Shown in pieces: positions 1 through 64,000 of a stretch of 64,000 nt of DNA. The stretch lies in IMG/VR virus record IMGVR_UViG_3300020473_002200, positions 32,001 to 96,000 of that record. One strand, given 5' to 3'. The position numbers and the translations under genes are program-made. The notes under the pieces are model-generated. The model did not search any database. It saw only the letters and a list, made by a program, of their open reading frames with translations, and had not been told where the DNA came from. How positions within the stretch are numbered: the stretch's first letter is position 1; each line of letters begins with the position of its first letter. The stretch is from a virus.

Positions 1-2
1 CA

Positions 3-596
3 TTTACAGATATAACAATCTCTAGCACTGACGCCGCGGCAGTCGAATACGATCCTCACCTTATAGACGTATTCTTAAACGGTGTTTTATTATGCTCAGG
101 TTCAGCTACAGAGGTACAAAATTCGCAAGCAGACTATTGCTTAACAGGTACGGATCAATTAAAGTTTTCTTTTGCTGTTGAGGCTAATGATTTATTGGGT
201 GTCGTTGTGAATACAGCGTCTGGTGGTGGTGGTTTCGCCGGTGCGGCCGCTCCGTATATTACATTCGGCGCACACGACGTTCTAGAAAATGAAAGGGTTC
301 TCCGCGTATCTGATTTTATGTCACTAACCACAACGGACGCGGGCTTTATAGATTTAGACGTAAAAAGAAAGAAAATAATGATACCAATTACAGCTACACT
401 TTCTGCTGGTTCTCCACTAAGTTCTGGATTTGATTTTTCAAAAGCACTATATGATCCAGAAAGAATTGATGTATTCGTAAATGGGACTTTGCTTACCACG
501 GGTTCTGCGTATGATTATTCTCTGCAACCTACCAGCAACGTAATTTTTACGTTCGATCTTTTTATTGACGATAATGTCATAATAAGTGTGACTTAA
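3..596 (+). CDS. 5'-truncated virion structural protein with two tandem ~70 aa 'IDVF[LV]NG' modules
   Basis: Frame 3 is open from base 3 (FTDITISS...YDPHLIDVFLNGVLLCSGSA...DY...LKFSFAVEANDLL) into track ORF 195..596 (YDPERIDVFVNGTLLTTGSAYDY...FTFDLFIDDNVII). The track start at 195 is therefore internal. Confidence 0.75.
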   Translation, partial: FTDITISSTDAAAVEYDPHLIDVFLNGVLLCSGSATEVQNSQADYCLTGTDQLKFSFAVEANDLLGVVVNTASGGGGFAGAAAPYITFGAHDVLENERVLRVSDFMSLTTTDAGFIDLDVKRKKIMIPITATLSAGSPLSSGFDFSKALYDPERIDVFVNGTLLTTGSAYDYSLQPTSNVIFTFDLFIDDNVIISVT

Positions 597-625
597 TATT
601 TATAGATAGAACAAGGGGAAATGTT

Positions 626-847
626 TTGAGTGACGCTAGATACATCACATCCGATATAGCTATAGCAGCCTACCTTATGTTAAGAGGCTTAAGGTTGCTT
701 ACTGCATCTCGTGAAGTGAGTGGAAAGTTTAAGTTTGAGTTTGAAGATTCTAAAAAAGAGGCGCAGTCTTTAGCCGTTGAATATATTTCATCGGAATTTT
801 GTGTGTTTGATACGCATCTTAAGAATCTAAAAAAGTTGTTGTACTAG
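626..847 (+). CDS. Small conserved phage protein, DUF5659-like
   Basis: TSDIAIAAYLMLRG...KFKFEF pattern recalled as typical of DUF5659; AAGGGG RBS upstream of a TTG start. Confidence 0.55.
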   Translation: MSDARYITSDIAIAAYLMLRGLRLLTASREVSGKFKFEFEDSKKEAQSLAVEYISSEFCVFDTHLKNLKKLLY

Positions 848-924
848 TTGAATTGTTGAGTAGAGTTACATTCGTTGTACTAAGTTTCGTTTTTTTAAAA
901 AAAGTATGTTACTTTAAGTTCCTA

Positions 925-935
925 TGATATAATTA
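925..935 (+). promoter_or_regulatory. Extended -10 promoter (TG-n-TATAAT) overlapping an ATAATTA motif
   Basis: TG 925-926, TATAAT 928-933, ATAATTA 929-935, inside the 208 bp gap upstream of the 1056 gene. Confidence 0.5.
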
Positions 936-1055
936 TAGGCGTTCCTTTCTTTAGTTTTTATTTCAATCAAATTTCATTTTTTTACGTGTAGTTCTAATTA
1001 GGCAAATCGATTTGTCTGATTTATAGAAACAGCTATTATATAAGGAGAAAAATTA

Positions 1056-3842
1056 ATGGCTAGAACACAAATACAATTTACCGCAGTTTCGGGATCACTT
1101 CCCTCAGGCGGAGGCAGCGCGACGGCCGCGTCGGGGATGTCTGTAAGTGCACACGGTAGTCTAAAAGACACACTTGATCTTTTAGCAAGCAGTATCGCGC
1201 GTATTCACGGGTCTACAGACTGGTCAAACGTCGCCGAGGGCATTTTCAATGCTGCAACAAAACATGGTACACAGGCTGGTAGTGGTGTCGACGCACACTT
1301 CTATACTGCAGGTACAGCTGCTCATGTCGGTCTTCATTGGGATGCCGACGGTAATACAGAAGGTACGTTGATCGGTGGTGCTGATGACCACGGTGTCGAC
1401 TTTAAATTCTTCGGTGAGTCCTCTGGCAAGTACGTTCAGTGGGATATGTCTGGAGACGAACTAGTCCTCGCGTCTTCCGCTAAGTTGTCATTCCATGACG
1501 CTGCAGGCGACGAAAACATTGTTGCCTCAGCTGATGGTCACTTGGAAATTAATTCAGGTACCACTCTCGACATGACAGCTCCAACCGTCGATATTAATGC
1601 CTCAACAGCAGTAACACTCGATACACCAAGTGTTGTTGTTGCTAGTTCCACGACTGACAAGCCAGACTTTGTTATCAAGAACACTAATGATGATGCTACC
1701 GGCCCTGAGCTACAGCTTACTCTAGATACATCTTCTAGCGCAGCTGCTGACGATGTCGCAGGTACCATTAAATTCATTGCTGATGATGCAGGAAATAATC
1801 AAACTGAGTACGGTAGAATTCAGGTAACAGCAGCTGCAGTAACAGCTGGTTCTGAGTCAGGTAAGCTGGCTCTGGGTGTTGCTACAACAGGATCAGGCGC
1901 ATACGCTAATGTTATTGAGATTACTGGTGGGGCTACCGCTGCAGCCAGTACTACAGTCATTAAGGGCCATCTGCAGGTTGACGGTACAACTACAACTGTC
2001 AACTCAACAACAGTCACCATTGATGATCCAATCTTTACATTAGGTGGTGATACAGCACCTAGTTCATCTGACAGTAAAGACCGTGGTATTGAATTCCGTT
2101 ATTACGCAGATTCCGCTGCTAGAATTGGTTTTATGGGTTGGGATGATAGTGCAAGTGGTTTTACACTGCTTAGCGCTGCATCAAACAGCTCGGAAGTATT
2201 TTCTGGTACTGCTGCGGACTTGGTCATGGGCGGCTTGACAGCTACGACTATTGGTGCTACTGGCGCCTGTACTCTAGCCAGCTCCTCCGGTGTGACCACC
2301 ATTGGTTCTACCACTGGTGCCACTATTTCGGCAGCGGGCGTTTTAAATGTCAACAACGCAACTGATTCAACAGCAGCCACTAACGGTTCTTTACAGACTG
2401 ATGGTGGTTTAGGTGTTGTTAAAGACATTATTGCTGGTGCCGATGTTAAACTACTCTCAGATTCATCATCGCTCTCTTTGGGTGAAGATAGCGACGCTAC
2501 TTTTACTCATGACGGTACAACTGGGTTGACTATTGCTGCCACCCCCATTAGTGTTAACTCTACTGGTGACTTAACTTTGGATTCATCCACTGACATCGTT
2601 CTTGATGCTGCTGGTGCCGACATTATTTTGAAACATAACAGCACTGAATCAGCAAGGCTTACAATGGCTAGCACCACAAGCGTTGAATTGGCAGCTATAG
2701 GTGATATTATATTAGATCCAGCTGGCGGAAACGTACAGCCTGGTAGTGATGGTGCCGATACTCTAGGCTTGGAATCAGTATGGACGTCCAATTCAGAGGC
2801 CTCTATATCCGACTTTGGTTCGAATGCTAATACTTCTGTCTCGATTGATATGACATCATCTCGCCTGTTAGCCCTTCAGTGGGGATCGAGCATTAGCGCA
2901 GGTTCTGGTTCGTCTATTAGCAATCTGAGTAACAGTAATATTGGCAACGCTGACCAAATCGATGCTGACACTACGACCATCACCATCTCAGGCAGTCCAT
3001 CAAGCGTGTCGGTAGCTGCTGGTACTCTAATAGGTCTTTCAGATTCTTCAGGTACTATGTATTTTTACGTGACTGAGGCCTATAGTTCTGGTTCATCTTT
3101 ATATGTGGATTATGCTCACAATATTGCCTCGAATGCGTCATCATTGACGTCATGTAACAATCTCCAGTCGTTCTCTCCATCCTCGTCCAGCGCTTATGGT
3201 GGTGGTGGTATAACAGCTGATAAATACATACAAATTACCGTTAGCGGTACGGAATACCACTTCCAGGCTAAGAGTACAATTTCAACTAACGGTCTCTATC
3301 TGCTTGTTGATCCACTCCCAGGATCTAGTACCGGTGGAGCAACAACTTATACACACACCACTAGCCCAAGCTCTGTGAAGACAAATTCGTCTGCACCAGC
3401 TTCGAGAGTGGCCTGGGCCGGAATTGAGACTGACTCACTTCGGTTAAATGATGTAAGTGGCGCAAAGGGTATTGCTGTAACTCAAATCCTTGATGAAGAT
3501 GCGATGGGTTCTAATAGCGATACAGCTCTTGCGACCCAACAGTCAATTAAGGCCTACGTTGATTCGCAGGCTTTTACACCTGACTTGTGGATTCAGGTAG
3601 CAACAGATACGACCTCCGCGAACAATGCATTCACGATCAGTGGATCTGCGGTCTCTGGTTCAACAAGCGGCGCTTCATTTGGTACTAGTACTACACTGAA
3701 TGCACTACAGGTATTTGTCAATGGTCAGTTGCAATATATCGGTTCTGGTAAAGACGTTACAGTCACCGGTACAAAGGAACTAACGTTCACTTATGATATC
3801 GTTGCTGATGATGTTATTGCAGTCCACTACTACGGTGACTAA
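1056..3842 (+). CDS. Tail fibre / fibre-like structural protein, 928 aa
   Basis: S/T/G/A-rich; segments TTTTVNSTTVTIDDPIFTLGG...DRGIEF and ALATQQSIKAYVD typical of phage fibres; C-terminal VFVNG module; TAAGGAG RBS. Confidence 0.65.
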   Translation: MARTQIQFTAVSGSLPSGGGSATAASGMSVSAHGSLKDTLDLLASSIARIHGSTDWSNVAEGIFNAATKHGTQAGSGVDAHFYTAGTAAHVGLHWDADGNTEGTLIGGADDHGVDFKFFGESSGKYVQWDMSGDELVLASSAKLSFHDAAGDENIVASADGHLEINSGTTLDMTAPTVDINASTAVTLDTPSVVVASSTTDKPDFVIKNTNDDATGPELQLTLDTSSSAAADDVAGTIKFIADDAGNNQTEYGRIQVTAAAVTAGSESGKLALGVATTGSGAYANVIEITGGATAAASTTVIKGHLQVDGTTTTVNSTTVTIDDPIFTLGGDTAPSSSDSKDRGIEFRYYADSAARIGFMGWDDSASGFTLLSAASNSSEVFSGTAADLVMGGLTATTIGATGACTLASSSGVTTIGSTTGATISAAGVLNVNNATDSTAATNGSLQTDGGLGVVKDIIAGADVKLLSDSSSLSLGEDSDATFTHDGTTGLTIAATPISVNSTGDLTLDSSTDIVLDAAGADIILKHNSTESARLTMASTTSVELAAIGDIILDPAGGNVQPGSDGADTLGLESVWTSNSEASISDFGSNANTSVSIDMTSSRLLALQWGSSISAGSGSSISNLSNSNIGNADQIDADTTTITISGSPSSVSVAAGTLIGLSDSSGTMYFYVTEAYSSGSSLYVDYAHNIASNASSLTSCNNLQSFSPSSSSAYGGGGITADKYIQITVSGTEYHFQAKSTISTNGLYLLVDPLPGSSTGGATTYTHTTSPSSVKTNSSAPASRVAWAGIETDSLRLNDVSGAKGIAVTQILDEDAMGSNSDTALATQQSIKAYVDSQAFTPDLWIQVATDTTSANNAFTISGSAVSGSTSGASFGTSTTLNALQVFVNGQLQYIGSGKDVTVTGTKELTFTYDIVADDVIAVHYYGD

Positions 3843-3883
3843 TTTTTAATGATTTAATCTTTAACGATTAGTTGTTGACTTTT

Positions 3884-3917
3884 GAAGGGGAGACTTTGTC
3901 TCCCCTTCTTTTTTTTT
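3884..3917 (+). terminator. Rho-independent terminator
   Basis: GAAGGGGAGAC-TTT-GTCTCCCCTTC: perfect 11 bp stem followed by T9. Confidence 0.9.
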
Positions 3918-3972
3918 AACTCTGAACTGCTTTTTCTTAAAATTCAACAAAATGCTTATACGAGGAGGAAGT

Positions 3973-4485
3973 ATGACTCAAACGCTTTTAGATGAAAAAC
4001 TTCAACTAGAAATAGATAAGTTAAAAAAAATGCAACAATCTGATTTAAACAGCCAGAGGCTAATTGATGGTTTCACTGTTCATTTCAAGAAAAAACTTGA
4101 AGAGCTAAAAAATATTGATGATGGCCAGCTTTTATTACAAAGCGCAGTTGAACTATTGAATAGCGTCCCCGCGCTATTATTAGATTTTGCAGCCGAGGTA
4201 TCAAACACTAGAAGAGAGCAAGGCGCGCGCATTAACGCTATTCAAGACTGTCGTGATGTATTGGTCGAAGAAGCAGAAGCCCAAGCTAGAGAAGAAGCGC
4301 GTATTCAAGAGCTAGCTGATAAAATTAAGGATGGCGAAAATGTCAAATCTAGAAAAATAGGAGAGCATCCATCTAGATTAAAAGAGATTAGAAAGGCTCA
4401 AGATCTAGTGTCTGAAGAGCAGCAGATCGAAGAAGAAGCTGATGATGTCGAAGTTATAGAAGACGAAGAGCAAAAAGAAGAGTAG
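3973..4485 (+). CDS. Hypothetical coiled-coil protein with acidic C-terminus
   Basis: Track ORF 3952..4485; GAGGAGG RBS favours the ATG at 3973 (MTQTLL). Confidence 0.7.
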   Translation: MTQTLLDEKLQLEIDKLKKMQQSDLNSQRLIDGFTVHFKKKLEELKNIDDGQLLLQSAVELLNSVPALLLDFAAEVSNTRREQGARINAIQDCRDVLVEEAEAQAREEARIQELADKIKDGENVKSRKIGEHPSRLKEIRKAQDLVSEEQQIEEEADDVEVIEDEEQKEE

Positions 4486-4536
4486 TCCAGCTGCTTAATT
4501 TAACCCACAGAATCCCGAGAGTGTATATTTAACATC

Positions 4537-7500
4537 ATGGCTGGAATTCTTGATCCAAAATCTAGATTTTTCGATACCTTTTTAACGAAAGAAGGTCGAC
4601 GACAACTCGCTAATGGCGAAATACGCACTAGATTTGTGTCTTTCTCAGATAGCTTAACGGCGTACGATCAATCAGAGTTAGGTGTTATTGATCAAAAAGA
4701 TGGCTCAATTTTCTTTGAGGCTATGTCTAGACCTCAAGACCAAATAGTGACTGAAAACCCAAGCGTTGTCAATATGATGGAGCTGAGGAATCCTTCTGCT
4801 CAACCCGCATTTTTAGCGAAAGAAATCCACAACCCCAAAACAAACGTTACCCAAACAGCGATGACCAATGCTACAATGTTTGGCAAAGAGATCTTAGTTC
4901 CCCCCGACGGCCGTGAAATTCTGGTTGTAACCAGCTCTGGTATAGATAGAAAAACTATCGATTATGATCCAAGATCTTCATTTTACATTAGCGGTAGTCG
5001 TTCACAAGAGCTGTTTTATGATCCAAGTGTAACGGGATTTAAGGGGTGGTGGATATTCGATGAAACTGTAACACAACTAAACGAATTTACTGAGCCGGCT
5101 TTTTTGAACTTTGAAAGAAGTATAGTTTCTAGTCGCACAATAACACATACTAATGACGAGGCCGGTGGTCCTTTACGCGATAATACAACATCAATTACAT
5201 TTAGCGGGAATCTGGAATTCGCTGCAACGCAAGGTGATATAATTGGATTTAAGGATGATGGTACCGGGGAAAGGATAGCGTACACTGTACAGACAACAAT
5301 TTCTGCAGACAGCACAAACACTTTGAGCGTAAAGTTTTCCCCCGCGTTTTCCGTTAATTTACACCAGGTCGCAAAAAATGACAAAAACTCTAAGAGAGAT
5401 GCTCATCCTGAAATGTTTATGCTGGCCAGTGCTGTCGATAGTTTTCACTTCTTGGCTGCGAATGTTAGTCAAAATTTATCTTCAAGTAGTCCACTGTCTA
5501 CCAACGCGGCATATATGGTGTATAATTCAACATCTAATACCAACGTAATCGATTCTACTCCTGTTTTCGATGATAGACATTTATCTTCTATATCTGAGCT
5601 AGGGAAGGCTTATAAAACGAGAGAAGATAGCTTTATTCAGATTAACTTACGCGAAAAGCATTACGCAACAGGAAAAGATTCTGAAGGAAAAGACTTATAT
5701 GGCGCTGACTGGGGTGCCCCTCCCTTTATGGCTGATTCGTCTACAAACGAAAAAAATGCGTATATAAACCAGATCTCTGTATGGTTTTATATACAATCTG
5801 AAGGTTTCGACTCTGGGAACGAACAAACAATAATGCAGCTTTTTTATGATTCTACTAAAAAGGCAGTAGAGGTATTTGCTGCTAACCAGGTTCTAAAAGT
5901 AAGGGCATATACGAACCAAGACTCAAATATTCAAAAATATACAGAGTTAACTGTTAGTTCAACGGGCATTGAATCTGAAAAATGGCATAGGGTATCATTG
6001 GTATATGGAAAGCACGCTGGCCGTAGAATACGTGGAAACGACGGCCAGTATTATTACGACTATTATCTTCATGTAACGCTAGATGGTGATAGAAGAAAAT
6101 CTTTTAGAAAAATTGTAACAAAAAATTATCAACTTGGTAATATGACTGATTTAATTTTAGGCGCAAATTTGGAAAATTTATCTTCCAGACCTTCTGATAA
6201 TAGGCGCTTGAAAGGTTTTATTCAAGAGTGTCAATATTACATTAAAGAATCACCACGAAAGCCCAAGTGGATAGAGACTCGGGGCGCTGTTCCTGCTCTA
6301 TTAACAGGGTCAATAAACGATAAATATAATGATGAAATTAAGAATCTTGAGACTTCTGATATCTTTAATATGTCTGGGATGTTTCCAGAAAATGCAGAAA
6401 AACCAAGCAAGACAGAAGTTGACGGCCTAGTCAGGTATAGATCATCGCTGAAATCAGTGGGTGGCCAACATGTAACGCTAAGCGGTTCAAAAATTAGCGT
6501 CCGTGATTCTTTAAGGGAATGGGTGCATTATAATCCAATTAGGAATGAGTCTGCGCTATATTTCGCGGGTATGGGTTCAAAGACGTACGTAAAAGAGCAG
6601 CAACTTGAGAGAGGATTAAGTAGGACAACAGTTAAGCAAATCGTTGAGAGAGCCAAAATGACAATGTCTGGTAGCTTGATAGCTTATAGACAGCTTGGTT
6701 TATTGCAGCATGTAGATTTAGATGTACCGGTTTCAGGAAGCGCTCCATTAACCATCGTAAGATCACGCTTGGTTGAAAAGGAAACTGAGACTCCTGGTGA
6801 GGCCGAGTTCGTAAGAACAGTCGTTGCCGAATCAGACACTACAAAATTCAATACAAGGCTTAAAGTTTTTCCAACGATAGAACCCATATACGGTAAGGCT
6901 CCAAACAATTATTCTGTTTTTGAGCCCAAGAGTATTGAGACCGCGCTCGGCCCCGCGTCCGGACGCTTTCTAGAAAATGCTGGTACTGTTTTCGCTTTGG
7001 AAGAAATTATGGATAATGAGCTTGATAGTGACGAATTAACATTTTCAAGCTCAAGATTGCCAAATTACTTTTTGCTTCCACCTATCGCTGCTGATCACTT
7101 CAAGTTTGACCATGACGGAGAGCCAGATAGCCTTGTAGACTTTATGTCATGGAGAGAGTTTCTAAGAAGACGTCATATTCGGCATGAACAAGATTTCGAT
7201 GAGGCAAGAAAAGGTAAGATTAAAGAAAAGCAGGTTACTTTTTCTGCTGCTCGTGAGAGATATTATGAGCTAATGGAGTCTTGGTATAAGACTTTAATTC
7301 CAGAAGATACGCTTAGGGCCTTAGTCACTCGCTTTGGCACCAGTTTATGGTCCGACACAAACGAAGGCTTAATGAGGTACTTGACTCGTGATGCGAATGT
7401 ATCAGGGGGTGGTAAGCGTAATGCAATAGATTACCCTCTAGAACAATTTAACGAAGAAATTCTTTTTACGAAGACCAGTTTACTTAATAAGTCGTTTATA

Positions 7501-7806
7501 CAAATGTTTGAGGTTGCTAAGGAAGATGGAAAAGCTACGTTTACGAAGCTTATTATTAGAGATTTAGGCGTAATGAGGAAAGGTCCTCGGGGAAGTTTGT
7601 GGCGCTATGTTTGGGGTCGTGATCAACGTAAGTTTCGAGGTGTGGCCTCTGATCCATTATCTGATAACCCTGCAAACTGGACAGGATTAGAGCATGTATT
7701 CGCTTTTGGAAAAATAATAGACAAAAAGACGAACCCTAATGTTCCTGGAACAGAAATATATTTCTTTCCTTTATTCACTCTGGCTTTTGATATAGAGGTA
7801 AATTAA
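4537..7806 (+). CDS. Large baseplate-like virion protein with a LamG/concanavalin-like domain, 1089 aa
   Basis: N-terminus DTFLTKEGRRQLA...FVSFSD resembles the 21161 protein and tail-collar-fibre N-termini; ISVWFY...KWHRVSLVY...LILGAN...LKGFIQECQYY is a LamG-like pattern. Confidence 0.55.
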   Translation: MAGILDPKSRFFDTFLTKEGRRQLANGEIRTRFVSFSDSLTAYDQSELGVIDQKDGSIFFEAMSRPQDQIVTENPSVVNMMELRNPSAQPAFLAKEIHNPKTNVTQTAMTNATMFGKEILVPPDGREILVVTSSGIDRKTIDYDPRSSFYISGSRSQELFYDPSVTGFKGWWIFDETVTQLNEFTEPAFLNFERSIVSSRTITHTNDEAGGPLRDNTTSITFSGNLEFAATQGDIIGFKDDGTGERIAYTVQTTISADSTNTLSVKFSPAFSVNLHQVAKNDKNSKRDAHPEMFMLASAVDSFHFLAANVSQNLSSSSPLSTNAAYMVYNSTSNTNVIDSTPVFDDRHLSSISELGKAYKTREDSFIQINLREKHYATGKDSEGKDLYGADWGAPPFMADSSTNEKNAYINQISVWFYIQSEGFDSGNEQTIMQLFYDSTKKAVEVFAANQVLKVRAYTNQDSNIQKYTELTVSSTGIESEKWHRVSLVYGKHAGRRIRGNDGQYYYDYYLHVTLDGDRRKSFRKIVTKNYQLGNMTDLILGANLENLSSRPSDNRRLKGFIQECQYYIKESPRKPKWIETRGAVPALLTGSINDKYNDEIKNLETSDIFNMSGMFPENAEKPSKTEVDGLVRYRSSLKSVGGQHVTLSGSKISVRDSLREWVHYNPIRNESALYFAGMGSKTYVKEQQLERGLSRTTVKQIVERAKMTMSGSLIAYRQLGLLQHVDLDVPVSGSAPLTIVRSRLVEKETETPGEAEFVRTVVAESDTTKFNTRLKVFPTIEPIYGKAPNNYSVFEPKSIETALGPASGRFLENAGTVFALEEIMDNELDSDELTFSSSRLPNYFLLPPIAADHFKFDHDGEPDSLVDFMSWREFLRRRHIRHEQDFDEARKGKIKEKQVTFSAARERYYELMESWYKTLIPEDTLRALVTRFGTSLWSDTNEGLMRYLTRDANVSGGGKRNAIDYPLEQFNEEILFTKTSLLNKSFIQMFEVAKEDGKATFTKLIIRDLGVMRKGPRGSLWRYVWGRDQRKFRGVASDPLSDNPANWTGLEHVFAFGKIIDKKTNPNVPGTEIYFFPLFTLAFDIEVN

Positions 7807-7807
7807 A

Positions 7808-10501
7808 GTGACTTTACCCTTTTTTAAAAAAGTATACCAGCTCAAGAATAGAATAGCAAGAGATCTTCCTGATATTCCTCAGTTGGTCAATTCTGAAATG
7901 CTGGTTATAAAAAAAGATTTTTATCGTGTAATCACAAGGCAATTGAACCGAAAAACTAGTCAGATTGATACCGATATAAGACTTACAATGTATTATAACA
8001 TATTCGCGTTAGCATTCGGCTATGATACACTAGAAATATATTTTGAGGAAAAAGGGAAAAAGAAGCACGTTAAATACATAAATCTTTATGAAAAAATGTC
8101 TACTAGAGAGCAAGCAGTAATTGATTACATTTCAGGTATTCTGAAGTATATGCAAGAGTTAGATAACTTGATCGGTAATAAGAGAACGAAGTATAGAGAC
8201 AGTGCTGAAGAAAGATTATCATATACTGATTTATTCACTATTGATGATAAGATGACCAAGTTTACAGGATTAAAGGTTCAAACAATTCCAGAAAAGTTTC
8301 CTGAAATTAAAGTCGTCGATGAAATAGCTTATATGTATAATAATTCATATTTTGAAAATGCGAATAAAGCTGGTCTAGAATCTCCGCCTTTAAAGGTTCC
8401 ATTCACTAACGAATTTAGAGAAATTTCTCAAATCGTCAATAATAATACGTCTATTGACGCAAATGCTTTTAAAGAAAGCTGCCATCAATTAATAACTAGA
8501 GGAATAGACCCTCTCCAGGTCTTTATAAAGGCTAATTTTATAAAGGCCGCTGAAAGCCGAACTCCAATTAACGATATAACTTATGAGGAAAAATTAACGT
8601 TAGCTAATTTTTTTAATGTTTTAGGTTTAAGACCTCCCTCACTAATTCGTAATGACGGTACAACAAGATCTATTAATAGTGATATAAAGCTAGTTAATGG
8701 CTTGTCAAATTTAAAGAAAATAAGCACCGTTTTGTTTTTTGAAGGATTTGATCAAGAGACCCTTAAATCAATGCGGATAAGCTTAACCAAGAGGAACGTA
8801 GTAAAAAAAGATGTAATACAAATTATAGACCCTTCTAATGAGTTCTTGGCGCAAAACTCAATTTGTGATTTAGAAAGAACAGGTGATCTTGGGAGTTTTC
8901 CAGTAAATTTTTCTAGAAGCAAGATGAATCCGGATGATGAATCATCTCTTATAAAGGATATTGCAATAGAGAGAGATCAAAAGCTTGACGAAGAAATAGG
9001 CATTTTCACAGAAAATAGAATTGTTAGCAGAGATCTTCATTTAAACGGAGGCTTTGCTTGTACTGATTTAAAGAAATCGCAACAGTTAATATCGACAGTT
9101 GATATGGCGGTTATAGGTGATAGCCTGCTAAAAAGAGACGTAATTTTTAATTACAGGACAGGCGAGTTTTTGGTAAACTCCACAATCACACCAAACAAAA
9201 TATTAGGACACTATAATAAATCGAAAATTGAGCAACTGGTCGCTAATATTACGTTACACGCTGCAACAATACCCCGAGGTTCTGGAAATTATAGGGGATT
9301 CCCAAAAAACGTGATAAGAATTATAGGGAAATCTCCAGAGTTATTGATTTCGAGAATAGTCTGTGAGCCCTTCGGTTCTGGTACACCATTTTTGATCCCT
9401 GTATTCGATCGCGATATGAAAGAATTTCAACACATAGATCCTATTGGGGGTGTAAAGTACAAATATAGGATATATTTTGCGGGTTTGGATGGAACACTCA
9501 GCGTAAATAGCGTAGATATTGCACATAGAACATACCCTAGGGCTTTAAGCGATATTGAGCTTAAGCTAACACAAAAGACAAAAGATTTTATAAGAGTTGA
9601 TGTGCTAGAGGACTCTGCTCTAAATATCGCAAAAAATATAGAGGACTCTTTACAGAAAATATTCGCAGATTCGCCTTCAGCGGCTACATTTTATAATGAT
9701 TTTTTTAAAGAAAAGGTAAATGAAAATCTGCAAAATATTGGAAAGTTATTTCAATTATATGTTCAAGTTTATGATAAGACATCATCAAGTACTTCTACCA
9801 GTATTATGGAGCCCCTAAAGGATACATCTGGAATAGACTATTTTCGTATACCAACCTCGGGTAACGAAAGAAATAATATTATTACATATCATTTGATAAT
9901 TACGAACCCATTAGAATTAGTATCCTCAGGCTTTGAGTCCATCGAAGATCCAGCAACTAGGGAAAAATTCACAAGAAGAACAGCTGCTTTTTTTAATACA
10001 TTTACCCTAGCTCAAGGAACGATACCAGCTGAGGTTATAAATAAAAAAACTGGTGCTAAATTTTACACAAGTAATCCTAGAGTTGGTCCTTTAGACCCTT
10101 TTGGTAAGATAACATGCATTGGCGGTATGTTGGATTCAAATCTGGAACCCGAGCCTGTATATCATAATATTTGGGCTCTAACCAGTATATATAATCCGGA
10201 TGATGGTGAATGCACTGTAGAATGGAGATGTATACAAGCAGCGAATCACCCAAGCGTCCGAAATGTCCATATAGACTTTTTTGTAGTAACCGCAGAAATT
10301 AATGGTGTGGAGTTCCCTGTTAGCGCATGTCCTTTTGTGGGTTTTACATTTTATAAAATAAGGACTGATTCATTTCTAGGCGCAGCCTTTCAAGTTAAAT
10401 TTCGTGTATACTCTGTATATAATGATTTTCATATACAGGCAAATCGATCAGTGGCAACTACCAGCATAGTAGATATTAGAAAAACGACGCAGGAGTTATA
10501 A
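7808..10501 (+). CDS. Large hypothetical protein, probably virion; possible FN3-like beta modules
   Basis: 897 aa ORF, GTG start with GAGGT RBS; HIDPIGGVKYKYRIY and VEW...FFVV...FRVYSV segments. Confidence 0.6.
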   Translation: MTLPFFKKVYQLKNRIARDLPDIPQLVNSEMLVIKKDFYRVITRQLNRKTSQIDTDIRLTMYYNIFALAFGYDTLEIYFEEKGKKKHVKYINLYEKMSTREQAVIDYISGILKYMQELDNLIGNKRTKYRDSAEERLSYTDLFTIDDKMTKFTGLKVQTIPEKFPEIKVVDEIAYMYNNSYFENANKAGLESPPLKVPFTNEFREISQIVNNNTSIDANAFKESCHQLITRGIDPLQVFIKANFIKAAESRTPINDITYEEKLTLANFFNVLGLRPPSLIRNDGTTRSINSDIKLVNGLSNLKKISTVLFFEGFDQETLKSMRISLTKRNVVKKDVIQIIDPSNEFLAQNSICDLERTGDLGSFPVNFSRSKMNPDDESSLIKDIAIERDQKLDEEIGIFTENRIVSRDLHLNGGFACTDLKKSQQLISTVDMAVIGDSLLKRDVIFNYRTGEFLVNSTITPNKILGHYNKSKIEQLVANITLHAATIPRGSGNYRGFPKNVIRIIGKSPELLISRIVCEPFGSGTPFLIPVFDRDMKEFQHIDPIGGVKYKYRIYFAGLDGTLSVNSVDIAHRTYPRALSDIELKLTQKTKDFIRVDVLEDSALNIAKNIEDSLQKIFADSPSAATFYNDFFKEKVNENLQNIGKLFQLYVQVYDKTSSSTSTSIMEPLKDTSGIDYFRIPTSGNERNNIITYHLIITNPLELVSSGFESIEDPATREKFTRRTAAFFNTFTLAQGTIPAEVINKKTGAKFYTSNPRVGPLDPFGKITCIGGMLDSNLEPEPVYHNIWALTSIYNPDDGECTVEWRCIQAANHPSVRNVHIDFFVVTAEINGVEFPVSACPFVGFTFYKIRTDSFLGAAFQVKFRVYSVYNDFHIQANRSVATTSIVDIRKTTQEL

Positions 10502-13500
10502 GTGGCAGGAAATAAAAGAATAGGATCTTTGGTGAATGCCCATGCTAGCATTGTCAGTAACGCTAATGCGGATTCTAAAAATAGTTCAAAAGTCCATAAA
10601 GGATTAAAAAAGAAGAAGGCGATGCCAGATGTTAGCATCCCACTCGTTTTCACGTTACCCGATCCAATTATTGTAGAAGTACCATTTAGCGGAGGTGTGA
10701 TCAGCGAAGCTGGAACACGCTCAAATTTCTTATCTAGCCCATCGCAAGATGTGATAGCAGGTGTGTCTGCACATTTCAATTATAACGATAGAGATATTTT
10801 AGAATTCTTAAAGACTAATGAAGGAAAAATATTCCTCCATACCCAAAATACTCGAAGACCCGTTCATATATTGGCTGATTTTGATTATGCGACCCTGAAC
10901 AAGGTTTTAAACCCTCGTGAACCAGATCACAGTGATTCCGGCGCTGCAAGGATGTGGTCAAGAAATGCTAACGCTCGAGCGTGGAGAGATTGGGTATCTA
11001 GTTGTTTAATACTTGAGATGGGATTGGGTCCTGAAAGCGGTTCTGATGAAGGGTTTAGAATAAGAACCATAGCCGAAGACCAAATGACTGTAAGGATGGA
11101 CGGCCAATTTGTCCCATGGACAGGAGTAATAGGGTCAACCCATGGCCTCTTTGGAAATAAAGCCACCAAGCATATATTACATAATCTAATAGACGGTTAT
11201 ACGATGGTTTATTATTTAGAGGATTTTATAAACCAAGTGTTTAGTATGAACCCGTATATAGAGCCCAATATGGCTAGGGGTTATAATTTGATGATGTGGA
11301 TGATGCATTATTTCGATTTAACTTCACTCGGTAGTGTTAACACAACGATGGTCAATACGATCAAAAAAATAGCTAAAAGATTCCACCAAGTTATTGATCC
11401 TGATCATGATGGACAAAACAGGCTACGACATGGTTTTTCTTATTTACCCACCACAAGAAGGGATCCATTATTATTTAGATTACACCACCCAAATGATCAA
11501 CAGGGGTTTATTAAATCTGTTATAGAGTCGACCAGGTTAATAGCTCACTACCTAAATACATCTGAATTTTGCTATAGGAATGCAGACTCGAATGCATCAT
11601 TGGAAGGTGAAAATAACCCAGAGTGGATTGAAGATCAAGATTTTAATCGATATTTCGGTGAAATACGTACGTGGAACACTCTTCATTCCACCGGTGTTAG
11701 AGGCATAGACTACGATATCAGCGGTGACATATACAGAAAGTCGTTTAGGGTTAGAAAGAGGTTACTAGATTCTGTTTATTTGTCCAAGCAAACGAACAAC
11801 AGGGTCTATATTAAGGGGATTAGCTCTATAAATAAAAGTCAATCAAGCGTAATAGACGTCGAGGGTGATTTTGGGTCTCAAGATGATATAGAAAAACTCC
11901 TTGCAAGAGTTCATCGTTTAGATAGCGAGAACATTATCACTATAGCGCCTTATCTCCTTGGCGATTATGTTTCTAGAACTGATGATGGAGAAATCAATCA
12001 TTTTCTGACAATGTCAGATATTTTTACGTTAAAAAAGAAGACTACACTTGATCTTTTTAAGGCGAAAAGAAAGAAAAAAGAAACAGAGTACAATCAATTA
12101 GTGAAAAGTCTTGAGAGATTTACATTTAACCATGGTCCACAACAGCTAAGAGGACTAATGGGAACGCTAAGGAAACAATTTTGTCCAATTACAAAAAATA
12201 GCTCTATAGATGAAAAGCGAGGCTTGTTATTAATAGATCAAAGAAACATCGTCGCTCATCTCACCCGTGGGAAAGCTGCTCAAGCAATAATGTCTGCTGC
12301 GCTAGAAAAGGTTTATAGAACCGCAACAAATTCAGGTCATTCTGAGCCATTTTATAAGATGAAGATCTTAAATAAAAAAGTCACGTCTGAACCGAACACG
12401 CGCCAGCGCGCCGCCTGGGATATCTATGATAACGCTGTGGATGAATCCCAGGCGGGAATAATGATATCTAATGTAAATACAGATAGATCAACTAACATAA
12501 TATCTCGTAGAAATGAGAGAAACGAAACAGCGGTTGTTTCAGGTTTTCTAGATGAGAAAAAAGAGATTTCGGATGATTTAATACATTTATTAAACGCAGC
12601 ATTTACTAAGTCGCTAGACAGTCCATCAAAAAGAGAATTTATGTTTTGGTGTATATTACTTCAGCTTTCTGACGTTTCTTTAGTGGACGAAAACAAGACT
12701 CCATTCTTTATGCAACAACGTGTTGTTGCCAGTGAAGAAATGCAAAAAAAGAAACTGCCCGGTATTGCTGACGTGTTGTTTAATGAATATATAAATAGAT
12801 TAAATGATCATAGTTTTTTTATGGCAGCGCCAGGAAATAAAGTTTCTAACTTTTTTGAGAGGGCAAAAGAGGATCGCCCTGTAGCATTTTCAGTTGCTCC
12901 TTTGTCTAGTAAGGTGATTGTCACAAACTATTTGATCAAAAAAATAAAATCTAAAACCCTGGATACAAGAGCTGGAGGTCCGATAAAAAATGCATTTGAT
13001 GACATAGCTAGCCTACAAGATAAAATTAACAGACTTCCTAATATGATGGATAATGCATATGAAAACTATCGCTCTGTTATATTTGATTTACTTGATAGAG
13101 TAAGTAGGACTGTGCCGGCTGACGGTAACGAGTACGCTCAATCAGCGGCTGAATTTTTTGCAAATCAACCACCGGGTAGATCTGATAGCTGGTCAGCTGT
13201 AATACAAGATTTTGTACATCCCGGCGGCGCTCATCAAGCAACACTTGAAGACGGTGCAGGTGCTTTTACGAATAGGGGCGCAACAGCTTTACAAACCAGT
13301 ATACGTCTTGATGGCGATAGAAATACATATTATTGGGATACTCTAATCAATGGTCAAATAACCGGCATTCGCGGTAGGACTGCCGGCGGCGCCCGCGGAG
13401 CGTCGGGATTTGCGTCAGCTAAAATAAGAGATGGTGAAAGGCTCCACGAGAATTTTAAAAATTCTGCGTTAGAAGGGATAGCAGATCATATATTAAATTT

Positions 13501-16500
13501 TGATAGAAATACAAACATATTAATAATGCTTTCTGAAAATATTTGCGCCCAACTATTCTTTGGGTTCCCTGCAGAAGACTCTGGTTTAATGTTCGATCAA
13601 CAATACTTATCATCTTTTGAGAGAAACGAAGAGGGCATACTCAGATACTTGAATTTAATAGATGATTCAGGAACCATTAGAATGACCCAAGCAGAATTAT
13701 TCGATGTTGTTTGGGAATACTGCGTAATTGCTGATCAGCTTACCCAACAATTGCCAACAGTAAATCTAGAGTTTCAGTTTGATAGATCTACGTTCAGAGA
13801 TCATATAGGGATGGCCCCAGAAATAGACGAAGAATATCATGACTTTGATTCCGTATATTCTCTTCAGCGAAGCACTAGTGAGTATAACGCTTTACTAAGA
13901 TCTTCGCAGCAGGCTAGAAATAGATTAAATACTTATTTGCCACCAGCAATGTTCGAAGGTAGAGACGCAACATCTTCTGCTGCTGGATCAAAGAGCGGTA
14001 GCCACGAAGTTGCGCGTCAGCAAATAACGTTTGGTGGAACAACAGAGGCCGAAGCACTACAAAGAAAGCAGACTCTTGTAAATGATGTATTTGATCTTGC
14101 TGCACGAGCTGCTATATTTTTCCATTATGCTGAAAAAGAAATAGCCAAAGAACCAGAGTTCAGCTTAATTTTAAAAAAGGAAAATAACGATAGTACGAAT
14201 GTATATACACAGTTGTCGGCAAATCTAAGATTAGGATTTTTAGATCATATTACTATTGATAGCGATTTTTCACGACATGCAATGAAATTTATGAAAGATG
14301 CTAATCCGAATAGTCATACTAGGAATGATCCTCGTCGAGCTCCTTATCTTCTTGCACCAGCTACAATAGATAAGTACGTAGGCTTAAAAACCTCTCAATT
14401 TAAATTTGACTTGACCGATAACCTTATGGGTCGTATAGGTGATGAGAACTTTAATTTCTCTGTTATTTCTGCTGAAAATGAGCCTGACGAAAATTTAGTG
14501 CCTTTTTCAAGCCGCGCTAGAGTTGTTTATCACCCCGACTATAAAGTAGATGAAGTGGCTATTCATGAAAGTCAGTGGGGCATAGATGAAGTAGAGCTTT
14601 TTACAAGTTTAGAAATTAACCCAAGATCATGCTTTGGGTTTGTATATAATCTAGGTGTAAATCAAGCAAATAATACTGCTGTAGATAGTCAACATTTTAA
14701 TTCCAACTTTGCGATTAATAACGCTGGCATATTGGAAAATGAACAACGTCGTGGCGATAATCTCCTTAATCGATTTGAGGGTCAAGGAGCTAGATTTTCA
14801 AACCAAGCGAATCCTATAGCTGCTGATGCAACAATGACATCTGGGTTTGGTTTTGATTATTTAAATGAATATTATTCTAAGCGCCTAGGTCTCACACCGC
14901 CAGCTATTTACACAAAGCTGTTGCAAAAAATTAAAGATCTACCAAACGCAATAGAGGAGATTAAGGGGACTACGTCAGTCACAGAATATAATAGGGTTGT
15001 TCATCAAACTCATGTTAATACTGCTGAGTTTAAAATACGCCAGCTTGAAGAGCCGGTAGAAAAAACAAGAACAAAAATTGTCGTAGAGTTTGCTGTTAAA
15101 AAACAGACTTATCAATTTGTGAAGGCTTTTCAAGTTGAGCCAAACGTTCCGTTAAGGGTGGGTGAACCATGGGACGGCCAAATTTATGGCTCCATTACAG
15201 CTGTTAGGCCCTATAACGCCCAATATGGAAGCTGGAGGTCACCTAGGCAATTATTTGCTCAATTAGCTGATACAGCTGCTACATTTCTTGACGCCGGTGA
15301 CGTCCTCACCTTTAACGAAATGTACACTTATCCTGAAGAGACAAGGCTCGGTATTGTTATACGACAAGGTGCCCCAGCCTCAGTCGACTTAAACTCTCTT
15401 GGGAACTATGTGAGAGGCCGAACTTATGGACCGATTCCTGTTGAGGGACATCCCTATGAAGACATATACGGTAAACATAATTTTTATTGGCATATGAAAA
15501 TGTTGTGTGCCACTTTAGGTAATAGTAGCGTTTTCGGGACAGATTCAAGCCACGATCCGTGGATAACCGATGATCACACCAATTCAACGACAAGGGCCAG
15601 CACCACCTTACAACACACTCAGATTGTAGATAATGGTTTACGACCGGGTGTAGAATATGATACTCTAGTTGCGAGGGCTAGGCGCTATTCAGCTGTTGAT
15701 GGAGAAGTAACTCTAGGTTCCACCTTGTGGAAATTTATGACTAATGGGACGCATGCGAAAAAATACCTGGGTCGAGCCAGCTCTATAAATCCCGAGGGCT
15801 ATGATGGTAATTTTTGGCAAGATTATTGGAGATGGGTTAGTACCGCACCGACGCCGTTAATCCTTCGCGCAACTACAAGAACTTACCCTGACGACGTTCA
15901 TCCAGTTGCTTACTATCCCTCAGAAACTCCAACTGAGGCCGCTCAAACGATCTTTAGCACCCGTCTTCATGGCGAGCCTTATTTTTTCAAGGATAATGTA
16001 AAAAATAAGTGGTCATCGCTTTGGGAAGGTTCTCAAAATTTTCACTTTCATTATCCAGAATTTCATACTACAAATAAGATACTCGGCACTATAGGTCAAG
16101 CAGCAGATCCAAAGATCAGAGTAGAGTTTTATTTGGCTAAAAACGGAAACGGGGAATGGTCACATTTCTCTACAACACCAATTTATAATGATGAAACAAA
16201 CCACCCAACTGCACGTCCTATTTCTAGATTAAGGGAGGGAGGTCATGATGCGTACCAGGCGATTTGCCTTCGACCCGACATAGTAGCCAAATTATTTTAT
16301 AGATTTGTTGGTGGCTTTGATCCACGATATTATGGCCCATACGTACCAGGCCAGGGCTTGGTGGGCGATCAATTAATAGATGGATATAACGTAAATGATA
16401 CGTTACCCTTTATCGAGATGGTTCCTTGGGGATCTTATCTCCAAGATGCCCTTACCCGCAACAATCTAAATGTTGGCCGACAAGATTTTATTTCTAAAGA

Positions 16501-18760
16501 TAATCCTTATGAAAGAGAGATCACAACAGAGGAAATGCTGGGGATTACTACTCGTGATTTGGATCAACATTTTAGAGCTAAGTCTGAAAAAGTAACAGAA
16601 GCCACTCGGCCTTACGCAATACAGTACCTTGATAGCGTCCGCTGGGCCATAGAAACGTATATTAGCGAAAATGTTGAATTAAGTGCAGACAAACAAAAAT
16701 GGTTAAGAAAAGTTATTGGCTATATGCCTTATTTTTATGAGTGGTCTATTGAGTACCCTTCTCTAGATCTTAAAATATACGTTGAGTCTGAAAAGATTGT
16801 AATTCCACCAGATGTGTATATAGATTTCAATTGGGATCTACTAAAAGCAAGAACAAATAGCTTTGCTGGACAACGTGCGTATGGTAGCGCGACCCGAAGT
16901 TACGAAGCACAGTACAGGGATGAAACAATAAGCAGGGTCTATAAATTAGAAAAAGAGTATCTTCAATTTCTTTATTCAATGTACGACTATGCAGATCTTA
17001 CATCTAGTACTTTTACGGCTGGTATGACATTATATGAAGACGTTGTCAACAGATTTTCCGCTGTTCCCAATGAGGCCGATGGTAATCACAAAAACGCAAT
17101 AATCAGATCTGATAATAAGTATATTTTAGATGAAATAGGTAAGTTTGTAGAGGGTAATGGTATAGTTGATGTAACACCAGATGTTATAGCTAACCTAGAC
17201 TCTATATATCGACTATATTTAGAACAATATGAATCTAGTTATGCTAGTGATCCGGAACGTCATAAGGCTCGTGGATTAAAGATATTGCCGCTGGTCTCAA
17301 CCCATACTCCATTTAAGATATCACCTTATGATATAAGAACCCCAACACAATTACGAAATCGTAATTCAAATAGCGATAACGATTCAATTGCCAATGAACT
17401 AACTAAGTGGAAGTACTATGAAGATAATCTGGTGATACCAAGGGGCGGCCCAGCATTCGAAGATGCAAAAACGCGAGTATGCTTTATAGGTATAGAGGCT
17501 GGCGAGCTCCATAAGATTTTGCACTCACCATCTCAAAACTACGGCGGCAAAAATAGGACTGAAGGAACATTCCGCCAAGCAATATACGATCCAAACAATA
17601 ACACCGAGAGAAACTTGGCTCTTAGTAATAAGACCGAAAAATTTCAAGTTAAACTAGAGTTATTCGATTTCTTTCGACCGTGGTTAAGGTTTAAAAACAC
17701 AAATAAAATTATAGTGAGTAGAGCGAAACCGTATAGAGTGCTTAGGCCACTAGAGTTTTCAGTGGGCTCTACGGGCTCACGAGCTGGTAATCTTCACGAA
17801 GATCATCTATGCTCACCTATAATCGATAATCTTTTAAAAGAACAGTATTGGAGAGAACCTGTTGCGGAAGAGTTGACAGTTACTAGTAATCAAGGAAAAA
17901 AACTTAGCGGCGGCTCAACTCACCTAAGGGGTTATGATATAATAGATATATTCTTAAAGGCGTACGCGAGTAACGTCCTTGGTCTAGATTTCTTTTCATT
18001 TATGATCCCAAGCTTAGGGACGACACCCCCTATTGCTGATTATCAACCAGATTTATCGAACCAAGGACAATTACCAGAAGAAAGAAATTATCAAGAATAT
18101 CTAAACGAATATGCTGGTAAATTGATTACATTAATTCAAAACGCAGATGCTGGATCAGATTTTACTTCGATTAATCATTTATTGAAGTATTTTCTAGATA
18201 GAAAGAACCTTAGAGCCCAAACAGGGCAAGACATGATTCGACATTTTGATAATGTCGGTAGAGTAACGCTGATTCCTGGTGACGCTTTATCATTTGGATT
18301 ACTGGAGAAAAATGCTGTTGACACCAGTGATCCTGAGCACCCGAAGTTATATCCTTTTAGGTTTTCTAAGCCTATTACAAAAAAGAGCTTAGTCGCTTCT
18401 GAAATATTAACTGCCGTGAATGAATACACCATAAATCCAATGAAGGAATTTAGGGATGGGTTTGCATTTGATAGGGTGGTCGGGATACCTTACAAGTTAA
18501 GCGATTTCAAATTAACAGATACATGTAGAGATAATTTAAATGGAGAAGAAATAGATATTAGTCAACTAAAGGGTTCTGCTAAGAATCGCAAGGTTTATAA
18601 CGACGGTGATGCTGGCTGGAAACTAACAGAAGAATATTATAATGAATTATTAAAGAGCCTAACATATTTAGACAAGGATAAAAATGACGGAACTGTTTTA
18701 GATAATTCTCTTTATCCTTTGACTTTAAGGGCAACGATTTGCCGAATAGAAGAGGATTAA
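10502..18760 (+). CDS. Giant hypothetical protein, 2752 aa
   Basis: Uninterrupted 8.3 kb ORF, AGGAG RBS 6 nt before GTG, abutting the upstream stop; no recognisable catalytic motif. Confidence 0.8.
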   Translation: MAGNKRIGSLVNAHASIVSNANADSKNSSKVHKGLKKKKAMPDVSIPLVFTLPDPIIVEVPFSGGVISEAGTRSNFLSSPSQDVIAGVSAHFNYNDRDILEFLKTNEGKIFLHTQNTRRPVHILADFDYATLNKVLNPREPDHSDSGAARMWSRNANARAWRDWVSSCLILEMGLGPESGSDEGFRIRTIAEDQMTVRMDGQFVPWTGVIGSTHGLFGNKATKHILHNLIDGYTMVYYLEDFINQVFSMNPYIEPNMARGYNLMMWMMHYFDLTSLGSVNTTMVNTIKKIAKRFHQVIDPDHDGQNRLRHGFSYLPTTRRDPLLFRLHHPNDQQGFIKSVIESTRLIAHYLNTSEFCYRNADSNASLEGENNPEWIEDQDFNRYFGEIRTWNTLHSTGVRGIDYDISGDIYRKSFRVRKRLLDSVYLSKQTNNRVYIKGISSINKSQSSVIDVEGDFGSQDDIEKLLARVHRLDSENIITIAPYLLGDYVSRTDDGEINHFLTMSDIFTLKKKTTLDLFKAKRKKKETEYNQLVKSLERFTFNHGPQQLRGLMGTLRKQFCPITKNSSIDEKRGLLLIDQRNIVAHLTRGKAAQAIMSAALEKVYRTATNSGHSEPFYKMKILNKKVTSEPNTRQRAAWDIYDNAVDESQAGIMISNVNTDRSTNIISRRNERNETAVVSGFLDEKKEISDDLIHLLNAAFTKSLDSPSKREFMFWCILLQLSDVSLVDENKTPFFMQQRVVASEEMQKKKLPGIADVLFNEYINRLNDHSFFMAAPGNKVSNFFERAKEDRPVAFSVAPLSSKVIVTNYLIKKIKSKTLDTRAGGPIKNAFDDIASLQDKINRLPNMMDNAYENYRSVIFDLLDRVSRTVPADGNEYAQSAAEFFANQPPGRSDSWSAVIQDFVHPGGAHQATLEDGAGAFTNRGATALQTSIRLDGDRNTYYWDTLINGQITGIRGRTAGGARGASGFASAKIRDGERLHENFKNSALEGIADHILNFDRNTNILIMLSENICAQLFFGFPAEDSGLMFDQQYLSSFERNEEGILRYLNLIDDSGTIRMTQAELFDVVWEYCVIADQLTQQLPTVNLEFQFDRSTFRDHIGMAPEIDEEYHDFDSVYSLQRSTSEYNALLRSSQQARNRLNTYLPPAMFEGRDATSSAAGSKSGSHEVARQQITFGGTTEAEALQRKQTLVNDVFDLAARAAIFFHYAEKEIAKEPEFSLILKKENNDSTNVYTQLSANLRLGFLDHITIDSDFSRHAMKFMKDANPNSHTRNDPRRAPYLLAPATIDKYVGLKTSQFKFDLTDNLMGRIGDENFNFSVISAENEPDENLVPFSSRARVVYHPDYKVDEVAIHESQWGIDEVELFTSLEINPRSCFGFVYNLGVNQANNTAVDSQHFNSNFAINNAGILENEQRRGDNLLNRFEGQGARFSNQANPIAADATMTSGFGFDYLNEYYSKRLGLTPPAIYTKLLQKIKDLPNAIEEIKGTTSVTEYNRVVHQTHVNTAEFKIRQLEEPVEKTRTKIVVEFAVKKQTYQFVKAFQVEPNVPLRVGEPWDGQIYGSITAVRPYNAQYGSWRSPRQLFAQLADTAATFLDAGDVLTFNEMYTYPEETRLGIVIRQGAPASVDLNSLGNYVRGRTYGPIPVEGHPYEDIYGKHNFYWHMKMLCATLGNSSVFGTDSSHDPWITDDHTNSTTRASTTLQHTQIVDNGLRPGVEYDTLVARARRYSAVDGEVTLGSTLWKFMTNGTHAKKYLGRASSINPEGYDGNFWQDYWRWVSTAPTPLILRATTRTYPDDVHPVAYYPSETPTEAAQTIFSTRLHGEPYFFKDNVKNKWSSLWEGSQNFHFHYPEFHTTNKILGTIGQAADPKIRVEFYLAKNGNGEWSHFSTTPIYNDETNHPTARPISRLREGGHDAYQAICLRPDIVAKLFYRFVGGFDPRYYGPYVPGQGLVGDQLIDGYNVNDTLPFIEMVPWGSYLQDALTRNNLNVGRQDFISKDNPYEREITTEEMLGITTRDLDQHFRAKSEKVTEATRPYAIQYLDSVRWAIETYISENVELSADKQKWLRKVIGYMPYFYEWSIEYPSLDLKIYVESEKIVIPPDVYIDFNWDLLKARTNSFAGQRAYGSATRSYEAQYRDETISRVYKLEKEYLQFLYSMYDYADLTSSTFTAGMTLYEDVVNRFSAVPNEADGNHKNAIIRSDNKYILDEIGKFVEGNGIVDVTPDVIANLDSIYRLYLEQYESSYASDPERHKARGLKILPLVSTHTPFKISPYDIRTPTQLRNRNSNSDNDSIANELTKWKYYEDNLVIPRGGPAFEDAKTRVCFIGIEAGELHKILHSPSQNYGGKNRTEGTFRQAIYDPNNNTERNLALSNKTEKFQVKLELFDFFRPWLRFKNTNKIIVSRAKPYRVLRPLEFSVGSTGSRAGNLHEDHLCSPIIDNLLKEQYWREPVAEELTVTSNQGKKLSGGSTHLRGYDIIDIFLKAYASNVLGLDFFSFMIPSLGTTPPIADYQPDLSNQGQLPEERNYQEYLNEYAGKLITLIQNADAGSDFTSINHLLKYFLDRKNLRAQTGQDMIRHFDNVGRVTLIPGDALSFGLLEKNAVDTSDPEHPKLYPFRFSKPITKKSLVASEILTAVNEYTINPMKEFRDGFAFDRVVGIPYKLSDFKLTDTCRDNLNGEEIDISQLKGSAKNRKVYNDGDAGWKLTEEYYNELLKSLTYLDKDKNDGTVLDNSLYPLTLRATICRIEED

Positions 18761-18763
18761 ATA

Positions 18764-21076
18764 ATGGCGAAAAAGGAAGATATCAAATATAGTTTTGACG
18801 GTATTTCTGCAAAGTTTTCGAAAGCAGTAGTAATTGCAATTTCAAAGCCCCCTAAGTGGAGATCACCGCTCAGCTCTGATGGTACAAATGACGAATTATT
18901 TGACGTAAAAAATTTAAATTTTGAAAATGTCTTTGTGTATAATTTCTATACTCAAGATGAAAGAACAAAGTATAATTTTAGGAATTCAACATTTAATGAA
19001 AGCCCAGATGGCTTGGTCGATAATATTTTGGTCGATAAGACAATTAGAGACATTACTGGTAAAAAGATTAGGGGTAGATCTCACATTTCTGAAGTGACTA
19101 GTAATATGATACCTTCCTACATAAGACTTTCGTGGGAGCCGCCTCCTGGATTTACCCATAATAGTAGGATTGCAGACAAATCTAGAATAGATGCCTTTAA
19201 GTATCTGGCTGGGTTATCTAGGGCACCAAAGGGCCAGACATATGAAATAGACCCTGTTTCTAGAGAAAATTTTGAATTACAACAACAGGACTATGTGCGA
19301 GCAACGAACGAGTATCTGGATATGTTCAGCTTTGATCCGGATGGATCATCTGTGAATAATTGGTTCGCAGAAGAAATAGACTCTACTCATTTCCAGAGAA
19401 GGATGGATTTTTTATATCAGGAAATTGTTAGCCCAGAAAAACATTATAAGAATTTTTCTGGACCTGGGGTCGGTACTGGCGAAGATCCCAATATAGGTGA
19501 AAACATACTAGACAGTACAGCTGATGAATTCAATAATACATCGATGGCGGAAGAACACTCTGTAGTGCAAGTGTACGATAGTGCTCTATTAGAAGATCTA
19601 AACTTTCCTTCTTGGGATAGGGCTTTGCCAGAGGACACAACTATAGTATTAAATACAGATTGGGCGTGGTCAATCGCTGGTGCTTCATCTAAAGCTTCTG
19701 GAATGCTGCTGGGGATGCAGACAAGGGTTAGAAATATAAAGTATTGGCAAGAAGTCTTGATTAAGTCTGGGACAGGTAAAATTGCACAGGTAGATTTTGA
19801 TAATATACTAAAACCAACCGGTAGAGCCGCTGGGCCGCTTGAGCAAATAGTTGAAAATTCATTTCCATATGACATAGAGGATTTAAATAGGCATGCCGGC
19901 CAAACTGATTTAGATTTTAAGCTCGTTGGTTTTGTGATAGAGAAAACGCAACGCGTAGAAACTGAGAAGACTGAGAGAAAGCCCGAAGGTGAGCAAGACG
20001 AAGTGCAGTGGGCATACGAAAAGTTCCCATTAATTTTTGTACCTTGTAACCCAAATAACATAGTGACTAGTCATATAGACGCAGCAGTTAATTATGATAA
20101 AGAGTATGACTATACAATCAGGGCGGTTTTTTCTTTTAGTTTGAACGTTCCTGTTGAGGTTGATGGAGCTATTAAGAATTTAACATTTCATTATTTTTTA
20201 AATTCTCCACATTCAACAATCCTAACAGTAGAGACACGAGAAGTTCAACCTCCTCCTTATCCTCGCGATGTTTGGGCTTTTCATGAATACTATACTGGCG
20301 ACGATGGTGCTCTAGCTCTACACTGGGCATTTCCCGTTAATAAGCAAAGAGATGTAACATACTTTGCAGTCTTTCGTAGAAGCTCGATATACGAGCCATT
20401 TCGACTATTACGAGTATACGATTTTAATTACTCTATCTCTAGTCCAGAGCAAAGTGCGGCAGAAATAAAAGCAAGAATATACGGGCATTCTCCTGGAGAC
20501 TTTAATTTTTTTAATGAAGGTGAAAACGACACGAGGGGAAAAATAAAGCGCCTTCGGCCAGGCGAAGTTAACACCATGTTCAAAGACAAGGAATTTAAAC
20601 CAAACACAGACTATATATACGCTGTTTGTGCAATAGACGCTCACGGTCAAATGTCAAACTATAGCGCTCAACTTAAGGTTCGTTTAGACAGTAGGTTATA
20701 CAAATTAGACATAAGACAGATATCACCTCCTGGTGCACCGCTGGTATTACCTAACTTTTTTATAAAGACAAAGGCATTTGAGGATGTTGCGAGGACAGCG
20801 AATTATAGGAAAGCGACATTGCGTTTTCGTCCTGATTATAAGTCTGTGAAGGTCAATAACGCTGTTAAGAAATTAGTTCATGGAATTGATGAAAGACCAG
20901 ACGCAGGTGGGGATGAATCTAATTGTTATTTTTTGCAAATAATAAATCCTGATCGCGCAAATGATATCGTACTAAGATATCAAATTAATGATAAGCTAGA
21001 ATTAGAAAATGATGAAGAAACGCTGGCCGTTGTAGCACACTTGGCTGGCCTACCAAAGAACAATTTAAAGACTTAA
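18764..21076 (+). CDS. Virion protein with fibronectin type III-like domains, 770 aa
   Basis: PPPYPRDV...LALHWAFP...YFAVFRRS...FKDKEFKPNTDYIYAVCAIDAHGQMS and IRLSWEPP...GFVIEK...HIDAAVNYDKEYDYTIRAV are FN3-like signatures. Confidence 0.55.
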   Translation: MAKKEDIKYSFDGISAKFSKAVVIAISKPPKWRSPLSSDGTNDELFDVKNLNFENVFVYNFYTQDERTKYNFRNSTFNESPDGLVDNILVDKTIRDITGKKIRGRSHISEVTSNMIPSYIRLSWEPPPGFTHNSRIADKSRIDAFKYLAGLSRAPKGQTYEIDPVSRENFELQQQDYVRATNEYLDMFSFDPDGSSVNNWFAEEIDSTHFQRRMDFLYQEIVSPEKHYKNFSGPGVGTGEDPNIGENILDSTADEFNNTSMAEEHSVVQVYDSALLEDLNFPSWDRALPEDTTIVLNTDWAWSIAGASSKASGMLLGMQTRVRNIKYWQEVLIKSGTGKIAQVDFDNILKPTGRAAGPLEQIVENSFPYDIEDLNRHAGQTDLDFKLVGFVIEKTQRVETEKTERKPEGEQDEVQWAYEKFPLIFVPCNPNNIVTSHIDAAVNYDKEYDYTIRAVFSFSLNVPVEVDGAIKNLTFHYFLNSPHSTILTVETREVQPPPYPRDVWAFHEYYTGDDGALALHWAFPVNKQRDVTYFAVFRRSSIYEPFRLLRVYDFNYSISSPEQSAAEIKARIYGHSPGDFNFFNEGENDTRGKIKRLRPGEVNTMFKDKEFKPNTDYIYAVCAIDAHGQMSNYSAQLKVRLDSRLYKLDIRQISPPGAPLVLPNFFIKTKAFEDVARTANYRKATLRFRPDYKSVKVNNAVKKLVHGIDERPDAGGDESNCYFLQIINPDRANDIVLRYQINDKLELENDEETLAVVAHLAGLPKNNLKT

Positions 21077-21160
21077 TTTTGGTTCTATGGGGTGGTACAT
21101 TAAAATTTTACTGTTTTTTGTGCCTAAGTATATTTAGAAAGTATAAATCAGGAGAAAAAT

Positions 21161-21922
21161 ATGGGATTTTTAGATCACAGCACCAACAATATTATAGTAG
21201 ATGCTGTTTTAACTGATTTGGGCAGAAAGAGGCTATCACAAAACGATGGTTCATTTTCAATTGTAAAATTTGCCTTAGGTGATGATGAAATTGACTATGA
21301 GATAATCAAAAAGTTTGGGTTGACAGTTGGGCGTGAAAAGATTGAGAAAAATACGCCTATTTTTGAAGCACAAACCAGTTCAAATTTAGGGTTAAAATAT
21401 AAATTGCTGAGTATGTCAAGTCAGGTCGAGACATTTATCCCTAGTCTTGTAAACACCGGTGCGAGTAATGCAACGTCGACAGTCTTTACGGGCGCTAGCG
21501 CATTAACAAGAACACCTATGAATGAAATTGTTGTAAATCTATCTCAAACAATAGGTTCTGGTGGAGATATACAAGGCGGCTCTATTCCGATTGATTTACA
21601 AGAATCTGTTTTTATGATAAAGGCCTCAAATAGATTTCTGACAGTAGGGACAGGTGCGGGTGTATTACCAGCAGCTTATATTTCTGAAAGAGATCAGATG
21701 AGTACCTATAGGGTTTCAGCGAATGTTTCACGCGCCACCGGAGACAGTAGCAATTCTGCTACTCCGGGTCTATCAATTACACTTCGAGCCAAGACCAGTT
21801 TGAATCAGACTGTGTTTAATACGTTCGGTGATTCAGAGGGCGTAATAACGACTGTTGTAGTAGTCACAGGGTTGTTAACTGGAATTCAGCACCATATTAC
21901 CGTACCCTTAAAGTATAGTTAA
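21161..21922 (+). CDS. Conserved baseplate/tail-collar-like structural protein
   Basis: MGFLD...DAVLTDLGRKRLS...IVKFALGDDEIDY resembles the N-terminus of tail-collar-fibre (DUF3751)-type proteins; AGGAG RBS. Confidence 0.55.
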   Translation: MGFLDHSTNNIIVDAVLTDLGRKRLSQNDGSFSIVKFALGDDEIDYEIIKKFGLTVGREKIEKNTPIFEAQTSSNLGLKYKLLSMSSQVETFIPSLVNTGASNATSTVFTGASALTRTPMNEIVVNLSQTIGSGGDIQGGSIPIDLQESVFMIKASNRFLTVGTGAGVLPAAYISERDQMSTYRVSANVSRATGDSSNSATPGLSITLRAKTSLNQTVFNTFGDSEGVITTVVVVTGLLTGIQHHITVPLKYS

Positions 21923-21966
21923 TGATGTGCACAGTTTATAGTTTTAAGTTTTAGGGGATTATTTAA

Positions 21967-23316
21967 GTGGCTGTTTTTAAATCTTTGTTGAATAATGATG
22001 TTAAGACTACTAAGTCTATTTTGAATCAGCTGGTAGACATTGTAAGAGAAGATGTCTCAGGTTCAAATTCCAGAAAAAGTTACGAGGTTTTCGTAACATC
22101 TAGTTACGGCCCTGGCGTAACGTCTTCTTTGTATCAAACTGTTTTTGATCAAGACTTTAGTCTTCAAACGTCTAACAGTCTTTTCGATATTACTTTTGGC
22201 TTTTATCCTGAGTCGACCGAAGCCAAGGAGCCTACCACGGCTCCGGGCGCATTTATCACAGAGGATACGGCGGGTAAAAGAAGATATAAGCATACTTCTT
22301 TAATGATGAGAGAAAAGCAGGATATCTATAAGCAGTTTGCGGCAACACTTTTGGGTAATCCCACTGCTGTCTTTAAGGCTCCCTACTCAATGGATACATC
22401 AACAACGGTGGGTAATATCAATGCAGCGCTATTCATAAGTCTTCACAGACTATTTGTACGTGATGGTATAAAGAGGGAAACATTTGCAATGCGAATGAAT
22501 TACCATATAAATAACGCCCTAGGTACCGGAGGGACCTTCACTGATAATTTGTTTCAGATAATGGGTAATACTGAACGAATTTATACTGATTTTGGTTCAT
22601 CAACGAATAGACCTACCGCTGTAGGTGGTGAGGTTGGGAATATTGTTTATGCATCTGATACCAGTCAGGTTGTTGGGCTTATATTCTATGATCACGGCAC
22701 AATAGTTCTGGATGTTGAGAAAGTGTTTTCTAAAACAGACATAGGTCATGGCAAAATAGACGCCATGACAGCTGCTGCGTCTTCTGGCTCTGCTGGTAGC
22801 GTATATAGCGCTGCCGGCGCAATACCAAGAGGTAAAGCCTTGTTCGGTCCTCCGCTTAAGACAGCTGGTGGAGCCCTTACATTCGGTGCAAATGGACCGG
22901 GTGATGCAACAATCCCAGCATCTGCTATTACTGCAGGTGGTACTATGTGGCCATATTTTTGGACGTCTGGTTCAATTGACAATATTGTTGATCACATATG
23001 TGTAACAAGATTTGGTAGTGATGCTGGTACAGCAATTACGTTCCAAAATGCAACAGAGATAAATTCTACGATTTACTTTATTAGAGCGCAACCTGACGAA
23101 TTTAATTATTCTTCTAATCCAACGTACGTAGCTTCGAATGGACAGATTATTGTGACAGACGATTCTGTTAACAGTCTTAGTAAGCCATTCTCGTATATCA
23201 CTACGGTGGGCCTTTATGGCGATTATGATGACTTATTGGCTGTCGCAAAGGTTTCTAGGCCAATAGAAAAGAATGATGAAAAAGATCTAACGATCAGAGT
23301 AAGGTTAGATTTCTAA
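21967..23316 (+). CDS. Baseplate-like structural protein
   Basis: C-terminus EFNYSSNPTY...YITTVGLY...LLAVAKVSRPIEK...IRVRLDF is paralogous to that of 23329..26718. Confidence 0.55.
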   Translation: MAVFKSLLNNDVKTTKSILNQLVDIVREDVSGSNSRKSYEVFVTSSYGPGVTSSLYQTVFDQDFSLQTSNSLFDITFGFYPESTEAKEPTTAPGAFITEDTAGKRRYKHTSLMMREKQDIYKQFAATLLGNPTAVFKAPYSMDTSTTVGNINAALFISLHRLFVRDGIKRETFAMRMNYHINNALGTGGTFTDNLFQIMGNTERIYTDFGSSTNRPTAVGGEVGNIVYASDTSQVVGLIFYDHGTIVLDVEKVFSKTDIGHGKIDAMTAAASSGSAGSVYSAAGAIPRGKALFGPPLKTAGGALTFGANGPGDATIPASAITAGGTMWPYFWTSGSIDNIVDHICVTRFGSDAGTAITFQNATEINSTIYFIRAQPDEFNYSSNPTYVASNGQIIVTDDSVNSLSKPFSYITTVGLYGDYDDLLAVAKVSRPIEKNDEKDLTIRVRLDF

Positions 23317-23328
23317 GAAGGGGATAAA

Positions 23329-26300
23329 ATGGCTCTAATCCCTATTCTACCCGAGGACATAAAAGTCAGTTCGGTGAAGGTTCATCCGAATCAGCATTTT
23401 GTTTCGTCTTCTAACGGCGGAATCAAAGGCGACATATTTTTGTTTGCTGAGAGAAGTCAAACCTTAAAAGAAATTACAAGCGAATTAGAAGAATATACTT
23501 TTGATATTAAGTCAACACTTTCCGTAGATGATGCAGGATTGACAATAAGGAAAGATCAAAAAAGGTCTAGACACGATATATCTGGGCTTGTTGATAACTA
23601 CTTTATAAATCTAGGAAAACTAGCTGGCTCTCTTGATAATACCAAAAAACTAATAGTCTATCGTTTTGACATGCCTCATCGCTTTAATGCGAACACAATA
23701 AGAAAATCTGTTTTCATTAAAAATTTGTTACCCTTTTACCAAGGTGAGTATGAAAGACCAATGTCATTTGGGTTTTCAAATTATCATAGCTTAAATTTCT
23801 TTACTTCTTCTGCTGCATTTCCCTCAAACGTTCCTAGCAATACTGCTCTAATTTATCCAATACCCAGTAGTGGTAGCAAACCATCTAGGTATTATCCATC
23901 TGGATCATTTAGCTTTGAATTCTACGTGAACCCTAGATACACTACAGATACGGCGAGCGATGCATATACTCCTGGGACTATAATGCACTTACCGAACTGT
24001 TACGCAGTATCGCTTGTGTCTGGATCTCATAAAGATGAGCTAGGTCGCCCAAGATCATTTAGATTAATGTTACAATTAGGAGATCATTCTGCACTTCCAC
24101 CGTCTAAAGTTTATGTCGATCCAAAAGATGCCGCAACGGGTAGCATCTCTACAAGAACATTCATTTCTGCAGACGGATTTTTGGAGAAGGATAGGTGGAG
24201 CTATTGTGCGATTAGATGGGGTGGCCCAACTCAAAATGATTATACTGGAAGCTTTTATATAAATGGTCAAAACGCAGGTAACTTTGTAATTCCAGATACT
24301 GATCTATCGTTTGGCCGTACGGTATTTACAGACGCAAACGACATCCCTTCAGCTTTGCTAATAGGAAATAGGTATAGAGCAAGTAATAATCTAAGCGTAG
24401 ATGATGATGATTTAATCACAGTCGTAGATGGTGCTTCTTATACTCCTGCTGTGCCCAATACCCATGCTTCTGGAAGTTTTAAAATAACATTAACACCAAC
24501 AGCAAACCCAAGTAATAAGATAACCAGAGAAATATTATTTCAAGCGCCAACAGGTAGCGTACCAACAGATATGGTCGCTCTTAATAACAGTTATACACCA
24601 GCCAATAATGTAACAAATTTAAAAAATGCGATTGTTGGTGCAGCAGTAGATCGCACAGGGGATTCTGGTTCAGCAGCAATGGCTACAATAATCTTTACTA
24701 ACGAATTAGCAGCAAATAGTTCTATAACAATTATTAATTCTGCAAATGTTAGCAAGACCTATACAGCTGTTAACGATGGGTCCTCAAATTATAACGATGC
24801 CTCCGGCTCTAAATTTAAGCGTGGAAGTGCTAGTGGAACTGCTTCAGCCAAGGCTGCTATTGCGGCCCAAAGCCTGAAGGAGGCTATAAATGCAGCAGCT
24901 AATAGTTCAGGTGGCGGTCATGGTGGAACTATAGTCGCGACAAGCGCGGCTGGTAGAGTAAATTTAGTTCAAGCGACAAAAGGCATTGGCGGAAATAAAA
25001 ATATTACAACTTCTCCATCTTCAATTACAAATGCAACAGTACCATCTGCATTCACGGGCGGTGTTACTATAATGAATCCTGCTTTAACGGGGTTATCTGC
25101 GCAAATAATAGGTAATGATATTAATCTTACTTATGGCGCCGGTCGAATAGACATTTTTGCATCAAGCTCAGTTCAGATTCCAACGCTGCAAAAGGCTTCG
25201 GAAAGTCATGGTAACTTTCTAACTAGTCTATTTAAGCCATCTTCGCAAAACCCTGTTTACGGTAATTCAAATTCTAGAGCTGCTAAGACTGGGTTTCTTT
25301 TTGATTCTGGATCAGCTGAGACTTTTGGGACCGTAAATTTATTGGGCGACATTACCGATGATGAAAATCTTACCCACTCTTTAGATTCACCTCTTAATGC
25401 AGAGTTGCAGGATATTAGGATTTTTAGTAGGTGGAGAACAGATAGCGAAATTAAGTCGACTGCAGAGACTGGATATTATGATTTTGGTGATAAGCATTTC
25501 TTGTTTTATCTTCCACCCTATTTTGTGCCATCGAGTTCTGTGCGCCAAATGTTGAAAACAGTAACTCAAACGCATTATTCGAGTAGTCATACGCCGTTTA
25601 ATCTTGATCTTTCATTTGGCCAGGGCGGTCGATTATTGAATTTAGAAAATTTTACTTATGATTTAGTAACCGGTACTCAAGCACGTTGCTATAATTTATC
25701 AGCGACCCCTCCTTCTGGGACATGGTCTGATTTTTCTGCTGATGATTTTGACTTTATGCCTGCAAGCGACGCAATTTTACTTAAGCCAGAAAATAGAAAA
25801 AGAAATTTAACAATATTACCAAGCGATCTGGGCCAGCTGAAACCAGGCCTCAGCTTCCTTGATGCTCAAGTGTCTAAAATAACAAATAAGCAATCTGATT
25901 TATTTTTCGTAAATGATCAAAAGCAGCCTGCAAAGGGTATGGTAACACTTAGGGACATGATTTCTATGGGCGCTCAATATAACGAACTTGTTTCTTTTGA
26001 CGAAGAAACTGGAAATATTGACTCTATGGTGGATAGTTTATTCCCAAGTATAGAGGTTGCAATTCCAGTAGACATGGACAAAGACGGTACAGCAGACTTT
26101 AAAGAAATTGCTCACTCTAAAGCGTATGGTCAACAAAGCGCAATCGGGTTAACTGTGCTAAATAGGACCCGCGATGTAAACTCAAGTGAAATTATGTTTT
26201 TGGATATATCTAATATATTCTACGGGGATATGATCAAGCGTGAATCATTTGTTATGCATGATCCATATGTCACTGGGTCTGCAGGTAAGATCAAACTAAC

Positions 26301-26718
26301 ATTTAGGGATAACGGTACCGGTGGTCTATATAGGTGTGACGCTTCTGGTAGTCATCCGACATGGTCTTCTGCTGGAATTATTCTTTATGAAGAGGGTATC
26401 GCGTGCCTAACAAATCCGACAATCCCAGCGTTTGGAGCTCAGCAATTTACAACAACCTTTAAGGGTGATAGAAATTTGCACATTTTGGAAATGAGGGTTC
26501 CAATTGATGCGGAAGAAGCTAAGATTTCTTCAAACCCGACGTACAAAAAATTGTCCCCCACTGATTTACCTTCTGATCGTGAAATTGGGTGTAACTTTAT
26601 TACAAACATGTTCATACATGATGAAAACCTCAACGTAATAGGTAAAGTGAATCTTTCTAGGCCAATAGTCAGAAAAGACGAAGATAGATATGTATTTAAG
26701 TTTAAGATGGACTTCTAA
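23329..26718 (+). CDS. Baseplate-like protein with an interrupted LamG-like domain and inserted modules, 1129 aa
   Basis: FSFEFYVNP...RWSYCAIRW...FYING...LLIGN, then ~370 aa of insertions, then LNAELQDIRIF; C-terminus paralogous to the 21967 protein. Confidence 0.55.
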   Translation: MALIPILPEDIKVSSVKVHPNQHFVSSSNGGIKGDIFLFAERSQTLKEITSELEEYTFDIKSTLSVDDAGLTIRKDQKRSRHDISGLVDNYFINLGKLAGSLDNTKKLIVYRFDMPHRFNANTIRKSVFIKNLLPFYQGEYERPMSFGFSNYHSLNFFTSSAAFPSNVPSNTALIYPIPSSGSKPSRYYPSGSFSFEFYVNPRYTTDTASDAYTPGTIMHLPNCYAVSLVSGSHKDELGRPRSFRLMLQLGDHSALPPSKVYVDPKDAATGSISTRTFISADGFLEKDRWSYCAIRWGGPTQNDYTGSFYINGQNAGNFVIPDTDLSFGRTVFTDANDIPSALLIGNRYRASNNLSVDDDDLITVVDGASYTPAVPNTHASGSFKITLTPTANPSNKITREILFQAPTGSVPTDMVALNNSYTPANNVTNLKNAIVGAAVDRTGDSGSAAMATIIFTNELAANSSITIINSANVSKTYTAVNDGSSNYNDASGSKFKRGSASGTASAKAAIAAQSLKEAINAAANSSGGGHGGTIVATSAAGRVNLVQATKGIGGNKNITTSPSSITNATVPSAFTGGVTIMNPALTGLSAQIIGNDINLTYGAGRIDIFASSSVQIPTLQKASESHGNFLTSLFKPSSQNPVYGNSNSRAAKTGFLFDSGSAETFGTVNLLGDITDDENLTHSLDSPLNAELQDIRIFSRWRTDSEIKSTAETGYYDFGDKHFLFYLPPYFVPSSSVRQMLKTVTQTHYSSSHTPFNLDLSFGQGGRLLNLENFTYDLVTGTQARCYNLSATPPSGTWSDFSADDFDFMPASDAILLKPENRKRNLTILPSDLGQLKPGLSFLDAQVSKITNKQSDLFFVNDQKQPAKGMVTLRDMISMGAQYNELVSFDEETGNIDSMVDSLFPSIEVAIPVDMDKDGTADFKEIAHSKAYGQQSAIGLTVLNRTRDVNSSEIMFLDISNIFYGDMIKRESFVMHDPYVTGSAGKIKLTFRDNGTGGLYRCDASGSHPTWSSAGIILYEEGIACLTNPTIPAFGAQQFTTTFKGDRNLHILEMRVPIDAEEAKISSNPTYKKLSPTDLPSDREIGCNFITNMFIHDENLNVIGKVNLSRPIVRKDEDRYVFKFKMDF

Positions 26719-26728
26719 TTATTATAAT
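26701..26728 (+). promoter_or_regulatory. Sigma70-like promoter giving a probably leaderless ruvC-like mRNA
   Basis: TTTAAG 26701-26706, 16 nt spacer, perfect TATAAT 26723-26728, ATG at 26734, no SD. Confidence 0.45.
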
Positions 26729-26733
26729 TTTTT

Positions 26734-27297
26734 ATGATTTTAGGGCTTGATATATCTACATCCACTATCGGCCTCTGTGTGGTTAATACCACCGGTGCCG
26801 TAACTCTTTTAAATTTTTTAGACTTATCTAAGGAGAAGTCCTTATTTGGTAAAGCAGCAAAATTTAAAATAGCGCTTCAAAAAATCTACAATGATTACTC
26901 AATAAGCGATATTGTTATAGAGGAAAATCTCCAGGCTTTTAGGCCTGGATTATCCAGCGCTAAGACAATAGTCACATTAGCAAGGTTTAACGGAGTCTGT
27001 ACTTATATCGCTTCTGAGGTTTTTGGCATAAATCCAGAGTTTATGAATGTAAATGCAGCAAGAAAGCTAGTCGGCATAAAGATAAATAGAAAATCTAAGA
27101 AGAGCACTAAAGAGCAGATATTAGAGTTTGTGCAAAATAAAGACTCAAGCCTTCAATGGCCAACAAAGGTTTTAAAAAGCGGCCCCAGAAGAGGAAATGT
27201 AATTCTTGTAAAAGAGTGTTATGATATGGCTGATGCATATATCATCGCACAAAGTGCAGTAATACAGGAAGAACATTGTCAAGAACAGAAAAAATAA
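26734..27297 (+). CDS. RuvC-like Holliday junction resolvase
   Basis: MILGLDISTSTIG, VIEE and DMADA supply the RNase H-fold acidic residues. Confidence 0.8.
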   Translation: MILGLDISTSTIGLCVVNTTGAVTLLNFLDLSKEKSLFGKAAKFKIALQKIYNDYSISDIVIEENLQAFRPGLSSAKTIVTLARFNGVCTYIASEVFGINPEFMNVNAARKLVGIKINRKSKKSTKEQILEFVQNKDSSLQWPTKVLKSGPRRGNVILVKECYDMADAYIIAQSAVIQEEHCQEQKK

Positions 27298-28241
27298 CTT
27301 TTCTCAAAAGAGCATTTTCAAAGATAAGATTGACATCTAATAATGATAATGTAGAAGTTTCGTGCCCAAATAAAAAATGCAAATCATTTAATTCTTCAAA
27401 ACTTAAGCTGGTAATACATCTAGAAACCCAACAATATAACTGCTGGGTTTGTGGAGAGTCTGGTATAGGCGTAAAGAGATTAATTTCGAAATATAAGAAC
27501 TCGCTAATTTCAGAGGCCGCATTAGTATTTAAGGGGTTTTCAAAGTCTAAGGAGGTTGAATCCGAACAAGAGTATCATATAGAGTTGCCAGATGGCTTTA
27601 TTTTACTCGCTGAAGCACGAGGGCACCCAGATCCAGATGTTAAGGCATCTATTAAGTACGCCGAGCTTAGAGGGATGTCTACACGTGATTTATGGTACTT
27701 TAAGATGGGTACTGTTTTAAATGGCAGGTTTAGGAGAAGAGTGATTATTCCTTCGTTCGATGATCAGGGCGATTTGAATTATTTCGTTGCTAGATCTGTA
27801 AGTAATATGTCAAGAATGAAATATATTAATTCCAAAGTTCCAAAAAAGGATGTAATATTTAACGAAATAAATATAGATTGGAAATCTGAGTTAACGCTTG
27901 TTGAGGGCCCATTCGATTTAACAAAGGCTAATGAAAATGCGACTTGCTTACTTGGGTGTACTTTAAAGGAAGACCAGATATTATTTAAAAAGATAGTAAA
28001 GAATAATACTTCGATTTGTCTTGCATTAGATCCGGACGTAATTGATAAATCGCATGAGATTGCTCGCTTATTAACATCTTATGGTATAAGCGTTCGAATT
28101 TTGGATTGTTCTGGCTATGAAGATGTGGGTGCAATGTCGAAAGAAAATTTTTACGAACGCTTACAAGCTGCCAAGCCATTTGGCAGAGATGATAGACTTT
28201 TGGGTTTGATATCATCTATTAGATCTGGATCAATAGTCTAA
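27276..28241 (+). CDS. DNA primase (Zn-binding domain + TOPRIM)
   Basis: CPNKKC...NCWVCG zinc site; RVIIP...YFVAR...KYINS; LVEGPFD and LALDPD TOPRIM motifs. Confidence 0.8.
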   Translation: MSRTEKITFLKRAFSKIRLTSNNDNVEVSCPNKKCKSFNSSKLKLVIHLETQQYNCWVCGESGIGVKRLISKYKNSLISEAALVFKGFSKSKEVESEQEYHIELPDGFILLAEARGHPDPDVKASIKYAELRGMSTRDLWYFKMGTVLNGRFRRRVIIPSFDDQGDLNYFVARSVSNMSRMKYINSKVPKKDVIFNEINIDWKSELTLVEGPFDLTKANENATCLLGCTLKEDQILFKKIVKNNTSICLALDPDVIDKSHEIARLLTSYGISVRILDCSGYEDVGAMSKENFYERLQAAKPFGRDDRLLGLISSIRSGSIV

Positions 28242-28252
28242 GGTATTTTTTA

Positions 28253-31200
28253 ATGGGATTTAAGTGCGCTCACTTTGCTGATATACACTTTCGTGGTCTA
28301 TCACGTCATAACGAGTACAAAGAAGTTTTTAATAGCGTATTCAAAGAGTTGTCGGGCATGGAGCTTGACGCTATTTTTATTGGCGGAGATATTGTACATT
28401 CTAAAACCCAGGGAATATCACCTGAATTAATAGATGTGCTAGTGTGGTGGTTTAAAGGATTGGCAGAAATTGCTCCTGTTCATGTAATATTGGGAAATCA
28501 TGATGGCTTAATATTGAACAAGGATAGACAAGACGCGATTACTCCTATAATCCAAGCGATTGGTGATGATAGAATATTTCTATACAAGGATTCCGGAACA
28601 TATCGTTTAGAGCCACACGGGGTAAGCTGGTGCGTATTTTCATGCTTTGATGAAGAGTCATGGTCAACTGTCAAACCAGACCCAGAGACAATAAATATCG
28701 CCCTTTTCCACGGTCCAGTTCAGGGATCAAAAGTAGACAGTGATTGGGAAATAGACGAGCCAAACCAGATTACTGTGGATTTCTTTAGAGATTTCGACTT
28801 CACTTTTTTAGGTGATATTCATAAGTCTCAATTTTTGGATCATGATAATAGGGTCGCGTATTGTGGTTCAACAATTCAGCAGAATTATGGCGAAGATCTT
28901 GAGAAGGGATTTTTGGTTTGGGATATAGAGGATAAGGATAATTTTTCTACTAAATTTTATCCTGTTAAAAATAGATTTTCTTTTTACACAATTCCATGGG
29001 CTGGAAGCGTTGAAGAGACACTCACTAATATCACTGAAGACATGACATTCGGTCGTTTTCGAATTAGATCAAGTAAAACAATTCCTCAAAGCGAAATAAA
29101 GCAATTATTTAATGAGCTAAAAGAGTCATATAAAGCAGCAGAAGTAGTTTTTAAATGGGATATAGAGGAAAATAAAGACGATATTATAAGCATAGGAGAT
29201 ACGACACTTGATAAGAGTGATCTACTAAATCCTGCTACCCATGTTAAGCTTATGGGCGACTATACTAAGACATTTGTTTTAAGTGACGAAGAAAGAGAAA
29301 TACTAGAGTCAATGACAAAACGAATTGCCTCCGAGGCTGCTCGTGGTGAATCTAGAAAAAATCTTAAATGGTCATTAAGAAGATTAAATTTTGATAATAC
29401 TTTTGGGTATGGCACTGGTAATAAAATCGATTTTGAAAAAATGAATGGAATAACAGGCATTTTTGGTAAAAATAGAACTGGGAAATCTTCAATTCCTGGA
29501 ACAATTATGTACGGCTTATTCAATTCCACAGACCGCGGCGCGATTAAAAATCTTCATGTAATTAATTCTAGAAAAGGGTTTTGTAAGGTTGAGATTGATT
29601 TAAATGTCAATGGTAAACCCTATAGGGTAGAAAGGCAATCAGCAAAGCACACCAGCAGGGCCGGCAAAACATCAGCCTCCACCGCGTTGAATCTTTGGAA
29701 GATTGATGCTGCTGGTAATAAAGTTGAAGACTTAAGTGGCGAACAAAGAAGAGAAACTGAAAAAGATTTAAAGGCGCTTGTTGGTAATGCTGATGATTTT
29801 TTATTGACTTCTCTGGCTAGCCAAGGCTCAATGAACAACTTTATTAAAAATGGAGCGACGGTTAGAAAATCGATTCTTACAAAATTTTTAGATCTTGGTA
29901 TTTTTGATAATATGTTGAATATTGCAAAGAATGAATTTTCTGAATTAAAGGGTTCTATGAAAAGTGCGCCAGATAGAGATTGGGCAACAATTATCAGAAG
30001 TAAAAGACTAGAGCTTGAATCATTGACAAGCGATAGAGATGAAACAGAACAACAATGCAAAAAAGTTAGAGAAGAAATAGACAGTATAAAATTGCTGTTG
30101 GCTACTCATGAAAACTCTGAATCGTTTACAGAGGATGAGATTGAAACGCAAGAACAGCTACTAAAAAAGCTAAAATCGAGAAGCGATATTATGAAGAATA
30201 AAATTATCGCGGTTTCTGATGAAATTTCTGAAATTGAAGGCAGGCTACAAAAAATTGCTGCGCTAAGAGAACAATTTCCAGTTGAGGAGCTAAAAGAAAA
30301 ATTAATACAACAAAAAGAGATTGAAAATAGCCTACAAAATATTCAATACTCTTTAGAGAAAGAAAGAACTTTATTAAAGACGCAGAAAAAACGAGCTAGT
30401 ACGCTGGAGGTTGTTCCTTGTGGAGACGCTTTTCCAACATGTAAATTTATAAAAGACTCTCATATTTCTAAAAAGAAAATACCAGATCAGGAATTACGCG
30501 TAAAAGAAATATCTGATAATTGTTCAGCTATTAAGCGAAATTTAAAAAAAATGTTGGGTGAATCTCTGGAAGAAAAAGTCAAGAAATATGATGATATTCT
30601 TAAAAGCGAGTCTGATCTAAAGCTTGAGCGGGGTAATAGCCTGGTGTCTTTAACTGAGCTTGAGGTTGATGATTCTAATTTATCACAAACGCTTGTAGAA
30701 GAAAAAAAGAAATTGTCTAAAATGAAATTAAATGCGACACAAGGCTCTGAGACAAAAGAGATATCTAGGCTTAAGGGTACGCTAAAGACTCTTACAGGAA
30801 GATCCAACTTTCTAGATGCTGAAAAACTTCGATTAAGCGAAAAAATTGGATTAATTCAACAACAGCTAGTCGATTCCGAAGAAGAAAGACTAAAGTTTGC
30901 AAATATGAAAAAGCAATGGAACGCATATCACGCATTCCTGCAGGCTGTTGATAAAAAAGGAATTCCATTAAAAATAATGAGCGTCCAATTACCCGTAATC
31001 AATTCTGAAATAGAGAAAATTTTGCACGGTGTAGTTGAGTTCACTATAGAAATTGAAGCTGATGATTCGACAAACGCTCTAGACGTTTTTATAAATTATG
31101 GAGATTCTAAAAGGATTATAGAGTGCGCGTCAGGGATGGAAAAAATGTTATCATCACTAGCTATTAGGGTTGCATTAATTAATGTTTCTAATTTACCGAA

Positions 31201-31402
31201 GTCAGACTTACTTATAATTGATGAAGGTTTCGGTAGTTTGGACGAAGGAAATATCGAGGCATGTAGTAGGCTACTGGTTGCATTAAAAAAGTGGTTTAGA
31301 CACATTTTCGTAATATCCCATATTGACGCAATTAAGGATGTTGTAGATAATGTTTTGGATATTAGGAGTAAGGGTAAAAACTCTTTAGTTGTTCATGAGT
31401 AA
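28253..31402 (+). CDS. Fused Mre11/SbcD nuclease - Rad50/SbcC ATPase (T4 gp47-gp46-like), 1049 aa
   Basis: ADIH, GGDIVH, GNHD, LFHG, GDIHK phosphoesterase motifs; Walker A GKNRTGKSS; long coiled coil; ASGME signature, IIDEGFGSLD Walker B/D-loop, ISH switch. Confidence 0.9.
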   Translation: MGFKCAHFADIHFRGLSRHNEYKEVFNSVFKELSGMELDAIFIGGDIVHSKTQGISPELIDVLVWWFKGLAEIAPVHVILGNHDGLILNKDRQDAITPIIQAIGDDRIFLYKDSGTYRLEPHGVSWCVFSCFDEESWSTVKPDPETINIALFHGPVQGSKVDSDWEIDEPNQITVDFFRDFDFTFLGDIHKSQFLDHDNRVAYCGSTIQQNYGEDLEKGFLVWDIEDKDNFSTKFYPVKNRFSFYTIPWAGSVEETLTNITEDMTFGRFRIRSSKTIPQSEIKQLFNELKESYKAAEVVFKWDIEENKDDIISIGDTTLDKSDLLNPATHVKLMGDYTKTFVLSDEEREILESMTKRIASEAARGESRKNLKWSLRRLNFDNTFGYGTGNKIDFEKMNGITGIFGKNRTGKSSIPGTIMYGLFNSTDRGAIKNLHVINSRKGFCKVEIDLNVNGKPYRVERQSAKHTSRAGKTSASTALNLWKIDAAGNKVEDLSGEQRRETEKDLKALVGNADDFLLTSLASQGSMNNFIKNGATVRKSILTKFLDLGIFDNMLNIAKNEFSELKGSMKSAPDRDWATIIRSKRLELESLTSDRDETEQQCKKVREEIDSIKLLLATHENSESFTEDEIETQEQLLKKLKSRSDIMKNKIIAVSDEISEIEGRLQKIAALREQFPVEELKEKLIQQKEIENSLQNIQYSLEKERTLLKTQKKRASTLEVVPCGDAFPTCKFIKDSHISKKKIPDQELRVKEISDNCSAIKRNLKKMLGESLEEKVKKYDDILKSESDLKLERGNSLVSLTELEVDDSNLSQTLVEEKKKLSKMKLNATQGSETKEISRLKGTLKTLTGRSNFLDAEKLRLSEKIGLIQQQLVDSEEERLKFANMKKQWNAYHAFLQAVDKKGIPLKIMSVQLPVINSEIEKILHGVVEFTIEIEADDSTNALDVFINYGDSKRIIECASGMEKMLSSLAIRVALINVSNLPKSDLLIIDEGFGSLDEGNIEACSRLLVALKKWFRHIFVISHIDAIKDVVDNVLDIRSKGKNSLVVHE

Positions 31403-31655
31403 TTTTATTGATATTTATATAAGTGAAAGAAAGAAGCCGGTACCTGTATCTTGTGAGATTTGTGATAATGTGCTACAGTCTCTTGAAGACGCAGTTTGTG
31501 CCTATAATGAAGGTAGTTGTAAAGATTGCTTTATTTCCTTTGTGGAGCCTAATAGAAATATGTTGGGTGAAAATTGGAAACCAAGCAAAAAAGAGATAGA
31601 TGATTGGTTATTAAAAAAGAATGTACAGTTCAAACCTATGTATAAATTCTTTTAG
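31395..31655 (+). CDS. Small Cys-rich (Zn-finger-like) hypothetical protein
   Basis: CEIC...CAYNEGSCKDC; the ATG at 31395 overlaps the upstream stop (ATGAGTAA). Confidence 0.6.
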   Translation: MSNFIDIYISERKKPVPVSCEICDNVLQSLEDAVCAYNEGSCKDCFISFVEPNRNMLGENWKPSKKEIDDWLLKKNVQFKPMYKFF

Positions 31656-31664
31656 GAGAAAAAA

Positions 31665-32033
31665 ATGTTAAGTTCAAATGAAATAAATATCTTGGGGCAG
31701 GTTTTTAATCATAGCTTTGGCTATTCTAGCGAAACAATGAAAGTAACCTCTAGCATCCATGGTGATAGTCTTGTTTTAAAATATGTTGCCGTAATTCAAT
31801 TTGCGAGTGAAGCTTCCATGGAACAGCAAAAAGCCCAATATGAAAAAGAGGCTAATGATTGTATCGCTGATGCGTTAAAGAAGATGAAGGCAGAATTTAG
31901 GGAAAAAGCTGAAAGATCGATTAAGGTTACTGAGGAATCACGAGATGACTCTGTCGAGCTTATAAGCGTTTCTGCTCATACACCTAGAAAGTTGGCGTAT
32001 TATCGAATGAATGTTCATTTGAAAGTCGAATAA
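31665..32033 (+). CDS. Hypothetical protein immediately upstream of terminase
   Basis: AGGAG RBS; its stop abuts the TerL ATG (TAAATG). Confidence 0.7.
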   Translation: MLSSNEINILGQVFNHSFGYSSETMKVTSSIHGDSLVLKYVAVIQFASEASMEQQKAQYEKEANDCIADALKKMKAEFREKAERSIKVTEESRDDSVELISVSAHTPRKLAYYRMNVHLKVE

Positions 32034-33635
32034 ATGCCACCTTCCACCAAGCAGCGGCAAGTCAAAGAAATAATCAAGTGCGGAAAAGATCCAGTTTACT
32101 TTTTTAATAAGTATGTGAAAATACAGCACGCCACAAAAGGCACTTTGCCTTTCAACACTTATGGTTTCCAGGATGAATGTGTTAAGGATTTTAATGACAA
32201 CCGCTTTAACGTCATTGTAAAAAGTAGACAGCTCGGACTCTCTACGCTAGTTGCTGCTTATGCTGTTTGGTTAACTATTTTTTATAAAGATAAAAATGTT
32301 TTAGTAATTGCAACTAAGCTAGCTGTGGCTCAAAACTTTATTAGAAAAGTTAAGTTTGCCATCCGATCTCTTCCTTCCTGGCTATTAATGCCAGAAATTA
32401 TATCTAATAATAAGCAGTCTTTAGAATTCTCAAATGGCTCTATCGTAAAGGCTGTTCCTACGTCTGAGGACGCAGGCCGTTCTGAGGCTCTATCATTATT
32501 GATTGTAGATGAGGCTGCGTTTGTTAGAAATTTTGATGATCTTTGGATGGGTCTATATCCTACACTTTCAACTGGTGGTCGTGCGATTATATTATCTACG
32601 CCGAATGGTGTAGGTGGACAATACTACGATATATATACTCAGGCTGAATCTGGAGATAACGATTTCCATCCGATAAAGCTTCCATGGGATGTTCACCCAG
32701 AGCGCGATGATGAATGGTTTGATAAAGAAACAAAAAATATGACCAAGCGGCAAATAGCGCAAGAGCTACTTTGCGATTTTCAATCATCTGGTGAAACGTT
32801 CATAACGCAAAAAGATATTGAGTTTTTAATGATGTCAATTAGGAACCCCGTTGAGCGATGGGGCCCTAACAATGGCGTGTGGGTCTGGAAATATTCTGTA
32901 CCTGGTAATAAATACGTAATAAGTGCAGATGTCGCTCGTGGCGATGGTGGTGACTTTTCTACATTCCACGTTATTGATACTAACGAGTCTGAAGTTGTTT
33001 GCGAATTTAAGGGCAAAACACCTCCCGACCAATTTGCGATTGTTTTAATGGAGGCCAGCAAAAGATATAATAACGCTACAATTTGTCCTGAAAGCAATAC
33101 ATACGGTTATGCTGTTTTAATGAAGTTAAAGGAATTAAAGTGTCAAGAAATTTATTTTGAAAAAGACAAAGATAGAATTTCTGCTCTTTATGGTGATGGT
33201 TCAATTTCAAAAGCGGGGTTTTCTACTCAAGGGCCATCAAGATCGAAGATACTAACAAAACTTGAGGAAGTAATAAGGAATAAACAGATTAAGGTATATT
33301 CTTCTAGATTTTATGAAGAAATGAAAACATTTATATGGAAAGGTTCAAAACCCCAGGCTATGAGGGGTAAAAATGATGATCTTGTAATATCTTTGGCCAT
33401 TGGCATATGGTTATATGATACATCTAATTTTCATTCTAAAAGCTCTGCCGATGTTAATAAAGCGATGCTAGCAGGATTTGGATCTGAATCAAATTCATTT
33501 GCTGGTTCTGTAGGCTCTTCTTTTGGTAATGAATACTTAAATAATGTTTTGAACACTCAACGCGCTGTCCCTTATGATAAGGTATCGCGATTTATGTCAG
33601 GAAGCATAGACACAGAGTTTAAATGGTTATATTAA
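32034..33635 (+). CDS. terL: Terminase large subunit (T4 gp17-like)
   Basis: YFFNKYVKIQH, KSRQLGLST Walker A, LLIVDEAAF Walker B, ILSTPNG, ISADVARG and KNDDLV nuclease motifs. Confidence 0.95.
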   Translation: MPPSTKQRQVKEIIKCGKDPVYFFNKYVKIQHATKGTLPFNTYGFQDECVKDFNDNRFNVIVKSRQLGLSTLVAAYAVWLTIFYKDKNVLVIATKLAVAQNFIRKVKFAIRSLPSWLLMPEIISNNKQSLEFSNGSIVKAVPTSEDAGRSEALSLLIVDEAAFVRNFDDLWMGLYPTLSTGGRAIILSTPNGVGGQYYDIYTQAESGDNDFHPIKLPWDVHPERDDEWFDKETKNMTKRQIAQELLCDFQSSGETFITQKDIEFLMMSIRNPVERWGPNNGVWVWKYSVPGNKYVISADVARGDGGDFSTFHVIDTNESEVVCEFKGKTPPDQFAIVLMEASKRYNNATICPESNTYGYAVLMKLKELKCQEIYFEKDKDRISALYGDGSISKAGFSTQGPSRSKILTKLEEVIRNKQIKVYSSRFYEEMKTFIWKGSKPQAMRGKNDDLVISLAIGIWLYDTSNFHSKSSADVNKAMLAGFGSESNSFAGSVGSSFGNEYLNNVLNTQRAVPYDKVSRFMSGSIDTEFKWLY

Positions 33636-33682
33636 ATTTTAAAGAAAGCGATAATTTTAATATTATAGCATAGAGTGAGGAT

Positions 33683-35614
33683 ATGGCAGAAAAAGAAAAA
33701 AATTTATTTCAAAAATTAACTAGGTTATTTAGAACCGGTCCTGTTGTTAAGCGAAAAATAAAGACGTCTGCAACGGGCGGCTCAAAGTCTTCTGCTGCGC
33801 AACTTTTTAAGCGTGCGCATAGTGATATTTATAATAGCACATTAAGCGCATACGGTTCTTTTGATCGTATGGCTAGATATAGTGATTTTAGTGAGATGGA
33901 GGCTACTCCAGAACTCGCATCAGCATTAGACATTTATTCTGAAGAGACTGTTTCCCCTGATGAGCATGGTAGGGTATTGCATATATACTCTGATGATCCC
34001 CAAAAGCAAGAGTTGTTGAGCACTTTATTTCATGATACCATAAACGTTGAATTTAATCTTGTTATGTGGATCAGGAATTTAGTCAAATATGGCGATTTCT
34101 TTTTATTCAATGATGTTCATCCTGAGTATGGCATTATTAATACCTACCCGATCCCAATAACAGAAATTGAGCGTGAAGAGGGTTTCGATCCTGAGAACCC
34201 CGCAGCTGTTAGGTTCCGCTGGATAACACAGGGAAACGCTATATTGGAAAACTGGCAAGTTAGCCATTTCCGTCTTTTGGCAAATGACGCATTTTTACCA
34301 TACGGTACATCTGTTCTAGAATCTGCGCGTAGAATTTGGCGACAATTAATCCTTATAGAGGATGCGATGCTTGTTTATAGAATAATACGGGCTCCCGAAA
34401 GACGTGTTTTTTATATTGACGTAGGTAATGTACCCCCCGAGGATGTTTCGAATTATGTGGAGCAGGCAAAAGCCGCGTTAAAAAAGAGTACCGTCACCGC
34501 CAGCTCGACCGGTCAAGCAGATCTAAGGTATAACCCGATGGCAGTCGATGAAGATTATTATATTCCCGTCCGCGGTGGTGATAGTGGCACTCGAATTGAT
34601 ACATTGGCTGGTGGTCAAAATGCAACAGCTATAGAAGATGTAGAGTATATACAAAAGAAACTATTCGCAGCGCTTAAAATTCCAAAAGCGTATTTGGGTT
34701 ATGATGAAGACATTGGCGCCAAGGCGACTTTGGCTCAAGAAGACATTAGATTTTCTAGAACGATACAAAGGATTCAAAAAACAGTTATATCCGAACTTAA
34801 CAAGTTAGCGATGGTCCATCTATATTCTCATGGGTTTGACGGAGAAGATCTTTTAGATTTTGAATTGAGGCTCTCAAACCCATCATCAGTTGCTCAGCTT
34901 CAAAAGCTTGAACTAATTAGCACTCGGTTTGATATCGCCGGTAAAGTACCCGAGGGTATGCTCGACAAAACTTGGGTTCGTAAAAATGTTCTCGGGCTTA
35001 CTGACGATCAAATCGAAGGTGTTCTTGAGGGTCTTAAGAAAGACAAGCAAGATGACGCTGATCTTGAAGGCGGCGGTGATGCTGGTGGCGATGATGCTGG
35101 TGGCGATGATGATGAGGGAGGTCTTTTCGCCGTTGATCAAGGTGACGACAGTAAGCTTATGACAGCGCTACCCGTAACAGCGTCTACGGAGAGGTCACAA
35201 TTTTTAGAAGCTGATGAAGATGAAGATGAAGATGATTTACTCTTGTCTTTAGACGACGAAGATGCGCCCTTAAAGGCCCAAGAAAAAATGAAAAATGTCT
35301 GGGGCGGAGAAATTAAGCAAAGAAAAGATAAAAAAACATCTGCGTCAAGTGATATGCCAAATTTTGGTAATATGACGATGAATAAACGAAGCCAAGACTC
35401 AATGCGTCAACCATATAATAGAAGGCAATTAAATTCCTTCGAAGCATTTGAGAGAGATTTAGATAAAAAAGCATCTACCGGCCCAGTTATGTCACCTGAT
35501 ATTTTAAACATTTTAAGAAATATCGACAAATCTGGACTACTTAGTAATAAAAAGTTAGTTTTAAATGAGTTAAGCGACTCAAGTGAGCCTGAAAGTAATG
35601 AAGGTTCGAGTTAA
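33683..35614 (+). CDS. Portal protein (T4 gp20-like) with long acidic C-terminal tail
   Basis: LIEDAMLVYRIIRAPERRVFYIDVGN, EDYYIPVRGG...TRIDTLAGG, KKLFAALKIP signatures. Confidence 0.93.
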   Translation: MAEKEKNLFQKLTRLFRTGPVVKRKIKTSATGGSKSSAAQLFKRAHSDIYNSTLSAYGSFDRMARYSDFSEMEATPELASALDIYSEETVSPDEHGRVLHIYSDDPQKQELLSTLFHDTINVEFNLVMWIRNLVKYGDFFLFNDVHPEYGIINTYPIPITEIEREEGFDPENPAAVRFRWITQGNAILENWQVSHFRLLANDAFLPYGTSVLESARRIWRQLILIEDAMLVYRIIRAPERRVFYIDVGNVPPEDVSNYVEQAKAALKKSTVTASSTGQADLRYNPMAVDEDYYIPVRGGDSGTRIDTLAGGQNATAIEDVEYIQKKLFAALKIPKAYLGYDEDIGAKATLAQEDIRFSRTIQRIQKTVISELNKLAMVHLYSHGFDGEDLLDFELRLSNPSSVAQLQKLELISTRFDIAGKVPEGMLDKTWVRKNVLGLTDDQIEGVLEGLKKDKQDDADLEGGGDAGGDDAGGDDDEGGLFAVDQGDDSKLMTALPVTASTERSQFLEADEDEDEDDLLLSLDDEDAPLKAQEKMKNVWGGEIKQRKDKKTSASSDMPNFGNMTMNKRSQDSMRQPYNRRQLNSFEAFERDLDKKASTGPVMSPDILNILRNIDKSGLLSNKKLVLNELSDSSEPESNEGSS

Positions 35615-35633
35615 ATTTGACGAAGGGAATACA

Positions 35634-36467
35634 ATGCCAAAGAGCCACAACAAGAAAAGAAACGTCGGTATTATTTTTGAGCAGCTAGTGAGATATGCTT
35701 CATTAGCGATAATAGAAAATAACCAAGATAAAGCTGCGAAGGTTCTTAAAATAACCAACAAATATTTTAAGCCAGGAACAGAGCTGTATAGGGAGTATCG
35801 TTTATTTAACGCCCTATATAGTACAACAATGCCATCTGAGAGTTTGGCAACTAGGATTATTGGTGAAGCAAAAGAGGCTGCTAAGTCATTCGATGCAGCT
35901 AAACTTTACAAAGAAAAATCTTCTTTGATTCACGAAATAAATTACGCCTTTAATGATCCAAAATTTTATTCCCAAAGGGTGTCAAGCTATAAAACGCTAG
36001 CCACCATTCAAAGACTTTTAGAAAGCTGGCGTTCAAATGAACCCGATATTGATTCTCAAGCGATTTATGAGGCAAAGCTACATAACTGGTTAGTGCAAGA
36101 GAAAAAAGTTGCAAATATCTCAGAGCTAAAGACGGAGGATGTAAATAATCTAACTGTCAATATTATGACTAAAAAGTTTAATGAAGCATTTACTGATGAG
36201 CTATTACCTGAGCAAGCCAGCTTATTACGAGACTATGTTTTCTCAATGGACAAAAAAGATAAGATCGCTAAGATTTTTGAGGGTAGAAAAAGAAATTGTC
36301 TTAGTGAGCTTAAATCATATTCTTTGACTTGTGATAGTGAAGTTGTTAAGTCCAAGGTCGCTTTAGTCAGAGAGAAAATTGAAAGTTTGCCAATAGAAAA
36401 TATTAATGATGATGTTGTTTCACGTTATTTAACGGTTATGAAACTAAGTAATGAGTTAAGGAGCTAA
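35634..36467 (+). CDS. Conserved head-module protein between portal and protease
   Basis: Track ORF 35583..36467; AAGGG RBS favours the ATG at 35634 (MPKSHNKKRNVGIIFEQLVR); alpha-helical composition. Confidence 0.65.
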   Translation: MPKSHNKKRNVGIIFEQLVRYASLAIIENNQDKAAKVLKITNKYFKPGTELYREYRLFNALYSTTMPSESLATRIIGEAKEAAKSFDAAKLYKEKSSLIHEINYAFNDPKFYSQRVSSYKTLATIQRLLESWRSNEPDIDSQAIYEAKLHNWLVQEKKVANISELKTEDVNNLTVNIMTKKFNEAFTDELLPEQASLLRDYVFSMDKKDKIAKIFEGRKRNCLSELKSYSLTCDSEVVKSKVALVREKIESLPIENINDDVVSRYLTVMKLSNELRS

Positions 36468-36469
36468 AA

Positions 36470-37078
36470 ATGAGTAGAAAGCTACTGACAAATTGGTCAC
36501 AATTTGAATATTCACCTGAAATGGTGAATGAATCAAGATTAGAGAACGACGGTAAGGTTATCTTAAAAGGGGTATTGCAAAAGTCAGGAACCTTAAACCA
36601 AAATGGCCGTGTGTATCCTAAGCCAATCTTGGAAAGAGAAGTTAGGAACTATCAAAAGTTTATTCAGGAAAACAGAGCGCTTGGTGAATGCGATCACCCA
36701 GATAGCAGTGTTGTTGAGCTCAAGAACGTTTCTCACATTGTTCGTGAAGCCTATATGGACGGCGACGTCTGCTATGGAAGCGTAGAATTACTTGATACAC
36801 CAGCAGGTAAGATTCTTCAAAGTTTAGTAGAATCAGGTGTAACATTAGGTATTTCGTCTCGAGGCGTTGGCTCAACAAAGCGAAGTGGTGATCACCAAGT
36901 TGTTCAAGATGATTTTCAATTAATCTGTTGGGACTTTGTTTCTGAACCATCAACCCCTGGTGCTTTTATGATGAATGAAGGTAAGGAAATAAATGAAGCT
37001 GAGCTAAACACATTCTTTAACAAGTCTGACAGAATTGATAGAGTTTTTAACGACATCTTATCTTGGGAGGAAGAATAA
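36470..37078 (+). CDS. Prohead core protease (T4 gp21-like)
   Basis: NQNGRVYP, ALGECDHP, VSH, LGISSRGVGS, DFVSEPSTPGA motifs. Confidence 0.93.
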   Translation: MSRKLLTNWSQFEYSPEMVNESRLENDGKVILKGVLQKSGTLNQNGRVYPKPILEREVRNYQKFIQENRALGECDHPDSSVVELKNVSHIVREAYMDGDVCYGSVELLDTPAGKILQSLVESGVTLGISSRGVGSTKRSGDHQVVQDDFQLICWDFVSEPSTPGAFMMNEGKEINEAELNTFFNKSDRIDRVFNDILSWEEE

Positions 37079-37560
37079 TGCCATTAGATAATCCAAGGTC
37101 CGGCGGCCCAAATCACGTCGCAGAATATCAGCTTAGTAGTATTCCTTACGCTAGGCAAGGTACTGTTGCTAATTTATGTGGAGCTGCAATTGCGGTTAAT
37201 GTTGATCCACGCGAAGGTCAAACAACCAATGCAAATATGAGGGCTTTTACATTCCCCCGCGTGACTCGATGGATTTATATTGCAAACGGCGCCGGTGGTA
37301 CTCTAAGAGTCCATTTTTCTGAGTTATCCGCCGCGGCTGATGGTCATGCCGATATTGGCGGCGCTGTTGTTAATACCGCACATAAGGCTATCGTAATAGC
37401 AGCTAGTTCTAATACTATCGTTAGGTTACCATTAAGGGTTTCAAAAATTTACTTTCCAGATGGCGATAATGGTAGATCAATCCAGATTATTGCTGGTTTA
37501 ACAACTGTTGGAACTTCAGATTTTACTGGTCACATAGAACATTTTACGGATAATAATTGA
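37078..37560 (+). CDS. Probable head structural protein (beta-rich)
   Basis: GGAGG RBS and TAATG overlap with the protease stop favour the ATG at 37078; HVAEYQLSSIPY...FTFPRVTRWIYI. Confidence 0.6.
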   Translation: MPLDNPRSGGPNHVAEYQLSSIPYARQGTVANLCGAAIAVNVDPREGQTTNANMRAFTFPRVTRWIYIANGAGGTLRVHFSELSAAADGHADIGGAVVNTAHKAIVIAASSNTIVRLPLRVSKIYFPDGDNGRSIQIIAGLTTVGTSDFTGHIEHFTDNN

Positions 37561-37561
37561 T

Positions 37562-37969
37562 ATGGCTAAAGTAAGTAGGGCAGTTTTAAAGAGTTTAGTT
37601 AAAGAGTGTCTTGTAGAGATTCTTAGTGAAGGTCTTGTCGGCGCTAGCGAGCAAATTCAAGAATCAAAGCAGATTTCATCTAGAAGAACAGCGCCAGCCA
37701 AGAAAAGAAAGCCAGTAAAAAAGGACGTTATCCCTGAAACTGTTAAGGGGATAACAGATGATCCTTTAATGCAGTCAATTTTTGCTGATACTGCTAGAAC
37801 AACGTTACAAGAACAAACAAACGCCGAAAGAAACCCTAGGGTGATTGCTGGCGACACAATTTCCACATCCGTAGCCCAGGAGGATCTTGGAGATCTTTTT
37901 GGAGAAGCTGCAAACAATTGGGCAAGTTTAGCGTTTTCTGAAAAGAAACTGCCCGGGCAGCATAAATAA
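37562..37969 (+). CDS. Small head-module protein with N-terminal LKSLVKE helix
   Basis: Track ORF, 1 nt after the upstream stop. Confidence 0.65.
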   Translation: MAKVSRAVLKSLVKECLVEILSEGLVGASEQIQESKQISSRRTAPAKKRKPVKKDVIPETVKGITDDPLMQSIFADTARTTLQEQTNAERNPRVIAGDTISTSVAQEDLGDLFGEAANNWASLAFSEKKLPGQHK

Positions 37970-37999
37970 TATTATAGACTATTTTATTTGGAGCACATT

Positions 38000-38269
38000 A
38001 TGAAAAAGTCGGTTAAGTTAACTCCTAGAATTCTTAGAAGAATGATTCAAGAAGAAAAAAGAAGATCTGTTTTTGAAACCCTAGAGCAGGGGAATGAAGA
38101 TCCTGAAAAAGTTGATGCTGAAGAGGTTGAGGCTGGTGATTTAGCAACTGCGCTAGAAAAGGATTTAGATCATCTTAAGGCATTGAAGATTCAAGAAGCC
38201 AAGGCACGAAGAAGGCTAAAGAGAATCATAGAGAGTAAAAAAGTTCTGTTAAGAAAACTTTCTAAATAA
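38000..38269 (+). CDS. Small head-module protein (KLTPRILRRMIQEE)
   Basis: Track ORF 37988..38269; GGAG RBS favours the ATG at 38000. Confidence 0.65.
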   Translation: MKKSVKLTPRILRRMIQEEKRRSVFETLEQGNEDPEKVDAEEVEAGDLATALEKDLDHLKALKIQEAKARRRLKRIIESKKVLLRKLSK

Positions 38270-38278
38270 GGAGAAAAA

Positions 38279-38755
38279 ATGCCAACTCATAGACAAAATG
38301 TCGTTGAGGCTAAGGGTGGACCAAGTTCACGTGCACTCGGCGCTAGAGATGATAAAAGTATCCGGGCTTCCTTTCCAGGTTGCCCAACTTTCGAAATGAA
38401 AGATGATGATGTAAGGGCTCAATTTCAAGAGCTTGTACTAGATGGAAATGTAAACGACGAAGGCCATACCTTCGGACAAATGGATAGAGACTATACTGAC
38501 GCTCCAAACATGGAAGAAGTCGAGACAGGCGGTGGCGGTTTACCGGCTAGCCCTTGGGTTCCTAATCCTGTATCACCAGGCGAAGGCTCTGCAGACCCAA
38601 GTGATCAAGCAGATCCACCTGAAGGCTTCGGTCAAACGCCTTCTTCAACTCCTTTTGTTGGAGTAGGTGCTGTTGAAAGTCCAAAAGGCACTTCCGAACG
38701 CGCAGGACGTCATACATTAGGTGACTATAAACTCGGTAAAGGCGTCGGCAACTAA
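38279..38755 (+). CDS. Pro/Gly-rich hypothetical head-module protein
   Basis: TAAGGAG RBS; track ORF. Confidence 0.7.
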   Translation: MPTHRQNVVEAKGGPSSRALGARDDKSIRASFPGCPTFEMKDDDVRAQFQELVLDGNVNDEGHTFGQMDRDYTDAPNMEEVETGGGGLPASPWVPNPVSPGEGSADPSDQADPPEGFGQTPSSTPFVGVGAVESPKGTSERAGRHTLGDYKLGKGVGN

Positions 38756-38758
38756 GCG

Positions 38759-39304
38759 ATGACCCAACCTGCCTCACTTGGCAATTTAGCACATGGTTCC
38801 CGCCCGGATGATCGGGCGGGACTTGGTTATGGCCAATCAAATCCTAGATTCCACAAAGACCGGCAAGCAGTTAATTCATTTCCCTATAAAGAGGAAGATG
38901 AGCATGAGGACGAGGATATATCTGATATCCCAATAGAGTTACAAGATAAATTAAGAAAAGTTGTTAGTGGCTATCTTGCGAGCGACTACCTTGCAGTGAA
39001 GGGTACTGATCCTTTTTATTACGCTGCGGGCAACACAAGGTTTCATGAAGCTGTTGGAACAAGTATCGCTCCAATGCCTGGAATGTATAAAAAAAGAACG
39101 CAGGTTGGAGGCGGTGTTAATTCTCCCAAAGCATTTTCTCCTGGCAGTTTACAGCAGACGGGTAGCACAATAGGATATAGTCATCCGCACGTTTCAATCG
39201 GTGCAGACAGAGACATTCATCACTCTGATATTGATCAAGAAGATGAAGAGCTACCATTAAAGAGAGTTAGAATGGTAATTAGAAAAATGCTGGAAGATGA
39301 ATAA
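38759..39304 (+). CDS. Hypothetical head-module protein
   Basis: Track ORF, 3 nt after the upstream stop. Confidence 0.65.
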   Translation: MTQPASLGNLAHGSRPDDRAGLGYGQSNPRFHKDRQAVNSFPYKEEDEHEDEDISDIPIELQDKLRKVVSGYLASDYLAVKGTDPFYYAAGNTRFHEAVGTSIAPMPGMYKKRTQVGGGVNSPKAFSPGSLQQTGSTIGYSHPHVSIGADRDIHHSDIDQEDEELPLKRVRMVIRKMLEDE

Positions 39305-39392
39305 TTTCATTTTTTTTAAGTAAAATAATTGAGAAATGGTAAATTTAACTTTCTAATCGATATTTACCATTTAGCAGACCATAGGTGGTGTT

Positions 39393-41033
39393 ATGACAAG
39401 TAATCTATATGAACAAGCAATCGCTGAAGCAAAGCAGCTTAAAGAGATGGCGGAACAAAACGCTAAAAATAAAATTATAGAGGCGGTAACTCCTCGAATT
39501 AAGGCTTTGATTGAAGCGCAAATATTAGGCGAACAAGATGATGTCGCCGATGATGAGATGTCTGGTGTAGATATTGCGATGATGACTGATGACGAAGAGT
39601 CTGAAGACGTTGTTGATGACACCCCTGAAGAAGAGGTCCTCGATCTTGTAGATCTAGGTTCTCTTCCTGAAGACGAATTACTGGAACCCCCCGCACTGGA
39701 AGACGAGATGTCTGATGAAGTCGAACACGAAATCGAGAATACATCTGTAACAGTAAATGCGCAGGGAGACGTTAATATTTCCGTTGCTGAAGGTCGCGGT
39801 CGGAACCGCGTTTTGAGCAAGAACACTCGTTCAACCACACTGTCGGGCAAAGTAAATCTCACAGAAAATTGTAATTCTGTAAGACGCCAGGCGAAAAGGA
39901 TGGATGCGATGCTTCAAGGCCTCCAGTTCAATAAGCTAAATGAAATGCAACGGACACTGATAAAAAAAGCATATCAGGAATTGCTTTCTGAAGCTTTGTT
40001 GATTAAGAGGCTGCTCCTTCAAGAGGGAGCAAACAACAAACTAACTACTTCTTATAAAGACATGATAAAGGAGATTAAGAAAATGACTAGAAGAAGCAGT
40101 GCCATCTTTCGCCGACTATTTGAGATTGACGAAATGGCAGATGAAATGAGAGAAGAAGATGAAGAACTCGCCGGTGAGGAAGAGATGGCAGATGAGATGG
40201 GCGACGAAGACGTAGGTGGCGAAGCCGACGTTGACGTTGATGCAGCTTCATCAGCTCTTGAGGATCTCGGTGTTGCTCTCGGACTAGACGTTGAAGTCGG
40301 TGCCGAAGAGGGTGGCGAGGAAGAAATGGACGATGAGATGAGTGATGAAGAGGAAGAGGAAATCGACCTTGGAGAAATCCACTTAGGCGAAGCCGACGAA
40401 GAAGATGAAGAAGATGAAGGCGCTCAAGACGAGGTTTACGAAATTGATGAGAATATTCTCCGTCGTGAAATCCGTCGCCTCCGTAGACTTCGTGAGTCCG
40501 AAGGCGTAGACGCTGCAGTGCTTGATGATTTTGGCGGTGGTGATGATGAAGGTGATGCTTTCGTCGACGTCGACGAAGATGATCTTATTAACGCGCTTGC
40601 TGATGAACTCGGTTCTGTACCTAAGGTCGCATCCGAGTCACGTCGTCGTAGATTTGCATCACGTCGTTCAAATCGTCGTGCAGCAAAATTGCAAACAGAA
40701 AACAAGAAGTTGCGTAAGCAGCTTTCAGAAATGAATTTATTTAACGCTAAGCTTTTATATGTGAATAAACTGATGCAGAATCGTAATGTGACACAGAAGC
40801 AGCAGCGTGCCATTGTCGAGGCTCTTGATAATGCCAAGACTATTCGTGAAGCTAAGTTCCTATATCAGGGACTTGCTAAGTCTCTCGTTAAGAAAGGTAA
40901 CAGAATTAACGAGTCAACCAATCGTCAGAGATTGTTGTCATCCGCTAGTAAGCCAACTCGCCGCGGTTCCGCCGCTCTTAATGAGGACGCAGTAGCATCA
41001 CGATGGGCAACATTGGCTGGCATCAAGAGATAA
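39393..41033 (+). CDS. Prohead core scaffold protein (T4 gp22-like role)
   Basis: Directly upstream of the MCP; very acidic; C-terminal coiled coil EMNLFNAKLLYVNKL...KQQRAIVEALDNAKTIREAK; terminal RWATLAGI. Confidence 0.8.
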   Translation: MTSNLYEQAIAEAKQLKEMAEQNAKNKIIEAVTPRIKALIEAQILGEQDDVADDEMSGVDIAMMTDDEESEDVVDDTPEEEVLDLVDLGSLPEDELLEPPALEDEMSDEVEHEIENTSVTVNAQGDVNISVAEGRGRNRVLSKNTRSTTLSGKVNLTENCNSVRRQAKRMDAMLQGLQFNKLNEMQRTLIKKAYQELLSEALLIKRLLLQEGANNKLTTSYKDMIKEIKKMTRRSSAIFRRLFEIDEMADEMREEDEELAGEEEMADEMGDEDVGGEADVDVDAASSALEDLGVALGLDVEVGAEEGGEEEMDDEMSDEEEEEIDLGEIHLGEADEEDEEDEGAQDEVYEIDENILRREIRRLRRLRESEGVDAAVLDDFGGGDDEGDAFVDVDEDDLINALADELGSVPKVASESRRRRFASRRSNRRAAKLQTENKKLRKQLSEMNLFNAKLLYVNKLMQNRNVTQKQQRAIVEALDNAKTIREAKFLYQGLAKSLVKKGNRINESTNRQRLLSSASKPTRRGSAALNEDAVASRWATLAGIKR

Positions 41034-41065
41034 CAACTTATTTAATATAAAAGGAGAAAAATAAA

Positions 41066-42976
41066 ATGAGTTTTTCATTAGATACGTTGACGGAAGGTAT
41101 CAAGGCACGCAATGTGGGTCAGGGTAATCGTCGACTATTAGAAAAATGGGGACGTACGGGTCTCCTTCGCGGTTTGGAAGCTACCAACCGTGAGAATATG
41201 GCTACCCTTCTGGAAAACCAGGCGGGTCAGGCCCTTCGCGAAGCTTCTGCCCTCGCAGGTGGAGCTAATTCAGACATTCGCGGCTTTACGAACATTGCAT
41301 TTCCAATCGTTCGTCGCGTATTCGGTTCATTGATTGCCAATGAGCTTGTTTCAATCCAGCCAATGAGTCTTCCTTCTGGTCTGCTCTTTTACTTGGATTA
41401 CACATATGGCTCAGGTGTTGGTGCTGACGGTTCTCTGACTGAGAATGCTTATGATGCTGGCCAGTCAATCTATGGTTTACCAACAAACCCAGGTAAGAAC
41501 GGCCCAGCTCAGGCAGTCGGTGGTCAGTATGACCTTGCTGGTTCTGGTTACTCACGTCCGCACAAGAAATTAACTGCTGCTGCGATGAATGACGTTGAGG
41601 CAACCGTAGCGTTTAAGCCAGGTACACAGCTTAGTAACACTGATGCTGTATCTGCTAGTAAGCTGGTTTCTGCTGATTCTGCATGGATCAGCTACGACCC
41701 ACAGATTCAGGCCTTGATTGACGCCGGCGGCGACGCTGGTAACTTTGGTCTCTTGTCAATTCCAATTGCGGTTTTCGCGGATGCTGACTTGGATCTTATT
41801 CGAGAAATCGCTTTCTGGGAACATGACGATGATGGAACAGACTTCTACGTCAATGTGGATGCGTCAATCCAGGGTGGCGAAGGTATCTTCAACGTTCGTC
41901 GTTTGACACGACTCTTAAAGGGTACTCTGGCTGAAATTCAGGCTGCTTCCAGTCCTGCAGATCTTCTCTGTGGTAAGGCTGAGGCTACTCACGTTCTTCT
42001 CGTTGTGAAGCTTGGCGCAGCAGCTACTCAGTTTACTGCCGCTGACTTCGGTGACGGTGCTAACGCTGAGTACGGTCTCTCTTTCGTTGAGAAGGCTGGT
42101 ACAAACCAGAATGATCTTTCATCAGTCGTTTCACCTGCTTTCGAATCAGCGTTTAAAGTCTCTGACGGTGATGGTAACGATGTTTCTGGTATTCCAGAAA
42201 TCGACATCAAGATTGAGTCCGTCTCAGTCGTTGCTCAAACACGTAAGCTCAAGGCCAAATGGTCTCCAGAGCTCGCGCAGGATTTGAATGCTTACCACAG
42301 CCTTGACGCTGAGGTTGAGCTTACTCAGATTCTTTCTGAGCAGGTTGCTCTAGAGATTGACCGAGAAATTCTTGGAGACCTTCTCATGAACGCCGGTGCT
42401 GCTAACTTCTTCTGGAGTCGCTCACCAGGTAACTTCGTTAATAAGCGAAGCGGTGCTGCAGTTTCAAGAGCTACTTCACTTCGCCCTGGCCCGGCTTTCA
42501 CCGGTACAGTTCGTGAGTGGTACGAGACTCTTGTTGAGACCATCATCGATGTTTCTAACGAGATTCATAGAAAGACACTTCGTGGCGCTGGTAACTTCAT
42601 CGTTGTTAGCCCTGAGGTTGCAACCATTCTTGAAGCTTCCGTGCTTTACAAGCCAGCTCTGAGCCTCGATAGTGATGGCCAGGTTGCTAGCCCAATGGTT
42701 CTCGGTGCCGAGAAGGTTGGTACTCTTTCAAGCCGTTTCACGGTTTATAAAGACCCATACTTCCCACGTCACAAGATCCTTGTTGGCTTCAAGGGAAGCA
42801 GCTACTTAGAGACCGGATATGTTTACGCTCCGTACGTACCATTGATTGTCACACCAACAATCTTCGCGCCTGAGGATTTCACCCCACGTAAGGGTGTTAT
42901 GACTCGTTACGGCAAGAAGATGGTTCGTTCTGACTTCTACGGTACCGTTACATGCTTGGACATGAACGTTATCTAA
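41066..42976 (+). CDS. Major capsid protein (T4 gp23-like)
   Basis: ELVSIQPMSLPSGLLFYL, TRKLKAKWSPELAQDL, ILSEQVALEIDREI, GYVYAPYVPL, FTPRKGVMTRYG. Confidence 0.95.
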   Translation: MSFSLDTLTEGIKARNVGQGNRRLLEKWGRTGLLRGLEATNRENMATLLENQAGQALREASALAGGANSDIRGFTNIAFPIVRRVFGSLIANELVSIQPMSLPSGLLFYLDYTYGSGVGADGSLTENAYDAGQSIYGLPTNPGKNGPAQAVGGQYDLAGSGYSRPHKKLTAAAMNDVEATVAFKPGTQLSNTDAVSASKLVSADSAWISYDPQIQALIDAGGDAGNFGLLSIPIAVFADADLDLIREIAFWEHDDDGTDFYVNVDASIQGGEGIFNVRRLTRLLKGTLAEIQAASSPADLLCGKAEATHVLLVVKLGAAATQFTAADFGDGANAEYGLSFVEKAGTNQNDLSSVVSPAFESAFKVSDGDGNDVSGIPEIDIKIESVSVVAQTRKLKAKWSPELAQDLNAYHSLDAEVELTQILSEQVALEIDREILGDLLMNAGAANFFWSRSPGNFVNKRSGAAVSRATSLRPGPAFTGTVREWYETLVETIIDVSNEIHRKTLRGAGNFIVVSPEVATILEASVLYKPALSLDSDGQVASPMVLGAEKVGTLSSRFTVYKDPYFPRHKILVGFKGSSYLETGYVYAPYVPLIVTPTIFAPEDFTPRKGVMTRYGKKMVRSDFYGTVTCLDMNVI

Positions 42977-43001
42977 TAGAGTAGAACAACTCTAAATTAA
43001 G

Positions 43002-43030
43002 GGGTGGCCTTTTGGCCACCCTTTTTTTTT
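43002..43030 (+). terminator. Rho-independent terminator after the MCP
   Basis: GGGTGGCC-TTTT-GGCCACCC followed by T9. Confidence 0.9.
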
Positions 43031-43087
43031 ACTTTTTGCCGGTTTGGTGATATTTATTATTGAATATTCACGCCACTAGGAGAGTTT

Positions 43088-44647
43088 ATGAAATCTTTAA
43101 GAGAGCTTTACAACATTAAGGCCAGTAAAAGAAAGAAATTAACCCGTAAGGATAAGCTTCGCAATATATTAAAAGAAGCAGAAGCTGCCCTAACCCAACA
43201 GGTTCAAGATGCCGATGCTAAGCCTATTACACTTGTTGTTCTTTATGGACCACCAGCTGCTGGTAAAGGTGCTGCAAAGTCTGCTATTGGTGATTTTATA
43301 GGCGCAAACTCAGAGCAAAATTTTGAAGATTATTTAGATCAGCTTGCAGATCAAGGCCAAAAACAATTTCAAGAAGAAGATGCTGCTATGGTTAACATCA
43401 CTAGCAAATCATTAGCTCCTGCGATTTTTAAAGAGATAGAGGGAAGAGTATCTGGTGGGGAAGACTTCGACTCAATTATTGGTGATTATTTTCATGTGAA
43501 TGAAAAGGGTAAGAAATTTGAGCTAGGATCAATCCTTAGTAAGTCAGCATTTGAAAAACTTAAAGATGGCGGCGGCGCAAAAGAATTTGCGGATTTTCCT
43601 AACACTGCAGCGTTTTTTACTCAAGCTAGGGGTTTTTCAAAAGCTATTGATGGTTTAGATGATGATACTAATGCAATGATGGGTCCAAATGATGGTTCTC
43701 CAACGCTTGGTATTCGAGCCGCGGCAGCAGGTCGTTATATGGATGATGTTAAGAAAGAGCTTAAATCGCTAATGGGCGACGCAAAGGAAATTTCCGGAAC
43801 ACCTTACGCAACAGTATATTTAGCAGATCAAGCTGGGGAGTCAACAGCCGATACCGGTCGAATTGCAGCTCTTGGAGACTTAAAGGGAGACGCAGACTTC
43901 GCAGGTCTTAAGATCATTGGTGTTTATATCCACCAACCAGCTGAGCGCACACGTATAGCTAATCTTCACCGCGCATCGACTGGTGGTAGACGTGTCGCGC
44001 AATCTGAAGTTGAGCGTATCTTTGCGGCTGGTCCGGAGATAGATGGTTCTGGTAAAATCACAAAGAAGGGTGCAGCTATTGAAGCTATGGAAAGCGCAGG
44101 ATTTGATCAAATTCATCTCTATCATCCACCCAACCCGTTTGATCCAGAGGGTGTGAAAGTAAAGGGTCGACCAATTGGTAATGCTATTTGTGAACCGCTA
44201 GGCACAGGTACAGGACATCTTGACATTGAGGGTTGCGATGATGAATCTTCTGGTTCTAAAACTGGGGCTAGATCACTTAAGGGTATGGAGAAATATGCTG
44301 CTAAACAAGCAGAGTTAGATTCTGATGCTGTTGAAAAAGTCGGTGGTGGATTACCTACTGATTTAAGTGATGAAGAACAAGATAAAGTTATTGCCGCTTT
44401 CGAAAAGATGGGATTTTCTGGTGTTACAAAAGACAAATTGACAGATTATCTCCAAAGTGTTAAACCCCCATTCGTTAGAGGCGCAAAAAAGCACGGCCAA
44501 GTTCCGTGGAAAGATAGTCTTTTTGGCGATGGTACCAACCCAACGGAGAAAGTCACAATTAAAGATGAGTCCGCTCGCTCTAAAAAGACCAAAGACAATC
44601 TTCTTTTCGAGCGCTGGCGAAAAAATGCAGGCTTATTAAACGATTAA
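43088..44647 (+). CDS. Zeta-toxin/AAA_33-like P-loop kinase, 519 aa
   Basis: LVVLYGPPAAGKG P-loop; YLADQAG Walker-B-like strand; GVYIH...ANLHRASTGGRRVAQSEVERIF resembles the lid of zeta-toxin-type kinases. Confidence 0.65.
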   Translation: MKSLRELYNIKASKRKKLTRKDKLRNILKEAEAALTQQVQDADAKPITLVVLYGPPAAGKGAAKSAIGDFIGANSEQNFEDYLDQLADQGQKQFQEEDAAMVNITSKSLAPAIFKEIEGRVSGGEDFDSIIGDYFHVNEKGKKFELGSILSKSAFEKLKDGGGAKEFADFPNTAAFFTQARGFSKAIDGLDDDTNAMMGPNDGSPTLGIRAAAAGRYMDDVKKELKSLMGDAKEISGTPYATVYLADQAGESTADTGRIAALGDLKGDADFAGLKIIGVYIHQPAERTRIANLHRASTGGRRVAQSEVERIFAAGPEIDGSGKITKKGAAIEAMESAGFDQIHLYHPPNPFDPEGVKVKGRPIGNAICEPLGTGTGHLDIEGCDDESSGSKTGARSLKGMEKYAAKQAELDSDAVEKVGGGLPTDLSDEEQDKVIAAFEKMGFSGVTKDKLTDYLQSVKPPFVRGAKKHGQVPWKDSLFGDGTNPTEKVTIKDESARSKKTKDNLLFERWRKNAGLLND

Positions 44648-44693
44648 TTTTTAGCTATTATTATTCATTTTGTCTAAGCTAAAGGAGGCAAAC

Positions 44694-44993
44694 ATGGCTA
44701 CAGCTAAAAAGACTACAACGAAGACAACTGCTACAAAGGCAAAGACAACTGCTACAAAGGCAAAGACAACTGCTACAAAGGCAAAGGCGACCACCACTTC
44801 AACTTCTAAGACAGAAGTGGAGGCCCTTAAAAAGACTGTTGCGACTTTGAAAAATGAAGTTGCAAGTCTCAAAAAATCAATATCAGAAGTAAAAGATATG
44901 CAGCTAAGAGACGTTATTCTTACCTGGGCAGAAAGCCAACCTGACTTTAAGGTACTTCGTCGTTTACGAAGAGCCGGTATCACAAGAAGCTAA
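44694..44993 (+). CDS. Histone H1-like Lys/Thr/Ala-repeat protein with coiled coil
   Basis: GGAGG RBS favours the ATG at 44694; (KTTATKA)x3 followed by a heptad region. Confidence 0.65.
   Translation: MATAKKTTTKTTATKAKTTATKAKTTATKAKATTTSTSKTEVEALKKTVATLKNEVASLKKSISEVKDMQLRDVILTWAESQPDFKVLRRLRRAGITRS
44721..44783 (+). repeat. 21 bp tandem repeat x3
   Basis: AAGACAACTGCTACAAAGGCA repeated three times exactly. Confidence 0.95.
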
Positions 44994-45030
44994 TTCTTTT
45001 TGTAAATTCAATCTTTCTCTATAATTATTA

Positions 45031-45097
45031 GTAGGCCCGCATCATTTTTGATCAGCTGACCCTGCCAGCGGTGCGGAATCTTGCAGACAAAAAAGGA
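45031..45097 (+). ncRNA. Candidate structured cis-regulatory RNA with pseudoknot
   Basis: GC-rich island in an AT-rich gap. P1 CCGCAUC/GGUGCGG, P2 GCUG/CAGC, loop CUGC complementary to downstream GCAG; SD at 45093-45097. Confidence 0.5.
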
Positions 45098-45105
45098 GAA
45101 AGATC

Positions 45106-45552
45106 ATGCCAAAGATTCGACATATGGATACGAAGGGTCTCGTTCAAGAGACAGGATCAGGAGTTACTTTAGAGCAAGGAGCTCTCACTAGAACTATTAG
45201 TCACATCACAGCAACCGTGAATACCGCTAATGGAACAACAACAACAGATTTAGGCATTACCCCACCAGCTGGTTCACGTGCTTTAGGTTGGAAGATAGAA
45301 GTATTAGAAGTTACCGGCGCCGTTGCAGGTAATATTACTGATCTGGGGATTAAGGGCGTTGACGATGACGCAATATCAGGTACTATTGCGCTAGCTGGTA
45401 ATGCTGTGGCATCTCTAGCGGGAGCCGCAGTCGCCGCGACAAGAGACATCGACATGCCGGCTACGGAATTAATGATAACCCATGGCGACCCTGGTGCCGA
45501 AGGTCGTTCTTCTAAGGTTAGAGTTACAGTTCTTTTAGAAACTTGGGCTTAA
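45106..45552 (+). CDS. Probable capsid decoration/cement protein, paralogue 1
   Basis: Beta-rich, 148 aa, downstream of the MCP; AAGGAG RBS. Confidence 0.5.
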   Translation: MPKIRHMDTKGLVQETGSGVTLEQGALTRTISHITATVNTANGTTTTDLGITPPAGSRALGWKIEVLEVTGAVAGNITDLGIKGVDDDAISGTIALAGNAVASLAGAAVAATRDIDMPATELMITHGDPGAEGRSSKVRVTVLLETWA

Positions 45553-45561
45553 GGGTAAATT

Positions 45562-45999
45562 ATGAAAATTGAAATGACAGATGTAAAAGGTCTTGTAACA
45601 GATGGCACAGGTACAGGCCAAGTTTTAACACAGGGTGCAATTACAAGAACAATTAGCCACCTCACTGCGACACTTACGCTTGCAGACGGTACACAAAATG
45701 ATACTACGATTAATATTCCGGCAGGCGCTCTATGTCTAGGCTGGAAAGTCGAAGTTTTAACAGCTGGCGCGACTGATGTAAATATTACGTCGTTGGGTGC
45801 GGCCGCTGGTGGTGATATTAATATACTTTCTGGAGACTTCACGTTACCAAATGAAGCTGTTGGCACCGCGGCAGGTGCGTGTGATGCTCTTGTAAGAGAC
45901 GCCGCAGTTGGTGCATTAGACCTGTACGTTCACCATGGTGACGTAAATGCAGGCGGCGCTAAGATCAGGGTTTCAGTTATGATCGAGCAATGGTCGTAA
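45562..45999 (+). CDS. Probable capsid decoration/cement protein, paralogue 2
   Basis: Shares KGLV, QGA.TRTISH.TAT, PAG...LGWK.EVL, HGD and a terminal E.W with 45106..45552. Confidence 0.5.
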   Translation: MKIEMTDVKGLVTDGTGTGQVLTQGAITRTISHLTATLTLADGTQNDTTINIPAGALCLGWKVEVLTAGATDVNITSLGAAAGGDINILSGDFTLPNEAVGTAAGACDALVRDAAVGALDLYVHHGDVNAGGAKIRVSVMIEQWS

Positions 46000-46028
46000 T
46001 TCGATAACATATTTCTCACATCTTCAAG

Positions 46029-46071
46029 ATATTCTCACTCCTGTTCCATATTTAGATCAGGAGTGAGATAT
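46029..46071 (+). promoter_or_regulatory. RBS-sequestering hairpin with the late-promoter motif in its loop
   Basis: TCTCACTCCTG 46033-46043 / CAGGAGTGAGA 46058-46068: perfect 11 bp; ATATTTA at 46048-46054. Confidence 0.7.
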
Positions 46072-47245
46072 GTCTTCATTTTCTAATACATTTAGGCCAA
46101 CGCCCTTCGGTTTTTTTGACGAAGATCAGGATTTTATTCGCGAAGCGGATTCAATGGTGACTTTTGTTAAAAGAAAATTGGGTGATGATATTCTTAGTGT
46201 CGAACTAACCAAGAAACAGGTATGGGCTTGCTTTGAAGAATCATTCCTCGAGTATGGCAGAATCGTCTTAGAAGCTCACGGAAAGTCGCAATTAACCAAT
46301 TTATTAGGTATTCCAACTGGATCACTTTCTGGGGCACAAGAACTTCACCCAAGACAAAATCTTGAATTTCTAATGCGCGCAGCTGAACCATATGCTGGTG
46401 AAGCTGGTGTGGGTGGCTCATATGAAATAGTTTCAGGTTCAATTGAGCTGGAGACAGGCCGACAAGATTATGATATCTATAAAGAGTTAAAAGATTCTAG
46501 CGGAGATCTAATAGTCAGTAGTAGCCTAAATTCTCCACGTACTCGAATGAAGATAATGGAGGTTATGCACTTTTCACCTATGGCTGCTTATCGTTTTTTC
46601 GATACCACGTCAGCCATAAACTATCTAAATAATGAGTTTTCATTCGAGTCATTTACACCTGAAACAGTTTTCTATGTGCTTCCAGTTTTTGAAGATATTC
46701 TTCGTGCCGGCCAGATGGATATTAGTAACAGAGTTAGAAGGTCAAATACATCATATCAGCTTGTTGGTGGAAAACTTCGCATCTTCCCAGTGCCGATGGA
46801 CACATCTGAGAAAAAGAAACTTTGGGTCAAGGTTATGTTTAATCCTGATCCGCTAAAGCCTCATATCGGAGAAGATGGCACAATATACGGCGTATCAAAC
46901 TTATCGAACGTTCCATTTGGCAATTTAAGATATTCGAAAGTGAATGAAATTGGTAGACAGTGGGTTCGTCAATACGGATTAGCACTTTCGAAAGAGCTTT
47001 TAGGGTTGGTTAGATCTAAGTTTTCTAGCGTACCTATCCCCGATGGTGATCTATCGCTAAATGGCTCTGACCTAATATCACAAGGTCGTGAAGATCAAAA
47101 TAATTTAAGAGATAAAATGGTCGAACTTCTTGACACATTGTCTTATGGTAACCTATTAAAGAGCGAAGCCGAATCGGCCGAAGCGATAAAAACAGTTTTA
47201 AAGTCAGTTCCAGTTCCTTTAGGTAAAGCAATAGTGATGGGATGA
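46070..47245 (+). CDS. Neck / head-tail adaptor protein (T4 gp13-like)
   Basis: VKRKLGDDILSVELT, WVRQYGLALSKELLG.VRSKF, DLSLNGSDLISQG; position after the head genes. Confidence 0.75.
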   Translation: MSSFSNTFRPTPFGFFDEDQDFIREADSMVTFVKRKLGDDILSVELTKKQVWACFEESFLEYGRIVLEAHGKSQLTNLLGIPTGSLSGAQELHPRQNLEFLMRAAEPYAGEAGVGGSYEIVSGSIELETGRQDYDIYKELKDSSGDLIVSSSLNSPRTRMKIMEVMHFSPMAAYRFFDTTSAINYLNNEFSFESFTPETVFYVLPVFEDILRAGQMDISNRVRRSNTSYQLVGGKLRIFPVPMDTSEKKKLWVKVMFNPDPLKPHIGEDGTIYGVSNLSNVPFGNLRYSKVNEIGRQWVRQYGLALSKELLGLVRSKFSSVPIPDGDLSLNGSDLISQGREDQNNLRDKMVELLDTLSYGNLLKSEAESAEAIKTVLKSVPVPLGKAIVMG

Positions 47246-47249
47246 CATA

Positions 47250-47924
47250 ATGGCAAGACTTTTTATAACGCCAAGAGAAATTGACTTTATTTCTGATTTA
47301 ACAAAAGAGATTAATAAAGACGTAATAGGTCAAAAGGTTTTTTACTATAAGATTAGACCTGACTTAACCGATATACATGAAATTTATGAAGAAGCGATGA
47401 CAAAGGTTTTTAATCCGCCCGTAGAAGTTGAGGCTCGGGTTGATTGGGATCCTTCTGAAATTAAGACAACCAGATTTGGTACTGAAACAGTAAAAACGAT
47501 TCAGGTTTATATTCATTATCGTGATTTGCTGGATAGAAATCTTGAAATACAAGAGGGCGATTATATAAGTTACGGTAATATATTCTTCGAAATAACTAGT
47601 TCTATATTTACTTCGCTCATATTTGGGCAAGTCGAGTATAAGACTGGTCTTAAGCTGGCTTGTAAGCAGGCACGTAAGGGTCAAATAGACTTCAAGGTCC
47701 ACGGCCCAACAGACGAAGGTGATACCACTCCAGATGCCGTTCAAAAGACGTTTGTTCAGCAAAGGGGAAGCGCGATTAATAACGAGGGTGAAACCGGCGA
47801 TAAGCGCGCTTTAATTGAACAAGGTAAAGTAACCCCTGTAGAAGATGGTCCCGCTGAGGTATCTGAGCGTGGTGATAGCGCAAAAATAAGTTCTTCTTTC
47901 TATGGTGATGATTATGACGTCTAG
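47250..47924 (+). CDS. Head-closure / neck protein (T4 gp14-like)
   Basis: EINKDVIGQKVFYY, IQEGDYI.YG..FFEI; gene order. Confidence 0.65.
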   Translation: MARLFITPREIDFISDLTKEINKDVIGQKVFYYKIRPDLTDIHEIYEEAMTKVFNPPVEVEARVDWDPSEIKTTRFGTETVKTIQVYIHYRDLLDRNLEIQEGDYISYGNIFFEITSSIFTSLIFGQVEYKTGLKLACKQARKGQIDFKVHGPTDEGDTTPDAVQKTFVQQRGSAINNEGETGDKRALIEQGKVTPVEDGPAEVSERGDSAKISSSFYGDDYDV

Positions 47925-49176
47925 ATACAAAGTAAAAAAAGGATCTGGCGGAAAAGCCGATATCGGATATCAGGAGGGAGAACAGGTCTCAGCTCTCGAT
48001 ATTCCTTCATGTACAATCGAGGATGTCGATCGCTCAGTTTTTAATTTATTTGAACATAGTTTAGATTTTACTGTTAAGAGTAATAAAAAGCCCACAAAGG
48101 TTCCAGTAATATTTGCAACAGGCGAGCGCTTTGCATTATTGGCTAGAAAAAAGCCGCTTAGGGATGCTTCATCTGCATTAATACTTCCTCTAATATCCAT
48201 TATGAGAACAGCGGTAGACCAATCCCAGGGCATCGGTGAAAATGTTCCTCTTATTGTAAAGAAAAGATTGGCTCCTGAAGATGCATCATATCAAGCCTAT
48301 GTAAACAAACAAGGTCTTATGAATGACGACAATCTAGTGTCTGCTGAAAATCTTGAATCTGATGATTGTCCAAACCACGAAAACGCCTCTGCGAAAAAGC
48401 TTAAGGTGAAAATGGGCGAACCAGGACCTTCTAATCCCCTTATTGGAAAAGATATAACGTATAATATATTCGAGATTTTTGAAATACCACCTGTTAAGCA
48501 TTTCACTGCGACGTATGAAGTAACGTTTTGGTGCCAGTATACCCAGCAAATGAACAGTATGTTAACAATTTTAATGGGAGGTTATACAAATAATAATCGC
48601 CCATCTTTTAAGCTGGAAACAGATAAGGGATATTTCTTTACTGGCTTTGTGGAGGATGGGTTTTCTCCAGATGTAAATTTCGATGATTTTACCGAAGACG
48701 AAAGATTAGTAAAGTGTAGTATTAATATGAAAGTCCAGGCGTATCTAGTTGCGCCTAGAAGTATAGGGCAACCGACGCCGATTAGAAGGTATGTTTCGGC
48801 TCCCAATATTTCTTTTACGATTCATGAAGGATTTGATGTTGTGGGATCTGGAGTAACTCCAGTTGTAGATTCGAACAATCCAACCGATCATGTACTTAGT
48901 GATTTAAGTCATGAGTTAGACGGAGGCCCAAAAAGAGGTGTAAGTGAAACTATATACCAACAAATTGACAGTAATTTGGATTCTTTGGGTACTACGACAT
49001 TAAATAATAATATAGGGTCGATGGGTACTTTGCATAAAGTTAAAGGCCGCGACCCGATTACAGGAAGAGAGCGTAACGTGGAAGTAAGAGTCGCTGATCA
49101 AAATAGAAAGTCTGGTGAGACTGTCTTAAGGGCATATGACTTTATAATTAAACTAGAAGACTTAATTAAGAAATAA
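47914..49176 (+). CDS. Tail terminator / sheath stabiliser (T4 gp15-like)
   Basis: VPVIFATGERFA...LILPLISI, YEVTFWCQYTQQMN; GGTGA RBS favours the ATG at 47914. Confidence 0.65.
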   Translation: MTSRYKVKKGSGGKADIGYQEGEQVSALDIPSCTIEDVDRSVFNLFEHSLDFTVKSNKKPTKVPVIFATGERFALLARKKPLRDASSALILPLISIMRTAVDQSQGIGENVPLIVKKRLAPEDASYQAYVNKQGLMNDDNLVSAENLESDDCPNHENASAKKLKVKMGEPGPSNPLIGKDITYNIFEIFEIPPVKHFTATYEVTFWCQYTQQMNSMLTILMGGYTNNNRPSFKLETDKGYFFTGFVEDGFSPDVNFDDFTEDERLVKCSINMKVQAYLVAPRSIGQPTPIRRYVSAPNISFTIHEGFDVVGSGVTPVVDSNNPTDHVLSDLSHELDGGPKRGVSETIYQQIDSNLDSLGTTTLNNNIGSMGTLHKVKGRDPITGRERNVEVRVADQNRKSGETVLRAYDFIIKLEDLIKK

Positions 49177-49260
49177 AATATGACGAACCACGAGAAACTA
49201 GAGATTTTAGAAAATAGTTATTATGTGGTTGCATAAGTAAATCACAGGAGAATCCATAAT

Positions 49261-52200
49261 ATGGCAGAGCAAACATTCAGATCCCCCGGATTTTTTGAAA
49301 GGGAAATTGACCTTGCGGCGAGGCGCCAAACAGTTTCTGGAGTACCTGGTGGTGTTATTGGTACATCAGCAAAAGGTCCCGCCTTCGTACCGGTCACCGT
49401 CGGTGATTTCACAGATTTCGTAAACAGGTTCGGTGGTCTTGACCCCGATCTTCCAGCTGTTTATGCTGCGTTCGAATTTTTAAAGAACAAAAGGGCTCTA
49501 ACGTTCATGAGGGTTCTAGGCGCAGGTGGTAATATAACTGCCGCCGATCGCGACACAACAAGGACATCAGGTATTGTAAAGGGTGCTGGTTTTAGAGTTA
49601 ATGGCGTTGAGGCCACCACCAACAGAGATAACATCGCACTCGCTGCAGGTTCAGCTGGTGATTCAGGCAACGTCGCCGGTTTGCTTCTTAACGGTGGTGT
49701 TAATCTAATCATGGCTACTCATGATCTTAACGTTGCTGGTAAGTCTCAAGAAGCCCGTGAGTCATACCCTATTTTTGTTGATAACTCAAGCGTTACCAAT
49801 TCATCTGTATCAACCCAACTATTACGAGGTGTTGTATATACTTCTAATGGTCATCGACTCGCGTGTATGGCAACAACGGCAACATTCGATAGCGATCCAC
49901 GCATCCAGACTGACTCTAAGGCAGCTTTGGTATCTTCTGAATTTAGATTATTGATACTAGACTCAAGTCAAAATGTTATTAAAAATGTCAAGGCATCTCT
50001 TGATCCTGAGCATGACTCATATATCTCTAAGGCCTTGAATACTGATCCACACAAATTTTTAGAAGAAAAGCACTTATTACACTTAGACCTCCCTGTAGAG
50101 GACGAGGTTGCGTCTGCAACTGTAGCGTTTGTATCAACACCATCCAGATCAACTGTTGGTGGATCTCCTTTTACTGGAGATGATGCCCGGGCATGGTCTG
50201 TTATGGGAAGAATGGACGCACGTTATACAACGTCCAGATCACCAGCAATTATATCACAACCTTTCGGTACTCAAGAATTCGATATTATGCATTTCGAATC
50301 TCTTTCTGATGGCGAAGCTGGAAATAAAGATGTAAAAATTAGTATTGCAAACATAAGGGCTTCTCTTGATCCAAAACAACCTTTCGGAACGTTCGAAGTT
50401 CAGGTTCGAAAATTAAAGGATTTAGATACTGATCCTGAAATTCTAGAATCTTATCCTGGTTGTACTCTTGATCCAAACTCAGAAGACTTTGTCGCAAGAA
50501 AGATTGGTGATTATAAAGCACAGTTTAATTTTGACGCTGACTTAGAAGAAGAGCGTCGCTTGATTGTTTCAGGTAAATACCCTAATCGTTCGCTTCACGT
50601 AAGGGTTGTGATGAGCGATAAGTTCGAAAGAGGAGAGGTTCCTGCTGGATCATTACCTTTTGGATTTAGAGGGATTCCAGTTCTTAAGACATCTGAGTCA
50701 CTTACTGATGACGCCACCAAGACGATTATGGACGATTCTGGTCCATTAGGTAATGTGGTAATTGCAGATAGAGCGTCAGGCGCATCCGCAACAGTAGCAA
50801 TTTGTGACGGTAACGAAGGACTAAAGCAAGCTGCCGCGGCCCACCGCGATATCTGTAGAATCCATACGGCAACTCTTATTGATCATGATGATAGAGCTAG
50901 TGCGACACTAAACTCTCCAATTTTTCCGCCATTCCCACTACGATATAAGTTGACTCGTGGGCTAATGCCTGCTGCTGCAGACGTCGGCGGTTCGGATCCA
51001 TCCGGTAATCCTGCACTAACAGAAAAGGTTGATGCTAAATTATATTGGGGTATGAAATCAGCACGCTTACCAAGGACTGCATCAATTGCTAATGCGGCAA
51101 GAAACCCAAACGCAGGAGCGCAGTTTAACACATTAATTGAAGGATACACAAAGTTCCAGGGTATTGCGAAGACAGGAGCATTACTCACAGGTTCAGCTGT
51201 CGATGTATACAACTCAAATAAGTTTACTCTTGCAAGGGTGGCTTTAAATAAAGTTGGTTCATCTGCAGCAAAAATCGCCGAATACGTAACAGGATCTGCT
51301 AAAGAGCACATGCTAGAAGCTGTATATATGAGAAGTGCAGCTGTTGATCCTAGTGACTATCGTGTAACTGATGGTTCATACGGCGATAGAATAACAATGG
51401 CGACCCTATTAAACAGTTCATCTGTTAAGTTTAATAGGTTTGTTGCTTATAACAAGTTCACACTTCCTATGTACGGCGGATTTGATGGTTTAAATCCTCT
51501 AGACAAGGATATGTCACTTATGAATGATAGAAGTACATCATCTGACGCCCCACTTGGGTTTGAAGGAAAGGCATCAACTGAATTTAACGCAGCTTTTACA
51601 ACAAACACTGGGTTAAATACAGGCGCTCCAGGAACAGGCAAAAACAATAGCACGGTGATTTCATATCGTCAAGCTGTTTCGATTATGACCGACCCAATGA
51701 CTGTTCGTCATAATATTCTTGCAGTGCCAGGTATAAGGGATTCCTTTGTGGCTGATTTTGCTTCTGATAAGGTTAAAGAGTATTCGTTGGCATTATACCT
51801 TATGGATGTGCCTGCTTACTCCGAGAATGGAACTCGCTTATTCGGAACAGAGGATAGAACAGCATTTACTAAATTGCGAAAGTCTGTCCCGGATGTAAGA
51901 GAGACATCAGAACAATTATCTTCTAGAGTGATTGATAACAATTATTCAGCCGCATATTTTCCAGATATTATATTGGCAGATGCGGCCAATTCAACGCAGG
52001 TCAAGGTACCTGCATCTGTTGCTGCAATGAAGGCCCTCGCGTTCAGCGATTCGGTATCTTTTCCTTGGTTCGCACCCGCTGGTTTTAATCGCGGTGCTCT
52101 GGATAACGTAACGAATGTAGACGTTAGGCTAACAGCCGGCGATAGAGATGAATTATATGATGCTAGAATTAATCCAATTGCAAACTTCCCTGATGGTGGG

Positions 52201-52563
52201 TTTGTGATTTTTGGACAAAAAACTTTGCAAATGGCTAAGAGCGCACTAGACAGAGTAAATGTAAGAAGATTACTACTAGAAATTAAGCGTTTGATTACAG
52301 GCATTGCACAAAGATTATTATTCGAACCAAATAACGCTGAAACGAGAGCAAGATTTATTAATTTGGTAACTCCATTGCTTGCAACTGTTCAAGCGCAGGC
52401 TGGTATTGATAGCTTTAGAGTTGTGATGGATGATTCGAATAATAGTCCTCAAGATGTTGAGAATAATAGATTGAACGGTCGTATAGTCGTTGTACCGACC
52501 AGGGCAATCGAGTTCATCGCGATTGACTTCGTGATAACTAATAGTGGAGTTTCTTTTGAATAA
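49261..52563 (+). CDS. Tail sheath protein 1, 1100 aa
   Basis: FRSPGFFEREID, GVIGTSAKGPAFVP, PWFAPAGFNRG, RDELYDARINPI, FGQKTLQ, LDRVNVRRLL, PTRAIEFIAIDF. Confidence 0.93.
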   Translation: MAEQTFRSPGFFEREIDLAARRQTVSGVPGGVIGTSAKGPAFVPVTVGDFTDFVNRFGGLDPDLPAVYAAFEFLKNKRALTFMRVLGAGGNITAADRDTTRTSGIVKGAGFRVNGVEATTNRDNIALAAGSAGDSGNVAGLLLNGGVNLIMATHDLNVAGKSQEARESYPIFVDNSSVTNSSVSTQLLRGVVYTSNGHRLACMATTATFDSDPRIQTDSKAALVSSEFRLLILDSSQNVIKNVKASLDPEHDSYISKALNTDPHKFLEEKHLLHLDLPVEDEVASATVAFVSTPSRSTVGGSPFTGDDARAWSVMGRMDARYTTSRSPAIISQPFGTQEFDIMHFESLSDGEAGNKDVKISIANIRASLDPKQPFGTFEVQVRKLKDLDTDPEILESYPGCTLDPNSEDFVARKIGDYKAQFNFDADLEEERRLIVSGKYPNRSLHVRVVMSDKFERGEVPAGSLPFGFRGIPVLKTSESLTDDATKTIMDDSGPLGNVVIADRASGASATVAICDGNEGLKQAAAAHRDICRIHTATLIDHDDRASATLNSPIFPPFPLRYKLTRGLMPAAADVGGSDPSGNPALTEKVDAKLYWGMKSARLPRTASIANAARNPNAGAQFNTLIEGYTKFQGIAKTGALLTGSAVDVYNSNKFTLARVALNKVGSSAAKIAEYVTGSAKEHMLEAVYMRSAAVDPSDYRVTDGSYGDRITMATLLNSSSVKFNRFVAYNKFTLPMYGGFDGLNPLDKDMSLMNDRSTSSDAPLGFEGKASTEFNAAFTTNTGLNTGAPGTGKNNSTVISYRQAVSIMTDPMTVRHNILAVPGIRDSFVADFASDKVKEYSLALYLMDVPAYSENGTRLFGTEDRTAFTKLRKSVPDVRETSEQLSSRVIDNNYSAAYFPDIILADAANSTQVKVPASVAAMKALAFSDSVSFPWFAPAGFNRGALDNVTNVDVRLTAGDRDELYDARINPIANFPDGGFVIFGQKTLQMAKSALDRVNVRRLLLEIKRLITGIAQRLLFEPNNAETRARFINLVTPLLATVQAQAGIDSFRVVMDDSNNSPQDVENNRLNGRIVVVPTRAIEFIAIDFVITNSGVSFE

Positions 52564-52587
52564 GAGTATAACAGGAGAAGTTAACAA

Positions 52588-55500
52588 ATGGCAGAACTGA
52601 CATTTAAAAGTCCAGGTGTAAGCACTCGAGAGATTGATCTTTCTGGTCCCTCTAGAGTTGGCCCGGTTGGAACGCCGGCTGGCGTCATTGGTACATCCGC
52701 TAAGGGTCGTGCCTTTGTTCCTCTGGTATTCGCAAACCTCTCAGAATTCGTAGCTGAGTTTGGTGCTGTGGGTCCAGATAAATTCGGCCCAATGGCTTTA
52801 AGGGAATGGTTTTCAAATGCGAGGGCCGGTCTTTACCTTAAGGTCCTAGGTGTTGGTGACGGTAAGGCTCGAATAGGTGAAGCCGGTAAAGACTCTCGCG
52901 GTAATGATATCGCCGCTGGTGCAGTAAAAAATGCTGGTTTCGTAGTTGGTTCTGAAATTGTTAATCCAGATACGGGCAGGGTGGCTGCAAATCCTTACGC
53001 AGGTGCTGAGGCAGCTGGTGCTAAGGCAACAATCGTCCTAGGTGTTACTGATGGTGATGCCACTAATCACGGCATAGCAGAAGATGATACAATAACACTG
53101 ACAGATGCAGGTGGCGTAACAAAGACCTACAGCGTCGTCGACGGTGGCCATGCTGCGCAGAAAGCAACAGCGACCTTAACGTATACTGCCCGACCAGTTG
53201 CTGATAATGTAATCACGCTCATTACCCACGATAATATTACAAAAACCTATATCTTTAAAGACGAAGGTAGTACCGGCCAAGTGGTTGATGGCAAAGTCGT
53301 TGTAAGAAGAGGCGCAAACGGTGACGCAGACTATGCTCAGCTCATTGTAGCAATTAATCACGCCGCGGGTAACAACGCAGGATCGGCCGATGACAAAATC
53401 GAAATGACCCATAATAATGCTGGCGATAATAATAATGCTGGTAATATTGTGTTCACACAAAAACCCACAACTGCTGCTGGCAACAAAGCGATTACGGCGA
53501 CTTTGGCGGCTGGCTCATCGTTTAGTGGAAATTTTGTGGGTGGTGGCTCAGCTGTGGCGACAGGAACAGTCTTGGCGCTTCATGATAGAACCGGTTCTGG
53601 TTTGGCTGAGGCCGCTCAAGTAGGCACCGTCGCAGTAAATATTAATACAACAGGTGGCTCTGTATCTGCGGCGCATACATTCTTAAAAGAATTAGAGACT
53701 GCCATGGAATCCTCAACCGGACATGATGGCGAAATTGCTGGAGTCCAAAGCACTGTCGCTGCTGGGGCATTCGTCGCCAGTCAAGTATATAAGATAACGG
53801 AAGTTCTGGAAGCTAATTGGTCTGGTTTCGGGGGTCCTGAGAATGCCACAGTCGGCGCTACTTTTACTGCCACCGGCGTTGGTACAGAGGGTCACGGCTC
53901 AGCTGAAGGCCCAATGGACGGCGCTCAGACATTAACATTAACGCAAAAAGCAGGTGGGACAGCAGGTAATACAACAGTCTTGAATACAGGCTTACCACAA
54001 GCTGTAACTCTTGGCGGACTTCGCATTGATGAAGCAGCGACAGTAAATGACTTTACTGGTGGCCGCGATGGTAATGGTATGGAAGGCAGAACACACTTTT
54101 TGAGTGTTTTGATGAAAGAGTCTGCGCCCTCTAAGGCTTCTGCAAGAATTACGGTGGCTGCCGGTAATGCCAATTCTGCGGTGGAAGCAGGAAGAACAAT
54201 TAAAGTCACTTCCGCTGATGGAACATCTAGAACATATGTGATCGTAGATTCTGGTAACGGTGGTGTTGCTAATCATAAAAAGCTTGTAGCCAATGACGCG
54301 CTAGGAAACGGATCAACCGCCGGCGCCGCTGGCGTCGTGGATGGCATTTCCGTTAGCTTAGACTTAACTGCCGACGCCGGCCAGGATAACCAATATACAT
54401 TCTTGACTAAATTAAAGGAGTCGATCGAAGACACCGACGGTCATGCAGGAAAACTTTCAGTTTCAATTTACGACGCTGATGGAGACGCCGCATCGTCAGC
54501 CGCCGCTGAAGCTCAATACGCGGTGATAACTCAGGACTCGCCAGGACGAGCTGGTAACAGGCCGATTACATTATCGCATGCATCTATTGGTAACTTAACG
54601 ATTGTATCTGCATTTACGGGCGGAGTCGGTGAAAGAATATTCTCTGAAGCCGGTACGGGCGTCGCTACTACTGATGGTATTAGATATGCAAACGTCTTGC
54701 GCGGTGTGCTAATGTACCCATCTGGTGTGGTACCTTCGCTTGCAGCTTCTCGTACTGCAATTACTAATAACTCTCCAGTCGGTAAATCTAGTCTTAAGGC
54801 AACTGCCCACGCGGAAATTAATTTTCTAAACGAAATTACTGCTACACGTACTATCATAGTAACAGACGGATCTACTTCTCGAACTTACCGCGCCGTTAAC
54901 GATGGTAGCGAAGCCGGCTTAGATTTTAAGCGAGGTAACTCAGGCGGTAACGCTGCCGCTAAAGCCGCCTTGGCCGCGACTGATTTCGCAAGAGCTGTTA
55001 ACGCATCCACAGGCCACTCTGGCACAATTCGTGCTGTGGCATCAGGTTCAATGGTTACGCTTAGTCAGCTAATCGCAGGTTCGGCTAAGAACACTGCAAT
55101 AGCAACAACGATAGAATCTACCGTAGCTTCCATACCTTCACACTTCGAAGGTGGAGCAGATTCAGTTCCTCAATATGCTGGTTCAACCGCAGCTTTTGGT
55201 ATAAAGCCAAACAGGGTAGGTCACGAAAATGGTGGCTCACAATTGGGTAATGTAACTACGACAAGCGGAAAGCAAGAGTTCATTATGATTCTTAATGGTC
55301 ATAAGTCGACTCAAAACAACCCAAGCGCTTTAACGGCATCATTTGATCCTCAAGCGTCGAATTACTTTCCGAATGTATTGAATACTGACCCAACTGCAAT
55401 TCAGACAACTGGTCATTATCTATATACTCACTACGACGTATTTAGCACCTACGCTACGCCAGCTGGTACAGGTAATCCATACCTAACGTCGCAAGGTCAG

Positions 55501-57615
55501 GCAGGTACTGATGTCGCAATGTTACTCTCTACAAGGGGTGACCGAAATACGGGCAGCGCCACAAAGGCAAACGCGGAATCATTTTCTGATAGATTCCGAA
55601 CTGCGGTATCTCCAACGATTGTGTCTCAAAAGCTTGGTGGCGTAAATCAACCATTATTTAGACTACACTCTCTTGATGATGGCGCGGGTGGAAATAGTGT
55701 ATATAAGATAACGGTAGAAAATATAAGGAGATCACAGTCTGATAAAAACAGATATGGAACATTCGATCTTCTTATAAGAAGCTTCACAGATAATGATCGT
55801 GAGCCTGTGGTACTAGAAAGATTCTCTAGCTTAAGCCTTGATCCTAATTCGGAAAGGTTTATTTCAAGAATTATAGGTGATCAAAGATTATTCTACGATT
55901 TTGATAAACGAGCGGGTAGCCAAAAGTTAACCCTCGCAGGAAAATTCGCGAATAACTCAAGCTATGTTAGAGTAGAATTAGCAGACTCTGTAGAGAATGG
56001 TACGATGGACGCAACCGCGTTACCATTCGGGTTTAGAGGGCCGCAGAAGCTTAATATTGATAATGCCGATGCGTTATATTCACCGTCTGGAATTGTAGAC
56101 ACAGCTGGAAACGCGTTATTAGACGCAACTAATATCGCACATAAGTCGATGGTCGCACCACCTCTTCCAATGAGAAGAAACCTGGCGGTGGGCCAAACAC
56201 CAAAGAAGAGGCTTGTTTCATCCCTAAACTGGGGTATCCAGTTTGAGATTGATGATTTATATAATGAGCCAAATAAAAATAGCAAGGTCGTAAGTTGTGC
56301 CGAATCATGGACAAAGTATTTTCCTGATTTTGATCAAGACTCATTGGCTTTAGTAACTGCAAGAAAGGGTTCAGCAGCGGCTGATTCACATAATAACAAC
56401 TTATTTACTCTTGAAAATATTCAGGTACTTACTTCTAGCGCTGGTATTCCTGATTCAGCCGAATGGGCTGCTGCAGAATATAGAAGAGATGGTGTTGTAG
56501 ACGATAGTATTGTTGATACCAACGGTCTCGCGGCTTCTGGCAGATCAAGATTCTTAAATACAACTACCGACCTAGACTTAGGTTCCGTTAGAAGATATCT
56601 TAAGTTTAATCTTTTCGTTGCTGGTGGTTTTGACGGTACAGAGATTTTTGATAAAGAAAAATCAGCGTTATCCGATATAGCTATTATGAGAGAAGTTGAT
56701 GATGTATCAAGACAGGGTGGCAAAGAAGGCGCGACTGCCGCAACCTATATGAAGGCAATCGATGTCTTGGCTGAAAGAAGTGATGTAGATATTCAACTTC
56801 TTGCGATTCCAGGTATAAGGCAATCCCTGGTAACAGACAGAGCAATTGACGCTGTTGAAGAACGATTCGATGCCATGTATATTATGGACGCGATTGTATA
56901 CGATACAGAAAATACAGTGGTTACAGGCTCAGCGCAAAAGGCAAGCGTATCAAATACGGTGACAAGATTCAATAACAGAGTTCTTGATTCAAGCTTTGCT
57001 GCTGCATACTTTCCAGATGTTATTTTAAGTGATCCATCCACTGGCCAGAATATCCAGGTTCCGCCTTCTGTTCCGGTCCTTGGTGCCTTTGCTCTTAACG
57101 ATCAATTAGCACACCCATGGTACGCTCCCGCGGGCTTCACGCGAGGCGCCATGGCCAATGTAGCTGAGACCCAGGTTAAGCTTAATAGAGATAATCTAGA
57201 TTCACTTTATGATGTAGACATTAACCCAATCACAGCATTCCCTCATACTGATGGTGTTGTGGTGTTCGGTCAAAAGACACTACTAAGAACACAGAGTTCT
57301 CTTGATAGGGTTAATGTTCGTAGATTACTTATTGAGCTACGTAGAAGAGTAAGGCGAGTGGCTAATAGCTTTATCTTTGAGCCAAATAGAGAGGCAACTC
57401 TCGCTAGATTCTCCGCCCAGGTGAATCCAATATTACGACAGATTCAACAGCAGCAAGGTGTTGATAGGTTCTTGGTAAAGATTGATACTACTACCACTAC
57501 ACAAACAGATGTAGAAAACAATACGTTGCGAGGAAAGATATTCTTGCAACCCACACGTTCTGTTGAGTTTATTTCACTTGACTTTGTTATTACAAATGCA
57601 GGTGCAGAAATCTAA
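52588..57615 (+). CDS. Tail sheath protein 2 with multiple inserted modules, 1675 aa
   Basis: Same N- and C-terminal sheath signatures (SPGVSTREID, PWYAPAGFTRG, FGQKTL, LDRVNVRRLL, PTRSVEFISLDF). Confidence 0.93.
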   Translation: MAELTFKSPGVSTREIDLSGPSRVGPVGTPAGVIGTSAKGRAFVPLVFANLSEFVAEFGAVGPDKFGPMALREWFSNARAGLYLKVLGVGDGKARIGEAGKDSRGNDIAAGAVKNAGFVVGSEIVNPDTGRVAANPYAGAEAAGAKATIVLGVTDGDATNHGIAEDDTITLTDAGGVTKTYSVVDGGHAAQKATATLTYTARPVADNVITLITHDNITKTYIFKDEGSTGQVVDGKVVVRRGANGDADYAQLIVAINHAAGNNAGSADDKIEMTHNNAGDNNNAGNIVFTQKPTTAAGNKAITATLAAGSSFSGNFVGGGSAVATGTVLALHDRTGSGLAEAAQVGTVAVNINTTGGSVSAAHTFLKELETAMESSTGHDGEIAGVQSTVAAGAFVASQVYKITEVLEANWSGFGGPENATVGATFTATGVGTEGHGSAEGPMDGAQTLTLTQKAGGTAGNTTVLNTGLPQAVTLGGLRIDEAATVNDFTGGRDGNGMEGRTHFLSVLMKESAPSKASARITVAAGNANSAVEAGRTIKVTSADGTSRTYVIVDSGNGGVANHKKLVANDALGNGSTAGAAGVVDGISVSLDLTADAGQDNQYTFLTKLKESIEDTDGHAGKLSVSIYDADGDAASSAAAEAQYAVITQDSPGRAGNRPITLSHASIGNLTIVSAFTGGVGERIFSEAGTGVATTDGIRYANVLRGVLMYPSGVVPSLAASRTAITNNSPVGKSSLKATAHAEINFLNEITATRTIIVTDGSTSRTYRAVNDGSEAGLDFKRGNSGGNAAAKAALAATDFARAVNASTGHSGTIRAVASGSMVTLSQLIAGSAKNTAIATTIESTVASIPSHFEGGADSVPQYAGSTAAFGIKPNRVGHENGGSQLGNVTTTSGKQEFIMILNGHKSTQNNPSALTASFDPQASNYFPNVLNTDPTAIQTTGHYLYTHYDVFSTYATPAGTGNPYLTSQGQAGTDVAMLLSTRGDRNTGSATKANAESFSDRFRTAVSPTIVSQKLGGVNQPLFRLHSLDDGAGGNSVYKITVENIRRSQSDKNRYGTFDLLIRSFTDNDREPVVLERFSSLSLDPNSERFISRIIGDQRLFYDFDKRAGSQKLTLAGKFANNSSYVRVELADSVENGTMDATALPFGFRGPQKLNIDNADALYSPSGIVDTAGNALLDATNIAHKSMVAPPLPMRRNLAVGQTPKKRLVSSLNWGIQFEIDDLYNEPNKNSKVVSCAESWTKYFPDFDQDSLALVTARKGSAAADSHNNNLFTLENIQVLTSSAGIPDSAEWAAAEYRRDGVVDDSIVDTNGLAASGRSRFLNTTTDLDLGSVRRYLKFNLFVAGGFDGTEIFDKEKSALSDIAIMREVDDVSRQGGKEGATAATYMKAIDVLAERSDVDIQLLAIPGIRQSLVTDRAIDAVEERFDAMYIMDAIVYDTENTVVTGSAQKASVSNTVTRFNNRVLDSSFAAAYFPDVILSDPSTGQNIQVPPSVPVLGAFALNDQLAHPWYAPAGFTRGAMANVAETQVKLNRDNLDSLYDVDINPITAFPHTDGVVVFGQKTLLRTQSSLDRVNVRRLLIELRRRVRRVANSFIFEPNREATLARFSAQVNPILRQIQQQQGVDRFLVKIDTTTTTQTDVENNTLRGKIFLQPTRSVEFISLDFVITNAGAEI

Positions 57616-57651
57616 TATAGAGTATATTTAAAAGGAGATTAGGAGAAAAAA

Positions 57652-58140
57652 ATGGCCGAAACATTAAATGTCTCAAGCATGTTGCCAAATAAATTTGAGC
57701 CAAAGCGAAAGTTTAGATGGGTCTTTGCAATCGAGGGTATCGATGCTTATCTAGTTAAGACAGCGAACCGTCCGACTGTTAACACAGCGAATATTGAAAT
57801 TCCATTCATGAATTCAACTCGTTATATCGCTGGTAAAACCAAGTTCGATGCAATTAGTTGTACAATACACGATCCAATTGCACCGTCTGGTGCACAGCAG
57901 GTAATGGAATGGGTAAGAACTCACTTTGAATCTGTATCAGGTCGTTCTGGTTACGCAGATTTTTATAAGAGAGATTGCCAGCTTAAATTGCTTGATGCAG
58001 TAGGTACAGTTGTAGAACTTTGGGATATCAAGGGTTGCTTTTTAGAGTCCGCTAGCTTTGGTGATCTAGATTACGGTTCAGAAGATCCTGCAGAGATTTC
58101 TCTCACGATCAGATTTGACAACTGCGTACTTCAGTACTAA
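57652..58140 (+). CDS. Tail tube protein (T4 gp19-like family)
   Basis: FEPKRKFRW, YIAGKTKF, QQVMEW, YKRDCQL, W.IKGCF...FGDLDY; follows the sheaths. Confidence 0.9.
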   Translation: MAETLNVSSMLPNKFEPKRKFRWVFAIEGIDAYLVKTANRPTVNTANIEIPFMNSTRYIAGKTKFDAISCTIHDPIAPSGAQQVMEWVRTHFESVSGRSGYADFYKRDCQLKLLDAVGTVVELWDIKGCFLESASFGDLDYGSEDPAEISLTIRFDNCVLQY

Positions 58141-58181
58141 TCTTACAATATAAAAAATAATTTTCTTTTAAATTGTGACTT

Positions 58182-58215
58182 GTCAAGAAGCGCTTTGCGC
58201 TTCTTGACTTTTTTT
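58182..58215 (+). terminator. Rho-independent terminator after the tail tube
   Basis: GTCAAGAAGCGC-TTT-GCGCTTCTTGAC: perfect 12 bp stem plus T-tract. Confidence 0.9.
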
Positions 58216-58277
58216 ATTTACTCTTCTTAATTCTCCTTTTAAATTTAATACTAACAATATGCCAGCGAGGTGCTTAT

Positions 58278-59123
58278 ATGAGTGAAGGTAATAACGAGGC
58301 TCGACAAGAGCTGTTTGGTTCTACTGCCCCGAACATGCCAACAAAGAATGTGATGAGGGATGATTTTGGGTTTGAAGTACCTATAGAGGCTGTTCCTCTA
58401 CCGTCTAAAGGAAAAATTTATGATGCAGATAGTCCGCTTCATGGAAAAGAGACTTTGGAAATAAAGGCCATGACAGCCAAAGACGAAGATATTCTTACTT
58501 CTCGCGCCTTAATAAAGAAAGGTACCGTTATAACTGAGCTACTACGCTCTTGTTTGATAGATAAATCTATTAATCCTGATGATATGGTATCTGGTGATAG
58601 AAACGCGATTATGACTGCTTTGCGTGTTACGGGTTACGGTTCAGAATATAAGGTCGAGGTAGAGTGTCCTGCATGTGGTGAAAGATCAAGCCAAAGCTTC
58701 GATCTAACAGATATGCCTATTAATACTTTGGATATTGATCCAGTCTCGATTGGTGCTAATGTTTTTGAGTTCACATTACCAGTGACTGGGTTACCTGTTA
58801 GGTTTCGATTTCTAACCGGCGCAGAAGAGCAGGAAATAATGACCATTTCGGAGAGAAGAAAAAAGAAAGGTCAAACTGCCGACAATATGATAACCCAACG
58901 CTTGACTTATTCTCTAATCGAAGTGAATGGTATCAGGGATAAGACAAAAATCCAGATGTTTGTTAAGAATATGCCGGCTAAAGACTCTTTATCATTAAGA
59001 AGATTTTTAGACAATAATGAACCAGGTATAGATCTTGCAGGCTGGATGGAGTGCCCTCATTGTACCGAAACTTCGGAGGTAAAGCTCCCTCTGGGAGCCT
59101 CGTTTTTTTGGCCTGACGCCTGA
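58278..59123 (+). CDS. Baseplate-hub / tail assembly chaperone (T4 gp26-like)
   Basis: VPLPSKG, IKAMTAKDEDIL, two CxxC (CPAC, CPHC), FFWP end; lies between tube and tape measure. Confidence 0.75.
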   Translation: MSEGNNEARQELFGSTAPNMPTKNVMRDDFGFEVPIEAVPLPSKGKIYDADSPLHGKETLEIKAMTAKDEDILTSRALIKKGTVITELLRSCLIDKSINPDDMVSGDRNAIMTALRVTGYGSEYKVEVECPACGERSSQSFDLTDMPINTLDIDPVSIGANVFEFTLPVTGLPVRFRFLTGAEEQEIMTISERRKKKGQTADNMITQRLTYSLIEVNGIRDKTKIQMFVKNMPAKDSLSLRRFLDNNEPGIDLAGWMECPHCTETSEVKLPLGASFFWPDA

Positions 59124-59382
59124 GCATAAAGAAGTATTTCTAAACCATATATTTCTTTTGATGTATTATATGGGGTTTGGGTATAGAGAATGTTACTTAT
59201 TACCAGTTTGGCAAAGAATTTGGTTCATAGAAAGAATCAATAAAGAAATTAAGGAATCTAATAAGAATAATGGTGGTGAGGGTGCTGCAACTAGGGCAGC
59301 GCATCACAATGATCCAAATGTTCGAGCAATGATGGGTCGACATCGTGCTAATGTTCCGGCAAAATTGAGAAGATTTACATAA
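59104..59382 (+). CDS. Second chaperone ORF (T4 gp51-like), probably reached by frameshift
   Basis: The frame is open from 59083: FFGLTPEHKEVFLNHIFLLMYYMGFGYRECYLLPVWQRIWFI...; no SD before the track start at 59158. Confidence 0.65.
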   Translation, partial: FFGLTPEHKEVFLNHIFLLMYYMGFGYRECYLLPVWQRIWFIERINKEIKESNKNNGGEGAATRAAHHNDPNVRAMMGRHRANVPAKLRRFT

Positions 59383-59390
59383 TTAAGAAT

Positions 59391-59648
59391 ATGCTTAATG
59401 AAATAAAATGGAAAGATTTTTTTGCTGATTGCGCGACATACGTTATTAGTGAAAATAAAAGCTTCAGAATAAACGGGGATAAGAAGATCGCAGAAGCAAC
59501 CGCAAATGCCTTGTCTAGCTCCAGGAAGCTATATAACGTATTGTGTTCTGAGCAGTCTTCTATTTTAGAGGTGAAAACTGCTATTATTAGTAAAAAGAAA
59601 GCAGCGAATCAATTTCTAAAAACCACCGGCATTTGTTGGCCCTTTTAA
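59391..59648 (+). CDS. Hypothetical protein upstream of tape measure
   Basis: 85 aa track ORF filling the gap, ends in WPF. Confidence 0.65.
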   Translation: MLNEIKWKDFFADCATYVISENKSFRINGDKKIAEATANALSSSRKLYNVLCSEQSSILEVKTAIISKKKAANQFLKTTGICWPF

Positions 59649-59714
59649 CCTATTGCGTACGTATTTTATCGGTGCGTAATAATTATTCCTAGTGGTTAAC
59701 TTTTTGGGGGCAGC

Positions 59715-62700
59715 GTGTCTGAAGATTTGGGAAAACAGGTTGAGTTACAGGCTCAATTAAACAAGCTTCTACAAGACCGCATAAAACTTCAAAATCAATT
59801 AAATTCTGCATGCGGACAACAGGCCGGCTGCGCTCAGCAAATGAATGAAGCTGCTGAAAAGGCCACCGCTAATCAAGAAAAGCAGGCAAAGGGCCAGCAA
59901 AAGATAACGCAAGAGCAAGAAAAGGCTCGCAAATCACAAGAAAAATCTGGTAAAACCGCAGACGGATTCTTTTCTAAGATCACAACCGGTCAAGCTGCCG
60001 CAACTGGCGGTGTTATGGGGTTAGTCAAAGGCTTTAAGGATATGGGCTTTTCCCTTAGTGGGATGGGTAAGCTAATAAAGAGTTTCGTATCCGGATTGTT
60101 CAGTATCGGTGTGGCTATTATTAAGATGCCTTTTAAGATCTTTAGCGGTCTTGTTGGCATGGCTAATAATATGGCCCAAGCCGGAGTTGCGCTAAGGCAA
60201 GCGTATGAAGACGTGCGTAAAGAATTCGGTTCATTCGCAGAAGGTCCTGCCAAAAATGTAATCGCCGGCTTTAAGGATATGACAAAATCTGCCAATAATT
60301 TAGGTGGCACTGGTTTATCCGTTTCAAAAGTTTATGGTTGGGGCCCCGATGGCATGGCTGCGATGTTGAAGGACGTAGCTGACATTGCTAAGGGTCTTGG
60401 ATCTGCAATGAACCTATTGGGTGATGAGTTTGGTAAAGTTGCTCAAAAAGCCGCAATGTTTAAAAAGGGTATGGGTCTTTCTGGCGAGCAAATGGGCAAA
60501 CTTATGAAAGATGCCAAGCTATCTGGTAAGTCTCAAACTGAAATGATGACTGAAGTTGGTAGCATGTCATTACAAATGGCTAAAAAGTTTGGGCTTAGCT
60601 CTAAAGATATTGCTCGAGATATAGCTGACATGAAGGGTGACTTTGTTACGTTTGGTAATGTGAGCACAACTCAAATGGGGGCCGCTTCGGCTTACGCTAG
60701 AAAACTTGGCATGACCATGAAAGATCTTAAGGGTGTGGTTGACAAGTTTGACAACTTTGAAGGAGCCGCAGATAGCGTATCACAATTGAATCAGGCATTT
60801 GGTATCCAGCTTGATACGATGAAGATGATGAACGCTGAAAATCCAGCAGAGCGAATTGATATGTTGAGAGAATCCTTCTTCGCTGCTGGTAAGTCTATAG
60901 AAAATATGACTCGCCAAGAAAAGAAGCTTCTACAACAACAAACAGGTCTAACTGAATCTGCACTAAAGAACGCTTTCGCAGCCGAAAACCAGGGTATTGC
61001 GTATGAAGACTTTGCTGACGCTGCCGCCGATTCTGAAGAAGCGCAAATGTCAGAAAAAGAGGTAATGCTTAAGCTTGCCGAAGCTATTGAAAAAATCACC
61101 AAAACCGGCCCACAGTTTACTGGAATTTTTGATGCATTTTTCAAAGGTTTTGGTAAGGGTATGGCTTATCAAAAAGATTTTAGGGCTTTGCTGTCAACAA
61201 TTCGTTCATTTTTGTTTGTTGTATATGACTTTGGTAAGAAAATCGGTGGTGTGTTTGCCGATATATTGGCAGAAACTGGATTGCTAGGGGGCTTGCAAGA
61301 TCTTTTTGATCCTGGTGCTCTTAAGATCTTTTTAGATGACATAATGAAGACTGTCTGTAAGCTCAAGGCTTGGTTAATCGATGGGACAGGTAATCCTGAT
61401 GAGATCCTACAAGAGTTTACAGATAAGTTTGCCAATTTCTTTAGCGATAAAAAGAAAGCGCTAGGTAAAACAGGCGGCGCGCTTAAGCGTATGGGGCTAC
61501 TATTTTCAAAACTCTTTGGCGCTGTAACTGGTTGGTTATGGAAGAAGTTGGCTCCACTTTTCACATCTATGTTTGAAAAAGTTGGTGCTTATCTTTCAAA
61601 GAACTGGAAGCCAATTGCAATGTTTGTTGCTAAATACGTAATGGCTCCATTATTAATATGGGCTGTAATGAAAGGCTTCGTATTTGCAGCCGGTGCCGGC
61701 TTAGCAAAAATGCTCGCAGCAAAATTTCTAGGAATTAAAGCCGCCGCCGCCGCTGCCTCGAAGGCTGGCTCAACAGGGGCTGCTGCTGCTGCATCTAGCG
61801 GCGGCTTAGCGGCTTGGCTCCAGTCTTTGGCGATGATGCCTAAGGGAACGATTGGTAAGGCTGCTCAAACATTAATAGCACTTGCTGCCGTATTTTCTGT
61901 GGGTGTCGTTATGTTCGCCGGGGCATTTTGGGCTGCTGGTAAGCTATTAAGGAAAGTTAGCTGGAATACTATGGCGAAGGTTCTGGTAATGGTAGCAGCC
62001 AGCATGGTCGCCACCGCTGGCCTAATAACTGCAGCTCTTATACTTGACGCAATGAAGAGCCAGATGGGTCAAGCTATTATTGGCCTGTTGGCTGCAGCTG
62101 CTGTATTTTCGATTGGTATGATTGCCTACGCTGGTGGCATCTGGGTTGTTAATAAAATACTTTCAAAAGTTCCCATGATGCAATTCTTAAAGCAGCTTGG
62201 GGTTATTGTTCTTTGTATGGCAATTACTGGATTAGCAATAATCGCAGCTGCTTTGCTTGTGGCTGATGGCGGTACAACAGCTGGCCTGGCTTTACTTGGT
62301 ACGCTAGCGGCGGCACTATTGTTCAACGTTGGTATGGTTGCTTTTGCCGGTGGTATTTGGGTCGTTAGTAAGATATTAGCCAAAGTAGACTTAGGTAGAT
62401 TTTTAAAACAACTAGGCACTATAGTACTTGCAATGGCTGCAACTGGATTGATGATAGCCGGCGGGGCAGCAATTGGTATGATGGGCCCTGCTCTTCTTTT
62501 GGCTGGAGCCGGCATCGTCGCTGCTGCCGCATTATTTACTGGAGGTATGCTCGCATTTGCAGGTGGTATTGCGATTGTTATGGCTGCGATTAATAAGATA
62601 TCTGGCTTCGATAAATTTCCAAGTAAGCTCAAGGTAGTTGGGCTAGCAATGCTGGCCACTGTTGGATTATTGGGAATGGCAGCTGTTGGTGTATTAGCTG

Positions 62701-64000
62701 GTTTGGCTTATCCATTAATAATAGCGGGTCTTACCGCCTCTGCCGCTCTTTTTACTGGTGGTATGCTATTATTCGCTGGGGCTATAGCTACTGTAGATAG
62801 AAAATTCAAAATGAAAAAAGGTTTTGAGAAGAAACTGGATATTGTCCAGGACGTAATAAATATGACCGCCGAAATGCTAAAAATAGCTGGTAAGATGGGA
62901 CTTACGGCGTTATTGGGCTTTGGTGGTCCTTCAATAGACAGCGGCGCTGCCTTCTTTATCGAGTCCGGACCTAAGTTATTCGAGATGGTAAAGAGTATTG
63001 ACAAGATAAAAATCCCAGACCCCAAGAAGACAGCAGCTGTTGTAGGGATTGTAAAAGATTTAATAATGGCGATGTCTGCGCTTAAATCGCTTGTTCCAGA
63101 GCAAGGTGTATTTAGCTCTATTGCAACTATGTTGTCTGGCGGTTCTCCAAAGGCGTTAGTTTCTGAAATGGGTACATTTATTACTTCAATCTTAGATAAA
63201 CTGCAAGAGTGTGTGAAGGGGTTTGTCAAGCTTGCGCAAGGTATGAGCAAGTCAGATTTAGAAAAGGGTAAAGTCGTTGCAAGCATGATTAAGGCGATTG
63301 CAGACGTTGCCGCAGCTATGGCGCCTACATTGAAATTAATATCAGAGGATGCTTCGTACGCTACAACAATGAAGCTATTATCTGCCGGTACGGTAACTCA
63401 CAAGACTGGTACTGCTATGGAAGGTATGACCGTATTTTTCGATAAACTTATAGAGAAAATGCCACCGCTAATTACAGCTTTAGTTGAAGTAATGACAAAA
63501 GCTATGAAGGGCAAAGATCCAAAGAAAGTTTCCGCGCAGGCAGATGTTCTTGGCAAGATTATGAGCTCTGTAAAAGATGTGATGGCGGCTGTAGGCGAAT
63601 TCCAAAAGATGGTTGGAAAGCAGGACGGGTGGCTAACATCTACTAAGGGCGCGATGAAAGAAGTTGAAAAGATGTTCGATCTGGTCGCTAAGTTGGTTGG
63701 TCCGGGCGGGGCTATCAATAAAATGATAACCGCAATGATAGAATTAGCAAATCAGCTCGTCAAACTAAATACAATTAAGCCTGAAGATATGAAAAATCAG
63801 ATTAAGGTTCTTGAAACTATCGCGGGTGATGTATTACCTAATCTGGGTAATGCTATGCAAAAGATGTCTGAAATAGAATTCCCAGATCTAACCGAAAAAA
63901 CAGGGTTCCTTGGCGGTGGTACCTCTGTGAAAGATCAAATCTTAAATGCATTTGACCAAATGGCGACGTTGATCACTGACGGGAACAAGAAATTAACTTC
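59715..64000 (+). CDS. Tape measure protein, 3'-truncated (>1400 aa); absent from the ORF track
   Basis: GTG at 59715 after GGGGG (MSEDLGKQVELQAQLNKLL...); Ala/Gly/Met-rich helical and hydrophobic segments; same frame still open at the window end (FDQMATLITDGNKKL). The frame was spot-checked, not read codon by codon. Confidence 0.85.
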   Translation, partial: MSEDLGKQVELQAQLNKLLQDRIKLQNQLNSACGQQAGCAQQMNEAAEKATANQEKQAKGQQKITQEQEKARKSQEKSGKTADGFFSKITTGQAAATGGVMGLVKGFKDMGFSLSGMGKLIKSFVSGLFSIGVAIIKMPFKIFSGLVGMANNMAQAGVALRQAYEDVRKEFGSFAEGPAKNVIAGFKDMTKSANNLGGTGLSVSKVYGWGPDGMAAMLKDVADIAKGLGSAMNLLGDEFGKVAQKAAMFKKGMGLSGEQMGKLMKDAKLSGKSQTEMMTEVGSMSLQMAKKFGLSSKDIARDIADMKGDFVTFGNVSTTQMGAASAYARKLGMTMKDLKGVVDKFDNFEGAADSVSQLNQAFGIQLDTMKMMNAENPAERIDMLRESFFAAGKSIENMTRQEKKLLQQQTGLTESALKNAFAAENQGIAYEDFADAAADSEEAQMSEKEVMLKLAEAIEKITKTGPQFTGIFDAFFKGFGKGMAYQKDFRALLSTIRSFLFVVYDFGKKIGGVFADILAETGLLGGLQDLFDPGALKIFLDDIMKTVCKLKAWLIDGTGNPDEILQEFTDKFANFFSDKKKALGKTGGALKRMGLLFSKLFGAVTGWLWKKLAPLFTSMFEKVGAYLSKNWKPIAMFVAKYVMAPLLIWAVMKGFVFAAGAGLAKMLAAKFLGIKAAAAAASKAGSTGAAAAASSGGLAAWLQSLAMMPKGTIGKAAQTLIALAAVFSVGVVMFAGAFWAAGKLLRKVSWNTMAKVLVMVAASMVATAGLITAALILDAMKSQMGQAIIGLLAAAAVFSIGMIAYAGGIWVVNKILSKVPMMQFLKQLGVIVLCMAITGLAIIAAALLVADGGTTAGLALLGTLAAALLFNVGMVAFAGGIWVVSKILAKVDLGRFLKQLGTIVLAMAATGLMIAGGAAIGMMGPALLLAGAGIVAAAALFTGGMLAFAGGIAIVMAAINKISGFDKFPSKLKVVGLAMLATVGLLGMAAVGVLAGLAYPLIIAGLTASAALFTGGMLLFAGAIATVDRKFKMKKGFEKKLDIVQDVINMTAEMLKIAGKMGLTALLGFGGPSIDSGAAFFIESGPKLFEMVKSIDKIKIPDPKKTAAVVGIVKDLIMAMSALKSLVPEQGVFSSIATMLSGGSPKALVSEMGTFITSILDKLQECVKGFVKLAQGMSKSDLEKGKVVASMIKAIADVAAAMAPTLKLISEDASYATTMKLLSAGTVTHKTGTAMEGMTVFFDKLIEKMPPLITALVEVMTKAMKGKDPKKVSAQADVLGKIMSSVKDVMAAVGEFQKMVGKQDGWLTSTKGAMKEVEKMFDLVAKLVGPGGAINKMITAMIELANQLVKLNTIKPEDMKNQIKVLETIAGDVLPNLGNAMQKMSEIEFPDLTEKTGFLGGGTSVKDQILNAFDQMATLITDGNKKLT

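Follow-up and report, generated by a model that had tools for sequence, protein, structure and literature searches.

A conserved four-helix leader RNA at the head of a decoration-like operon in uncultured T4-like phages

Does the short spacer ahead of a decoration-like gene in an uncultured phage encode a structured leader RNA, and what might such an RNA do there? To our knowledge, tailed phages have furnished few examples of structured cis-regulatory RNAs that act on structural genes, and the abundant, uncultured marine T4-like group has no catalogued one. The spacer lies in a stretch of 64,000 nucleotides (hereafter the window; 39% G+C), which comprises bases 32001-96000 of the 188,264-base record IMGVR_UViG_3300020473_002200, a record estimated to be 67% complete. 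The window encodes, at 41066-42976, a major capsid protein of the T4 gp23 type (PF07068, E 1.5e-77), which is only 37% identical to its best match, from an uncultured phage record, and gives partial matches of 44-49% to Flavobacterium and Microcystis phages. From its sequence, the source is an uncultured T4-like phage; some relatives were assembled from Tara Oceans and Global Ocean Sampling data. The leader lies in a spacer of 112 nt, flanked upstream by a 107-aa gene (44670-44993) and downstream by a 148-aa gene (45106-45552). The 107-aa protein contains Lys/Thr/Ala repeats of TAKxxTT type, and its C-terminal half is a coiled coil; its matches were weak only (PHROG 9090, DUF4618).

The 148-aa gene is the first of an operon on the + strand, on which all the leader features described below also lie, and its product begins with the N-terminus MPKIRH..KGLVQ. 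It is followed by a tandem paralogue of 145 aa without its own leader (45562-45999, + strand; sharing 48% identity with the first gene product, E 1e-34) and then by a neck or adaptor gene (PHROG 211), the counterpart of which in relatives carries PF26809 (Phage_T4_gp13). Neither the 148-aa protein nor the other proteins of this family, here called the MPK family, received a Pfam or PHROG family name. The AlphaFold2 model of the 148-aa protein is a jelly roll (pLDDT 86.8), for which the best Foldseek match is the cement protein of cyanophage Pam1 (7eel_H, E 1.4e-4), with the trimeric cement protein of phage KHP40 (7dou_4, E 4.1e-4) among the other top matches. The initial annotation of this locus, which had been made from the letters alone, called the downstream genes decoration-like, and the predicted fold makes this a reasonable, moderately supported label; the operon genes probably encode abundant virion proteins.

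The two window proteins and those encoded at five loci of relatives (L038, L045, L042, L054, and L037) form one family in which the 20-residue N-terminus MPK[IV]x5KGLVQxxGxG is kept, and the bodies of its members are hypervariable, Ala/Gly/Thr-rich jelly rolls of 131-192 aa, which often occur as tandem paralogues. This arrangement looks like a conserved capsid-anchoring arm joined to interchangeable surface domains. In relatives, the operon is instead headed by an unrelated basic protein of 136-150 aa (MATSRGRK..) with an SH3-like C-terminus, and the MPKI gene comes next; the basic 144-aa first-gene protein of relatives has no Pfam or PHROG name and is absent from the record of the window. The public protein collection holds the product of the 148-aa gene as a 142-aa form that starts from Met7 (P0001; start 45124). 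The conserved MPKI N-terminus (MPKIRH in the window), the Shine-Dalgarno sequence at 45093-45098, and the fourth helix of the leader (PK2, described below) all agree on 45106, and thus they point to a public gene call that starts six codons late.

Three of the helices of the leader had already been drawn in the initial annotation, and their bases were confirmed. The first, P1, is formed by 45037-45043 and 45070-45076 (CCGCAUC/GGUGCGG; 7 bp with one G-U pair), and the second, P2, by 45055-45058 and 45066-45069 (GCUG/CAGC), the 3' strand of which adjoins the 3' strand of P1. The loop of P2, ACCCUGC at 45059-45065, begins with the nearly invariant A45059, and its last four nucleotides (45062-45065) are the 5' strand of a pseudoknot helix, PK1, the 3' strand of which is GCAG at 45083-45086. 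Nested folding of the sequence is no better than chance (minimum free energy -17.8 kcal/mol, z = +0.31; an equal or better fold was obtained for 119 of 200 shuffles), and it is covariation among homologues that shows a real fold.

Searches with megablast and blastn of the region and with tblastn of the 148-aa protein found no relative among 50,697 GenBank phage records; judged on these records, no cultured model phage carries the leader. The closest protein homologues (70-73% identity) have AT-rich leaders of their own of 19-38 nt, from which the hairpin seemed to be missing, and more distant homologues (L026, L006, and L007) show the same architecture in different sequences. With a covariance model built from the window and L026, the seemingly leaderless relatives were found to carry the motif after all, one gene farther upstream, where the operon begins; a loss of the motif in the closest homologues was thereby refuted. 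A 17-mer scan of IMG/VR gave nine more loci. Of 80 bacterial loci that share the 17-mer, none matched the model at E up to 0.01, and these are chance matches. In addition, 66 IMG/VR loci were fetched by means of the MPK-family N-terminus and scanned with a second model. The motif was detected in 65, and almost always its end lay 12-30 nt upstream of the ATG with which the operon begins. According to these searches, the motif recurs in dozens of uncultured marine T4-like phages before the same operon. Its place at the operon head is exclusive: the 188-kb record of the window contains one copy, and other late genes of the same phage are without the motif. Weak model matches at G000:159753, G002:14387, and L007:988 proved false, lying in coding sequence without the P1/P2 architecture. 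One relative, G001, carries two diverged copies 740 nt apart (L045 6864-6918 and 7603-7656; G001:69240 and 69979), each with its own promoter-like block and MPK-family gene and with differing PK1 and PK2 sequences.

Among 54 distinct sequences, 98.4% of the alignment cells in P1, P2, and PK1 hold standard pairs, and compensatory changes on both sides are seen at 14 of the 15 pairs; when the partners were slid by 1-3 columns as a control, pairing fell to 30-38%. The covariation score of 0.718 was reached by none of 500 shuffles (0.243 +/- 0.014). P1 is 98.9% paired, with changes on both sides at all seven pairs and up to five pair types per position, and P2 is 97.6% paired, with covariation at three of four pairs and a closing G-C pair that is nearly invariant. 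The covariance model held P1 and P2 only, and PK1 was left out of it; its pairing is therefore evidence independent of the alignment. Three positions of PK1 are 100% paired and the fourth is 92.5% paired, and all four pairs covary, with CUGC/GCAG, CCGC/GCGG, CCAC/GUGG, CCCA/UGGG, CCGA/UCGG, and AUAC/GUAU among the variants. An all-against-all column scan revealed no further helix with a run of covarying pairs, and it rejected helices between the 5' AGG and the loop, between the AGG and the linker, and between the joining strand and the linker. AT-rich variants of the motif (L199 917-969 and L244 356-408; 30-36% G+C) sit before a small gene (MSEEK../MSDEK..) upstream of the MPK gene. These variants keep all four helices, with PK1 as AUAC/GUAU, and hence the fold is independent of the GC-rich island in which it lies in the window.

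The 11-nt strand that joins P1 to P2 (45044-45054) was taken as an internal loop or asymmetric bulge in the initial annotation. On the basis of its complementarity, this strand is instead the anti-start-codon strand of a fourth helix, PK2, an assignment that suggests the likely mechanism of the leader. In the window, UGAUC at 45049-45053 pairs with GAUCA at 45102-45106, which ends on the A of the start codon. The P1-P2 strand is 9-11 nt long across lineages and is complementary to the start-codon region in every one of them, with targets that lie at -6 to +4 around the AUG; elsewhere, the duplex is UAUAAUC/GAUUAUG, CAUAAC/GUUAUG, GCAUAA/UUAUGC, CCAUAA/UUAUGG, GUGAAC/GUUCAC, GUGAUC/GAUCAC, or UUGAC/GUCAA. 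In total, 58 distinct combinations of strand and start region gave more than 20 duplex sequences. The summed duplex energy of these combinations is -313 kcal/mol, compared with -95 +/- 10.5 (minimum -134) for shuffled strands, but such figures come from related rows and hence are not probabilities, and the argument is carried by the independent duplex sequences. On average, a strand pairs with its own start region at -5.46 kcal/mol and with those of other lineages at -2.49 kcal/mol, the own region being the better partner in 47 of 53 cases. When 17 leaders in the register of the window were aligned with MAFFT, with no fitting to structure, PK2 was 100% paired, and the pair 45050/45105 was G-C in 6 leaders and A-U in 11. 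Furthermore, PK2 tracks whichever start codon comes first in the operon, be it that of an MPK.., MATSRGRK.., or MSEEK.. gene. The helix is short at 5-8 bp, rich in A and U, and worth -3 to -10 kcal/mol when treated as a bimolecular duplex; it might only tune translation rather than switching it. In the window, UUUUUG at 45045-45050 could also pair with CAAAAA at 45088-45093 in competition with PK2; this pairing is confined to the subgroup of the window, is not conserved in other lineages, and may be a chance complementarity or a lineage-specific switch.

Upstream of P1, a promoter motif had been placed at 45020-45027 and a transcription start near G45031. The motif stands as a conserved promoter-like -10 block, ATAATTA at 45021-45027, with the family consensus ATAnnTA located 9-15 nt before P1 (A 0.80, T 0.91, A 0.89, n, n, T 0.94, A 0.91 when 64 distinct upstream flanks were anchored on P1), and a generic sigma-70 scan made no call at this block. 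The position of the start, in turn, shifts. The UAGG just before P1 (45032-45035) is conserved (T-4 0.78, A-3 0.98, R-2 1.00, and G-1 1.00), and from the invariant A-3, R-2, and G-1 we infer that transcription likely begins at A45033-G45035 rather than at G45031. No conserved pairing partner was found for the UAGG, which may be the initiating sequence of the promoter. The double pseudoknot would then begin 1-4 nt past the transcript start and reach to the AUG. In relatives, a hairpin followed by a T-run terminator lies directly upstream of the promoter-like block, and a terminator scan of the window found none upstream of the leader. No genome-wide late promoter is claimed, because the pattern TTGTAA...TATAWW is not enriched within the window and TCTATAATTATT, with up to two mismatches, gave 29 matches against 17 expected.

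Conservation also extends to nucleotides that remain unpaired, about eight of which are almost invariant: A45059 in the P2 loop, four positions of the linker AAUCUU between P1 and PK1 (45077-45082), and the A-C-A at 45087-45089. In the linker, A45077, A45078, and C45080 are conserved in 100% and U45082 in 98% of 53 distinct sequences. The A-C-A opens the 15-nt strand that joins PK1 to PK2 (45087-45101), which also contains the Shine-Dalgarno sequence AAGGAG (45093-45098); this sequence is unpaired in the conserved fold, on a strand that spans between the two helices. Leaders with long spacers (L014 264-288, L213 238-260, and their relatives) possess an extra hairpin that overlaps the 5' half of the Shine-Dalgarno sequence and covaries (UCAC/GUGA versus UCCU/AGGA), and it is absent from the short spacer of the window.

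No known family accounts for this RNA. Among the 4227 models of Rfam 15, none matched over the leader in the window at E up to 10 and none matched five divergent representative leaders at E up to 5, in agreement with the initial annotation, which had recognized no riboswitch or ribozyme consensus and had proposed the pseudoknotted leader as a candidate new cis-regulatory RNA. Nor is the leader an intrinsic terminator, since P1 is followed by AAUCUU and a + strand terminator scan made no call at the site. A literature search found no published description of the leader. A catalogue of IMG/VR sequences lists 8495 "DNAVirus" candidate structured RNAs (PMC10690425), and because the motif falls within the entry criteria of that paper, the leader may be an unnamed entry among them. 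On the comparative evidence, it is a real, well-supported, uncatalogued phage leader RNA.

As for its function, helices that drift in sequence while their pairing is kept, about eight invariant unpaired nucleotides, and a helix that tracks the start codon argue for a regulatory leader that hinders initiation. We consider the leader at 45033-45108 to be a cis-acting translational control RNA that would mask the start codon, with a probability of about 0.68. In this mechanism, the leader would fold into a nested double pseudoknot composed of P1, P2, PK1, and PK2. Once closed, the fold would hold the A of the AUG and the preceding four nucleotides in the PK2 helix and string the Shine-Dalgarno sequence between the two pseudoknots, so that the 30S subunit would have to open PK2 to initiate. 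The invariant unpaired nucleotides may build the tertiary core of the fold or be the surface that an effector recognizes; such an effector could stabilize or open the closed form. Translational repression, an effector, and its nature are what we infer here from these features; the effector would most likely be a phage protein, such as a surplus virion protein acting autogenously. A protein seems likelier than a metabolite in this role because the regulated genes encode virion proteins. A search for a homologue of RegA gave no match in the 67%-complete record, and the same family also matched none of 14 control genomes, so that the lack of a match carries no weight. Counting against the mechanism are the unpaired state of the Shine-Dalgarno sequence, the shortness of PK2, the unremarkable stability of the nested fold, and the absence from this record of the basic 144-aa protein that leads the operon in relatives.

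The favored mechanistic analogy is with the alpha-operon leader (bound by S4, RF00140) and the rpsO leader (bound by S15, RF00114) of E. coli, in which a pseudoknot likewise takes in the initiation region and initiation is repressed when the fold is stabilized. The leader nevertheless differs from them in that there is no similarity in sequence or model and that the downstream genes encode jelly-roll virion proteins instead of ribosomal proteins. Translational controls by mRNA structure are also found in T4, namely, the pseudoknot of the gene 32 leader and the initiation-masking hairpins of soc and e, which act by promoter choice; soc is itself a decoration gene. Like these, the leader belongs to a T4-type phage, precedes a late or structural gene, and places RNA structure at the initiation region. 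Unlike the simple hairpins and single pseudoknot of T4, however, it is a whole knot downstream of a promoter-like block, and it has no homology to them.

Among the alternatives to translational control, a constitutive protective fold is rather unlikely. Such a knot at the extreme 5' end would stabilize the late mRNA, with no effector and no switching, by shielding it against 5'-end-dependent decay or against cleavage in the AU-rich initiation region. The close approach of the fold to the likely 5' end, the probable abundance of the encoded virion proteins, and the free Shine-Dalgarno sequence are all consistent with this function. However, a stabilizer needs only a terminal hairpin, not two covarying pseudoknots, and has no need for invariant unpaired nucleotides or for a helix that tracks the start codon; moreover, the other late genes of the same phage do without the motif.

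A small-molecule riboswitch, in which P1, P2, PK1, and the invariant joining nucleotides would constitute the aptamer and the anti-start strand would be an embedded expression platform, is doubtful. SAM-II and preQ1-II are pseudoknot riboswitches that act on translation and have a similar layout. More broadly, the leader resembles SAM-II, SAM-V, preQ1-I/II/III, guanidine-III, and fluoride riboswitches in its small pseudoknotted core and in its conserved joining nucleotides near the ribosome-binding site. The core is compact (about 55 nt), its unpaired nucleotides are conserved and its helices are variable, and the variable strand covaries with the start region, as this explanation would suggest. 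In contrast to those riboswitches, the leader matches no known riboswitch family, masks the start codon instead of the Shine-Dalgarno sequence, and precedes genes for virion surface proteins, which have no metabolic link and a context that suggests no ligand.

The overall topology of the leader resembles that of the HDV ribozyme, and an HDV-like self-cleaving ribozyme could cut just 5' of P1 to free the operon mRNA from read-through transcripts. In HDV-like ribozymes, G1 forms a G-U wobble. G1, at the foot of P1, marks the site of cleavage, and the invariant catalytic cytosine is the first nucleotide of J4/2, where a change from C to U inactivates the ribozyme (PMC10879173). Phages commonly harbor minimal HDV-like ribozymes, P4-less and phage "theta" forms among them (PMC10879173), and the leader possesses covarying equivalents of HDV P1, P3, and P2. 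In both, a nested double pseudoknot of about 55-75 nt is built on a 7-bp P1, the 3' strand of P1 directly continues the 3' strand of a 3-4-bp hairpin, a distal 3' segment pairs with the stretch that separates P1 from this hairpin, and the hairpin loop pairs 3' of P1. The absence of an upstream terminator in the window would also allow read-through. The hallmarks of catalysis are nonetheless lacking, as far as the aligned sequences indicate. At the outermost position of P1, 46 of 53 leaders have C-G (C45037-G45076 in the window), 3 have U-A, and 3 have U-G, instead of the G1 wobble. The equivalent of the catalytic cytosine (45088) is U in 3 of 53 distinct leaders, and the leader of L233 has no C anywhere in its PK1-PK2 strand. 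HDV P1.1 has 2 bp directly after P1, whereas the loop helix of the leader has 4 bp located 6 nt after P1 and uses the 3' half of the loop. In addition, the distal helix holds the start codon, the joining strand carries the Shine-Dalgarno sequence, HDV-type Rfam models gave no match, and cleavage would remove only a few nucleotides, the conserved promoter-like block being only about 10 nt upstream. A ribozyme of this kind is thus very improbable.

Finally, the bistable leader that the initial annotation had envisaged, in which the P2 loop would alternate between GCAG (45083-45086) and the 5' GUAGG (45031-45035; 5 bp with one G-U) in two mutually exclusive pseudoknots, is scarcely credible even though both pairings can be drawn in the window, because the loop position equivalent to 45063 changes from U to C in most lineages, which is compensated in the GCAG partner (A to G) and never in the opposing, 98% invariant 5' A, so that the GUAGG form shows no covariation and has A-C mismatches in most lineages, and because two of the five pairs would be missing from a transcript that begins at A45033.

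The whole leader, from the 5' end of the transcript to the AUG, appears to be one evolutionarily maintained knot. As a natural HDV-type double pseudoknot without catalytic hallmarks, it bears on how folds of this kind come to be re-used. There is a small chance that the leader represents a new functional RNA class, either an HDV-topology fold re-used as an aptamer that responds to a ligand or a protein and gates the start codon of the virion-surface genes, or a self-cleaving variant with a different active site; if this were true, marine T4-like phages would possess a new class of riboswitch or ribozyme of their own. In metagenomic phage contigs, the leader can serve as a sequence marker for the promoter of the decoration operon and its first gene, and it corrects gene starts, as for the 148-aa gene. 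Masking of the start codon would provide a mechanistic handle, and the invariant unpaired nucleotides call for a partner. As the translational control RNA favored here, the leader would be a compact system for testing how translation is controlled during late expression in phages.
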